Assembly (NCBI GenBank): GCA_951406725.2
Contig: OX597820.1
Coordinates: forward strand, 52,948,001 to 53,012,000
DNA length: 64,000 nucleotides
Source of the DNA: Octopus vulgaris
Taxonomy: Eukaryota
Direction: 5' to 3'
The translations under genes were made by a program, and so were the position numbers. Every line of letters begins with the position of its first letter. Within the stretch, counting starts at the first letter, position 1. Below, in pieces: positions 1-64,000 of this stretch. The notes beneath the pieces were generated by a model that was not told the DNA's origin, searched no databases, and saw only the letters and a program-made list of their open reading frames with translations.

Positions 1-123
1 TGAGGAAAAGATGACAGCTCAAGGAACTCTCAACCGGGTTTTTTTAAGCGCATCGAACAACAAGAACAGCCAGAGTCAGCTGTTGATGTTGACGATCCAC
101 AGCCATCTCCATCCGCAATGTAA
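1..123 (+). pseudogene. C-terminal relic of a pogo/Tigger-like DNA transposase (window edge)
   Basis: Frameshifted translation EEKMTAQGTLNR/FFKRIEQQEQPESAVDVDDPQPSPSAM* resembles the Tigger C-terminal QxTLDxFFK...PQPSTS pattern. Confidence 0.4.
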
Positions 124-420
124 ACTACCAAATTGCTTTTACGTATTGGTACATTTAAAATAATTTAGTTATTTGTTTTTACTATTGCAATATAATAATA
201 GTGAATTTGTTTTTTAAGCTTAAAAGAAGCTTTTATTTTACCATATCTTATTGAAAACGGCATTCATAAATAAAGTGTCCGCGATGTAGGGTAAACATCG
301 CCAAATTGCATTCGTAAATTTAGATTATATTTCTTTTACTATACAGTATTGAAAAATAAAAGTTATTTTTTGTAAACTTAAAATGGGTTTTATTAACCAT
401 GTATTATATTAACCTATTAT

Positions 421-749
421 GGCGCATGGCTCAGTGGTTAGAGCGTCGAGCTTACGATCGTGAGGTTGTGAGCTCGAATCCCGGACCGGGCTGCGTGTTG
501 TGTTCTTGAGCAAGGCACTTTATTTCACGTTGCTCCAGTTCACTCAGCTGTAGAAATGAGTTGCGACGTCACTGGTACCAAGCTGTATCGACCTTTGTCT
601 TTCCCTTGGATAACACTGGTGGCGTGGAGAGGGGAGGCTGGCATGCATGGGCGACTGCTGGTCTTCCATAAACAACCTTGCCCGGGCTTGTGTCTAGGAG
701 GGTAACTTTCTAGGTGCAATCCCATGGTCATTCATGACCGAAGGGGGTC
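421..749 (+). mobile_element. tRNA-derived CORE-type SINE (family A)
   Basis: A-box TGGCTCAGTGGT, B-box-like GCTCGAATCC, CORE-like GTGTTGTGTTCTTGAGCAAGGCACTT...CAGCTGTAGAAATG. The 3' body recurs at 13505-13712, and the element is followed by (ATT)n. Confidence 0.85.
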
Positions 750-757
750 AAACAAGA

Positions 758-862
<105 letters not shown>

Positions 863-889
863 ATAGATACACGCATTTGTTGACCGATG

Positions 890-1035
890 AGAATGAGCAT
901 TCAACATCGAATTGATGGATAAATTTTCTTTTTCTGTGTATTAAGAGCACCATTGGCTTCATGTTAAGAAAAAATATCTAAATATCTTAAAAGTCATTCT
1001 AGCCGACCACGTGGAGGAATGGTGTTTGTCTCCAT
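890..1035 (-). repeat. Dispersed repeat, homologous to 43309-43457, probably the terminal region of the adjacent PLE relic
   Basis: Shared blocks GAATGAG..CATCG..TTGRTGGATAAAT, CCATTGGYTTCATGTTAAGAA, ARTATCTTAA and CACRTGGAG. Confidence 0.6.
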
Positions 1036-1353
1036 TTTCGATAAATGCACAAAGTCTCGTGAGTTCACCGAGTTTCTCATAAAGAAAACAATAATATAAG
1101 GGGAGCTAGTCTTGGATGACATCTTTTGAGTGGTTATCTCCTTTCGATTTGACTTCTGAGATGGTAAATTTATTTGCATTATCGTATAATTTATTCTGGG
1201 TATATGTGATGTTTATCATGGGGGAATATTTCTTCTGTGTGTGAAGCTGGTGTGTTGTGAATATTAAATTTTCACACCCAGGGAAACAAGATATACTTGT
1301 CGGGTTAGCAGCGCAGGTGGTGGTTCTTCTTTGAATGGCCTAAGTGTGAAATA

Positions 1354-1547
1354 TTACTTTTGTCTGCAGAGAGAAAATATTTCATCCCTAATATTTAAGA
1401 TATCTGTTGATCGTATGATATTTAGCTTTTCAGTTATACTGAGTTCACATTTGCTACCTCGCCCTCTGTTTTGGCGTTAGCAATGATGTTCCATTTTATC
1501 TGGAGGTTACTTATTATCCCTTCTTTCAATGTCCATATCATAGTGGA
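1354..1547 (-). pseudogene. C-terminal GIY-YIG-region relic of a Penelope-like element
   Basis: Minus-strand translation with frameshift: STMIWTLKEGIISNLQIKWNIIANAK/GSKCELSITEKLNIIRSTDILNIRDEIFSLCRQK*. This matches the invertebrate PLE pattern IWxLK..IKWxI..CxLCxxEK..LNxRxE..CRH. Confidence 0.65.
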
Positions 1548-1559
1548 TACGGATGTTGC

Positions 1560-1614
1560 ATACGTTCTGAGTTCGAATTCCGCCGTGGTGGACTTTGCCT
1601 TTCATCCATTTGGG
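1560..1614 (+). mobile_element. Fragment of Meta-domain-type SINE (family M)
   Basis: TACGTTCTGAGTTCGAATTCCGCCG..GACTTTGCCTTTCATCC, matching the core of the many family M copies in the window. Confidence 0.8.
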
Positions 1615-2544
1615 ATCTTTTCAATTATATGTACAGATTAAGTTTTATTTTTTTTACTAAACACTTTCAAACTTCCTATACTGGTAGAATGTGTGACGTA
1701 GAACAGGGTTTACTCTTTAATGTTTTTGACAAAATTTTTCATTTTAGAAGTTATTTCGTCAGAAGTTACAAAGTGACAATGGACAAATTCGTGTTTGATA
1801 CACGAAACACTCAGCTTTTGACTTACTCTCTAACTTCTGCCGATAATATATATATACCTGGTCGCTCAAAACGCTTAAAAATAGCAGCCAAAGTATCCCC
1901 CTACCTAACTCACACGCCCATTGTATGTTATGTCCTAGATCATCACTAAATAGACGGTTTGCTGAAAGCTGGAATTTCTTTAATGATAGGTTTGCAGTAT
2001 CAAGGTTGATTTGCGGTTAAATAACAACAACATTATGGTAAATTTCTATATTAACACCTTCGCGATTTTCACTAAGAAAAAAAGAAACTTTTGATTTTTT
2101 GCGTGGAATCAAGTACCCTGACCTCCTAATATGCTGCAAATTTGTTATTGTGGTTCGGAAAAAATGAGGTGGTAGGGTTCCATCCCACCAATTCCGGAAT
2201 CATTGGAATTTTTTTTTCATTGAATGAAATCCTGTGACTTGCTAATATTGCAAAATTAGGTTATTGAAGGTGAGCCTGGCAACTGATGGTTTTGGGGCTT
2301 TGTTGTTTGTAACATTTGGTGAACAATGGTGCAATCAACAACATGGTAAAAATCCCTGCCATTAATTTGGTGTGGATTTGTAATATCAAATAATTCAATC
2401 ACAACATATATTTAAATCAAACATAAACAAATTGAAATATTATCTTTCAGTATTTTACAAGGTAAAATCTTAAATTATTAATTGACACATTATTAATTAT
2501 CTTATAACAACAATGCCTGGGAAAATCATGGATTATTTGGAAAA

Positions 2545-3037
2545 ATGCGAGCATGAAAAGTAATATTCTTAAGATTATAAACCTGGAAAATTACAGGACA
2601 AGTTATTACACCTGTAACAGTGTAGGACAATTTATTACTTCTAGTAATGTAAAGAATAAGAAACTTTTTACTTAAAATATTGCAGCTAAAATTAACATTT
2701 GAATATTAAAAGTTATTTTATTATAGTTTACAAATATCACTATACTTATTTATGCAGAACTTGGGTAATTTACTATCTTAAATACAGAAAAAAGTGACTA
2801 ATTAGACAAACTTACAAATTAGCTGAACAGTTTTGTACAATAAATTTAAAAGACGAGAACTGTAAAGAGTGATAAATTAGAACTGGCATTCTTTGCAGCA
2901 ATATTTTAAGTAAAAAAGTTTCTTATTCTTTACTTTATTAGAAGTAATAGCTTGTCCTATACTTTTACAGGTGTAATAAATTGTCCTGTACTTTTCGAGG
3001 TTTATAATCTTAAGAATATTACCTTTCATGCTCGCAT
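2545..3037. mobile_element. Foldback/MITE-like element with ~140-bp terminal inverted repeats
   Basis: 2545-~2686 (ATGCGAGCATGAAAAGTAATATTCTTAAGATTATAAACC...) is the reverse complement of ~2896-3037 (...GGTTTATAATCTTAAGAATATTACCTTTCATGCTCGCAT) with scattered mismatches. The AT-rich spacer is ~210 bp. Confidence 0.85.
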
Positions 3038-3051
3038 GTAATATATATATA

Positions 3052-3112
<61 letters not shown>

Positions 3113-3114
<2 letters not shown>

Positions 3115-3426
3115 TCTTATTATTTATATTGTGTTTGTGTAACACTGTCTGTTGTTTTTCGTCCTTGTTTTTGTATACAGTCGCTGCTTTCTTCAAAAGA
3201 ATCTAATGCTCTTAGCTTAGTTTTTCCTTGGAGCTGGCCAGATTGGAGCAATCTCAGGTATAGTCAGCTGAAATTGCGAAGATAAACTGGTACTTAACTG
3301 AGGAAAGAAGACTTCAAACGACCCGTCCATGTTTTCTTTGTATCGTCTATCTGGATGTTTTGTTGTCCCATTTTTGTATCACCTAACTATCCGGATGTTT
3401 TGCGTTTTGTTTCATTTTGTATTTTA
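3113..3426 (+). repeat. Microsatellite-flanked relic with degenerate hammerhead-like cores (possible decayed PLE pseudo-LTR)
   Basis: GCTGGC...GTCAGC-T-GAAA stem and CTGAGGA...AAAC..GTC motif. Similar wording occurs on the minus strand at 4850-4951. Confidence 0.3.
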
Positions 3427-3500
3427 TATATATATAGCGGTGTACGTACACTTTGGTCTCTCTCACCCTCTCTCTCTCTCCCTCCATATATATATATACA

Positions 3501-3553
<53 letters not shown>

Positions 3554-3849
3554 GGTTATCAGTAATAATATAGGGTGAAATTAATTAATTTGGAATAATC
3601 ATTAATTACACCAAGTAGATTTCGGCATGTAAAAGCCTCATTCGAGGTAAGTTTAAGTAATACTAAGTAATTAAGGGTTTAGCAACGAATTGCCTCACCA
3701 CACACCGAATTTAGAAATAGCAGTCAAAGAGTTATAGCTATTCTTTCTACTAAAAGGGAGATCTCAGTAAAAACACAGCACTTGAAAGGCAAACACAGAC
3801 AGGTAAGAGAGAATGAAATGCCGGCAATCTATCATACAATTTTAAGTCA

Positions 3850-3941
3850 CCTACGGACGTACGTTTCGAAATTAAGTTTTTAGGAAAGCATAAGAATTAG
3901 ATAATTATGTCTTACCCAACTTCTTTTCTCATCAGCGTAGG
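3850..3941 (-). ncRNA. Type I hammerhead ribozyme (copy 1)
   Basis: Reverse complement of 4501-4592: CCUACG-CUGAUGA-long stem II-GAAA-CGUACG-UC-CGUAGG. Confidence 0.85.
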
Positions 3942-4500
3942 ACACTACAATTATGAATAATTGTATATTAAATTTCGAGATACTAGAAGGCATCATCTCA
4001 ACTCAGTATCAGAGCGAGCTAAAGCCGTTACCAGTATCACCAAATTCAAAGTGTGAATGAAAGTTTGTGTCACCAACCCCTTCCCACCAGCGTGTAGCCA
4101 AGACAAGATGCTGTGGTCATTTACTGGGATGTGATTGCTATTTCTAAATTCGGTGTGTGGTGAGGCAATTCGTTGCTAAACCCTTAATTACTTAGTATTA
4201 CTTAAACTTTCCTCGAATGAGGCTTTTACATGCCGAAATCTACTTGGTGTAATTAATGATTATTCCAAATTAATTAATTTCACCCTATATTATTACTGAT
4301 AACCATATTTCATCCCAGTAAATGACCACAGCATCTTGTCTTGGCTACACGCTGGTGGGAAGGGGTTGGTGACACAAACTTTCATTCACACTTTGAATTT
4401 GGTGATACTGGTAACGGCTTTAGCTCGCTCTGATACTGAGTTGAGATGATGCCTTCTAGTATCTCGAAATTTAATATACAATTATTCATAATTGTAGTGT

Positions 4501-4592
4501 CCTACGCTGATGAGAAAAGAAGTTGGGTAAGACATAATTATCTAATTCTTATGCTTTCCTAAAAACTTAATTTCGAAACGTACGTCCGTAGG
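4501..4592 (+). ncRNA. Type I hammerhead ribozyme (copy 2)
   Basis: Stem I CCTACG(4501-4506)/CGTAGG(4587-4592); core CTGATGA(4507-4513); stem II GAAA..AAGTT...AACTT..TTTC(4514-4574); GAAA(4575-4578); minimal palindromic stem III ACGTACGT; GUC cleavage triplet ending at 4586. Confidence 0.85.
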
Positions 4593-4778
4593 TGACTTAA
4601 AATTGTATGATAGATTGCCGTCATTTCATTCTCTCTAACCTGTCTGTGTTTGCCTTTCAAGTGCTGTGTTTTTACTGAGATCTCCCTTTTAGTAGAAAGA
4701 ATAGCTATAACTCTTTGACTGCTATTTCTAAATTCGGTGTGTGGTGAGGCAATTCGTTGCTAAACCCTTAATTACTTA

Positions 4779-4782
<4 letters not shown>

Positions 4783-4842
<60 letters not shown>
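4783..4842. repeat. (TA)n microsatellite
   Basis: Directly visible. Its partner tract lies at 3487-3549. Confidence 0.95.
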
Positions 4843-4846
<4 letters not shown>

Positions 4847-4950
4847 GCATATATGGATACAGGACATAAAAAAAACAATGCGAAACGAGACAGGCAACAT
4901 AAGGAACATTGCCCTTCATCAGTTGTTCCCTGTTTCATCTACACCGCGTT

Positions 4951-4982
<32 letters not shown>

Positions 4983-5198
4983 CGAAGGGGGTGCTGAAAG
5001 GCTGCAGGTTCTAAGGGTGTCGTGAGAGGCCTCGTTAGAGTCCAAGCTTCCGAGTTCTCTTGCAAGGCTTAGAAAACTGAAGGACCGCTGCACTAAGCAT
5101 GTGAATTTGAGAGTGGATTATGTTGAATAAATTCATAATTAACTAATCCTCCTTTATTTTCTCTTACCCAAAGCCAGTAACTTTTCAGCACCCCTTCG
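4983..5198 (+). mobile_element. Mariner-derived MITE
   Basis: TA-CGAAGGGGGTGCTGAAAG...CTTTTCAGCACCCCTTCG-TA TIRs with TA target duplication. Internal GLRKLKDRCTKHVNLRVDYVE* is a mariner transposase C-terminus. Confidence 0.9.
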
Positions 5199-5626
5199 TA
5201 TATATACATGTACATACACACGCACTTGCGCATACATCCATACACTCATATCCACACACATGCACACACACACACACACACACACATACGCACATACGTA
5301 CATTTCCACACATATTTAGAATTATAGAGAGACGGGAAAACAAAATGGTGAGAGTGAGTGTGATGTGTATTTAAGTGTGCGGTGTTCTTTAGATCCATCG
5401 AATATTTGAAATCACAGCAGCCAAATTCTTTCTATGAATTAAACAAACGTGTCAACGTTTCTTGAAATCTTTCTCATATGAGCTATATATAGCTACAAAT
5501 ATTCTGTGAAATTTTTGCCTTGGAAAGGCAGATGTGAAAACATTTGTTCAACTCGTGTCACCATTGATTGTGTGGACACTTACCCAAGAGATCAGATTTA
5601 ATGAAGTACCCACACATAAACACAAC

Positions 5627-5701
<75 letters not shown>

Positions 5702-5882
5702 TATGCCTATGTTTGTATATGCTTGTTTTTTTTTGTTTTTTTTTGTATCTGTGTCCGCAGGCCAATGTATGTGTTTGAATGATTGTGCTTATTGGTGTGT
5801 ATACATCTATATAACTGCCTATGCCTTTCTCTCCTCGTAAGTATGTATATGTGTGTATGTCAATATATGCCTGTGTTTGTTC

Positions 5883-5914
<32 letters not shown>

Positions 5915-5958
5915 CACTGAATATGTGTTTATATATCTATATATGTGCACACACATAT

Positions 5959-6004
<46 letters not shown>

Positions 6005-6191
6005 TTGCGTATGATTATGTATGTATATAGGGGTGAATGTGTGATGTTTACTACAGACATATCAATGAATGTTTTCTCTCTCCATCAGCCATTTTATCTG
6101 AATACGTGACACTGATACGAAATCTTGTCATTGCTTATACATAACACACACAAGTAAAACTACCTACAACATCATCTTCACCACCACCACC

Positions 6192-6225
<34 letters not shown>

Positions 6226-6344
6226 TCATCATCATTATCTTCATTATATATTATCATCAACAACAACGGAACACTAGACTAACGCAAATAACAACCACAT
6301 AATCTTATTTTCTAGTTCAATCTAACCCACATAATAGTTTTGAA

Positions 6345-6384
<40 letters not shown>

Positions 6385-6734
6385 ATAGCTGTTTACAAGG
6401 AATTAATTAAAACTTCTATAAATAAGTACCATATGTCAGATATTTTATCTACATTCCGAGTCTATGACATGTACATTCACCCTATTTAAACTACATATCG
6501 TTGTATGTTATACACTTTAGCTGGCAAGGGAAAGATGTGGTTGATTATGTGATTATGTGGCAAGGTTCATATACTAATTGAATAAGTGTAATTAAAATAT
6601 TGCAAAATTATTAAATCACAGAATACTATTAGAACGGTAGGTCTCATTTCTAATGAAACTTTTTATTCGGTCTGGTCTGCTGTGTGAAATATTCAGCTCT
6701 GACATCCAATTCCTTTCTTGTATTTCTTTGTATA

Positions 6735-6895
6735 GGCTCAAGCATGGCTGTGTGACAAGAAATTTGCTTCCCAACCACATGGTTACAGGTTCAATCCCAC
6801 TGCGTGTCAACCTGGGCAAATGTCTTCTTTAGTCTCGGGCTGACCAAAGTCTTGTGAGTGGATTTGGTAGACAGAAACTGAAAGAAACACGTCGT
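6735..6895 (+). mobile_element. 5' half of composite tRNA/CORE SINE (family C)
   Basis: TGGCTGTGTG..GGTTCAATCCCACTGCGTG..CCTGGGCAAATGTCTTC..TTGTGAGTGGATTTGGTAGAC, ending in (TA)n like other family C copies. Confidence 0.85.
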
Positions 6896-6990
6896 GTATA
6901 TATATATATTCACGATATATATATATATATATATATGTGACCGCGTGTGTACCGTTGTCTTCCCTTCTCTGGATCTTTCTTTCTCCTATA

Positions 6991-7023
6991 TTTCCGACGA
7001 AGAGCTCCGCTCGAAACGTTAAA
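6991..7023 (+). ncRNA. Degenerate minimal hammerhead ribozyme within a TA-flanked PLE pseudo-LTR-like relic (~6940-7120)
   Basis: TTT-CCGACGA-AGAGC-TCC-GCTC-GAAA-CG-TTA-AA. One core substitution (CUGA to CCGA) and a palindromic AACGTT stem III. Confidence 0.6.
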
Positions 7024-8067
7024 CCCTCATTATTTCCTTCTTTCCTGAGCGTCCAATAATACTATATTTGTTCCACGTCCTCGCGTTGTGTTTTTTTGTG
7101 ATTTCATGTTTGGATTAACTATATATATATATATATACATACATACATATTATTGTATTTCGGTATGGTCTTTTCTTTTTGTATTTTGCCAAATGATCAC
7201 ATGCTCTGTAGAAAAATAGAATGGACTACGCGGAGTAAGAGCACACACGAAGACAGAAAGTGTCGCTGAAGAGTTCACAGATGTGTGATGAAAGATTTCC
7301 GGACAATGGACATGAGTTAAAATAAGAACAGTAATAAACGATTGAAGAACGAATATATAGTGCGTGTGCTTATTTAGCAAAAAGAAAAAAAACAATAAAC
7401 TATCCCGAAATACAACAATATCTGTTTCAACACACGGTTTCACATCAGGCATCTTGCAGCACTAATTCGTAAACGTGTGTGTGTGTGTGTGTGTAATATC
7501 AGCAAAAATTGTATCGCCGCTTCTTAATTGGATCGCGTAGTGTTTACGTGAGTTGTGTTGGACTGGTTATTTCACAGAATTGCCACACAAAATGTTGATC
7601 TTCAACATCACCATTTTATTTACGATTGAAACAAGTTTTTGTAGGTCAGGGATGTAATATTTCTGTAGGCAGCAGTAAATTCCTCCCCAACCCATCGCCA
7701 TCATTTTTTCGTTGTATACTGTGTGAAATATACTGACCCTAAATAATGCACACACATTCATATACAACATATATGTGTAGCTACGTCAATGTATACATAG
7801 AGATACATGATAGCTCCTACGACTTGTATAAATAACAGATATGTTGTATACTGTACTTATACTTGCACGATAGTAAAGTTTTATTTATAAATATTCTCTT
7901 TCTCATTGATTAAAGACATGAACATCGTTTGAGCAGCTGGTCTTCACTATATAACAATTATTTTGTGTTACCAACATTTATATCTGGTATGATTTGTGTA
8001 TCGTAGAAGGTCTGATGGAAACGTTCAAAATAATATTTCTCGTGTAAAATGCATGTATGTACTCATT

Positions 8068-8985
8068 AGCAAAGCCACGAGCTGGGAGAGTCGTTAGCAC
8101 GTCGGGCAAAATACTTAGCGATATTTCATCCGTCTTTACGTTCTGAGTTCAAATTCCGCCGAGGTCCACGTTCCCTTCATCCTTTCGGGGTCGATAAAAA
8201 AAGTACCAGTTGCGTACTGGTGTCGATCAAATCTACTGCCCTCCTCCCCACAAATTTCGGTCCTTTTGCCTAGAGTAGAAAAGAATATTTAGGCGGTGAG
8301 CTGGCAAAAACGTTAGCACGCCGGGCGAAATGCTTAGGGGCATTTCGTCTGTCTTTACGTTCTGAGTTCAAATTCTGCCGCGGTCGACTTTGCCTTTCAC
8401 CATTTGGGGATTGATAAATTAAGTACTAGTTGCGTACAGGGTCGATCTGATAGACTGGGCCCCCTCCCCCAAAATTTCGGGCTTTGTTCCTAGAGTAGAA
8501 AAGAATATCTAATGTGGATCACAAGACGGCGAGCTCGCAGAATCGTTAGCATGTCGGGCAAAATACTTAGCGGCATTTCGTCCGCCTTTACGTTCTGAGT
8601 CCAAATTCCACCGAGGTCCAGTTTACTTTTCATCCATTCGGGGTCGATGAAATACGTACCAGTCAAGCATTGGAGTCGCTGCAATGGATTTACCTCCTCT
8701 CTCGTAATTGCTGGTCTTGTGCCAAACTATGAAATCAATATTAACACCCATAATATTGCAGGTCAAAAGGCGACGAGCTAACGGGTCAAAATGCGGCGAG
8801 CTGGCAGGTCACAAGGCGGCGAGCTGACAGAGTCGTTAGCGGTATTTCGTCCGTCTATACGTTCTATGTTCAAATTCCGCCGAGGTCAGCTTTACCTTTC
8901 ATCATTTCGGGGTCAATAAAATAATTTCTAGTTGAGCATTGGGGTCGATGTAACTGACTTACCCACTACCCCGAACTTGCTGAAA
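8068..8985 (+). mobile_element. Cluster of four family M SINEs in tandem
   Basis: Repeated GAGCTGGCA..CGTTAGCACG..GTTCTGAGTTCAAATTCCGCCGAGGTC..TTCATCC.TT.GGGGTCGATAAA..AAGTAC, starting near 8070, 8291, 8525 and 8815. Confidence 0.9.
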
Positions 8986-11222
8986 TTCAAAATCAATACC
9001 GAAAATTAAAGTCAATTTAAAATCAATACATTTTGTGCTTAAATCTAAACTCAATACATTTTCCATGTCAGTCTGTCTTAAGGATTGTACTACATACTGT
9101 TTTCGTAAAAATGACATAGAGCATAGATATATGTATAAGGTCGTAATTTGGAAATAAATGTGTTTTTATTTCTTGAAAATATTTCTTTGTAGCTTCATAC
9201 ATGGATGCAGAAGGACACCATACAACAATCAAGGTTTGATTAAATCAATATTAAGCCTCAACTTCCTTCTTTCGCTTTAAGTAGAAGTCTATATCAGTGT
9301 TGAGGTGGAAATTTCTGGTAGTGGTATATAGTTTTCTGATTTTGACTCAAATGCCCCGGATGCGAAATGATTTTTCGCAGAGAGTTCCGGGTCACAGTTA
9401 TGAACTGATTTGCATACATCCAATCAGAGCTCAACTATCAAACTAATTTATGAGCGTATAACAAGTGATGGGCGATTAGATAAGGCCATTTGGGTATGGA
9501 ATGACTATGCTTCTTTTCGCTTTTAATAAAGCATGTTGTTCTTGTTAGGCATAATCTGAAGGCTGACCAGCGCCTTTCCTTTCACACTTTTCAAACAATC
9601 CTTCAACGGTCTGCCAGCACCAATGCGGTTTCTGACACCAGCAACAACCTTTGTTTACATGACAACAAGGTCAAGATGAGCTCTGACTGGCTGCATGCAT
9701 ATGAGTTCATTACTGAGGTCCAGAACTCTAGCGGGGAAAAAAAATTCGCGCCCTTGATCCCATCTATAGGCCAATGTAATAACCCAAATTTGGGTTGAGT
9801 AGGGAAAAATCAAAGCCTTATCAGGACAATTTACAGAGCAACAGAGGTGTACATTCCCATCTTAAATAGGAAAGACATTAGGAAAGTATTGCTTGTTATC
9901 GCTGTTCTTGTTAATTGTTTTTGTAAGATATATTTTATAATATGAGTAAGTCAGCCAGTTTTGTCGCATAGAAATATATGGTTTCCCTAATTATGAATTA
10001 AACATTTCGTGACAAAGCCTTGTGTGTCACTTATTTTGGATACCACTGCAATTCATATTCCGAGTGCAATAGTTGAATATTTCGGAAAGGTTAACTGCGA
10101 ATGTACTTTTCTTCACTTATTTTGGACGAATCATTCACATCCGCTGGGTAGTTCGCCTCTAGAAAAGTAAGTACATAATAACTCTTGTCCGAATAAAACG
10201 ACTACTTCTAATGTGATCAAATTCGTTGATATTTTTATGGGAATATTCCATCAATACTCGCTGTGTCGGGACGTATGAATATACATAACAACAGAATTAT
10301 TTCCTATGTCTGTCTCCGAGCAGAGTTTCTCGTTAATAATGAATGTTGTTTTAAGAATATCATGCTCTATAGGAGCGTATTATCGTGATGACATTGTGTA
10401 AAATCAGCTAATATATGCAAAGTAATTTAAATATATATGATTTGATCGACATTTTCGATTGTATGTTCATGCCTAAGAACAATTCGTTGACTCCTTTAGC
10501 TAACTGTCGTTGTTCTAATTTTTCTTTTGCCTTTTTCTTTCAGTCACATACTTCACATACGTAAAGCGTGTGTACATGTGCCTGTGTGTATGTGTGCGTG
10601 TGTTTGTGCATGCCTATGTATGTACGAATTTATTCGTGTACCTACTCATGTTTGTGTTCACGGATGCGTCTCCTTGCCACTAGAGATCTGTATGATTTAA
10701 CTTACGTACATCATACATATATATATTTACGTATGTGTCGACCTCTTAAAGACTAAATACCTGGAAAGTTTTACATTTGTTCGCAGTTTATATAAGTATG
10801 CGTATATATGTACCTTTTAAATTTTAAATTCCAGAAATGTATTACATATTTTCACCACATTTCATTGTAAATTCCTAATTAGACGAGCATTTTCTAGTTC
10901 TGTGAAACTGGTGCTAAGACAGTCAATTTCGTTATTAACCATGAGTTTGAGAAAAAGAGGGGACGATACGAGGACAGACAAAACAAAGATTGGGGTCAGG
11001 GTATCGAAGGAGACGAAACGTATGAATAAACACACAATTAAAATATATACAATTAAATGAGAATGAGTGATTTACAAAAAACGAAGAGGGGATGCGGTCG
11101 GCCTCACAAACCACATACTCACACTGAAGACTTTGCTTTCTCTTTTTTATATTCTCGTTTAAACAGGTTCTTTCTCTCGCAACATACTTGCTATATACTT
11201 CCATCTTTTACGAAACACACAT

Positions 11223-11318
11223 TGCGACAGGCATTTCTTCTCCAGCCTTATTTTCCGTTTCATGTGGAAAACGAAAAAGTCGATTAGCTCGAGACTGGAG
11301 ATGAACATGCCTGTTGCA
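11223..11318. other. Unique-sequence imperfect hairpin (candidate structured RNA)
   Basis: TGCGACAGGCATTTCTTCTCCAGCCTT pairs with GAGACTGGAGATGAACATGCCTGTTGCA. There is an internal second stem TTTTCCGTTTC/GAAAACGAAAAA. Confidence 0.5.
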
Positions 11319-11630
11319 GTTCCCTTCACTCTCGTCTTCCATACTACCTCTTTCGGTCAGTCAGTGGCATTATAAAACCTCCCAATACTCGCAGGAATAA
11401 AACTAAAGATACAGAACTGGTGTAGTATTAGCAGGTTTTCCGCGATCTAAGTATAGATATTTGCTTTTTCTTTTATCTTTAAAATTATAACAACGTTTGT
11501 TGCACAACAAATTTCAATTACTGTGTATACATATATTTTTTCTATCCTATATCGTAATGTCTGGTTTGTAATGCTTTTATTTTTGAGAGGGTTCGACGGC
11601 AACATTCTGTAACTTATTATTATTTTTTCC

Positions 11631-12205
<575 letters not shown>

Positions 12206-12448
12206 TAATATTTACTTCAGTATCGTCATGTTCGAGGATTCTGGTTTATAAATATTTCATCATAAGTAGATTATATCTTCACATATTCAAAAATTTAGGT
12301 TCTTGCTAGTGGCATTGTATTGTACTATTTAGTCACAACTCAATCCTCATTGACCTAATTTGAAACACAAGTTCAGTCATCACTTAAAATATGCTGAAGC
12401 AACATATTTGCTTATGTGGTCGCTTTTGTATTTTAGATTAAGTTATTC

Positions 12449-12509
<61 letters not shown>

Positions 12510-12528
12510 CATAGATAGATATACAGAC

Positions 12529-12603
<75 letters not shown>
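12449..12603. repeat. (ATCT)n, (AGAT)n and (AAAG)n tetranucleotide tracts
   Basis: Directly visible. Confidence 0.95.
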
Positions 12604-12605
<2 letters not shown>

Positions 12606-13504
12606 AATATATTGAGATAAGTAGGTAGGTAGATAGGTAGTTAGATAGGTACATACGTACGTACGTAGACCATGAAATTATGCGCAAGCACACACAAAAT
12701 GCGTCCATGTGTGTGTGCGTGTGAGAGTTTGTGGGTGAGTGTGTGCATTTATGCGTGAATGTGTGTGTATGTGTGTGTGTGTATGTGAGTGTATGTGTGA
12801 TGGTTAGAATTTTTTCAAATTTCTATTTAATTTCAGAGCGTCCAGACCACTAGCGGGTGTACCCACCGGTTGATATGTCGTCCCTTCCTAGCCGGCGTAA
12901 CTCTAATAAGACCACACAGCAGCTCACAAATGGTTGAATTTCAAAGTTGTCAGGTGCAGATGGGAATGATCGCTCAGTGATAGAACATTCCAAATCCTCC
13001 CCCCACACACACACTTCCACCCGAATAGGCCTCCTCAGCTGGAACTACACCTGGCGGATGACACCTCTGCACCACTCCATCCAACCCATCCTGTCTTAAA
13101 GGGTTTTCCTTTCGGCCCAATGGTGGGGTGGTTTTGAAGGTGTTGTCGTTGAAACTTCATGCTACGTGCCTTACGGGTAGCTGAGGTACTTCTCCGGGAG
13201 AGAGAATTTGGTGGGGGTTTGTACATGAGATTATTGCTGGTGAGGATTTTACGAGTTTGGAGAGCTTATCTTAGCTGAATCTCGTTAAGTCACCTGTTAC
13301 GATTCGCAGAGGAGAAGTTGTATGTATTCATTGGCATGCTGGTCTCCACACGCAGGGGCAACGTTTGGTCTGTTCTTTGGCACGCCGGTAGGGTATAATT
13401 TGAAGTGGTCAACTATTTGGTCCAATATCATTAGATATAAGCACCTGTCAATGAGCGTATGTTGTAGCAAAGTATTCGATGTTATCACAGTGTTTCGTGA
13501 TTTT

Positions 13505-13712
13505 CAGCTGTAGAAATGAGTTGCGACATCACTGGTGCCAAGCTGTATCAGCCTTTGCCTTTCCCTTGGATAACTTCTGTGGCGTGAATAGGGAAGGCTG
13601 GTATGCATGGACAATTTCTGGTCTTCCATAAAACAACCTTGCCCGAACTTGTGCCACGGAAGGTAATATTCTAGGCTCAATTCCATGGTCATTCTTGACC
13701 GAAGGGGGGGTC
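13505..13712 (+). mobile_element. 5'-truncated family A SINE
   Basis: Colinear with 545-749 (CAGCTGTAGAAATGAGTTGCGAC...GACCGAAGGGGG.TC). Confidence 0.9.
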
Positions 13713-14022
13713 TCCGATATATATCCCTGTACTCTAATGTACGTTTCCACAAATCATGCGTCGGTGTATGTGCTCGCACACGTACGTTTCCATGAGTGAC
13801 AGAGTTATTGTGCCATCCCGGTGGAGTGATTCTGTGGTTCCGTTTATGTACGTCAGTGTATACGATCTGAATTCCATTGCGTGACTGCGTGTCAGTTTGT
13901 GAATTCGTAGGAACATATTAATATATTGCACGAGTATCAAAATTAACATCCATAACCTTGTTTCACGAAAGAAATTATTCTTGTATATTATTTCCTGTCA
14001 TAAATCTTTGTATACAATATCA

Positions 14023-15900
<1,878 letters not shown>

Positions 15901-16420
15901 TCTATAACATTTTTATTGATATGTACGCAAAATACATGCGTAACTAAATAAGTTCGAAATATATGAATTCATCTCCTATACACACGTGCACCCGCTAATT
16001 TTCTCAGTGCGGGAAAAAGAAACAGTTTGTTTGTCTTCGGTATATTCATCCTTTAATGTCGTCAACATATTTGGATTTGATGATTTGACGCTATTTCTCA
16101 ATATACTATTCCTATTTGGAAATGGAGACTTCGGATCTACAAACACATGGCAGACCACGTGTCAGGAGGTACGTCACATGAACTTTAACATTCACGTATG
16201 CTTTTTTTTTTCGTATGTTATTTTTTTTTCGGTTATATCTTTGAGCGTATATTAGAATATATTACGGTAGAGCTAGTAATAAGTATCAAGTATTCTTACA
16301 ATTCCATAAATATCCTTGGAAACACATTGTTATATGTGTGTGTGTGAGTGTGTGTGTGTGTGCGTGCGTGTGTGTGTATGTATATATATATATACATATA
16401 TATGTATATGTATATATATA

Positions 16421-16647
16421 TATTTCTTTATTACAAACAAGGGGCTAAGCACAGAGGGGACGAACAAGGACAGACAAACAGATTAACTCGATTACATCGA
16501 CCCCAGTGTATAACTGGTACTTAATTTATCGACCCCGAAAAGATGAAAGGTAAAGTCCACCTCGGTGGAATTTGAACTCAGAACGTAACGGCAGACGAAA
16601 TACGGCTACGCATTTCGCTCGGCGTGCTAACGATTCTGCCAGCTTGC

Positions 16648-16648
<1 letters not shown>
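16421..16648 (-). mobile_element. Full-length family M SINE (long-tail variant)
   Basis: Head GGCAAGCTGGCAGAATCGTTAGCACG on the minus strand, Meta-like core, tail ..AGCCCCTTGTTTGTAATAAAGAAATA. Confidence 0.9.
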
Positions 16649-16695
<47 letters not shown>

Positions 16696-16838
16696 ATATA
16701 TATATATATATTTATATATATGTATATATAAATATATGTATATATAAATATATATATATATATATACCTGTGTGTGTGTGCGCGCGAGCATGTGTATATA
16801 TCTATATCTATCTATATATATATATATATATATATATA

Positions 16839-17045
16839 CAGGGTGGCCCAAAAGTAGGTTTACCGTTATTCAACTATCCCTTTCGCATTCATATATTAAC
16901 AGTTTAGATCTTAAGTATAAAATAAATATGAAACCGTTATTCTATACTTAGTTTTTTGTAAGATAGAAATTTAAATGTAATAAAATGTTTTAAAAGAAAT
17001 TTTAAGTGCTTACAGGGTGGCCCAACCTACTTTTGGGCCACCCTG
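16839..17045. mobile_element. Tc1/mariner-type MITE
   Basis: TA-CAGGGTGGCCCAAAAGTAGGTT...AACCTACTTTTGGGCCACCCTG-TA. A second copy is inverted at 31967-32194. Confidence 0.92.
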
Positions 17046-17499
17046 TATGTGTACATGAATGCATTCCTAATATATATGCATATAAATGTGTGTGTGTGTG
17101 TGTGGTGAGTAAAGTGAATTAGCAGGGTCACAGCACGTCACAGTACGTCTGCCAGAACGCATAACATGGTTTTGTTTCGCTTCTCTCTGAGTTCTTATTC
17201 AACCGAGGTCACCATAGAATTTCAGTTACTGGGATCGATAAATACTTTTGAGAATTGCTATAGAACCAGACGACTCACAATGCAGTTTGTACTAGCGAAC
17301 TTTGTGTTCTAACTTTATTCTAGATATATGTGAACCAAACACGTCGCTTGACCGCGGGGTGCCTTGTCGAATCCGTTGTTGGTCAACAAAGAGAATAAAG
17401 CATCTTGATAAAAAGCAGAATAGTTTCAGAGGATTTGTCCAACACTGAATGAAAATCAGCTGTCCAACAAAGAAATCCTTTCAACAGCGACATGGAGCC

Positions 17500-17800
17500 C
17501 AGAATCACCATACTTTCGACGTCCTCGTTATTAATTCCATGATGTTCTTCCCTGAGAGCGCCAGTAATACGGAATATTCGAGCCTATTACAACACATGAA
17601 TGTCCTAGACCTCAGCCAATACAACTCAATCCAATTGATCATTATGTAGTCACACCCATACAAACTCAAGCCTTTGGAATCTTTACCATGTAACTCTAGC
17701 TATTTTATCGATACTACAACGGCATCCGATATTCCAAGTTAAACAATTTCAAACCATGCGAGACACACGTCCGCCCTCCTAGCCGTTCCTTAGCTACGTC
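17500..17800 (-). pseudogene. Possible decayed AP-endonuclease N-terminus of an RTE-like LINE
   Basis: Scattered minus-strand fragments resembling xWNI, LAEV and YYW..HHG in the correct order, with many stops and frameshifts. Confidence 0.3.
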
Positions 17801-18702
17801 ATGCATTATCCCTTCCCATGCAAACCCGCTGGAATTCCAACACTACTCACCTTTTTATTAAATCACAACGGTCGTTAAGGACATGTGGTCGAAAGCACAG
17901 GCCTTCCTCGACGTAAACAAAATGAATTTGGCCTTCAAGTAATCTGAACAACCATAAAGGAACTCGCTCCCTAGATATTCAAGTGTGTGAATATGTCTGC
18001 AATAGTGTGGGATATATTCAGGAAAGCTGTAACAGAGAACGTATACTGAAATATTAATACCATCTCTTTTCTTTTGGAGACAATTTTCAAAGTGACAATA
18101 TTTCATATCATATCGTTATTACATGGAACAGTTGAGTTGAAATAAAGGAAGGCAACTTGTTTATAGGGTGGCGTCAAAATGATGATGGATTGGGTTTGGC
18201 TTATTCTGAATAGTTTTGAAAAAAAAAATTTTAAATGCTTTTAACTCCTTCCTCTTTGTAAAGAACTTCGCTTTCCCTACCGAATTTCGTCATTACATTC
18301 GAATGTAAGAACGTTCAGTTCAATATCCACCACAAGTCCTTTGCTGTAACATATGAACTTGTGTAGGAAAGACGTATGTAATTCCATTATTTTAGCATAT
18401 TCTTCAAGATTTGTTTCGTTGAAGTACATTTGGTATGCAATGTTATTTAAGAAAATACTTCAGGGAACAGTTTTGTAAGAGCGATGTACACAGTTAATTT
18501 TTCTGGAAATTGCAGCAAAAGAACTATCAGATGCCAGCTAGCGAAACATTGACCTTGTGATTTTAGAGACACATACAGATTTTATGGGGTGGCGACCACA
18601 AGAAATCTTTAAATATCTTATAATTGTGTTTCTCACTCCGTGAGCTAGAATGTGCGTTACACTCTATTCGCTTGTTATCATTAAAAACTGGTATTGTTAC
18701 AA

Positions 18703-18920
18703 AGGCAGCGAGCTGGCAGGATCTTTAACATGCCGGGGGAAATGCTTCGCGATATTCCTTCCGAATTTTACGTTCTAATTTCAAATTCTGCAGGGTTGAC
18801 TTTGCCTTTCTGTGTCGATAAAATAAGTACCAGTTGCGCATTGAGGTCGATGTAATTGACTAGTCTGCCTGCTACCAAAAATTTCAGGTTCTTATTCCTA
18901 TAGTAGAACGAATTATTATT
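18703..18920 (+). mobile_element. Diverged family M SINE
   Basis: GGCAGCGAGCTGGCAG..TTCAAATTCTGC..GACTTTGCCTTTC..GTCGATAAAATAAGTACCAG. Confidence 0.85.
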
Positions 18921-19672
18921 AGTAGCAGAAATACACCCTCCAGGCGTTTCCTGCTAGTAATGAAATAATCCAATTTTCCAAGCTCACACTTCTACATATA
19001 CTCAAACGTATGTATGTGCGTACATATATACGGATATATATATATGTATATACGAAAAGAGAGCTGTGAAAACTTGCTGTTCGTTATTCTCTATAACATG
19101 GCTTCCTTTGCAAGTTAGAGTTATAGGTAGTATCACACTATTGATTGATTTAACACGTTATTTTCTAAAGAGTTTGCACTTAAGAGTCATTGTGTTTAGA
19201 AGAGTCATCTTTGCCAGTAATTAAACAAAAGCACTGATTGCTATTATTCACTTTTCGTGTTTTTCAGTATTTTGTTGTGAATATGTAAATTTATCGTTAC
19301 ACATGTGTGACCTGTCTTCTGATCTCTGCCAAGAAATTTCACTCTTGTAATATATCACAATATTTGCTTCATAGCACGATTTTAATTCAGAATTTCAGCC
19401 AAACATATACATTAGAATCATTCTGAGATGTCGTATGTTGTTGAGCACCCGGTCAGATTACAGATTACTCAGGGCTCTGATCAATAATCTTCGGCCCTAT
19501 TTTTTTAAGTCAGCCATTGGGTATTTACAACTATATAATCGTATTTATTTATTTATTGACATTAAATTTGTAAGTCGAGGTGAATTTGACTTGCTGTATT
19601 TCTTCTTACTCTGGGTGTTCAAAGTTCTAATCAAGCACTTTGCTGCATGGAAGGTAAGCTTCATCTACTAAC

Positions 19673-19838
19673 CTTTTAACAACATCATGGTTTTTCAATG
19701 ACTTAGCGAAGTCTCCTTTGTTCCAAGTATTTGGGTCAGACCTCTCAGACCCCATGTTTGAAGATATATTTCTCTCTCCCTCAACCAATTTGGAAGGCCT
19801 CAAAACGATTAATGTACACTGTTCACTGTTCCTCACTC
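19673..19838 (-). other. Candidate exon
   Basis: Pyrimidine-rich acceptor TTTATTTTTATCGCATTAACAG|GAG, donor AAAAG|GTTAGT, open frame with AACATGG giving MGSERSDPNTWNKGDFAKSLKNHDVVK. No recognisable homology. Confidence 0.25.
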
Positions 19839-21593
19839 CTGTTAATGCGATAAAAATAAATCCGTCCGACAACCACGTAGAGGCTTCCGCGTCTACACAG
19901 CGTTGTTATATTTAATAAATGGGAGTAACATTGGCCGCTGTGAAATACAACTGTCGCGAATGTGTTAAATTAAAAGCAATATCGAATTTTCTTTTTCCCT
20001 TACTAGAGGAGTAGTAGAATGTTTATCAGAAGTCTGAACCTAACCTTCTGTTACATATCATTGTGTATTTCAAGACTTTCCTATCAGTCTTTGTTCAGCT
20101 AATCTATTAGCCTAACCGGTGCCAACAGAACACACGCAACGCCAACAGATTTCAAGAGGTGGATTTTTGAATGTTATCTATCTATTGATATCAAAGAAAC
20201 TGGAAGTAATTAGTGATTTTTTATTTCATCATTATTATTTTTTATCTATTATTATTATTATTTTTTTATGGTTGAAGTTTTTGATATTTTACATCTCTTT
20301 ATCATTACAAAGAAATCAAAGTTTCGAGTTTAACTTTATATTTTTATTTTCCATCTTTTTTTCTTTTTATTCTTTTCCTAAACAGAGAACAGTCTTGTTA
20401 ACATAACATCTCACTGCTGTATCTGCTTAATTGAAAATGTGCTAGAAAATGGCACCTTTTGACCAATGAATTCTTGAATATACGTGTGGGGTGGTGTGGT
20501 GCAATTTATTCATTTACTTATTTATTTGCTTATTATATATTGCTGTTAGTCCTGCAGTCAGTTTGTTCCTGCATTAGTAATTGGCTGGTAGTTACATTTA
20601 AGTCAGCAACGTATTGGCTACTTGTCAAAATGAAGGAATTAATTGTGTTATCTAGGACACAGTCGGTGGAAATTAACTTTATCTGTGAAATTGATTGAAT
20701 CAATTATAAATAAATAAACAAATAGTGTAGACGATATTAAACAATACCTCTCTCCATCTACATACCAACACACACTTCCTCGTAAAGTAGCTTAGCTCTC
20801 TGCTCGCTTAGCTTTTAACAAGACATTTTATATCAAATAACATTATGTTATATAAGTACAGATGGAATGTTCGTGAGGAAATATCAAAAACCAAGTTTCG
20901 CTTCTCAGTGAAGTTATTTCAAATTACTAAACTCTTTATTACATTCGTGAAAGAAATGAAAATCATCAAAGTTCGCATTTACCTTTCCCCCGAGAATAAA
21001 TATAATGCAATGACCTTCTTTAAGAAATCCTCTGTACCTGTGAGATGTGTCCAACACCTAATTTGGTTTCTCGTTTATCTCAGTATACAATTTCAAGCTC
21101 GGTCTTAATATATTAGAAGTATGAACGTGACTGCATCTTGTTTTCACTTCCCAATAAAATATATAATGACTTTTTTATGTAACAAAATGTCGTTTCGATA
21201 CACAAGACATATTTTGTTGCAAAGTCATGTGCATGAGTCGGTTTCATTTTCTTGTTGGGAATCATTTTATAGCCGTTGCTAAATCACCTTGCAATTTAAC
21301 ATGGTCACTCCCTCGGCTTGAGGTGCCAGAGAAAGGTGCCAGAGAAAGTTATTTAGCCATATAATAGCCCCTATTTCTCCTTTTTATTCGGTTTGTTCTT
21401 GTATTGAGATAATTATTTGCACTTAACTAACGATGTCAGACGAACGAATATAATGTGACTAGTTCCATACATCAAGGTTCAGGGTTCAAATTCTCACTTA
21501 TCACACATGTTAATTAGATAAGTAACATTAAATTTCAATGGCGTGGGGAAATAAATAGACCATTTATTCCAGGCACACACAATTGCATTTTCG

Positions 21594-21650
<57 letters not shown>

Positions 21651-22284
21651 CCGCGAAAATATTGCGTATGTATTAGAGATCAAAATCAAATGTCTTAATA
21701 TGTCGGAACGTTAACCTCTGAAATCTTATTTCAGTTCTCAATTATGCTAGTACTGCAACACTTGAGAGTAAAACAACCATATATTCAAGTACTTTACCTG
21801 TCTTTATTTTCTTTAGTCAGTTCAGAAATTTGATATCAAACCATTTGTAATATATAATTAAATATTTTCTTCTTTAGTATAGAGCAGAGATGTTTCGTGT
21901 CAAGAACCAGTTGTCTTTTGTCTTTGAGAACATCAGTGAAACTATTGATGTTGTCCACGATATCAAAGTCTTTGTTCATTTCTCAGAAGAGAGCTTTCTA
22001 GATAATTTATTTCCATAAACACTGAATCTGTCATTCATTCTTTGAATCGAAATTTTATCATGAGACTGTGCAATGCAGCGTGTACCTACATGGTATTTTT
22101 CGACTCAATTTTTATCCCCTGATGCGCGTAACACTTTACTCTAGAAAATCCCATTGACTTAATCATTTAATTCGCTGCAGATGGTAGCCGTCATAATTTC
22201 TAGTGGACTCTCGAGGCTTCTTTATGATACGTTATCAAGTGTATCCTGACGACTTCTGCTGCTATACATTACTGACCCTCTACA

Positions 22285-22438
22285 CATCAACCCTAGTGTT
22301 CCACGGGTACTTATTTTATCGACGTCCAAAGGATGAAAGTCAACGTCGACCTCGGTGGATTCTGAACTGAGAACGCAAAGACGGACGAAATGCTGCTGGC
22401 ATTATTGCCCAGCGTGCTAACGATACTGCCTGATCGCC
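22285..22438 (-). mobile_element. Diverged family M SINE
   Basis: GGTACTTATTTTATCGAC..AAAGGATGAAAG..GTCGACCTCGG..GAACTGAGAACG..CGTGCTAACGA. Confidence 0.8.
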
Positions 22439-22945
22439 ACATTGTTTAAAACTGAAAAATATTAATTAATATGCACACTTGCAGCAGAGAGGTGGGTATA
22501 CTCTATCGGACATTCATCAATATATTACTGGTATTTATTTATTGATATTGAAAGGATAAGATAAACTGCCTTGGAAAATTATTTCATTTTATTAAGTACC
22601 ATTATGTTGTAAGACACAAAATAAAACATTTAACTTTTCGGACATTTTAGCAACATCATTCATAAATCGTAAGTCATAAAAAACGTTTCTGTGAATGGAC
22701 AGCAACCAAGATCTTGCAGGGCCTTTGATACTTATAAGGAGAAGGGTGGAAGAACATACAATCAATAGTCCCTGCAAAGATATCTTAAGATATTGGATTA
22801 TTAGCGGATTTCCTTACATGTATCCAAGACACAGCTGATAACAGAGTTGAACCTATAATCTGCAAGGTATTAAGCACTTTACTGATTCTGCCACCTCTAA
22901 AAACAATACTATTTGAATTAATTTTTAGTACAAACAATCCCTTCT

Positions 22946-23013
<68 letters not shown>

Positions 23014-23030
23014 TAGTATATTCATATATA

Positions 23031-23433
23031 TTTTTACTTGTTTCGCTCATTAGACTGCGGCCATGCTGGGACACCACTTTGAAGACATTTAGTTGCACTT
23101 GTCGACCACCAGTGCTTATTTATTATTTTTTTTTACTTGTATCGATCTCTCTTCCGGAAGCACTAGCTTATGAGGACTCGAAGACATCAACACCGGTTGT
23201 CAAGCGGTGGTGGGGAACAAGTATATACGCAAACACACACACACACACAATCACACGTACATACGTATATACGACATACCACGGGTTTCTTTCAGTTTCG
23301 GTCTATGAAATTCATTCACAAGATTTTGCTCAACCTGAGGCTGTACCAGAAGACATTAGCCGAAGGTAATACACAGTGGGATTGACCCCCGGAACCACGT
23401 AGCTGGGTAGGAAACTTCCTACCACGCCTGCAC
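23031..23433 (-). mobile_element. Full-length composite family C SINE
   Basis: Tail TTTTACTTGTTTC..GACTGCGGCCATGCTG, short internal (CA)n, head ..CAGTGGGATTGACCCCCGGAACCAC. Confidence 0.8.
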
Positions 23434-23483
23434 TAACAATCTCTTGTCAAAATCAAAACCAATTTCCAGTATATATATTTTTT

Positions 23484-23870
23484 TCTCTCTAGTTTCAGCT
23501 CAGAGCTGCGGCCATGCTGATGCACCGCCGTTTTGCTACACTGTTATTACTAAGAGCCTCCTCTAATATGTGGCACTTTGTGAAGAATGGCGTTTGATAT
23601 AGCTATCCTTATTTGCACCTCTTGCCGTGAGGTAGGTTCATCTGGGACTCTCGACAGGAAGAGGTCCAGCTTTGACTTAAAAACCCCTATATCTACTTCG
23701 TGCAAGTTCCTCAGACTCTTTGGGAGAATATTAAAAAGCTGTGGGCCCTCGAAACTCAGGCTATTGCAGTAACAGTTCCTGAAGCGTGATGGCATTGCTG
23801 GACATTTGGCACTACGCAATGTCGTCCCGTTCTGGCATTGGTCTAGCTTTCAATGCCAAAATTTGGCACA
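23484..23870 (-). mobile_element. 3' end of a CR1-group LINE (ORF2 C-terminus plus 3' UTR)
   Basis: ORF 23550-23819 ..NSLSFEGPQLFNILPKSLRNL..FKSKLDLFLSRVPDEP..SN, the typical LFNxLP..FKxxLDxFL motif. 3' tail GGCGGTGCATCAGCATGGCCGCAGCTCTGAGCTGAAACTAGAGAGA. Confidence 0.8.
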
Positions 23871-23895
23871 ATATATATATATATATATATATATT

Positions 23896-24765
23896 CGATG
23901 GGGCACCCAAAAGAAACCGAAATTTTCAATATTGTTTTATTCACTTAGTTTTACATGTATACACCTTTATCGCCCTCAAAGTATTCACTATTTGAAGCAA
24001 TGCATCGGTCCAGGAGAGTTTTCCACTAATCAAATTAGTGCTGGAACTCTTGCGAACTGATGCCTTTTAACGCTAACGTCGTTTTTTCCTTCAAACCTTG
24101 TACGTTTGCAAATTCCGTAGAAACCAGCTTTCGTCACCAGTGATGGCTTTCGAAAAAAAGGTCCGTATCAGCTTCCAACTGTTCTTTCAGTTCACGATAC
24201 GCATTCAGTCGTGACTGTTTTTGATCTTCCGTGAGCAAGTGAGGCACACATTTCGCTGCAACTCTTTCTATTCGCAATTCCTCGCTTAAAATTCGTTGGC
24301 AGGAGCACCAGGACACACCTGCCAGAGCAACAAGTTCGTCAGTTGTTTGGTGACAGCCTTCCAAGATCAGTTCATGAATTTTCATGATGTTTTCATTTGT
24401 TTGAGAGGTCCGCGGTCGTCCTGAACGAGGTTGGTCTTCAAGCGAGAAGTCATCATTCCTAAAGCGTGGAAACCACTCGTAAACTTGTGTTTTGCTCATG
24501 GCAGCGTCCTTTTAAGCTGTTTGAAGCATGATAATTGTTTCGGCCGCCGTTTTCCCTAGCAGGAAACAGAATTTCAGGGAAGCACGCTGTTCCTTCGTTT
24601 CAGTTATCGCAAAATTCTACGAACAGGGGAAAAGCGCTGCAAAACAAAGATGCAGTCGAAAGTTTGGTGCCTGATTGTCGCATCAAGTGATTTCCAGCGG
24701 CAGAAACCTGAACTACAATGGGTTTGTCCCACAGAGAACGTTCCCGGTTACTTTTGGGTACCTCG
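23896..24765 (-). mobile_element. Internally deleted mariner transposon
   Basis: Imperfect TIRs CGA(TG)GG..CCCAAAAG.AACCG. Transposase EQRASLKFCFLLGKTAAET..*..MSKTQVYEWF.RF..DQPRSGRP..AAKCVPHLLT, then a jump to C-terminal CIASNSEYFEGDK, with most of the DDD domain missing. Confidence 0.9.
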
Positions 24766-25969
24766 TGTATGTGTATGTTTGTGTATATATATATATATGG
24801 TTTCCTTCCACCTCGCAGAACCATAATTAAGTGTCTTTCCATCATACCCTCCATGACGTGAGGAAAATTCGGTAAACTGAAAATATACTGAAATTCGCCA
24901 GATGTATTTGTGTGGATAACCAGACCTATTTTAATTTCCCTGTTTATCTGGCACTTGGGTACCTGTACTTCAATCCTGCTGCAAGAATTTTTCCCTGTCT
25001 AAGATAACACTATATCTTCATGTGCTACTCCTAAAACAGCAAATCAATAGTAGCCCTCACGTCCGACTTTCTTCTCCACAAATCTCATTTCCTACTAATA
25101 GGTAACTAGCGTTACCTTCTTCAACTGGGAAAGCCATAAAAAGTTACTTATGACTTTACGATTTATGAAATATAATGCAATAATCGCCGAAAGCGAAGAA
25201 TCGTAATTGATGTCTAGCAAAATAACGATGCCTAATAAAATGAAATAATTATATATTTGCTAGTTTGTTCACTCAGAGTAGCGAGATCAATTTAATTTAC
25301 TGCAGTGCAGAACTAATAGATGGTTAATGATTATTTTAGACGGATAAATACTGTAGAAAGATTTCAACCATAACTGTATGTGCAATGGGTGTCTCAAACA
25401 TATTCGTGCTACGTTTTATATATGTATGTGTGTGCTTGTGTGTACTTGTGTGTATTTGTACGCATATACACACGTACATACGCACACACACAGACACAAA
25501 TACACACATATATATGTAGGCGCATACTTTTGAGTGCATGTGAGTACGTTGTCCGTCTCTTAATGCCTGTGCGAGAATAAGTATTCATAATTGTGATAAA
25601 TTCTATTAGCAGTGATGGGAGCTTTCAATATGTAATGAAAAGTTATACATCACACTTAATTCAGGGTTACAAATACAATAAACTTGGACTAATCATTGCG
25701 GTTTGATGTAGACGGAGCTGCCGTGTGTGTGTGAGTCGATTGCAGTGTTGATCTGTTTGTATAATCGCTCTGTATGATACTTGTTTACAAATGCAGAACA
25801 TATACACAAGGTCAAACAAATAAACCTGATAGATTTTTAAATAAGTACATTAGTAGATACAGGATGAACGTAAAAGACTTAATCCGCACTACATTCACCA
25901 CAATGTTTGGCCTTGTGCCTGTGTTAGAAACAATAATTATCCACTGTGACAATTAAATTCTAACAATGC

Positions 25970-25971
25970 AA

Positions 25972-26041
<70 letters not shown>

Positions 26042-26068
26042 AATGACAACAACATCAACAACAACAAC

Positions 26069-26135
<67 letters not shown>
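25970..26135. repeat. (ATT)n - (CAA)n - (AAT)n inverted trinucleotide tracts
   Basis: Directly visible. Confidence 0.95.
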
Positions 26136-26138
<3 letters not shown>

Positions 26139-26192
26139 TACAACTAAATAAAAGTTTCACTATGACTTACATTTTCCTAAGTGGATGCTTTC

Positions 26193-26404
26193 CTTTTCTA
26201 CTCTAGGCACAAGGCCCGAAATTTTGGGGCGGGATCCAGTCGATTAGATCGACCCAGTACGCAACTGGTACTTAATTTATCGACCCCGGAAGGATGAAAG
26301 GCAAAGTCGACCTCGGCGGAATTTGAACTCAAAACATAAAGACAGACGAAATACCGCTAGGCATTTCGCCCGGCGTGCTAATGTTTCTGCCAACTCGCCG
26401 CCTT
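26193..26404 (-). mobile_element. Full-length family M SINE with target-site duplication
   Basis: Near-consensus copy flanked by TAAGTGGATGCTTTC (26178-26192) and TAAGGGGATCCTTTC (26406-26420). Confidence 0.92.
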
Positions 26405-28152
26405 GTAAGGGGATCCTTTCACTAAATGGCCACTATGAAACTGATCAGCTCCATTATCATATGTAAGTGATTCGATTATTTAATATTTTTTATGAATATT
26501 AGATTTACTTAGTTTGTTCAGCTGTTAAGACAGCTCGAAAAGAAATAATCTCATATTGAAAGGGCTGATGAACGGGCGGGCTATGCTATTATAAACTGCT
26601 GAGAAATGACATGTTGCGTAAATATTTTCTCAGTAATATCCATGGAAGCTCTTTCTTTATAAATTATAGCTCTTTCTGTATAGACTATCACACCTTGTTG
26701 TTGTAACACTTACCTGTCTCCTGTATTAAAGCAGCATCATTTCAATTCTTGGGAAAGGAAGTTGCACAGAAGACTCGGCATCACAATCAGAATTCACTGT
26801 TACTGCATGCCAGTCAACTTCGAAGTAATATAGGCCGGTCATGCTAAATTTCCTACTTGGTACCATACTTTTACTAGTTTGCAATGAAGAGGATATTCAT
26901 AAATGCTCGTGGAGAACCATCCGACCTATAGCATTGGTTTTGCTGATTTGCGTGACCAAAGAACACAGACAACCCTACCTTATACCACACGGAATTTTAT
27001 CTGGCAATAACGATTCTGCGATACATGTGTATTAAGTTAAAATCATCTTTAGCTTTTGTTAAATTTCCATTAAGTAATCTGGCGGAACAGTTAAGGCTGA
27101 GATTTTTTTTAAATAAATTTGAAAGAAATTTAATTTCAACTTTCACCAAATTTAACATGATTTTACATTGACATGTGAAGCATAAACACTGTTATTATTA
27201 CACCTACCACTAAAGGTACCTTAACACACACTACAAACATCAACCAGACAACAGGACTAACTATGGGGTCTCTAGCTTTTCCCGGTGTTTCCTCAAAAAT
27301 AAATGTATTAAATAATCTATGAATAATTTAATAATGGATATTGTTGCCTAATGATTCAAATGTTATATGCTTGAAACTTTGTATTTTTCATGTCCAATAT
27401 ATTATTTGGCACTAACAGTCCCAGTAGTTTAATATCTACCGTGCCAGGGTACAGCAGCACAATTTTTCAGTATTCTGCTGTACAATATTCGCAATCCAAT
27501 CGATATATTCTACAGTCCCTCCGATTCTGGTGGTGATCACATCGGAGATTAAACGAAGCAGCTTTATATGTAGTAGATTGAGCTACAAAAATTTCAGCCA
27601 AATCAAAAAACCTCCGTCACCTTAAATAAAGATAAAGTAATCTTATAATATGAACAAAGTCAAACAGGAAAATTTAATGGTTCCTTTAAATAGTGACAAT
27701 CGAACGTTGTGATAGAGTTCAAAAATCGCTATCCTCCGAGGTAATGCCTTTTTCATTTTGTCGTCTGGTGTCAATGAGAAATATTTCCATATTGTGTGAG
27801 GTAAGATTCTTCGTTAATAGAAGTTTCAGCTTGTAACACAAGAATCCTGGATGAAATCTAAGTCAAAATGCTCCAATACGAAACATTCTGATATAAAACG
27901 TATTTGCAGTTGAGAAACGGTAGAACATGCGATATCTTTCAATATAACACGATGTTCCATACGATATATTTTAAACGTTTTTCTTCTGAAAACTAATTAA
28001 TAGCAGTTTTTCAAAGCCATTATCTTACAGTTGAACCCCTTTCAGTTTCACATATCCAAGAATAAGAAGACTTCCTTATGCCCCCAGTTTTTAGGTACGT
28101 ATGATATACTTTAACTTACACTGACACTGTGTGTTGTTGTTGTTGTTGTTAT

Positions 28153-28530
28153 TGAGCTGGCAGAATCGTTAGCACGCCAGATGAAATGCTTAGCAGTATT
28201 ATGTCTGCCGCTACGTTCTAAGTTCAAATTCCGCTGAGGTCGACTTTGCCTTTCATCCTTTCGATGTCGATAAATTAAATACCAGTTACGCACTGGGCTC
28301 GATGTAATCGACTTAATCCGTTTGTCTGTTCTTGTTTGTCCCCTCTGTGTTTAGCCCCTTGTGGGTAGTAAAGAAATAGGTATTTCGTCTACCACTACGT
28401 TTTAAGATCAAATTCCGCCGAGGTTGACTCTGCCTTTCATCCTTTCGGGATCGAGAAATTAAGTATGAGCGAAACACTGAGGTCAAAGTCATCGATCAGA
28501 CTCAGCCCCCAATGTTTCGTGGATTGTGTC
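28153..28530 (+). mobile_element. Family M SINE dimer (full unit plus head-less unit)
   Basis: First unit ends AAAGAAATA and joins GGTATTTCGTCT at 28373-28390, the same junction as in the 46.5-47.6 kb array. Confidence 0.85.
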
Positions 28531-28546
28531 TTTAGTAGAAAGGATT

Positions 28547-28620
<74 letters not shown>

Positions 28621-28664
28621 CATATATATACATACATGCACACACACATACATACATAAGGGAA

Positions 28665-28822
28665 CGTCTTTACATTCTGAGTTCAAATTCTGCCGAGGTC
28701 GACTTCGCCTTTCATCCTTTCGAGGTCATTGAAATATGTACTTGTCGAATACTCTGCTCGATGTAATCGACTGTCCCCTCTCCTCAAATCTCAGGCCTTG
28801 TGCCTATACCAGAAAGGATTAT
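28665..28822 (+). mobile_element. 5'-truncated family M SINE
   Basis: CGTCTTTACATTCTGAGTTCAAATTCTGCCGAGGTCGACTTCGCCTTTCATCCTTTCG. Confidence 0.85.
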
Positions 28823-29564
28823 TCAATATTTTCCTTATTTAACATATACAAAATTGCTCATAGTAGCCTATTTTCATACATACTAACGATAATACGTCAT
28901 CCTATATAAGCTCATTTTATTTGAAATTATGCACGTTCTATATCCTTTACTTTACACAGTTTGCCAAACCTGAAGTTGATTTTAGTTATACGAAAAACAT
29001 AGATAAATTTTAAAGCTTTCACGTCATGCGTTTATCGATAAGCACGGACATATGATAGTCATTCACACTTTTACTTGTCTCAGAAGACGAGTTGTTGCCA
29101 TGCTGCGACACCGCCATTGAAATATGCTATTAACTGCAATAAGATGTCGGACATTTTTAATTTGACAGATTAACCCAGAGTTACAGCGCTTTCGAATCTC
29201 TCCATCCAAATTGTATTTACTGTAAGTTTAGTATAATATCTCCTTAACAAAATTAACGAGCTCTTTTTAAAATCCAGTGTCATAAATTACACGTTTCCAG
29301 TTTCGCACATACCATCAATAATTATACGGTTGTATTTAGAACTAATTTCTCCGTGCTTACTTCGTTTTCAAATTACATCAACTACTATTCTTTCTTTATT
29401 TACTAGTACACACAACAAAGCTTTAGAATATCCAATTTCAATCATTATCCTTGCATTCGTAGGTAATTTTACTAATAAACGTAATTGTAATTTGCTTCAA
29501 AGTAAGCATACTGAAGTCTATTTTGATGTCTTATACATACTTACTGATACAGGCATGTCTCTGT

Positions 29565-29917
29565 AGGTATGTATGTATGTATGTATGTATGTATGTATGC
29601 ATGTATGTATGTATGTATGTATGTATGTATGTATGTACGTGTGTGTGTATGTGTGTGTGTATGTGTGTGTATGCGTGTGTGTATGTGTGTATGTGTATGT
29701 GTGTGTATGTGTGAATACATGTGTGTGTATGTGTGTGTGTATGTGTGTGTGGATGTGTGTGGATGTGTGTGTATGTGTGTGTGCATGTGTGTGTGCATAT
29801 GTGTGTGCATGTGTGTGCATGTGTGTGTGCATGTGTGTATGTATGTATGCATGTATGTATGCATGTATGTATGCATGTATGTATGTATGTACGTATGTAT
29901 GTATGTGTGTATGTATG
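29565..29917. repeat. (GTAT)n/(GT)n microsatellite
   Basis: Directly visible. Confidence 0.95.
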
Positions 29918-31229
29918 TTCTATTAAGCTAAGTGTAAAATAGATGATATTTATATTTTCAATGTCTTTCTATTGACGCTCGTAAGGCAAATATATATTTT
30001 TATTTAATTAGCAGGAACACTTGGGCTAACTTTTCTCAGCACATCCCCAATTAAGATAAAGTCATTTAATTTTATGTCTCTATGGAATAGGTGGATTTTA
30101 CTTACTATTGCCGATATGAATTTCCATGACACGTAACATTTGTATAAATAACAAATCAAAATAGTGAATAAACGCACATTTTGTTGATATCCTTTCAGAA
30201 AAAGACAAATGTTCGCATGAATAACACATTGGAACATTACTACTTCGCAACTTGAATTAAAAACTTTAAAAAGTTTTGAAGCATTTTGCTAAAATAAGTT
30301 AGCTTAATAACATTTTCCTAAGTTTTCCTTTGAAGTGTACGTTACTAATGGAAACCGATTTTAAAAACATAACTTCAGCTCGAATATTCTCTGGAATCAT
30401 ATGTATATTTCTTTCCCTCTAAACAAGTGCACAACTTTCACCCAACTTTCAACTTATATTTATGTATATATCCTTACTTCTATTTCCATTACATGCATTT
30501 TAGCACAATCCTATCCTGGCCATCTATTGGTTATACTTTTATTATGAATATTATTGAATATTTTTCGATAATTCAATTCCGCAAAATCTCTTACATCACT
30601 CAACTGTGATACAACATGCTGTGATACTTTTTCCAGCGGCAACTTGGTGTGTCCAGCTACCAGTCCAGGCTCCGCTACTCGTCAGGCAAACTATCAAAGT
30701 ATTGGAAGCTCTTTCACTGCTTTATGGTCGAGTCTGTGGTAGACCGCCGGCTTCCTCGGCCTGCAGACCGTCATCGGGGCGGAGATGGCTATCCGCAAGT
30801 GCGAGCCCCGTGAGTCACAGCGGCGATTCCAGAGCATCTCTCTCACCATCCCACAGAGGGACCCACTTTTCTATTTTGTCTGCCGGGACCATGAAACTTT
30901 AAAGGAAATCGAAAGAATGTCAGAATTTCGTAGCTTACCACACGAACTACAAGCTTATTCCTGTAGCCCCGTAGCTGTGAGGTGAACATCTTAACCACAC
31001 AACAATGTCCACGCCTTATCTTTAAAATCCCTAAATTGCTTGCATATGACAAATATCTATGGTTTGAAATGCTTTGCTTGACAAATCGTCGAGGTTTCTC
31101 TCACAGTTCAGTTCAACAAATACTTAACCGTGTTGCAAGTAATGAGTTCTTATTGCCTTAATGATTATATATGCATACACACACACACGCACCTATATAT
31201 ATGCATACATACATACATACATACATACA

Positions 31230-31263
<34 letters not shown>

Positions 31264-31278
31264 CATACATATATACAT

Positions 31279-31662
31279 ATGATGGCTGCCTCCTCGTTAT
31301 CGAGTATGGTCATTGCACGAAGATTAACTGTTATTGGTGCTGTGATCGAATGTGACTTTTTAGCCCAGCTAAAGATCTACAATGTCTTGTACAGAATTGG
31401 CAGCTAAAACCTTTACCAGCAACAGCCGGCTGTAGTTGTAACAGGGCCTCATGTACCTTTGCATGTCGTTTAAGTCCTCCTGCCGAATTACACTCTCTTC
31501 CACATGGCTGACAGATATGATTAGTATGGTGTGTAACACCACCACCAGTGGCCAGATTGTCACTCATCTGTCTCGCTTTATGACTACGAAGATGACTCTT
31601 GAGTCCAGCTTTACTGAGGCTGGGTCTTGCACAGACACTGCATGTCAGCATCTTAGGAAGAC
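31279..31662 (-). mobile_element. 3' end of an RTE-clade LINE with three C-terminal C2H2 zinc fingers
   Basis: CSVCARPSLSKAGLKSHLRSH, CQPCGRECNSAGGLKRHAKVH and CQFCTRHCRSLAGLKSHIRSQH match the RTE C-terminal CxxCxRxCxSxxGLxSH motif. Short 3' UTR ..CATACTCGATAACGAGGAGGCAGCCATC, embedded in (TACA)n. Confidence 0.75.
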
Positions 31663-31789
31663 ATATATACATACATTCATGCATACATACATAGGTGCAT
31701 ACTCAAGCACTCATGCACGCTGACACAAACACATGCACACAAACAGACAAAAACGAACGCAGCTCCAATAACGGGCAGAGTCAACATCC

Positions 31790-31918
31790 GTTGACAAGGT
31801 TGTAAAGGCAACGAAAATTTTGGAAGATAAATATATATATAATAACTGAGTGGAAATCGAACCGGTGAGTGTGTTAGATAACAAGGCATTAAGATAGAAT
31901 AACTCTCCCCAGATACAG
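31790..31918. repeat. Short dispersed repeat (second copy 60489-60612)
   Basis: Shared TTGA.AAGGTTG..GCAACGAAAA.TTT and GAGTGGAAATCGAACCGGTGA.TGTGTTA.ATAA..AGGCA.TAA. Confidence 0.75.
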
Positions 31919-31966
31919 CGCAACGATTATTGTTTTACATATAAGCAATATCATCTTTATTATATA

Positions 31967-32194
31967 CAGGGTGGCCCAAAAGTAGTTTTCCAGTTATTAC
32001 AAAGGCACTTTAAATTTAAACATTTGATTACATTTAAATTTCTATCTTACATACTGAAAAGGGAGCTTGAGAAAATTAACTAAATTAGCATAGAATAATA
32101 GTTTCATAGTTTTTTATAACCAATATCTAAACTGTTAATATATGAATGCGAAAGAGATAGTTCAATAACTGTAAGCTTTTTTTAGGCCACCCTG
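31967..32194. mobile_element. Tc1/mariner-type MITE (same family as 16839-17045, opposite orientation)
   Basis: TA-CAGGGTGGCCCAAAAGTAG...TTTTAGGCCACCCTG-TA. Internal ATCTAAACTGTTAATATATGAATGCGAAAG matches the first copy in reverse. Confidence 0.9.
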
Positions 32195-32214
32195 TATTGT
32201 TATATTCTTTGGCA

Positions 32215-32524
32215 CTTTTCCCTGTTTCGGTCATTGAACTGTAGACATAGTAGGCCTCCCACTGGAATCATTTAGTCAAAGAAACCGATTCCAGTAGTTA
32301 TTCTTACGCGTGATACTTTTACGGAAATGCTAATTCACAGAGACGTAAACAAAACAATGTTGGTTGTCTACAGTACTATTGCAGATAAGACATGAACACA
32401 CACACACAGACACAGACACACACACACACACACACACAGACACAGACAGACAGACACACACACACACACACACACTCCTGTACGATGGGTACAAAGTTTC
32501 CGTCTGTCAAACTCGCTCACAGCG
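32215..32524 (-). mobile_element. Old diverged family C SINE
   Basis: TGTTTCGGTCATT..GACGTAAAC..GGTTGTC, internal (CA)n, AGTTTCCGTCT..CTCAC. Confidence 0.55.
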
Positions 32525-32543
32525 AGATATATATATATATATG

Positions 32544-32589
<46 letters not shown>

Positions 32590-32662
32590 CGTGTGTGTGT
32601 GTGCGTGTGTGTGTCTGTGCGTTTGTGTCTATACACACACACAAACACATACATACATAAAC

Positions 32663-32696
<34 letters not shown>

Positions 32697-32741
32697 TTTA
32701 CATAGATATAAAGATATACACTCACACGCACATGTATGTAA

Positions 32742-32800
<59 letters not shown>

Positions 32801-33318
32801 TTCTCAATGTATTTGACGAAAGCTTAAAAATATATTTCCTATTTCGTGATTTAAATCCTTCATCTGAAAAACATAAATGAATAGACTGTGCCGGATTTTC
32901 CTTCTAGAGAGATATTGGTTTAAATTTAAAATATTTTGAATTTGTTTAGAATCCTTTGTGTTTTGTATTAAGCCAGCTACAAACATCTATAAATGAATCT
33001 TCTTTCAGCAAATGTCTCTTTGCTATCCTGCTGATGATATGAATACACAAGCATATTTTTACGTATATTTTATCTTGCCAAAATATAGCGATGTCCAGCG
33101 TCGTTCTTTCATTTATTTTTCAATTATTTCCTCTTACATGATATAATTCATATCCATACATATATGCACGCACGCACGCAGACATACATATTATCGCTTA
33201 GATCTTAGTTTAGATGTTTTGAAATGTTTCCATTCATTTTACTTTGCACGAACATACAATATAATGCATGAAAACGAATATATGTGTATGTGTGTGTGTG
33301 TGTGCATATGTATATCAA

Positions 33319-33395
<77 letters not shown>

Positions 33396-34301
33396 TTGTA
33401 TGCGTATTCATATCTATACATATGAATATATATGTGCATATATATATATTATATATATATATATACACATGTGCGTGTGTATATATGCATATTATAAATA
33501 CATCTATACGTGCGTGTGGTTCTTCCTAATACTCCAACTCAATCAAGAAAAGTAAAACTTTGTTGCTTTTTTTGATGTGTTTATTTTTCCCCCAAAAAAC
33601 TTTTTTTTATTTTTCGACTTCTTTGGCAAATTCTCTGATTTGCCTAAAGGATTTTGGATTATAACGAAAGATTAAATTTACTAAAAAGAGGAGTTCAGCG
33701 TTGATATTAATTTTGATGCAGTGTTCGCTCGCATTATTTCTGTTGCTGTCGTTGTTGCGAATCTTCCAGAAGACTTCACAAATTGGGTTCTTTATCCCGC
33801 TTTTCACTCTTTGTTTGTTTTTTTTTTCATTTTTATACGTTCGCTTTTCAGTCATTTAAAACCCTTTAGATTACAACTAGGTGTCACAGATGTGTTAATG
33901 AGGACTGGATGAAGTGGAGACAAATAGATGTATTCTATCATGTGATCTAATCCAATGCCTCTCATTGGACAACAACATTTTAATATTGTTATTGCTGCTG
34001 TTCTTTTTATTTTTACTGCAGTTGTTTTTCTTGTTGTTTTCGACGGCGGCGGCGTTGGTGGTGGTGGTGGTGGTGGTGCAATTACTAATAATATTCTTTG
34101 ATAATCATTGTGATTTGTTTTTGTATTTCTACTTTGTATTGGACCCTTGTGGACAATAAACGAAATCACAGTTATTATTTTGCATTATTGTTTTGTAGTT
34201 ACTGTTATTGATTTTCTTGTTACTAATGCTTATTACTTTCACAACCATTCGTATTATTAATATTTTTTATTATCATTGCTATATCATTATTTATTTTTTC
34301 C

Positions 34302-34302
<1 letters not shown>

Positions 34303-34359
<57 letters not shown>

Positions 34360-34430
34360 CTACTACTATTATTATTATTATTATTACTACTACTACTACT
34401 ACTACTACTATTATTATTATTATTATTATT

Positions 34431-34463
<33 letters not shown>

Positions 34464-34596
34464 ATTATTATTGCCTCAATTAATGCCATTAGGATGTCTC
34501 TTTAGCGAGTGAGTTATGAAGTTGCTCTTAAAATGGAATTCGTCGTCAAAAATGACTGAAATATATAAAACTTTAAATTTCTTTCTCAAAAAAACA

Positions 34597-34652
<56 letters not shown>

Positions 34653-34686
34653 GAAGAAGAAGAAGAAGAAGAATGATAACAACAAC
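34303..34686. repeat. (TTA/CTA/TTG)n tract and oppositely oriented (AAT)n(AAG)n tract
   Basis: Directly visible at 34303-34472 and 34598-34686. Confidence 0.9.
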
Positions 34687-35351
34687 GATATAGAACAAAA
34701 ACGCCAGTGCATTGCATATTTTCTGATGCGGTATTAACAGGGAAAATACAATGTAATCCGCGGAATTTGCCTAAAGCGAGAGTAAAAAAAAGAAAAAAAT
34801 ATTAATTGTTTACACATAATGCTTTTTGATTCGAATTTCGAAAGAGAAAAGTGAAGTGAAGTGAGTAGTATTTACGTGTCTATGTATATGTGTGGACACG
34901 TATGACATGTTTGTCTGTGTGGTCTTGTATCCAAGCGAATTACTCGTGTAAGTGTGGATTGATTCGTTTGCGGATACAAGTGATTGTGTGTAAGGAGATG
35001 TGTGTGTGTATGCTTGTCTCTGTGTGCGTGTATGAGTGTCTGTGAGTGTGTGATTATGTGTGTGTAGACACGTATGCATTTCTGATTCGAATGGCGTTTT
35101 GTTTTTTTCCGGATTTTCGTTGTTTCACGATTGTTTGATTTACTTATTTATCATAATATATTTTTTTTATTTTTACAATTTTCATAGTTTATTTTCATAT
35201 CAATTGATTTGTCTGCTACCTAATCTGTGTGTATGTGTGAGTCTATGTCTATCTATTTAACTATCTGTCTAACTAACTATCGTAGCTAGTTATTTATCTA
35301 TACAGATACCTAACAACGTATGCATATATTTCTACATATATATATATATAG

Positions 35352-35384
<33 letters not shown>

Positions 35385-35559
35385 TGTATGTATGTATATA
35401 TATATATACACGTATGTTTGAGCGTGGTTACATATACGCACAGACAGGCATTTATATATACATACAGAGAAAGACCCATAAACTCGCATATACAAACGGA
35501 TGTAAAGTTATACAAATACACTCAAGATACAGACAGGATATACAGAAACGCATATTCAA

Positions 35560-35610
<51 letters not shown>

Positions 35611-35715
35611 ATAACCACCTAGAAACTAAAAGTATTTCGGCACGATCTGGAGAATTTCTTATGGGTGGTTAAGGACACGTTTATATCTGTTGATTCCAGT
35701 GCCTGCTGTACGTAA

Positions 35716-37656
35716 GTATGACTATATACGAAATGTATGCAGATACTTGTCTGCCTCTGTGTTGTTGTATGTGTCTTCGTGAGTATGTGTATGCTGAATC
35801 ATCACGATAATCTGTATTAGAATACCTGCAGTTGTAATAAGTATATCATACTCTACTTGTTTCACACTTGCTATTGTGGTCTTTCACTTAGAAGTTATTA
35901 ATTTAAAAGTACATTTCCTTATGTGCATTTGTATATACGTATATACTTATACAGATACATGCTCGTACATAGATATACATGCATGCATACATACATACAT
36001 ACATACATACATACATACATACATACATACACACATACACACATACATACATATATACATACACACATACATACATACATACATACATACATACATACAT
36101 ACATACATACATACATACATACATACATACATAAATACATAGATACTTACATACATACATATATTTACATACATACATATTCTTTTTGCGAAAGAAATTT
36201 GAAGTTTTATAGATAACAGGGGCATTAGTGTGCAGCACTCAAGAACGAGCTTTCAGAACAAACTACTCCAAATATCACATTCATAAAAGCACTGACTCGC
36301 CACAGCGTGGGATATGCTCTGAGAAGGGAGAAAGTAGAAACCATATTGTTAGTGAGTGCTGTAAGCTCGCACAACGACAATGTGACCAGATATATCCACT
36401 GGCTTTTGTATGACTATATATGTATGCAGATACTTGTCTGCCTCTGTGTTGTTGTATGTGTCTTCGTGAGTATGCGTATGCCGAATCCTCACGATAATTT
36501 GTATTAGAATACCTGCAGTTGTAATAAGTATATCATACTCTACTTGTTTCACTCTTGCTATTGTGGTCTTTCACTTAGAAGTTATTAATTTAAAAGTACA
36601 TTTCCTTATGTGCATTTGTATATACGTATATACTTATACAAATACATGCTCGTACATAGATATACATGCATACATACATACATACATACATTCATACATA
36701 TATACATACACACATACATACATACATACATACATACATACATACATACATACATACATAAATACTTACATACATACATATTATTCTTATACAAATACAT
36801 GCTCGTACATAGATATACATGCATGCATACATACATACATACGTATATACATACACACATACATACATACATACATACATACATACATACATACATACAT
36901 ACATAAATACTTACATACATACATATTATTCTTATACAAATACATGCTCGTACATAGATATACATGCATGCATACATACAAACATACATACATACATACA
37001 TACATACATACATGCACGCATACTTACATACATACATACATACACACATACATGCATACATACATACATACATACATACATACATACATACATACATACA
37101 TACATACATACATAAATACTTACATACATATTATTCTTCGCTTTTTGCGAAATAAATTTGAAGTCTTATAGATAACAGGGTCCAGTGAGGCATTAGTGTG
37201 CAGCACTCAAGAACAAGCTTTCAGAACAAACTACTCCAAATATCACATTCATAAAAGCACTGACTCGCCACAGTGTGGGATATGCTCTGAGAAGGGAGAA
37301 AGTAGAAACCATATTGTTAGTGAGTGCTGTAAGCCCGCACAACGACAATGTGACCAGATATATCCACTGGCTTTTGTATGACTATATATGTATGCAGATA
37401 CTTGTCTGCCTCTGTGTTTTTGTATGTGTGTATGCGTATGCTGAATCATCACGATAATTTGTATTAGAATACCTTCAGTTGTAATAAGTACATCATACTC
37501 TTACTATTGTGGTCTTTCACTTAGAAGTTATTAATTTAAAAGTACATTTCCTTATGTGCATTTGTATATACGTATATACTTATACAAATACATGCTCGTA
37601 CAGAGATATACATGCATGCATACATACATACATACATACATACATACATACATACA

Positions 37657-37687
<31 letters not shown>

Positions 37688-37931
37688 TATTCTTCGCTTT
37701 TTGCGGAAGAAATTTGAAGTTTTATAGATAACAGGGTCCAGTGAGGCATTAGTGTGCAGCACTCAAAAACAAGCTTTCAGAACAAACTACTCCAAATATC
37801 ACATTGATAAAAGCACTGACTCGCCACAGCGTGGGATATGCTCTGAGAAGGGAGAAAGTAGAAACCATATTGTTAGTGAGTGCTGTAAGCCCGCACAACG
37901 ACAACGTGACCAGATATATCCACTGGCTTTT
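35716..37931 (+). repeat. Tandem triplication spanning the 5' junction of an R4/Dong-like LINE
   Basis: Units start GTATGACTATATA at 35716, 36408 and 37376. Each has unique flank, (TACA)n and ~200 bp of LINE ending CACTGGCTTTT. Confidence 0.92.
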
Positions 37932-38465
37932 GTGCAGTAAAGCAAACCGATGGAAGCCGAACAGTAGTATGAACACAAGCCAGAGGGAATAGTAGAAAAC
38001 GAACATTACAAAATACTTTGGGATTTTAACATACAATGCGACCAAGTCACAGAGGCGAGAAGGCCAGATATTGGGATCATCCATAAAGATGAAAAAGAAA
38101 CAAAGATAACAGATGTTGCAATACCAGGCGATTCGAAGCTGAAATGTAAGGAAACAGAAAAGAGTGAGAAATATTAGCCACTGCTGGACGAGATAGGTAA
38201 GTTATGGGGCATGAAGAAAGTAATGGTAATACCAGTGGTAATTGGAGGGGCTGTTTCCGAGAGCTTTGAAAAACATATTAAGAATATTATGGCTTCTGTC
38301 AGGCTCGAAGTGATCCAGAAGACAACAGAGATGGGCGCAGCTCGCATTCTAAGGAGTGTATTGTCCCTTTGAGTAACTGGAGAAGGCACTACTTGAAACC
38401 TTTGGTTATTTGTTATTACCTGCTTTCAACTAAAGAACAACTGCAAACAGAACAGCGAGAATCAA
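37735..38465 (+). mobile_element. 5'-truncated R4/Dong-like (restriction-like endonuclease) LINE 3' end, decayed
   Basis: SEALVCSTQKQAFRTNY..IDK..C..KGE..HIVSEC, YIHW.LC, KILWDFNIQCD..EARRPDI, DVAIPGD, KLWGMKKV.VIPVVIG, IQKT..ARILRSVLSL*. Followed by an AAC/TAT tract. Confidence 0.88.
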
Positions 38466-38682
<217 letters not shown>

Positions 38683-38684
38683 TT

Positions 38685-38820
38685 GGCAGAAAGCCAGATA
38701 TTTTGGGAGTGGGGTAAGTCGATTACGTTGGCCCCAGTGTTGGACTAGTACTCATTTTATCGATCCCGAAAAGATGGAAGTTAAAGTCGATCTCGGCTGA
38801 AGCTGAACTCAGAGTGTAAG
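38685..38820 (-). mobile_element. Diverged truncated family M SINE
   Basis: GTCGATTAC..CCCCAGT..GTACTCATTTTATCGATCCCGAAAAGATG..AAAGTCGA.CTCGGC. Confidence 0.75.
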
Positions 38821-40120
38821 TTTTTCTGCAGTTTTGGTAGGTTCTTCTTTTTAAACTGGAAAGTTGTCGTTGGGAGCAGGTATATAAAGAAGTAGTGAAT
38901 TGTTGTCAGTTTCGTTAAAGAGCTGGACAGAATGCTTCGTAGTATTTGTTTCTGCTCTCAGCACTCTTAAAACTAGCTTTATTTGTTCTGATTTACGGCG
39001 CTCTGAAGCTAGCTTTATCTGTTCTGACTATTGTCGCACGGAGGTTAGCTTCGCATTTTCTCTTCTCGGGGACGATAAAATAGAACAATGTTGTGCTATA
39101 GACATGCTGTCGAGTTTCCATTTAGAAATGACCAAATGAAGTAATCAGAACCGTTTAGCATCTTATTTACAAGGGTGTGAGACAAATGAGCTCCCAGAGA
39201 GTTCACGAAGTGTGTGAGTGTGTTAGTTCATGCGTGTATGATGTTTGAGTTACTAATGAATATTTTTTTGTGGATAGGTCATTGTGTGTATACCCATGTA
39301 TATGTGTCAATGTTTGTATTTGTTTGTCTATGTATGTATGCGTGTATTATTTATATGATTGTGTGTATTGTATGACAGTTGACATTTCTGAATTCACTCG
39401 ACCTATGACAGCTTTTGTTTGTCCTAGTGTAGGTCGTCTAAAAGTCACCCTCTTCAATAAGCAGGGCGTGATTGTGGTGTTGGATACGTCACCTATGAAG
39501 CGACCATGCGCTGATTCTGCTCGTTGTATGGTTAACAGTACTAGATATATCTGTTTGTGTGGCTGTGTCCGTGACTCAGACCAAAGCAAACGAGCTATGT
39601 AAATGTGTGTGTGGAGAGCGAGCGAGCGACAGAGAGAGAGAGAGAGAATTAATTACGATCGCATTTTGATTAAGGATTGGCTGAGTGAAGGCTACATTAA
39701 AACTAGCAAAGAAGTCTTTACGAGGTACATGCAATTTGTTAACATAGTTACAAAAATATGCTTTATATTTAATCATGCTGTAAAAACAACCTTTGTTTGC
39801 TCCGCAGGAATCTCAGCAGTCAGAATATAAACGCAGATCGACTTTCATTTCCAGGTTCGTATTTCGTTAAGCCTTCATTAGGATCCGTTTACTGTTATCT
39901 AAATGCCGAGCGGAGAGTGTGATACGGCATACAGGAAAAATATAAACAAGATAGAGGTAGACCTAATCACTTTTAAATAGCAATGCAAAGTCAAAGGCTT
40001 ATATTAATTGTTTGGTTTAACGAATTGTCTACGTTACGAGCAACAGTATGCGCACGCGTGTGTGCATGTATGTGTGTACATATATATGCGTGTGTACATG
40101 TGTGTGTGTGTATGTAGTCT

Positions 40121-40310
40121 TTTACCTTCTGTTTGTTTTAATCTTCAGAGTGCGCCATGCTGGGGTACCAACCTCGAGGGTTTTAGTTAAGCGAAAACAA
40201 ATCAACCCCATTACACGCCTCTTTTTAAAATTTGGTAATTATTCTATCAGTCTCATATGCCGAACCGCTAGTTTACAGGGACGTAAGCAGACCAACACTA
40301 GTTGTCAAAA
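40121..40310 (-). mobile_element. Diverged 3' half of family C SINE
   Basis: GCCATGCTGGGG..TTATTCTATCAGTCTC..GCCGAACCGCTAG..GGGACGTAA..CCAACAC. Confidence 0.7.
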
Positions 40311-40453
40311 CTCAAGCACAAAGACACACGCACAGATATATATATAAACAGTTTGTCCAGGGTAAGTTTTACAATTTGTATAAAAGGAAAAGAAAATACA
40401 ATATTCCGTACGGACATAAATATAATTTTAAAAGATCAACGCATCAACTTGAT

Positions 40454-40725
40454 CAGTGGTTCCCAAATACTCCCATATGACCCCAGGGTCTCCAAAAGAT
40501 TTTTCCTTTAAAATCTATCGGTAATAGATTGGTTATACTTCTGCAATACAAAAGGCAGTGCTCCAGCATGGCTGCAGTCATATAACTGAAACAAGTAAAA
40601 GAGTAAAAGAATACACAAAATATTTTAATAATTTTTCGTCATACAATTCCTAATAATATTCAATTTTTGAAATACAATAGGAGTCCTTAAAGCATCAAAT
40701 GGTTAGGAGTAAAATAGCAACACTG
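40454..40725. mobile_element. Possible hAT/Charlie-like MITE relic interrupted by a SINE tail
   Basis: Left end CAGTGGTTCCCAA is typical of hAT MITEs. The right end is degenerate (..CAACACTG). Confidence 0.4.
40552..40610 (+). mobile_element. Isolated 3' tail of family C SINE (extreme 5' truncation)
   Basis: GGCAGTGCTCCAGCATGGCTGCAGTCATATAACTGAAACAAGTAAAAGAGTAAAAG, flanked by AATACA repeats. Confidence 0.8.
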
Positions 40726-40753
40726 AACTAGATTATGGCTGGGATGCGACAGT

Positions 40754-41245
40754 TTACTCAAAGTGGCCCCAATCAGCTTCTACCTCAGTCTGATGATGGC
40801 TTTGGGATCTAGCCCATACGTTCCTCACACTGTCCCTAGAAGGATCTTCGAACGCCTCTTTGGGCTTGGCTACCAGCGCGGCTTTCGTGCTACACGTAGA
40901 GCAGTTGGAGTCTTTCTCAACCGCGTTCAACACATAGTAATCCATGAGATTACAATCGGGGCATTAGGAGGCCCGAAATTGGGGCTAGTAGGGTCTTAAT
41001 AATTCTACGACAGTCTTTTCTGATTCTTTTTGGAGGTATTGCAAGGAGTCTAATCCTGCTTCCACACATATAGCCTTCCAGCAGCAGCCTTACCTAGCCA
41101 AGGTTTGATCGAAGTCTCCAGCAATTTCACACAGCCGTGTAAACTGAGCCAAAGATGTGAGGGGGCGTGAGGTCACTCTGAATGTAGGCATCCAAAGACA
41201 ATCAGAGTCAGGGAACATTTGGTTTTCATGACGTCCATGTCACGT
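40754..41245 (-). pseudogene. Decayed Tc1/mariner-superfamily transposase, maT (DD37D)-like catalytic domain
   Basis: VMKTK..IVFG; KPWL..AAGRLYVWKQD*TPCNTS; PPNAP/DCNLMDYYV..AVEKD..TKAAL..GHFE*. Matches the QQDSAPCH..PPNSPDCNPMDY..GGYFE pattern. Confidence 0.82.
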
Positions 41246-41884
41246 ATCACAGCCTTTAAAGTGTTCACAGTGTATTGAGCAGCAGTCATGATGGCGGCAT
41301 TGTGATGCTCAACGCGAATCATCATGATAGAATTAACTCATTACCAGTTTTCGGATGGCTCATCTACACCTGTTCTCTTTATGCTCTTATTGCTGTTAAC
41401 TTTTCATCAATACTCCGAGCTGTTCCTGAAAAAAAAATAAAAAGTAACATAAAAAAATCAAAGTCAACTTTAGCCCGAACACACTGAACAAACACACACA
41501 TGCACACAAGCATACACACACACATTACACTCACAGGCACACACGTACACACGCACATATACACACACACGCATACGTAGACACACACACGCATACGTAG
41601 ACACACACACACATTACTCACACACACACACACACACACGCACGCACACACACACGCACATATATATATTTCAGAGATGGGATCCAGAATCCAGAGGTTC
41701 TCCGTATAGAGGAAACATAGTAGTGCTCAACATATTCAAACTTAGACTCCGATGTTTTTGCAGGGGATCGATTCCACAAGTTAAAAGAAAGGCTATAAGA
41801 GGGATCAAGTTGTGCGATTATAGAAGCAATTATTCGGATAAGCAAATTAGATACATCAAATATTTTAAATAAGTTAAATATCTA

Positions 41885-42162
41885 GGCGTAGGAGTGGCTG
41901 TGTGGTAAGTAGCTTGCTTACCAACCACATGGTTCCAGGTTCAGTCCCACTGCGTGACACCTGTCTCTGTTTCCCATCATCGCTTGACAACCGGTGTTGG
42001 TGTGTTTACGTCCCTATAATCTAGCGGTCCGACTAAAGAGACCGATAGAATAAATACTAGGCTTTAAAAAATAAAGTCATTGGGACGATTTGTTCGACGA
42101 AAATCCTTCAAGGCGGCACTCCAGCATGGCCGCAGTCAAATGACCGAAACAATTAAAAAGAA
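41885..42162 (+). mobile_element. Family C SINE lacking the internal CORE remainder and microsatellite
   Basis: Head GGCGTAGGAGTGGCTGTGTGGTAAG..GGTTCAGTCCCACTGCGTG joined directly to the 3' half ending CAGCATGGCCGCAGTCAAATGACCGAAAC. Confidence 0.88.
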
Positions 42163-42711
42163 TTTTAAAAATTATTACTTTTCAGCTACTTATATAATCT
42201 TGATTCCGCACTGATTCTGCCATCGTAATGAACAGACGTGTGTCTTTGTCAGGGCATTTTTGATGCAACTGCACACCTTGGAAACGTCAATGTAACACCC
42301 CACTGGACTGGTCTTGAACTTCTTGGACCCTTCAAACGTTACCAACATCCTTTTCCTTTTTTTACGTTCTGTCTCTCATTCGACCAACAGGAACAATCAT
42401 AAATCGTTCCTCCTCCATGTACACCACCGTCATAAACCTTATGTCGCCACGTTTCCTATCTATGTGCCTACAAACCCTTTCTCAATCTTTCCTTACAAAT
42501 TCTCAAAACAACCTGTTTTAATAGTGTAGATATATTTACTTCGAGATACTCAGTTCCGAAAACAAAGTATGTCACGTTCTCTCGAAGTTTATAAGTACTT
42601 TTAACTACACAACCAAATACCCACGTACACACATATGCACATACATGTATACGTATATGTGTACAGTCAGAAATAGATATATACGCATGTGCATACATAT
42701 ATACATTTATA

Positions 42712-42748
<37 letters not shown>

Positions 42749-42935
42749 ATATATATGAGTGAAATAAAATAATTAATTACAAATTCGTTGACAACTACAG
42801 CACATTAAAAATGCACGCATACACAAATTGTTCATTTTCTTGTTTTAATAATATATGTTAAGTATCGAAGTTTTTATGATATTCAACTTCGCTGTCTCAC
42901 TCATGATACATTAATTCTATGTATCAGTAAGTATA

Positions 42936-43060
42936 TAATTGTTAAAGAGGACAAGAAATATTAAGGCAAGGCAAACATCTCAAGTCGTATACAATATTAT
43001 TTGATGTTTGCCTTGAGATATTTTCCTTGCTTTAAGGTTTGTTGTCCTCTTTAACAATTA
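42936..43060. repeat. ~125-bp palindromic element (MITE-like hairpin)
   Basis: TAATTGTTAAAGAGGACAA...CTCAAG / CTTGAGA...TTGTCCTCTTTAACAATTA, ~49-bp arms. Confidence 0.85.
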
Positions 43061-43197
43061 AATATCCGCTATATCGGAAATCTGCAATGGTTCCATAACT
43101 ACCGTCTCGGCTATAACCTTGGAGGCCTAGTAATTCGTTACAGCGCTTACCTAGCGTACCTATTCGTTTAGATCACCTCTGAACTAAAGCCCATAAT

Positions 43198-43293
<96 letters not shown>

Positions 43294-43308
43294 AAATGTA
43301 GAACGTTC

Positions 43309-43457
43309 GAATGAGTGTCCCCACATCGCATTGGTGGATAAATAATTTTATTTGTGAATTAAGGCTACCATTGGTTTCATGTTAAGAAGAGTAGGAAAAT
43401 TTCCAAGTATCTTAAGAATTTTTCAAACCAATCACATGGAGAAATGTGTTCGCTTCC
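43309..43457 (-). repeat. Dispersed repeat homologous to 890-1035
   Basis: Same shared blocks as listed for 890-1035. Confidence 0.6.
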
Positions 43458-43725
43458 TGAAAGAGAGAAGAAGGGAGAAAGAGATGCGGAGAGAGAGAGA
43501 GAGGGAGTGAGAGAAGGGGAGGAGAGAGAAAGAAAATTAATGTAGACAGCAGTTGATAATGTTTCACCTAAAAGGAAAATTATAATCATCACCAATATGA
43601 CTAGGTTGTTAGAAACTCCTACATTGCTAGAAAGAAGGCCTGAAATACTCTGATGCTGTAATCAAAGCACATAACTGTATGTATACTGAGAGGGACTGTA
43701 ATCGTCCGAAATCACCGTTCGAGAA

Positions 43726-43760
<35 letters not shown>

Positions 43761-44353
43761 CAGAATAAATTTGGCAATCCTCATTTAACTATATAAAGTG
43801 TCCCTAAAATATTTCCCCATGTCATTCGTAAAAGCGTACATTACCGAACTGATAGTAAATGACTCGCTAAGTAGAATCACAAATAAAATGTATATTTATT
43901 GGTGTAAAATATGAGAATTGTCTGTAAATTAAACAATTCCGAGACGTCTTCACATGACAAACAATAGGCAAAGAGCTATCAGCATATAAATTATGGACCA
44001 TTAAACAGCCAGACTAGAATGATATATGCAGTTAAAATAATATCAGACAATGGATAATATGACTTTTTAAAGTTTAACAAATGGTTGAATATTTGAGTAA
44101 GAATTCGACTATCAGATGAAAAGATTCTTTAAAAAAATAAATATAATACACGATTGAATCATTCAATAATATATTACATAAAACTGGATGATTAATCTTG
44201 TTCTAATAACCGTAATACGTATAGAAATTATACTTAGATGTCTTCTGTGTGATAACAATAGATATATCAGGTAAATCGAAAATAAAAGCAATAACGAACT
44301 ACAAAAGTCAAAATGTTTTAGGATGCTCTGTTAAAGTTGGAAAAAAGTGGGTG

Positions 44354-44386
44354 TGTGATATTTCGAGCATGGCTCTTCGTCTGACG
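44354..44386 (-). ncRNA. Degenerate minimal hammerhead ribozyme in a relic (~44290-44470) related to 6940-7120
   Basis: Minus strand GT-CAGACGA-AGAGC-CAT-GCTC-GAAA-TA-TC-AC. It has the same stem II (GAGC/GCTC) as 6991-7023 and similar flanks. Confidence 0.5.
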
Positions 44387-44569
44387 AAGAGGAAAGCGGA
44401 AAAGTCTGGAGTGGGGGAAAAGAATAGTCGGAGAAAAGTACGTGTGCGGTTATATGGCTGAAACGACCGGAAGATATTTCAGGTTGTTATACAGTACAAT
44501 AAATATATTGTACTGTATTATAAAGTATACAATAAATGACAACCCAATGAAGGCTTCTCTCTCTGCTAC

Positions 44570-44755
44570 AGTTAACGACTTTATAAAGTTCATATCAGGG
44601 CCACAATTGAATAACACTTCCTTGTTCGGACGGTACTGCTTATAAGCACAGAGACATCATGGACCTCATCCAGAGAAGAGAAAATCAACTGATTGGAATT
44701 AAACCACTGGCAGATACACTCTAAACTCTGGCCAACAAGCTCCCTATTTCTCACT

Positions 44756-44824
<69 letters not shown>

Positions 44825-45060
44825 CGTATTATCGCTGTAAAATTACCTCCGTTTTTGTACTGAATGGCTACGTAACTCTACCACTCAAGTGTCATGAACC
44901 TCTTGCCTGTCCAACTCTCGTTACCTTTGTAACATCCAACACTACGCGAACATCGCACTATCCGGCATGACAATGCTTTCTTTTCTAGAACATCAGCTCT
45001 CTGGAATCTTCTACCAGCTCATGTCTTTCTTGCATTTTAAACATAACATTAACAATCTCA
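44570..45060 (+). pseudogene. Decayed CR1-group (Zenon-like) LINE ORF2 3' region split by (CT)n
   Basis: YKVHIRATIE, DLIQRR..LIG..LADTL, then (CT)n, then FFSRTSALWNLLPAHVF..FKHNINN. Confidence 0.7.
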
Positions 45061-46269
45061 AACTCAGTGGTTTCGGATGGATTGGAAACGTATGAGTTTT
45101 GCCCCTTCTTACAAATTCAGCAACTAACATACGGTTTCCTTTATATTCTGGTGTATTATCTTCACCCAGCGAAGAAGTCACTACTCTATTGGTCAGCCTC
45201 CAGTAATTTAGAGCCAAATTTCTCTCAAAATTTACATTCACGTAAAAAAAACTGATGGTATATATCGGTTCGCTTGTTTTTAATATCACATACCAGAAAA
45301 TGACATCTGTTTAAGATTTGAATGCAGGTCAACCGATGTTAGTTCCTCAAAAAGAAATGTTTATTTCTAAAAGTATGTCTGTCATGAAAAGGTCAGTGAA
45401 ATTGACAATTCTTCAATTCACAAATATTTTGAAAATCCTAAAGAGTTTTCATCAAATTCTCACACATCATTTACACACTGTTGTCAGAAATAATGGCTAT
45501 GACAGGGGCAAAAACAAAAACGATAAAGAAGGATGTTCTGTCATTATCTACCAGCTGAATGTCAGTTATACGCCGGAATATTTTTAAAATCTCAGTATTT
45601 TACACATAAAAGTAAACCTTATATCGTTAAGAAACGCAAACAATTTTGAACTATTACTATAGAAAATTTAGCCTAAAAGGCACTTTGTTATGCTATTCAT
45701 TGTAATTGCACATGACATTCGCATTGCAATAATTCGATCGATTAGGTAGCATAGGGTTATATGATAAAGTATATCTCATATTAAACACAATATTCTGCAT
45801 TTAATACATAGATACCAGAAATGAACTGTAAAGCATCTCGCGAATTCTTGTTTAGCAGCATCCTAAAAGCAATATCCCGTTCAATCCAGACAGATAAATA
45901 CAAATAACACAAACACAAGCAGCTTGAATACCAATGATGATTAACCAAGAACAGTGCAGCTCTGAACATCAGCACTCATGTGTATAAAATAACTACACTG
46001 CATAAGATTCATCATAACGTATCGCATTGTATAGTAAAGTCCTCAGTTAAGCAGGGGCATTGAGAATGTCCCAGTTAATTATATAAGAGACTACCTTCGT
46101 GCCTTGTAAACACAGCTATGCACCACTTATAATAGAGTATGGCTTAGTTGGTATCAAGTACCATGCTTTCGCTAAATGTTTTAGGTGCCTGTGTAATTGT
46201 GATGAGACATACACATCATGGAACCATATACTTAACAACACAATGCGACGAACCGACTCTGCCAACCGA

Positions 46270-46442
46270 AAAGGGAGAGATATAAATCTCAACAGCTGGC
46301 TGGTACACATTACAGTGACATGAAATGGAGCAACATGGAAGGAAGTATCTTCCCCAAGAATGCAACATGCCGTCCATGTAAGTAAATGAACCTACAAACT
46401 TATGATACTAGGCCCTCATTCCAGCCATTAAGCCATATGCCC
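46270..46442 (-). mobile_element. Old diverged tRNA/CORE SINE head
   Basis: TGGAGCAACATGGAA..AAGTATCTT.CCCAAGAA..CAAC and CCATTAAGCCAT align with 58155-58277. Confidence 0.55.
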
Positions 46443-46481
46443 TGTAGATCATATCTAAACTGTACCTACATAATAATAATA

Positions 46482-47570
46482 TTCTTTTCTTCTCTAGGGA
46501 GGGGCCAGTCGATTACATCGACCCCAGTACGCATTTGGTATTTAATTTATCGACCCGGAATTGATGAAAGGCAAAGCTGACCTCGGCGGAATTTGAACTC
46601 AGACATAACGGCAGATGAAGTACCTATTTCTTTACTACCCTCAAGGGGCTAAACACAGAGAGGACAAACAAGGACAGACAAACGGATTAATTCGATTACA
46701 TCGACTCCAGTGCATAAATGGTACTTATTTAATCGACCCCGAAAGGATGAAAGGCAAAGTTGACCTCAGTGGAATTTGAACTCAGAACGTAACGGCAGAC
46801 GAAATACCTATTTCTTTACTACCCACAAGGGGCTAAACACAGAGGAGACAAACAGGGACAGAGAAACGGATTAAGTTGATTACATCGATCCCAGTGCGTA
46901 ACTGGTATTTAATTTATCGACCCCGAAAGGATGAAAGGCAAAGCTGACCTCGGCGGAATTTGAACTCAGAACGTAGCGGCAGACGAGATACCTATTTCTT
47001 TACTACCCACAAGGGGCTAAACACAGAGAGGACAAACTAGGACAGACAAACGGATTAAGTCGATTATATCGACCCCCAGTGCGTAACTGGTACTTAATTT
47101 ATCAACCCCGAATGGATGAAAGGCAAAGTCGACCTCGGCGGAATTTGAACTCAGAACGTAACGGCAGACGAAATACCTATTTCTTTACTACCCACAAGGG
47201 GCTAAACACAGAGGAGACAAACAGGGACAGAGAAACGGATTAAGTTGATTACATCGACCCCAGTGCGTAACTGGTATTTAATTTTACCGACCCCGAAAGG
47301 ATGAAAGGCAAAGCTGACCTCGGCGGAATTTGAACTCAGAACGTAGCGGCAGACGAGATACCTATTTCTTTACTACCCACAAGGGGCTAAACATAGAGGG
47401 GACAAACAAGGACTGACAAACGGATTAAGTCGATTATATCGACCCCAGTGCGTAACTGGTACTTATTTAATCGACCTCGAGAGGATGAAAGGCAAAGTCG
47501 ACCTCGGCGGAATTTGAACTCAGAACGTAACGGCAGACGAAATGCTGCTAAGCATTTCGCCCGGCGCGAA
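46482..47570 (-). repeat. Tandem array of family M SINE units, period 184-185 bp
   Basis: Junction GA(A)ATACCTATTTC variants at 46617, 46801, 46985, 47170 and 47355. Only the last unit retains part of the tRNA head. Confidence 0.93.
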
Positions 47571-48947
47571 TATATCGAGAAATGTAGGACACAAGATTGA
47601 AGAAAACGAAGAATGAGAAAAACTCTATTGGAATTATATTCTTCCCTTCAGTTCAGATGTAATTTTCTTTGTGGCAAAAGATTATTGTTCTCTGTGTACA
47701 AAATCCCTTGATGGATTAGAGCCATGTCACTAACAGGCAGAGATCTGGAGAGTAAACCCCGCACTCTGATACTTTCATTACAGATAAAAGTAGGATATTT
47801 GTTGAGGAATACAGACTCCCATATATCTACTTAGAACTTTTTGAACTCAAATGTCAAACTGTAAGGAATGCGCCCTAGATCTTTCGTTGTGCATATGAAT
47901 ATCTAAACACAAATATCTAAAAATTGTTCATGACAATAATATATCTGATAAAAACAAAAAAGAAAACGCAAGGAGAGGCAGATAATAGGGGTTGGGTGGG
48001 GGTAATCCAAATTTCCCACATCAATGGAATTGTGCTAGAGGGTAGGTAAAAGGAAGTAATAGTGAAAGAGGGACCTAATATTTACGCTTGGAATAGAGGG
48101 CGGAAAAAGAAGAACGTCAAAGTAATGATTTCAACGAAGATGACACATACAAGCCCTAAGTTTTAAGAATTACATAGACATTTGGTAGATTGCTGGTGGT
48201 GCTACAGACTGATCGAAAGGTTACAAATGAGTATGTTGGGTGCTGGTTTTAACCCTGCCTTCATTAAAGCAAGAAATTACCATCAACAGAACAAAACGAT
48301 AACCAACATTACAGAGAGTGGACTCGTTAAATCTCGCCAACAAAGACGACCCTGGATAATAACGTAATTATAGACCTCTGACAGAATTTGGTGCACACTT
48401 CTCTCTCTCTTTTTCTTACCCACTATCTCACACACACCAACATACGCACATGCTTAATAGATAGATAGATCAATTTAGCTAACTATACATATATAGATGT
48501 ATTTTATATGAATTATATATATATATATATCTGTGTGTCTCTGTGTGTATGTGTGTATGTGTGTATGTGCGTGTGTGTGTGTGTGTGCGTGTACGCGCAT
48601 ACAAACATACTCACAAACATACACATATTATAATCGACGTTAAAGAATGCAAACATACGGTTTTATGTATGCGCACTTTATGATGGTGATTATGTGTGTA
48701 TGTCAAGAGACACACACACACATGTACACAAATACTTATGTGCACACACACATATATGCATACACTTCTTATGGATGTGTTAGTAAGTATGTGGATCTGT
48801 GTACATGTATATGTGAGCACTTGTTCGTATATATACATCTATATACACATATATGCATAAACGTTCGTAAATCCACATATCATACATTCATATATTCATA
48901 GAATCATATGTACATATATACATGCGATGCTTAAATACATAAACAAT

Positions 48948-48993
<46 letters not shown>

Positions 48994-49001
48994 GTTTATA
49001 C

Positions 49002-49064
<63 letters not shown>

Positions 49065-49835
49065 TACATATTTACATACGTTCTTATATGTATCTGTGTC
49101 TGCGCCTGAATCTTTCTATGAGTTTATTCGTGCCAGACACACTTGCATGTGTGCATTAATTACATCATCATCATCATCATCATCACCAACATCCTCCTTA
49201 TCATCATCATTACAATCGTCGTCATCATCATCATCATCATCATCATCATTATTATCGATGTGAATATGAGGGACTTCATGCTCACCATGAGCAGTTATCA
49301 TAATTCAACTTTAACCTTTGAGAATATATCATGCGACAGTTATTTAACGTCCCCAGCAACCAACTTTTTCTGATATTTCACGAAAAACCCGCCTCCCCAT
49401 TTTTCTTGTTATTTCTAAGGGTCAATTAATTATGAAACAAAAGTGCTAGGCTAATGACCCCTAAAGGAACACAAAAGGATTCCTTAATGCATACTTTCCC
49501 CTCCGGCCCCATGTTTAGGATGTGGTGAAAATGGTGTGGGTCTAAATTGATTAGCGGTGTTTGAAAATGTTGTTTGATTATAGCCTGATGGGTAATTATA
49601 GTGGAGGAACTTGTCCAAACGGCGTCAGCTCTTCAAATGATAACCGGAACATGTCCGGTGGTGGTGATGGGGAGATGGTAGGGGTGATGGTTGGATAGGC
49701 GGGGCTGAGAGGTAGGTGGAAAAGATGATAGTCAAATGAAATATGTATAAGGGAAAACTGATGGCTAAAAGACATTTATACATGGGTGCGTCTATCCGTG
49801 TACGTGTGTGTGAGTGTGTGAATGATTGTGTATGT

Positions 49836-49916
<81 letters not shown>

Positions 49917-50031
49917 TGTGTGCGTATGTTTATATGTGCATAAATAGAGAAAGTAGGAGGAAGAGAGAAAGCTGATTGAAGGGGATTTTAGAAAGAGTAA
50001 AAGAAAATTATTAAATATTTAGGAAGGAGCG

Positions 50032-50069
<38 letters not shown>

Positions 50070-50244
50070 GGAGAAAGAAAGATAGAAAGAAAGGGAGAGA
50101 TCTTGTTAGAGAGAAGTGATTCCGGGAAAAGCTAGGAAGAGACAGACGTGGTCATTAAAAAGCGAGAACATGAGCGGTATGAAATATTAACGGAATGGAA
50201 AAGGGTAATATAAATATATAATATTTGAATGAGTGTATGAGTGT

Positions 50245-50592
50245 ACATATGCAGGAAAACGCAGATGCATACAGACACCATGCGTGTATACATACATACA
50301 AGCATACATAAATGCATACATATATACGTACATACATATGCGCTTGCATACATGCACACATACATACATATGTGCTTGCACACATACATATTTACGTACA
50401 TATATATACATGCATGCATACATACACATGTGCATGCATGCATACATATATACATACATATATATGTGCATGCATACATACATGCATGCATACATACATG
50501 CATGCATACAGACATATACATACATACATACAGGCATATACATACATACCTACATACATGCATACAGACATATACATACATACATACATACA

Positions 50593-50626
<34 letters not shown>

Positions 50627-50680
50627 CATACATACATACATACATACATACGTACGTACATACGTACGTACATATATGGG
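50245..50680. repeat. Degenerate (TACA/TGCA)n microsatellite
   Basis: Directly visible. It is the source of the long YVCM/IHT ORFs. Confidence 0.93.
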
Positions 50681-51638
50681 TGGGTTCAGTGAGATATGCA
50701 ATTATAGATAACTGCATACATGAATAAAAACATACAGCAGAGATGAGAGAGGGAGTGAGAGAGAAAGAGAGAAGGAAAGCGAGAGAGAGAAGGAAAGTGA
50801 GAGAGAGAAGGATAGTGAGAGAGTGAGAGGGAGGAGAGACATAGTAAAATTATTGAGAATGAATGCAGAAAACGTAAGCCGGTGGGGAGGGAGAAGCGGT
50901 GTTGGTGTGAAAGAGATAGAAAAAGAGTTGGGAAGAATATAGAGAGAGGGGTAAAAAGATGGGGGAATGATACAAACAGTGATAAGAGTGTTTTGATGAT
51001 GTAGATGAAGGAAATAAAAGGGACGAGAGATTAGATGTCATTCTCCAGATATAGGCTGGGGTCTGGCGAGTATCGAGCTTAAGTCAGTGAAACTGGGGAC
51101 ATCCCTAGGATGAAAAAAAAAGGGAAGATAGAGAGAAAGGTGGAACATTAGCGATGGAGGAAGAGAGAGTGTAGTTTGTGATGAGGTTGATATGTCATGT
51201 GTTGTGTGTGATAATTGATTTATAGGAGTGCAGTGAGGCGTTTAGTTTTGGTTTTGAGGGGACTGTAGGGGTTTTTTAGATTGAAGGGCGGCTGGGCCAG
51301 AAGGAAGAACTGCAAGAATAAGAGAGTGGGGAAAGGGAATAATAGGTGATAGGATGGCACAACTGCCAACTGGCTTCCTGACTGACAGAAGAGAGATAGA
51401 TAGATATGTACATGCGCACGTACATATACAAATATGTGTGTGTGAGTGAGTGTGTGTGTGTGTGTGTGTGCGTCTGTGTGTTTGTGTGTGTATTTGTGCG
51501 TTTGTATTTGTGTGTGTATATGTGTGTGTGAGTATTTGTGTTTATGTGTGTGTTTGTGTGAGTGTATGTTTGGGTGTATATGTTTATAAAGGCAAAAAAG
51601 ATTGATATATTGATAGATTCATAAATACATACATACAT

Positions 51639-51739
<101 letters not shown>

Positions 51740-51894
51740 CACACATACATAGACAGACATTAAGCAAGCGTTTATGTGTGTGTGCATATATATATATATA
51801 TGTCTATATGCACACATATATACATATATTAAACGTGTTCTATAAGAACTTATATATATATATGCATATATATTAAACATGTATTCTATAAGAA

Positions 51895-52285
51895 CTTCAC
51901 CTCCTGTTTCTCCTTCTTCTTCTTCTCCTTCCAATTCCTGCTCCTCTTTCACGTTTTACTACCTTTCTCTCCTTTCTCCTTTTCCTCCTCTTCCTTTCCT
52001 CCACTGTCTTTCCATCTTCACGTTTTCCCCTCTTTCACTTTCCTTTCTTCCTCGACATTCCCCTCTAATCCCACTTCCCTGTCTTTCTCACCCTCTGCAC
52101 CTTTATTTCTTTCTCTCCCCTTTTCACCCTTTTCCCTAACTTCCTCACCTCCTTCTTTTCCCCTTCTCTACTTCCTCCAGTTCGTCCACTTCTTCTTCGT
52201 GTTATTTTTCATCTTCTTCCCCGTCTTCTTATTATTGCTATTATTCTCTTTCTTATTTGTTGCTGTTGTTGTTCATCTTCTTCTT
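51895..52285. repeat. Long polypyrimidine low-complexity tract
   Basis: Almost exclusively C/T on the plus strand. Confidence 0.85.
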
Positions 52286-52344
52286 GTCTAACATTTTTCT
52301 ATCGCTTTTGAAATTTTTAGTATATTTTAGATTTTTAGTGGCAT

Positions 52345-52900
52345 ATATGACAAAGGAGTGCCAACAAGAAGAAAAAAACTAGCATTTGCTACTCCTACTT
52401 CTCAACGCTTACAATCAAGGTCCCTAATACTGAAAAAAAAATTAAAATAAATAAGAAACTTCTCACATATGGTTTCCATGCTTCAATGGGGTGAAATTCG
52501 ACCTTACAGACTGTGTTCGGGCCGTCGTGTTCTCCTCAATGAGAATCAGCTGAAGAAGGTAATTCACGAGGATCCGTATCAATCCACTAGGAAATTCACC
52601 CAGCAGGCGGACGCTCTTATTATAGATACTGTCACACAATGACCTTTCCTTAATGGCTAAGGTACAAAATCTCGGTGCATAGGCGTTTCAGGCTCAATCG
52701 ACGATACATGTGCTTCTTCAACACGACATCGCTCACCTTTCCGTCGCTAATCAGGCTAAAAATTCTATTCAAGTGCTAACAATCAAGGATGCCTGAATTT
52801 TTTTTTGTCAAATGTTGTAGAAGATTTCATGATTAGTATTAAATTTTTGTAGGTTCCCCACTACGCCCGAGCGTTAATATAATGTGACTATATTTTTTGC
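52345..52900 (+). pseudogene. Heavily decayed, internally deleted mariner transposase
   Basis: ECQQEEKN*HLLL..AYNQG; WF..F..FDLTD; SGR..ENQLKKVIHEDPYQSTR; MAKVQNLGA. These match mariner N-terminal HTH motifs. Confidence 0.7.
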
Positions 52901-52939
52901 GCCAAAAATCAAGGATGGTACATTTGCATGAACATGTCT

Positions 52940-53229
52940 TGTGATCACGTGATCACGTGACCGACCAGACCATCAGATGGTGTTACACATCGCTGGTCAC
53001 GATGCGTTCGCATTGTTTTAGTCTTCGAATGACGCCACCCCGCTGGCTAAGCGAGCAGGCCAATAGAAGAAAGAGTGCGAGAAAGAGTACAGCAGGGATC
53101 ACCACCCCCTGCCGGAGCCTCGTGGAGCTTTTAGGTGTTTTCGCTCAATAAACACTCACAACGCCCGGTCTGGGAATCGAAACCGCGATCCTGCGACCGC
53201 GAGTCCGCTGCCCTAACCACTAGGCCATT
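52940..53229 (-). mobile_element. tRNA-derived SINE (family R, body 1)
   Basis: Minus strand TGGCCTAGTGGTTAGGGCAGCGGACTCGCGGTC..GTTTCGATTCCC, then GTGTTTATTGAGCGAAAACACCTAA. Ends in GTGATCAC repeats. Confidence 0.85.
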
Positions 53230-53559
53230 ATAACAGTCCTAAACTAAGGTTCTCTAAATTGAATCTCTTGACCAGTGTAATGGACAGGAATAATTTCGAT
53301 ATAATCCAATGGTTGAATAGTTGCGGTTTGTGTCTATTTATGTATGCATCAAATTTTGCTATCAAATGTTTTTTTTTTCTAATCAGTCAACTCTTATGAA
53401 GATATACAAGCTGCCAGTTAGTAGTCATGACTGTATCCAAAGTTTAGGTTGTTAACTGTATTAATTCAACATGTCAAGTAGTAGAATGAGTTTGTATATG
53501 ATAGTTGTTCGTGAGTGAAGTTTGTTAAAATTTACTCAATCTTCGTTTGAATTTTTCTA

Positions 53560-54862
53560 TGAATATATATTCTTTGTCTATCGTGCTTGGTCTATGTGTC
53601 CACTAAGTGGCATCTGTCTCAAATTGGGGTTTCGTATATTTTGTCTATGGAAAGTAAGTCTATTTCTAAGAGAAAGATTTGCTTGACCTGTGTAATCCTC
53701 CTTACATCCTTTACATTTAATAGCATATGCTAAATTTTCTGACGAACAGATAAAACGATATTTCATAGTAAAAACCTGTCCCAATTTAAATTTATATTTA
53801 TTGCTTCAATGAGTTTCATGCAAATCCCGCAATGAGGGCGGCCACACTATTTGATTGTTGGTGTGAGTATTGCGGAGGCTAATTCAGCATTGGTGAGCAG
53901 TTTCTTGAAAGATTTTGATTGCCTTTCGCTATTTAATCATGGTCTGTATTTCGAGTGTTTGTTCTATTCTTCCGTCTTGTTACAGTAGTGGAATGTTCTG
54001 GTGGATAATGTTTTAAACATCTGTGTTTTTTTGGTTGTGTGTTGTAATCAAGGGTAGAGCATTTGGTGTATCTGAAGAGCTTTCTGCTTTCCGGAATTCT
54101 TGAATGCTATTGCTTTGGCACGCTCCATTCTGTTGTGTACTAACATTGACGGTTGTTTCTCTCGAAAAGTATTCGTTTTAATTCACGGAAACTTTTATTA
54201 CGAGTGTAATGTTTGAAACAATTGTACAGGTTCTTCTTGCTAGATTATAAAAGGAATATTAATTTTCGTATGTTGGAGATGGCATGATGAGAACGGCAGG
54301 TATTGTATAGAATCTTTCCTTTTGTAATGAATGTCTGTTTCAATTGTTTTGTCTGTTTTGATGATTAAAATGGCCAGGAACGGTAGATAAATTTTACTTT
54401 ACTCCATGGTGAAGTTGGTTTTACTGGTAATTAGGTTTTTGAAATGAATAAGTTAGTCAAACGTGTGCGTCCACAAATTCAGGGAGTTATGTAAGTAGCG
54501 ATTCCAGTTTTCAAATAAATAATTGTGGAAGTTCAAGCCATATTTCAATTTACATTGTTCATATAATTTGATCTCCATATATGACATGAGTAAACTTGCG
54601 TTCGTCAGAGCGACTTTTGTACCTATGGTGCTCCCAGATATTTCTTCGTTAATATTATCATTAAACTAACAAAAGTTATTTTCAAGGATGAATTTTAATC
54701 CTTCAGTAATAAAATTACTTTCAGTTCTGTCTGGGATTTAAGAGGGATTCTTTCCAGCCAGAAACCTACTGACTCTAGTCTATTGTGGTGCGGGATTGTG
54801 GCATAAATGTTTACTACATCAAGTGATACAATAATATCTTTATTAGGTAGGTGGTTTCGCAG
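53560..54862 (-). pseudogene. Decayed Penelope-like element: RT plus C-terminal GIY-YIG endonuclease
   Basis: IVSLDVVNIYATIPH; GTKVA..ASLLMSYME; NFTME; TDIHYK.KDS.QYL.FSSCH; FICSSENLAYAIKCKGCKEDYTGQ..LRNRLTFHRQNI..PLSGH. Confidence 0.88.
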
Positions 54863-55311
54863 GTTTATGTATGTGTGTATATGTATATATTTGTGTATAT
54901 GTATATATGTGTGTGTGTAGTATGTGTGTGTGAGAGTGTGCGTGTATCGGTCTGTGCTCATGCACACGTGTTTGCGTGTAGTCATATCGTCAAGCAAAAT
55001 TTTCCCTGAAGAAATAATTATTTACAAGGAAACCTTTCCTTGTAGAATATTTTCAATGGCACCTTTCCTTTCGATAGCTTGCATATTATGATATTTTGAC
55101 ATTTATCTATATCGATTCATTATTTAATAAGAGCCGCTAATATAACACCAGCACCACCATATATTGGGTTCAACCAGGTATACAACGCAAAAGAAGATAT
55201 CAATCAATCAATGCTAAATGTCTGGCGTCTTGTACTTTTCTTCTAGAAGTCTTCCGTGTAATTTTCTTAGCGCACAAGCACACACAGAAGCATAATGTAA
55301 ACACGGTAGGT

Positions 55312-55350
<39 letters not shown>

Positions 55351-55384
55351 GTGCGAGCACACACTTACACATACACACACAGCC

Positions 55385-55514
55385 GTTTAGCAATAGAATA
55401 AGCACCAGGCTTTACAAAACAAATAAGAGAAAATGAGTGATGAGATCGATTCTTTCAGCTAAAACTTTCAAAGCGGTTGCCCAACATGGCTAAAGTCCAA
55501 TGACTGAAACAAGT

Positions 55515-55516
<2 letters not shown>
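55385..55516 (+). mobile_element. Diverged 3' half of family C SINE
   Basis: ATAGAATAAGCACCAGGCTT..CAACATGGC..AATGACTGAAACAAGTAA. Confidence 0.7.
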
Positions 55517-55582
<66 letters not shown>

Positions 55583-55687
55583 CATACATACATATATATA
55601 TATATTTATATATATATACATATATTCATATATACATATATACATATATTCATATATATATACGTTCATATATATATATATACTAAT

Positions 55688-55800
55688 TTTACTCTTTTAC
55701 TTGTTTCAGTCTGCTATAGCAGAAGACACTTGCCGAAGATGCCACGCAGTGGGACTGAACCCGGAACCATGTGGTTGGTTAGCAAGCTACTTACCACACA

Positions 55801-55804
<4 letters not shown>
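55688..55804 (-). mobile_element. Family C SINE reduced to head plus extreme tail
   Basis: TTTTACTCTTTTACTTGTTTCAGTC joined to GCTATAGCAGAAGACACTTGCC..GGGACTGAACCCGGAACCATGTGG. Confidence 0.85.
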
Positions 55805-55840
<36 letters not shown>

Positions 55841-56046
55841 AAATTTTTAAATAGGATAAAATCTTCATAAGGGAATTTTTTTTAATTACTCCCTTTAAAT
55901 ATATTTATTTATTGTAAGAGCATAACTATACATAAATGCCTCACGCTATGAGGGACTCTTAAATTCAAAACTACCATAATAATTACATTGTACCAAACGC
56001 GAGGGAATGCAACTCTCGAAGCGAGCTCATTAAAAACAGATTCAGT

Positions 56047-56104
56047 TGCAGATCATATGATTTCATATTTAGTGCACAAAATGCAATTTCTAATCCTCAG
56101 TGCA
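56047..56104 (-). ncRNA. Hammerhead-like motif with intact core but mismatched stem II, in a TA-adjacent relic (~55840-56200)
   Basis: Minus strand TGCA-CTGAGGA-(29 nt with TGCA/TGCA hairpin)-GAAA-TCATATGA-TC-TGCA. Palindromic stem III ATCATATGAT. Confidence 0.6.
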
Positions 56105-56794
56105 GACATAATCAAGACATATAAAAATGAACCAAAAATTCAATATACCAGACGAACACGAAGTGTATCCATCATTAGAGTTGTTCACTCATATATATCT
56201 ATGTAAGAGGCGAGCTTTTCGAATTTCCTCTCGGTACACGAGGCAGTTCCATTTCAGATGATTGTAACAACGACTTTTTTATTGCCCAATAAATATAGAG
56301 GGGAATAAATATAGAGGGCTCAGTTCATAAACAAACAGAGCGGTACAATGAAAGTGGGAACCCCAAAACAGATGGAAGGATGAATAAAAATAAAATAAAA
56401 TGATTAATGGAATGATGACGCTCGGCCCATGTCCTGGCACCTTCATTTAACCTTAAGAATCATACCCTTTTTTCGAGATTTTATAACTTTTTTCTTTTGA
56501 TATAATTTTGTAAACTGTTAAACATTGTAAAATGTCTATACCAAAGTCTGCACAAAAATGTTTTTAAAAAATTCAAAACTCTGCAAAATTCCGGGACAAA
56601 TTCTTCATGGATCAAAACGTTGCTTACTTTTTACTCAACCTGATATAACAAAATCACTAGCTTGTTTCTCTTTAGATTGGCTAAATGATGCAAACCCTTC
56701 TGCTGAGAATCCAGTAAAGCTGAAAATCAATTAAGTTTGTGTATCCTTTATTTCACTCTATGGAAAAATAGTTAAATTTACTCTGATTATATAT

Positions 56795-57039
56795 TTGTTC
56801 CTTCTCGAGCCAAGTATGGCTCATAAGGGCCAGTTTCCCGGTTTCTTTGGCGTATAGGTCCGTCGCAGGTGAGCTACAAGAGGAAAGAGTGAGAGAAAGT
56901 TGTGGCGAAAGTTCTGCCTTAGCCGCGTGGAGCTTAGGTGTTTCGCTCATAAACACACACACATCGCCCGGTCTGAGATTCGAATCCGCAATCCCTCAAC
57001 CGCGAGTCCACTGCTCTAACCACTAGGCCATGTGCCTCC
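56795..57039 (-). mobile_element. tRNA-derived SINE (family R, body 2) with perfect 15-bp TSD
   Basis: Head TGGCCTAGTGGTTAGAGCAGTGGACTCGCGG..TTCGAATCT. TSD ACTCTGATTATATAT at 56780-56794 and 57040-57054. Confidence 0.92.
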
Positions 57040-57871
57040 ACTCTGATTATATATCTCTTATATAGGTTACATATTTGTATTTAGCGCAATTAAATTGCTC
57101 ACGTGTTGTATGTATAGTCAAGGTGCGTGGTCCAGAAGTCATTTTAAATTTCTTTCAAATTCTCTCCATCCGCCTCCGAATATCTGACGAGGTTGATATG
57201 TCAAATTTGGCAACAGTTAGAACTACGAATCTCAAAACCCAGAATGTCATTCCTAATAATTAGTTCCAGATTAAACTTTAGAAGGAGAAGAGTAGTAGAA
57301 GGAGGAAGGAGACAAGTTCTTATAGAACACCCACGTTTAGGTAGTGATAAACATTAATTCTCAGTATGAATACTACTTAACGAGCTGGTTTGCTAAATGC
57401 AAAATTAGTGGTTGTGTGACAGCGTTTTTCTTATATATTGCAAGCTGGAGTGAACAACTGCTATAACTAGCAGACCAATATCCATCGCTGAAAATGAACA
57501 AAATGAGGTCGAAATCACGTGATCAGGTGGTCTTACGGCTAGGTTAGTAGCAATTGTTCTCTCCCCGCTTGCAATATATATCGAGAGTGAAGCGCAATGA
57601 ATGACCAGCTGAAGCGGGTAACCTCATGAGGTTGAATTAGTCATCTCTAGTTATAGAACACCTACGTATCATTTCTAATAGAGATTTTCTTAACGAGCCA
57701 TACATACATACATAAATTTCTTTATTGGCCACACATGGCTGAATACAGAGGGGACAAATAAAAATGTAGAGCTTTTCTTTCGAGAGAGATAGATAGATGG
57801 ATAGATAGATAGATAAATAGATAGATAGATAGATAAATAGATGGATAGATAGATAGATAGATAAATAGATG

Positions 57872-57948
<77 letters not shown>

Positions 57949-57954
57949 ATATTT

Positions 57955-58277
57955 AAAAGACTCCGCCGGTTACGACGACGAGGGTCCCAGCTGATACGAT
58001 CAACGGAACAGCTTGCTCGTGAAATTAACGTGCAAATGGCTGAGCATTCCACAGACACGTGTACCCTTAACGTAGTTCTCGGGGATAATCAGCGTGACAC
58101 AGAGAGTGACAAGGCTGACCCTTTGAAATACAAGTACAACTCATTTTTGCCAGCTGAGTGGACTGGAGCAACGTGAAATAAAGTGTCTTGCTCAAGGACA
58201 CAACGCGTCGCCGGGAATCGAATACACAACCTTACGATCATGAGCCGAATGCCCTAACCACTAAGCCACGCGCCCTC
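57955..58277 (-). mobile_element. tRNA/CORE SINE with the family A head but a different 3' body, embedded in (AGAT)n
   Basis: Head TGGCTTAGTGGTTAGG..TTCGATTCCCGG, CORE GTTGTGTCCTTGAGCAAGACACTTTATTTCACGTTGCTCCAGTCCACTCAGCTG. Diverges from 421-749 afterwards. Confidence 0.88.
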
Positions 58278-58292
58278 ACGATAGATAAATAG

Positions 58293-58355
<63 letters not shown>

Positions 58356-58661
58356 CATAGATAGATAGATAGATAGATACATAGATACATACATAGATAC
58401 ATACATAGATACATACATACATACATACAAATATATGTTTGTGTGTGTGTGTGTGTGCGATTGGAGAGAGAAAAAGAGAGAAAATGAGAGAAAGAGGGAA
58501 GCAAGCCTGAAAACAGAAGAGTGAAATCAAATATAAATAATAATAAAAAAAACCTTAATTTTATTTTATTAAATAATGGAAACTGAAATAAATTTCAATG
58601 CAAAAAGTGTTTATATGTGCCTATGCAAGTGTGTGTGATTGTGTGTGCGTTTTTTTTTTTG

Positions 58662-58692
<31 letters not shown>

Positions 58693-58979
58693 TGTATCTG
58701 TTTTAGTTCGAATGTTGTCTGGATTAATAATGGACAATCATGAGAACTGCGTCAGATATTGAAGACTGCAAAATAAAATTTATTTGAAATAAAATGCTAT
58801 AAATTTAGCAATAGTCTGAATTATATCATTTTAATATTTTATAATCAATATCTTGTTTAATACGTCCACACGTTTCGAAGTTCAAATCAAAACAATTCTA
58901 CCTGTCTCATTAAGTTTTGAAAATAGGAGATTATTCTTTTTATTCTTTTCTTTCTTTTTTTTTTGTCACATGACCAAAA

Positions 58980-59230
58980 AGTCGACAAGCTGGCAAAATC
59001 GTTACATCCTCCGTATATAATGCTTAGCTATATTTTTTCTGTCTGTTTAAATTTTGTCTTCACACCGAACTTTACTTTTCGTCCATTTTTGGAGTTGATG
59101 AAATGAAGTACCAGGCAAGCTTTGAAGTCGATGTAATCGATTCACGTTCTCCGAAATTTCAGGCCGTGTTCCTATATTTTTTTTACTTGTTTCAGTCATT
59201 TTGACTGCGGCCATGCTGGAGCACTGCCTT
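58980..59230. mobile_element. Diverged family M SINE (+) abutting a family C tail (-)
   Basis: AGCTGGCAAAATCGTTA..AAGTACCAG..GTCGATGTAATCGA, then TTTTACTTGTTTCAGTCATTTTGACTGCGGCCATGCTGGAGCACTGCCTT. Confidence 0.7.
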
Positions 59231-59734
59231 AATAAAAATAAAATGCTATTTAACCACACATCAGCTTCTGAATACATAAACTAATGTCCATAGGCATTCT
59301 ATACATAACCACTTCGTCTTTCTTTCGTATATTTTCAAGCCACATGTGTTTCTCTTATGGGAGATATTTTTGTTTTTGCTGTTGTTTTTAGGTGAGTACA
59401 TATAAATTGAATTAGAGGGTACGATAACGCAAGGGATTTCATATTTATGATACTATTTCTTATTTATACATCTATAATCAACATGCAAGATTTATCATTT
59501 TGGAAAATGTATGAAGCTTACCACCTCCATATTTATAATAATGGCCTCTAACAAGTCAGACAAATTTGAGATGGGATCAGTTGACAACATTAACACATGT
59601 ACTTATATCTTATTTACATCATCGTCTCCGAAAGGATGAAATGCAAAGTCGATTCCGTTGGAATGTGAGCTTAAAAAGCATAAAACGGTAATTCATTACA
59701 GCGAAGAAGTTTTGTCTGATCTACTATTTAATAC

Positions 59735-59969
59735 TTATTTCATTACTACCCACAAGGGGCTAAACATAGAGGGGACAAACAAGGACTGACAAACGGATTA
59801 AGTCGATTATATCGACCCCAGTGCGTAACTGGTACTTATTTAATCGACCTCGAGAGAATGAAAGGCAAAGTCGACCTCGGCGGAATTTGAACTCGGAACA
59901 TAACGACAGACGAAATACGGCTACGCATTTCGTCCGGCGTGCTAACGTTTCTGCCAGCTCGCCGCCTTA
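59735..59969 (-). mobile_element. Young full-length family M SINE
   Basis: Near-consensus, almost identical to array unit 47363-47520. Older M relics flank it (59560-59720, 60030-60450). Confidence 0.92.
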
Positions 59970-60488
59970 GCCAGCTCGCCTCACTTAATACTGACAATCC
60001 ACAACTCTACGAAAAATTACTTATGTAGGGACAAACCAGAAAATTGTTGAAAAACGGAGGAAGAATTAATTATATCGGTCTCTGTACTGGACGGATAATT
60101 TAATCCATCGACCCTAGATGGAAGAAACGATAGGTCGTTATTGGCGTGGTTCGATCTCTGAACATAAAGTTAAGTAAGTACTGCAAAGTATTTTTGTCTG
60201 ATTCTCTATCAATTTTACCTGGATTCTAGTATCTGCAAAACGCCGTACGCTGTGAACAAAGTGTGCAGTCAAATGATTCGATCCTGTGTTTGATTTGCAC
60301 CCTATTATATCGGCTTCAAGAAAATGAGAAAAAACCCCCAAACCTGGTGGAATTTGAACATATGAGGAAATGCATATATAAAATGATACGAAAGAAGGCG
60401 AAAACAAACTCACGTCATTTCGTCTGCGGCTCTGAGTGTTCTGCTATTTAACACAACTACACTACAGATCGGACCGAGTCAATGACTA

Positions 60489-60612
60489 TTGAAAAGGTTG
60501 CAAGACGCAACGAAAACTTTAGAAAAAAATGAATAGCTAAATGAGTGGAAATCGAACCGGTGAATGTGTTAAATAATGAGGCACTAAAAGACAATGGCTT
60601 TCCCCAGGCACA
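60489..60612. repeat. Short dispersed repeat (copy of 31790-31918)
   Basis: GAGTGGAAATCGAACCGGTGA.TGTGTTA shared. Confidence 0.75.
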
Positions 60613-60929
60613 ATAAAATACCCTACTATTAATTCGATGAAAATATATTAAACGCAGGGTGAACTAAAGCGTTAATTTGAATTAAATATACACTTCATCA
60701 GCTAAAGTTTGATTAATTCTAATGAAAAATTTGCTAAATTTATAAGTAAATTTACTTCATTGACTGGAGTAAATAAAAAAGGAATTAGAAGTGATTTGCA
60801 ACAATTAAGTTAGTGTCATAATTAAGTCATAATAACACCAAAGCTGTAACCAGAAATGGCCATCATTAGATCATTTACGGAATTTTCTTTCGATACATTT
60901 GAGTTGTGCATACAAATGAATTAAGCTTA

Positions 60930-60993
<64 letters not shown>

Positions 60994-62099
60994 CACGCTC
61001 GCACACACACACATACACACACACGCACACTCGTACACACATACACGCCCGCACGCACAAGGAACACACACAGAAATATGCACAAACATACACACATTAC
61101 CTGCCTCGTGTCATGTAACCTGTGTTAAACATTGATCCTTTAAATTCCCTTGAGGTTTAGTAGGCATTTCCAAGTTGCCTCCATGCGTTTGTCATATCCG
61201 TGATAAGACTAAAAACGTAACCGACAATTGTCCTTCCGTTATAAAAACCCGAGGCGTTGTAGCTGTCTTAAGAAGCCATTGCCAGAGCAAATTACAAGAG
61301 GTGCTCAAAATACTTGTCAATTGATATGTAATAGGTGGTGTTCTAAAAATAAGGTGGAAATATTTATTGACAGTAAAGAGAGGAAAGTGAATAATTATAC
61401 TGTTCTCAAATGAAGCTTCGGTTGATTTTATTGATGTGTTGAGGTTGCTCGAGGAGTTTGGGCATGTTGATTACAGCCTAATATTATCTGAGGTAACATT
61501 TACACGAAATGTATGTCAAGGCAATTATCCCTCGAGGCATTGGGTGTCACTAATCACTAACCTCCATCAGCTCATTAGTCTGAACCTCTGTGGCTCATTT
61601 TCTAAAAGGGGCCAATTTTGATTGTTCCTCTCAGGACTAAATGAAAACAAATTGAGCAAGAACTCGTGAATGATCAACGTGAAAAATGCAGATTGAGGTC
61701 GGAGAAAATATTGTGAACATAATTTAGTGGTGATCCTCTGGGGGTATAAATTGTTGCAAAGAAAAGTTGAGAGGTAAAAGAAAATGGAGAGAGGGGGAGG
61801 GCACGATATAGAAGGGAATTGATGGTGAGTGGGGTTACAAAACTGGGAAATGGAGTATTTGGAGTATAAGTAATAAGTGAAAGAGTCAGAAGTGACTAAT
61901 ATGATAAACGAATATCGTGATGTTTAGAAGGAAAGTATAATCAGGTCGACAAAGATCAGGCGTAGCTGTTACAATATGGTCGGTCAGTTGGTGACATATC
62001 TCACAACATTCATGGTTTGTGTAAAGCTATTTCAAGTAGCATTGTTGTAGAGATGGCAAATTATCTCGACTCATATGGTGTGTCTCTGTGTCTCATTTT

Positions 62100-62640
62100 G
62101 TTTTTACTATAGACGTGAACGTGTTGTTACTAAACACAAAGTAAATGGGTCGTTTCTACAGCAACGGAGTGTGGTTTCTACACAGATAATGTATGTTGCT
62201 CTATATACCCGTGGTTTTGCTATAATGTTTATATATATATGTTATTACTATAGAAATGTGTATTTTATCACAGTTATGAGCTACTACAGCGATAGCATGT
62301 CTTGTTACTATAGACACTGAGCGCTGTTACTAAGCGATGATGTATTACTATAGAGATGCTCATTTGTTACTAAACACTTGAAGTATTATTTCGACAGAGC
62401 TGGTGGGTATGTCGTTACGATCGAGATGGTACATTGTTTACAGAGATACCATGTTTTGTTAGTAAATAATTGAATAGTATAGGGTGTGCTCTTATCATCG
62501 ATGTAACGCGTTATTATATAGGGTATGGGTTTTATTAACCTAGCCGCGGTATGCATTATATCGCTAGAAATAGTGTCCCAATGTTGTAGAGTTATGCTGT
62601 CATTATTGAAATGGTGTGCTGTCAGTGACACAATGGAACT
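62100..62640. repeat. Degenerate ~20-bp minisatellite
   Basis: Recurrent (TG)TTACTATAGA(C/G/A)A and TGTTACTAAACAC motifs at roughly 20-bp spacing. Confidence 0.6.
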
Positions 62641-62884
62641 GTTAAGATTAAACAATAGAAAGGAAATTGTATAGTTTCTGATTCTTTGTGCCATAAAAAT
62701 AGTAATTAATCATTGTAGACATTACATCCTGTTAACTATTCGATAACGTATTCCTGTAAAGAAGGCGTATTGTTATATTGTCATGAATTTATAATAAAAC
62801 ATTCTTATTTTATTTTGTCACTAAAATTTGGAAACAGTAAAAGTTTTGTGATCATTTACATTATGAAATGTTATCTTTGTCAGC

Positions 62885-63940
62885 AAGGGAAAATATGTTA
62901 GCCTGGTGGTTCCTTGCAGGTAGGCATTGATCTTGGGCTGCTATGATAAACCCTTCTGTTTCTGATTTTAAGCCAGAAGACACAAACCATTGATGGGTAA
63001 GGGCTTTGTCAACATCGGCACTATTAGCTCTCTTTGGATATTTGCCACTGAGAGGTTTTTCCAAAGCAATGGTTTTAGCCCGGGTTTTTATACGCTAAGC
63101 ATTTTCTGTGTTTGTACGTCTAATTCTGGAATTTGTATTTAGAATTCACTTAGATATTCCTTTGCCTGTTTTACTACTGAGTATGATGCTTTCTTGTTTT
63201 CACGCTTTGAGACAAGTTTTAACATCCAGTCATCAGAGTTTTTCAGGTAGGTGTCTAGGCCAATTGTGGCAATCTACATTGTTAATTCCAGTTGTAAAAG
63301 TCCACGGCCACCCTCTTTTCTTGGCAGATAAGGTCGTTTAATATCTGCTTTATGGTGGTGCATTCTAAGCATTGTCAACAATTTTCGTATTTTTCTCTCA
63401 AGATCACATATTTCAATTAATGATATTGAAACTGTAAGTCACGACAGTACTGATCGCTCCGATCCTGTTTCTTGAATTCAGCTCTGTCCTTACCCTGCGA
63501 TTACATTCTCTTCTTATCCTTTCCCTCACAACTGAATGCCTGATTCAGTCCCCTCCAATTACTCCGAGGTATTTGTAGCTGTCCACTGGTTCTAACTTCT
63601 TTATGGCATTCTGCTGGTCAAGATTAACGTTGGGCTTTTCTGTCATTTTCCTTTGATAAAGGTAGCTTTTGTACATTTATCGAGGCCAAATTGCATCTGA
63701 TGTCATCACTGAATCGTTTAACAATCGGTAGTAAATCCTGTAGTTGTTGGCCATTTTTGCCAAAGAGCTTTAAATCATCCGTGTAAATGGGATGATTTAA
63801 ATTTTTGTCAAATATTTATAGCCGTATTGCATATCTAGCAATTTCGAGAGAGGCATTAAGGCTAGATAAAAGAGGACTGGTGATAGAGAGTCACTCTGGA
63901 AAATACGACATCAAATTCTTACATCTTCACCATTGAGAGC
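62885..63940 (-). pseudogene. Decayed R4/Dong-like LINE reverse transcriptase fragment
   Basis: IFQSDSLSPVLFYLALMPLS; YTDDLKLF; YKYLGV; ELNSRN; KPLSGKY..VDKALTHQW..GLKSETEGFIIAAQDQ. Abuts (ATT)n. Confidence 0.88.
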
Positions 63941-63944
63941 ACTA

Positions 63945-64000
<56 letters not shown>
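63945..64000. repeat. (ATT)n microsatellite
   Basis: Directly visible to the window end. Confidence 0.95.

Follow-up and report, generated by a model that had tools for sequence, protein, structure and literature searches.

The element studied here is a non-coding, hammerhead-bearing unit of 584 nt that belongs to a real, young and dispersed repeat family, the copies of which terminate at two fixed 3' ends, one short and one long. In two-arm insertions these ends occur almost strictly as a pair, which is the "tail" signature of Penelope-like elements (PLEs). The two divergent copies at the present locus were very probably produced by a PLE that primed at two sites, from both sides of a break in a TA tract, on RNA of one and the same haplotype. 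Judged by its sequence, the unit has every feature by which a retrozyme is recognised, and it appears to behave as a non-autonomous PLE; the element class and the link between retrozymes and PLEs have already been proposed in print. A retrozyme-like family had been suspected in an earlier note on this DNA, and this description is borne out by one hammerhead per unit, the lack of an ORF, a low G + C content and, at some loci, tandem copies with two ribozymes.

The window (the whole stretch of 64,000 nucleotides that was analysed) contains the element as two arms (Table 1). Numbering within the unit is given as u, with u1 at position 4132. The unit itself, U, spans positions 4132–4715 and has a G + C content of 35.6% and a longest stop-free frame of 66 amino acids. 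The arms differ internally at three positions (3821/4621, 3805/4637 and 3648/4210) and additionally by T/C at 4135, four bases off centre; the earlier reading of two divergent, ORF-less arms with about three substitutions thus agrees in coordinates, mismatches and lack of an ORF. The three internal differences are confined to this locus, and both arms carry the same two subfamily letters, which indicates that the insertion is very young. The outer ends of both arms meet (TA)n via TAT/ATA, as had been noted before, and correspond to the two fixed 3' ends of the family, u67 on the right (short, S) and u177 on the left (long, L), so that the tail lies on the left. The centre of the locus is a near-perfect palindrome of 472 nt.

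Table 1. Features of the inserted element and its flanks (positions in the window).
Feature	Positions	Strand	Basis
Left (TA)n/(TACA)n microsatellite tract, insertion target	3486..3549	.	sequence
Left arm, 582 nt, u180–584 then u1–177, terminating at the long (L) 3' end	3550..4131	-	arm alignment
110-nt tail (u68–177), at the left outer end only	3550..3659	-	472-nt inverted arms stop at 3660; end classes
Type I hammerhead motif, left arm; predicted cut between 3856 and 3855	3850..3941	-	core letters and pairing
Blunt central junction, 5' ends of the arms meeting, u180 against u1	4131..4132	.	
Right arm, 651 nt, u1–584 then u1–67, terminating at the short (S) 3' end	4132..4782	+	arm alignment
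Structured terminal domain with both fixed 3' end sites; predicted RT recognition/initiation region	4149..4308	+	conserved fold
Type I hammerhead motif, right arm; GUC cut predicted after 4586	4501..4592	+	core letters, pairing, compensatory changes
Right (TA)n tract	4783..4854	.	

Other repeats were also seen in the window. A MITE-like element at 2545–3037 has 125-nt inverted arms that are 92% alike and short internal 29-nt repeats, and a piece of about 105 nt of another repeat, with a CTGATGA half-core on the minus strand, lies between TA tracts at 4845–4950 and is possibly the end of another PLE-type element. A degenerate PLE RT/endonuclease remnant, 25–38% identical to Neptune-like proteins, is located on the minus strand at 53584–54868.

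One hammerhead per arm had been proposed, and the CTGATGA core is indeed present at 4507 (plus strand) and at 3935 (minus strand). The motif of the right arm consists of a 6-bp helix I, the CUGAUGA core at 4507–4513 and GAAA at 4575–4578, a long helix II (60-nt region) with G10.1-C11.1 present, and a helix III of 2 bp with a palindromic loop. A hammerhead was not detected here by Rfam, neither at the gathering threshold nor at E values up to 10, and the assignment therefore rests on the core letters, the helix pairing and compensatory changes. The latter affect two of the six helix I pairs in a sister family, where the palindromic loop is likewise kept by compensatory changes. The motif fits the canonical metazoan type I hammerhead, for which efficient cleavage reportedly depends on dimer formation (PMC4209133, available text), and the 2-bp palindromic helix III likewise predicts that the ribozyme of the unit acts as a dimer.

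A 26-mer from the ribozyme core has 385 exact matches in the genome and a 29-mer from the 3' domain has 351, with 0 matches for the reversed control in each case; the repetition of the unit is thus not due to chance. A first sample comprised 79 loci taken from among the first 100 core matches listed (contigs C1–C3, with nine on C4) plus a 10-unit array, and a second sample added further loci from the first 100 matches of the 3' domain. The median divergence from the column majority was 2.3% (151 arms of the sampled loci), in keeping with the young multicopy family that had been postulated. The sister family is 69% identical and has a unit of approximately 592–594 nt, and older relatives exist too. 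It was seen, for example, at L188:660–1680 and L186:1007–2064, with the same S/L ends and compensatory ribozyme changes, and at L384:950–1600 (L177) three of its terminal domains occur by themselves with a period of about 197 nt, separated by (TA)n, the ribozyme being absent. In the 10-unit array (L110:2298–8012) two unit types alternate as a higher-order dimer repeat with a canonical L end and TA flanks; this array was considered as evidence of rolling-circle copying and rejected, as an alternating dimer repeat is best read as local amplification.

The S and L sites are located about 110 nt apart, the former at u47–76 (mostly 67) and the latter at u140–177 (mostly 170 or 177). At the 79 sampled loci, 115 outer 3' ends were classified as S (n = 69; u47–73, 52 of them at u67), L (n = 39; u144–177) or other (n = 7), and 105 of the 115 were joined to (TA)n, in which a target-site duplication would not be discernible; 5' ends were scattered. 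Among 106 arms anchored on the 3' domain, 5' ends did not accumulate at the cut site, nor after exactly one round. The earlier description of circularly permuted copies hence holds for the free 5' ends, but not for the 3' ends, which are fixed at two paired sites; the outer ends at the present locus, u67 and u177, are these family-wide sites and not arbitrary opening points. The TAT microhomology noted earlier does not by itself determine where the arms end either, since the unit contains 26 TAT/ATA sites.

The combination of the two end classes is almost invariant. Two-arm loci of the first sample (n = 36) comprised 30 with S+L, none with S+S or L+L, and 6 with an unclassified end (binomial p ~1e-9), whereas single-arm copies ended at S in 36 cases, at L in 5 and elsewhere in 1. 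Newly fetched two-arm loci (n = 29), read with an anchor one base off the 3'-domain pattern, showed the same trend (25 S+L, 1 L+L, 3 other), and all 77 two-arm insertions among 149 clusters, a set that includes a few older relatives, were distributed as 65 S+L, 1 S+S, 1 L+L and 10 other. The rule is thus followed by 65 of the 67 classifiable insertions and broken by two, and with the ends lying at (TA)n this corroborates the earlier proposal of arms primed outward from both sides of a TA break. The sister family has identical end sites, and 18 of 19 second arms at loci selected on their L end terminate at S. Apart from the tail at one end only, the unit family shows 5' truncation, partial tandem copies and an inverted 5'-adjacent copy. 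The terminal domain containing both end sites folds into a three-way junction and a hairpin that are conserved across 12 relatives, with 29 pairs, 96% of cells paired and 5 of the 29 pairs changed on both sides. In a shuffle test the paired cells exceeded those of all 500 shuffles and the pair count that of all but 39 of 500, the structure being derived from the same alignment that was used to score it.

Information on the RNA template was obtained from the 54 of the 106 3'-domain-anchored arms that reach the ribozyme cut. The cut is crossed by 53 of these arms, and one stops within 5 nt of it; eight arms contain two consecutive crossings, while the arms of the window hold one ribozyme each. 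A cleaved linear monomer is therefore not the template, which must be multimeric or circular because the arms cross the cut site, in agreement with what had been proposed. Arms of the same locus differ by 0.95% as compared to 3.4% between loci (46 loci), and tandem rounds by 0.9% as compared to 3.1% (44 arms). At common polymorphic columns, arms agree in 438 of 446 calls (187 disagreements expected at random) and rounds in 424 of 426 (179 expected), giving 862 concordant calls out of 872, and 44 haplotypes occur among 59 full-unit arms. Locus-private changes are mostly unshared, both between arms (47 versus 5 shared) and between rounds (58 versus 7 shared), and later gene conversion thus explains the agreement poorly. 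At the sequence level, this pattern favours the monomer as the unit of inheritance, as would be expected from a circle or from an intramolecular template jump. That the template is a circular RNA appears evenly balanced between true and false. The unit folded as a circle shows self-pairing with a z of −5.4 against 30 shuffles, pairs that a linear multimer could form too.

The main alternative leaves the PLE mechanism unchanged and assumes that the template is always a linear, uncleaved multimer from homogeneous tandem loci, with the ribozyme as a passenger and no circle; it is a serious possibility, albeit one we consider somewhat improbable. Tandem sources exist, such as the 10-unit array and a 3-unit arm, and the self-paired fold is equally open to a linear multimer. 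Furthermore, PAc, the Poseidon PLE of Anolis, used mainly unprocessed RNA as substrate in vitro, and mutating the ribozyme left insertion unaffected (Frangieh et al., 2024; PMC11167929, available text), which counts against a needed circle. However, with this diversity of haplotypes, almost complete concordance of rounds and rare variants that are common to the rounds (19 rare, 7 private), each source would need repeated homogenisation to a single unit, and the mostly unshared private changes indicate that conversion is not erasing such differences. Compensatory changes that preserve helix I and the palindromic loop of the sister family also speak against a mere passenger role.

For the preferred reading, PLE-driven priming at two sites, the following course of events can be envisaged. 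A multi-unit locus would be transcribed and cut by the predicted dimeric ribozyme, and the monomer would be re-ligated, or the RT would jump back on the monomer. The PLE protein would bind the structured terminal domain and nick both strands of the TA repeats, whereupon one 3' end would prime at S and the other at L, as in an asymmetric complex with two active sites. Joining of the two truncated cDNAs, with little or no microhomology, would yield the divergent palindrome, one side of which carries the 110-nt tail, and a single priming event, usually at S, would give a plain 5'-truncated copy. A stricter version, in which a PLE dimer on a single circular, ribozyme-made RNA primes both strands of the break with obligate S versus L active sites and rolling-circle copying, is tentative and rather doubtful. 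If it were true, every multimer and every inverted arm would be a rolling-circle product, in the unit and in the 3.3–3.6-kb Hydra elements alike, and the 584-nt unit would be a minimal natural substrate recognised by fold and not by sequence.

Alternatively, the second arm could result from fold-back DNA synthesis on the first cDNA or from L1-style twin priming, which is improbable. In 6 of 63 simple two-arm loci, as compared to 1.4 in permutations (p 0.002), the start points of the arms are no more than 5 nt apart, an excess that is compatible with a common RNA end or with occasional fold-back. However, neither arm contains the other, and hence neither can have served as DNA template for it, in 24 of the 63 loci including that of the window, and the second arm ends at a fixed site and not at a variable internal one. 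Fold-back is thus disfavoured as the general route and may explain a minority of loci with a perfect palindromic centre.

Candidate helper PLEs are present in the same genome. One Neptune-like family encodes 781 aa with RT and GIY-YIG domains and is young and intact, and at least four Hydra-type families that are young, intact and abundant have ORFs of 727–1091 aa (about 1090, 980, 899 and 727 aa; L284–L303, L304–L323, L324–L353 and L379–L383). The Hydra-type families target (TA)n and possess type I hammerheads, those of H1–H3 having a long helix II, and their end sites lie 35/155, 60–67/220 or 37/108 nt after the cut, corresponding to tails of 71–155 nt. By hand count, 22 of 24 two-arm insertions of these autonomous elements pair S with L, a pattern that is in line with the PLE mobiliser suggested earlier. 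Their multimers reach 12.5 kb, in an array of 3.5 units, and one two-arm insertion holds 1.7 units in each arm, the units being 99.9% identical. Read by eye, the H1 and H2 translations contain DKT, an RWK-type motif, a CxCX5C linker, and CxxC and CxH around E and N; a public protein search with a local PLE protein returned unnamed relatives at 29–44% and one Octopus-labelled partial match at 70%, which makes an octopus the probable host. Neptune-like families also target (TA)n, with a tail near 30 nt in one insertion read by eye. At L141–L143, L144 and L237, the 781-aa family was seen to have an atypical hammerhead-like core and a further ORF upstream, and a second young Neptune-like family has a tail near 30 nt.

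No DNA is shared between the unit and any of the autonomous families tested (Neptune-like, H1, H2, H3, H5 and one old family), for which 150 of 6136–18509 first-look candidates per search were scored. Local alignments of the unit to PLE families gave z values of 1.3 or less, as opposed to 32.7 for the sister family, and where the unit or a relative occurred near a PLE copy, it was as an insertion of its own in an adjacent TA tract. Which PLE, and of which clade, acts as helper can thus be deduced from behaviour only. The unit's tail of 103–110 nt resembles those of Hydra elements and favours a Hydra-clade PLE, which on this comparison is probably, though by no means certainly, the helper. A hint of five Hydra N-terminal codons retained just after the L end of the sister family was discarded as too short and post hoc.

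A further possibility is that the copies are 5'-truncated ends of an autonomous PLE not found so far, of which the unit would be no more than the terminus (pLTR). Fixed 3' ends and a tail are PLE features, and the genome contains many PLE families of which only part were sampled; the earlier note had named copies that share fixed ends and are simply such termini as a refutation. The 3' ends of the sampled copies are indeed fixed, but they were not found as the termini of an autonomous PLE among the families sampled. Long arms re-enter the same 584-nt unit for up to three rounds and never enter an ORF, and the suggested check for an attached PLE ORF revealed none on the same strand upstream of 71 single-strand insertions (up to 2 kb, some flanks being shorter). 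The four protein matches in these flanks were all on the opposite strand, and no two of the 71 insertions share a junction flank. The terminus explanation is accordingly very improbable. An assembly fold-back artefact, which, like a single-copy unit, had been named as a possible refutation and to which the palindromic centre would be suited, is practically negligible given the 385 core matches, arms opening at different points with three private differences, unmirrored outer flanks and 77 independent two-arm insertions obeying one rule.

Non-LTR retrozymes have been described together with their circles, and PLEs have been put forward as their candidate mobilisers (Cervera and de la Pena, 2020; PMC7229834), and a PLE origin of non-LTR retrozymes has been argued in a survey whose available text samples no mollusc (Li et al., 2026; bioRxiv 10.64898/2026.07.22.740005). 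As far as the accessible parts of these two sources show, the unit resembles metazoan non-LTR retrozymes in being a non-coding repeat of less than 45% G + C with one type I hammerhead per unit, in ranging from monomers to multimers, in its predicted self-paired circle and in its co-occurrence with PLEs. Its 584 nt fall inside the 51–972 bp range of the 2026 survey but exceed the demonstrated 170–400-nt circles of 2020. In contrast to those retrozymes, most of its copies are monomers truncated at the 5' end or inverted pairs, inserted in (TA)n, and its fixed S/L ends and tail are without counterpart in the published description consulted. In Xenopus, 21 of 57 retrozyme families match a host PLE, whereas the unit lacks pLTR homology to a host PLE among the families sampled; eight of nine Xenopus retrozyme dimers showed no cleavage in vitro (bioRxiv 10.64898/2026.07.22.740005, available text).

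The available text of Craig et al. (2021; PMC8557442) describes PLEs as targeting (TA)n and as having inverted arms truncated at the 5' end and a tail of 30–40 bp, which is frequently confined to one end, and File S1 of that paper already lists an octopus Hydra family, Hydra-1_Obim. The unit shares with these Hydra-clade PLEs the (TA)n target, the canonical hammerhead, the one-end tail, and the partial tandem with an inverted 5'-truncated arm. It is not itself a Hydra element, though working like one, as it lacks an ORF. Its tail, like those of the local Hydra-type families, is far longer than the one described, and its S end lies 196 nt after the cut as compared to 35–67 nt in the local families. 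Non-autonomous Chlamys PLEs such as MRC1 (PMC8557442) are likewise ORF-less, pLTR-forming and multicopy head-to-tail in microsatellites; most of these, however, have no hammerhead, and as a rule their 3' sequence is also found in an autonomous family. In PAc as well, RT starts at two sites inside a structured RNA and thereby defines the tail, and the protein, for which a dimer is predicted, cuts and extends both strands of AT-rich DNA (PMC11167929, available text). In vitro, PAc used its start sites alike on both strands, in contrast to the near-strict S+L pairing of the genomic insertions seen here.

The origin of tandem and inverted PLE insertions, and the role of hammerhead circles as a possible transposition intermediate, are open questions in the available text of the literature (PMC8557442, PMC11167929, PMC4209133), where circles have been proposed as templates for more-than-unit PLE cDNA (PMC4209133). 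Insertion by insertion, the 584-nt family provides evidence that a retrozyme-type unit owes its spread to PLE machinery and not just to satellite amplification. A tail reported qualitatively as often one-sided becomes here a near-strict S+L rule with a common haplotype. A short substrate and young, intact candidate enzymes make this a directly testable system. A description of the family or a quantified S+L rule was not found in the literature searched, though Repbase/Dfam and the supplements of the retrozyme papers may hold one, and the ribozyme 12-mer is absent from the supplement of PMC8557442.

Assembled contigs of four sequencing runs guessed to be RNA cover 29–30 of 30 bins of the unit and some enter (TA)n, a coverage that does not show strand, ends, level or circles. 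Near-identical sequence is present in runs under three other organism codes, and the family may predate or cross related species. An unrelated non-coding tandem unit of about 480 nt, likewise hammerhead-bearing and located in (TA)n, was seen at L221:3700–4680 (minus strand) and L046:2770–3140 (plus strand).
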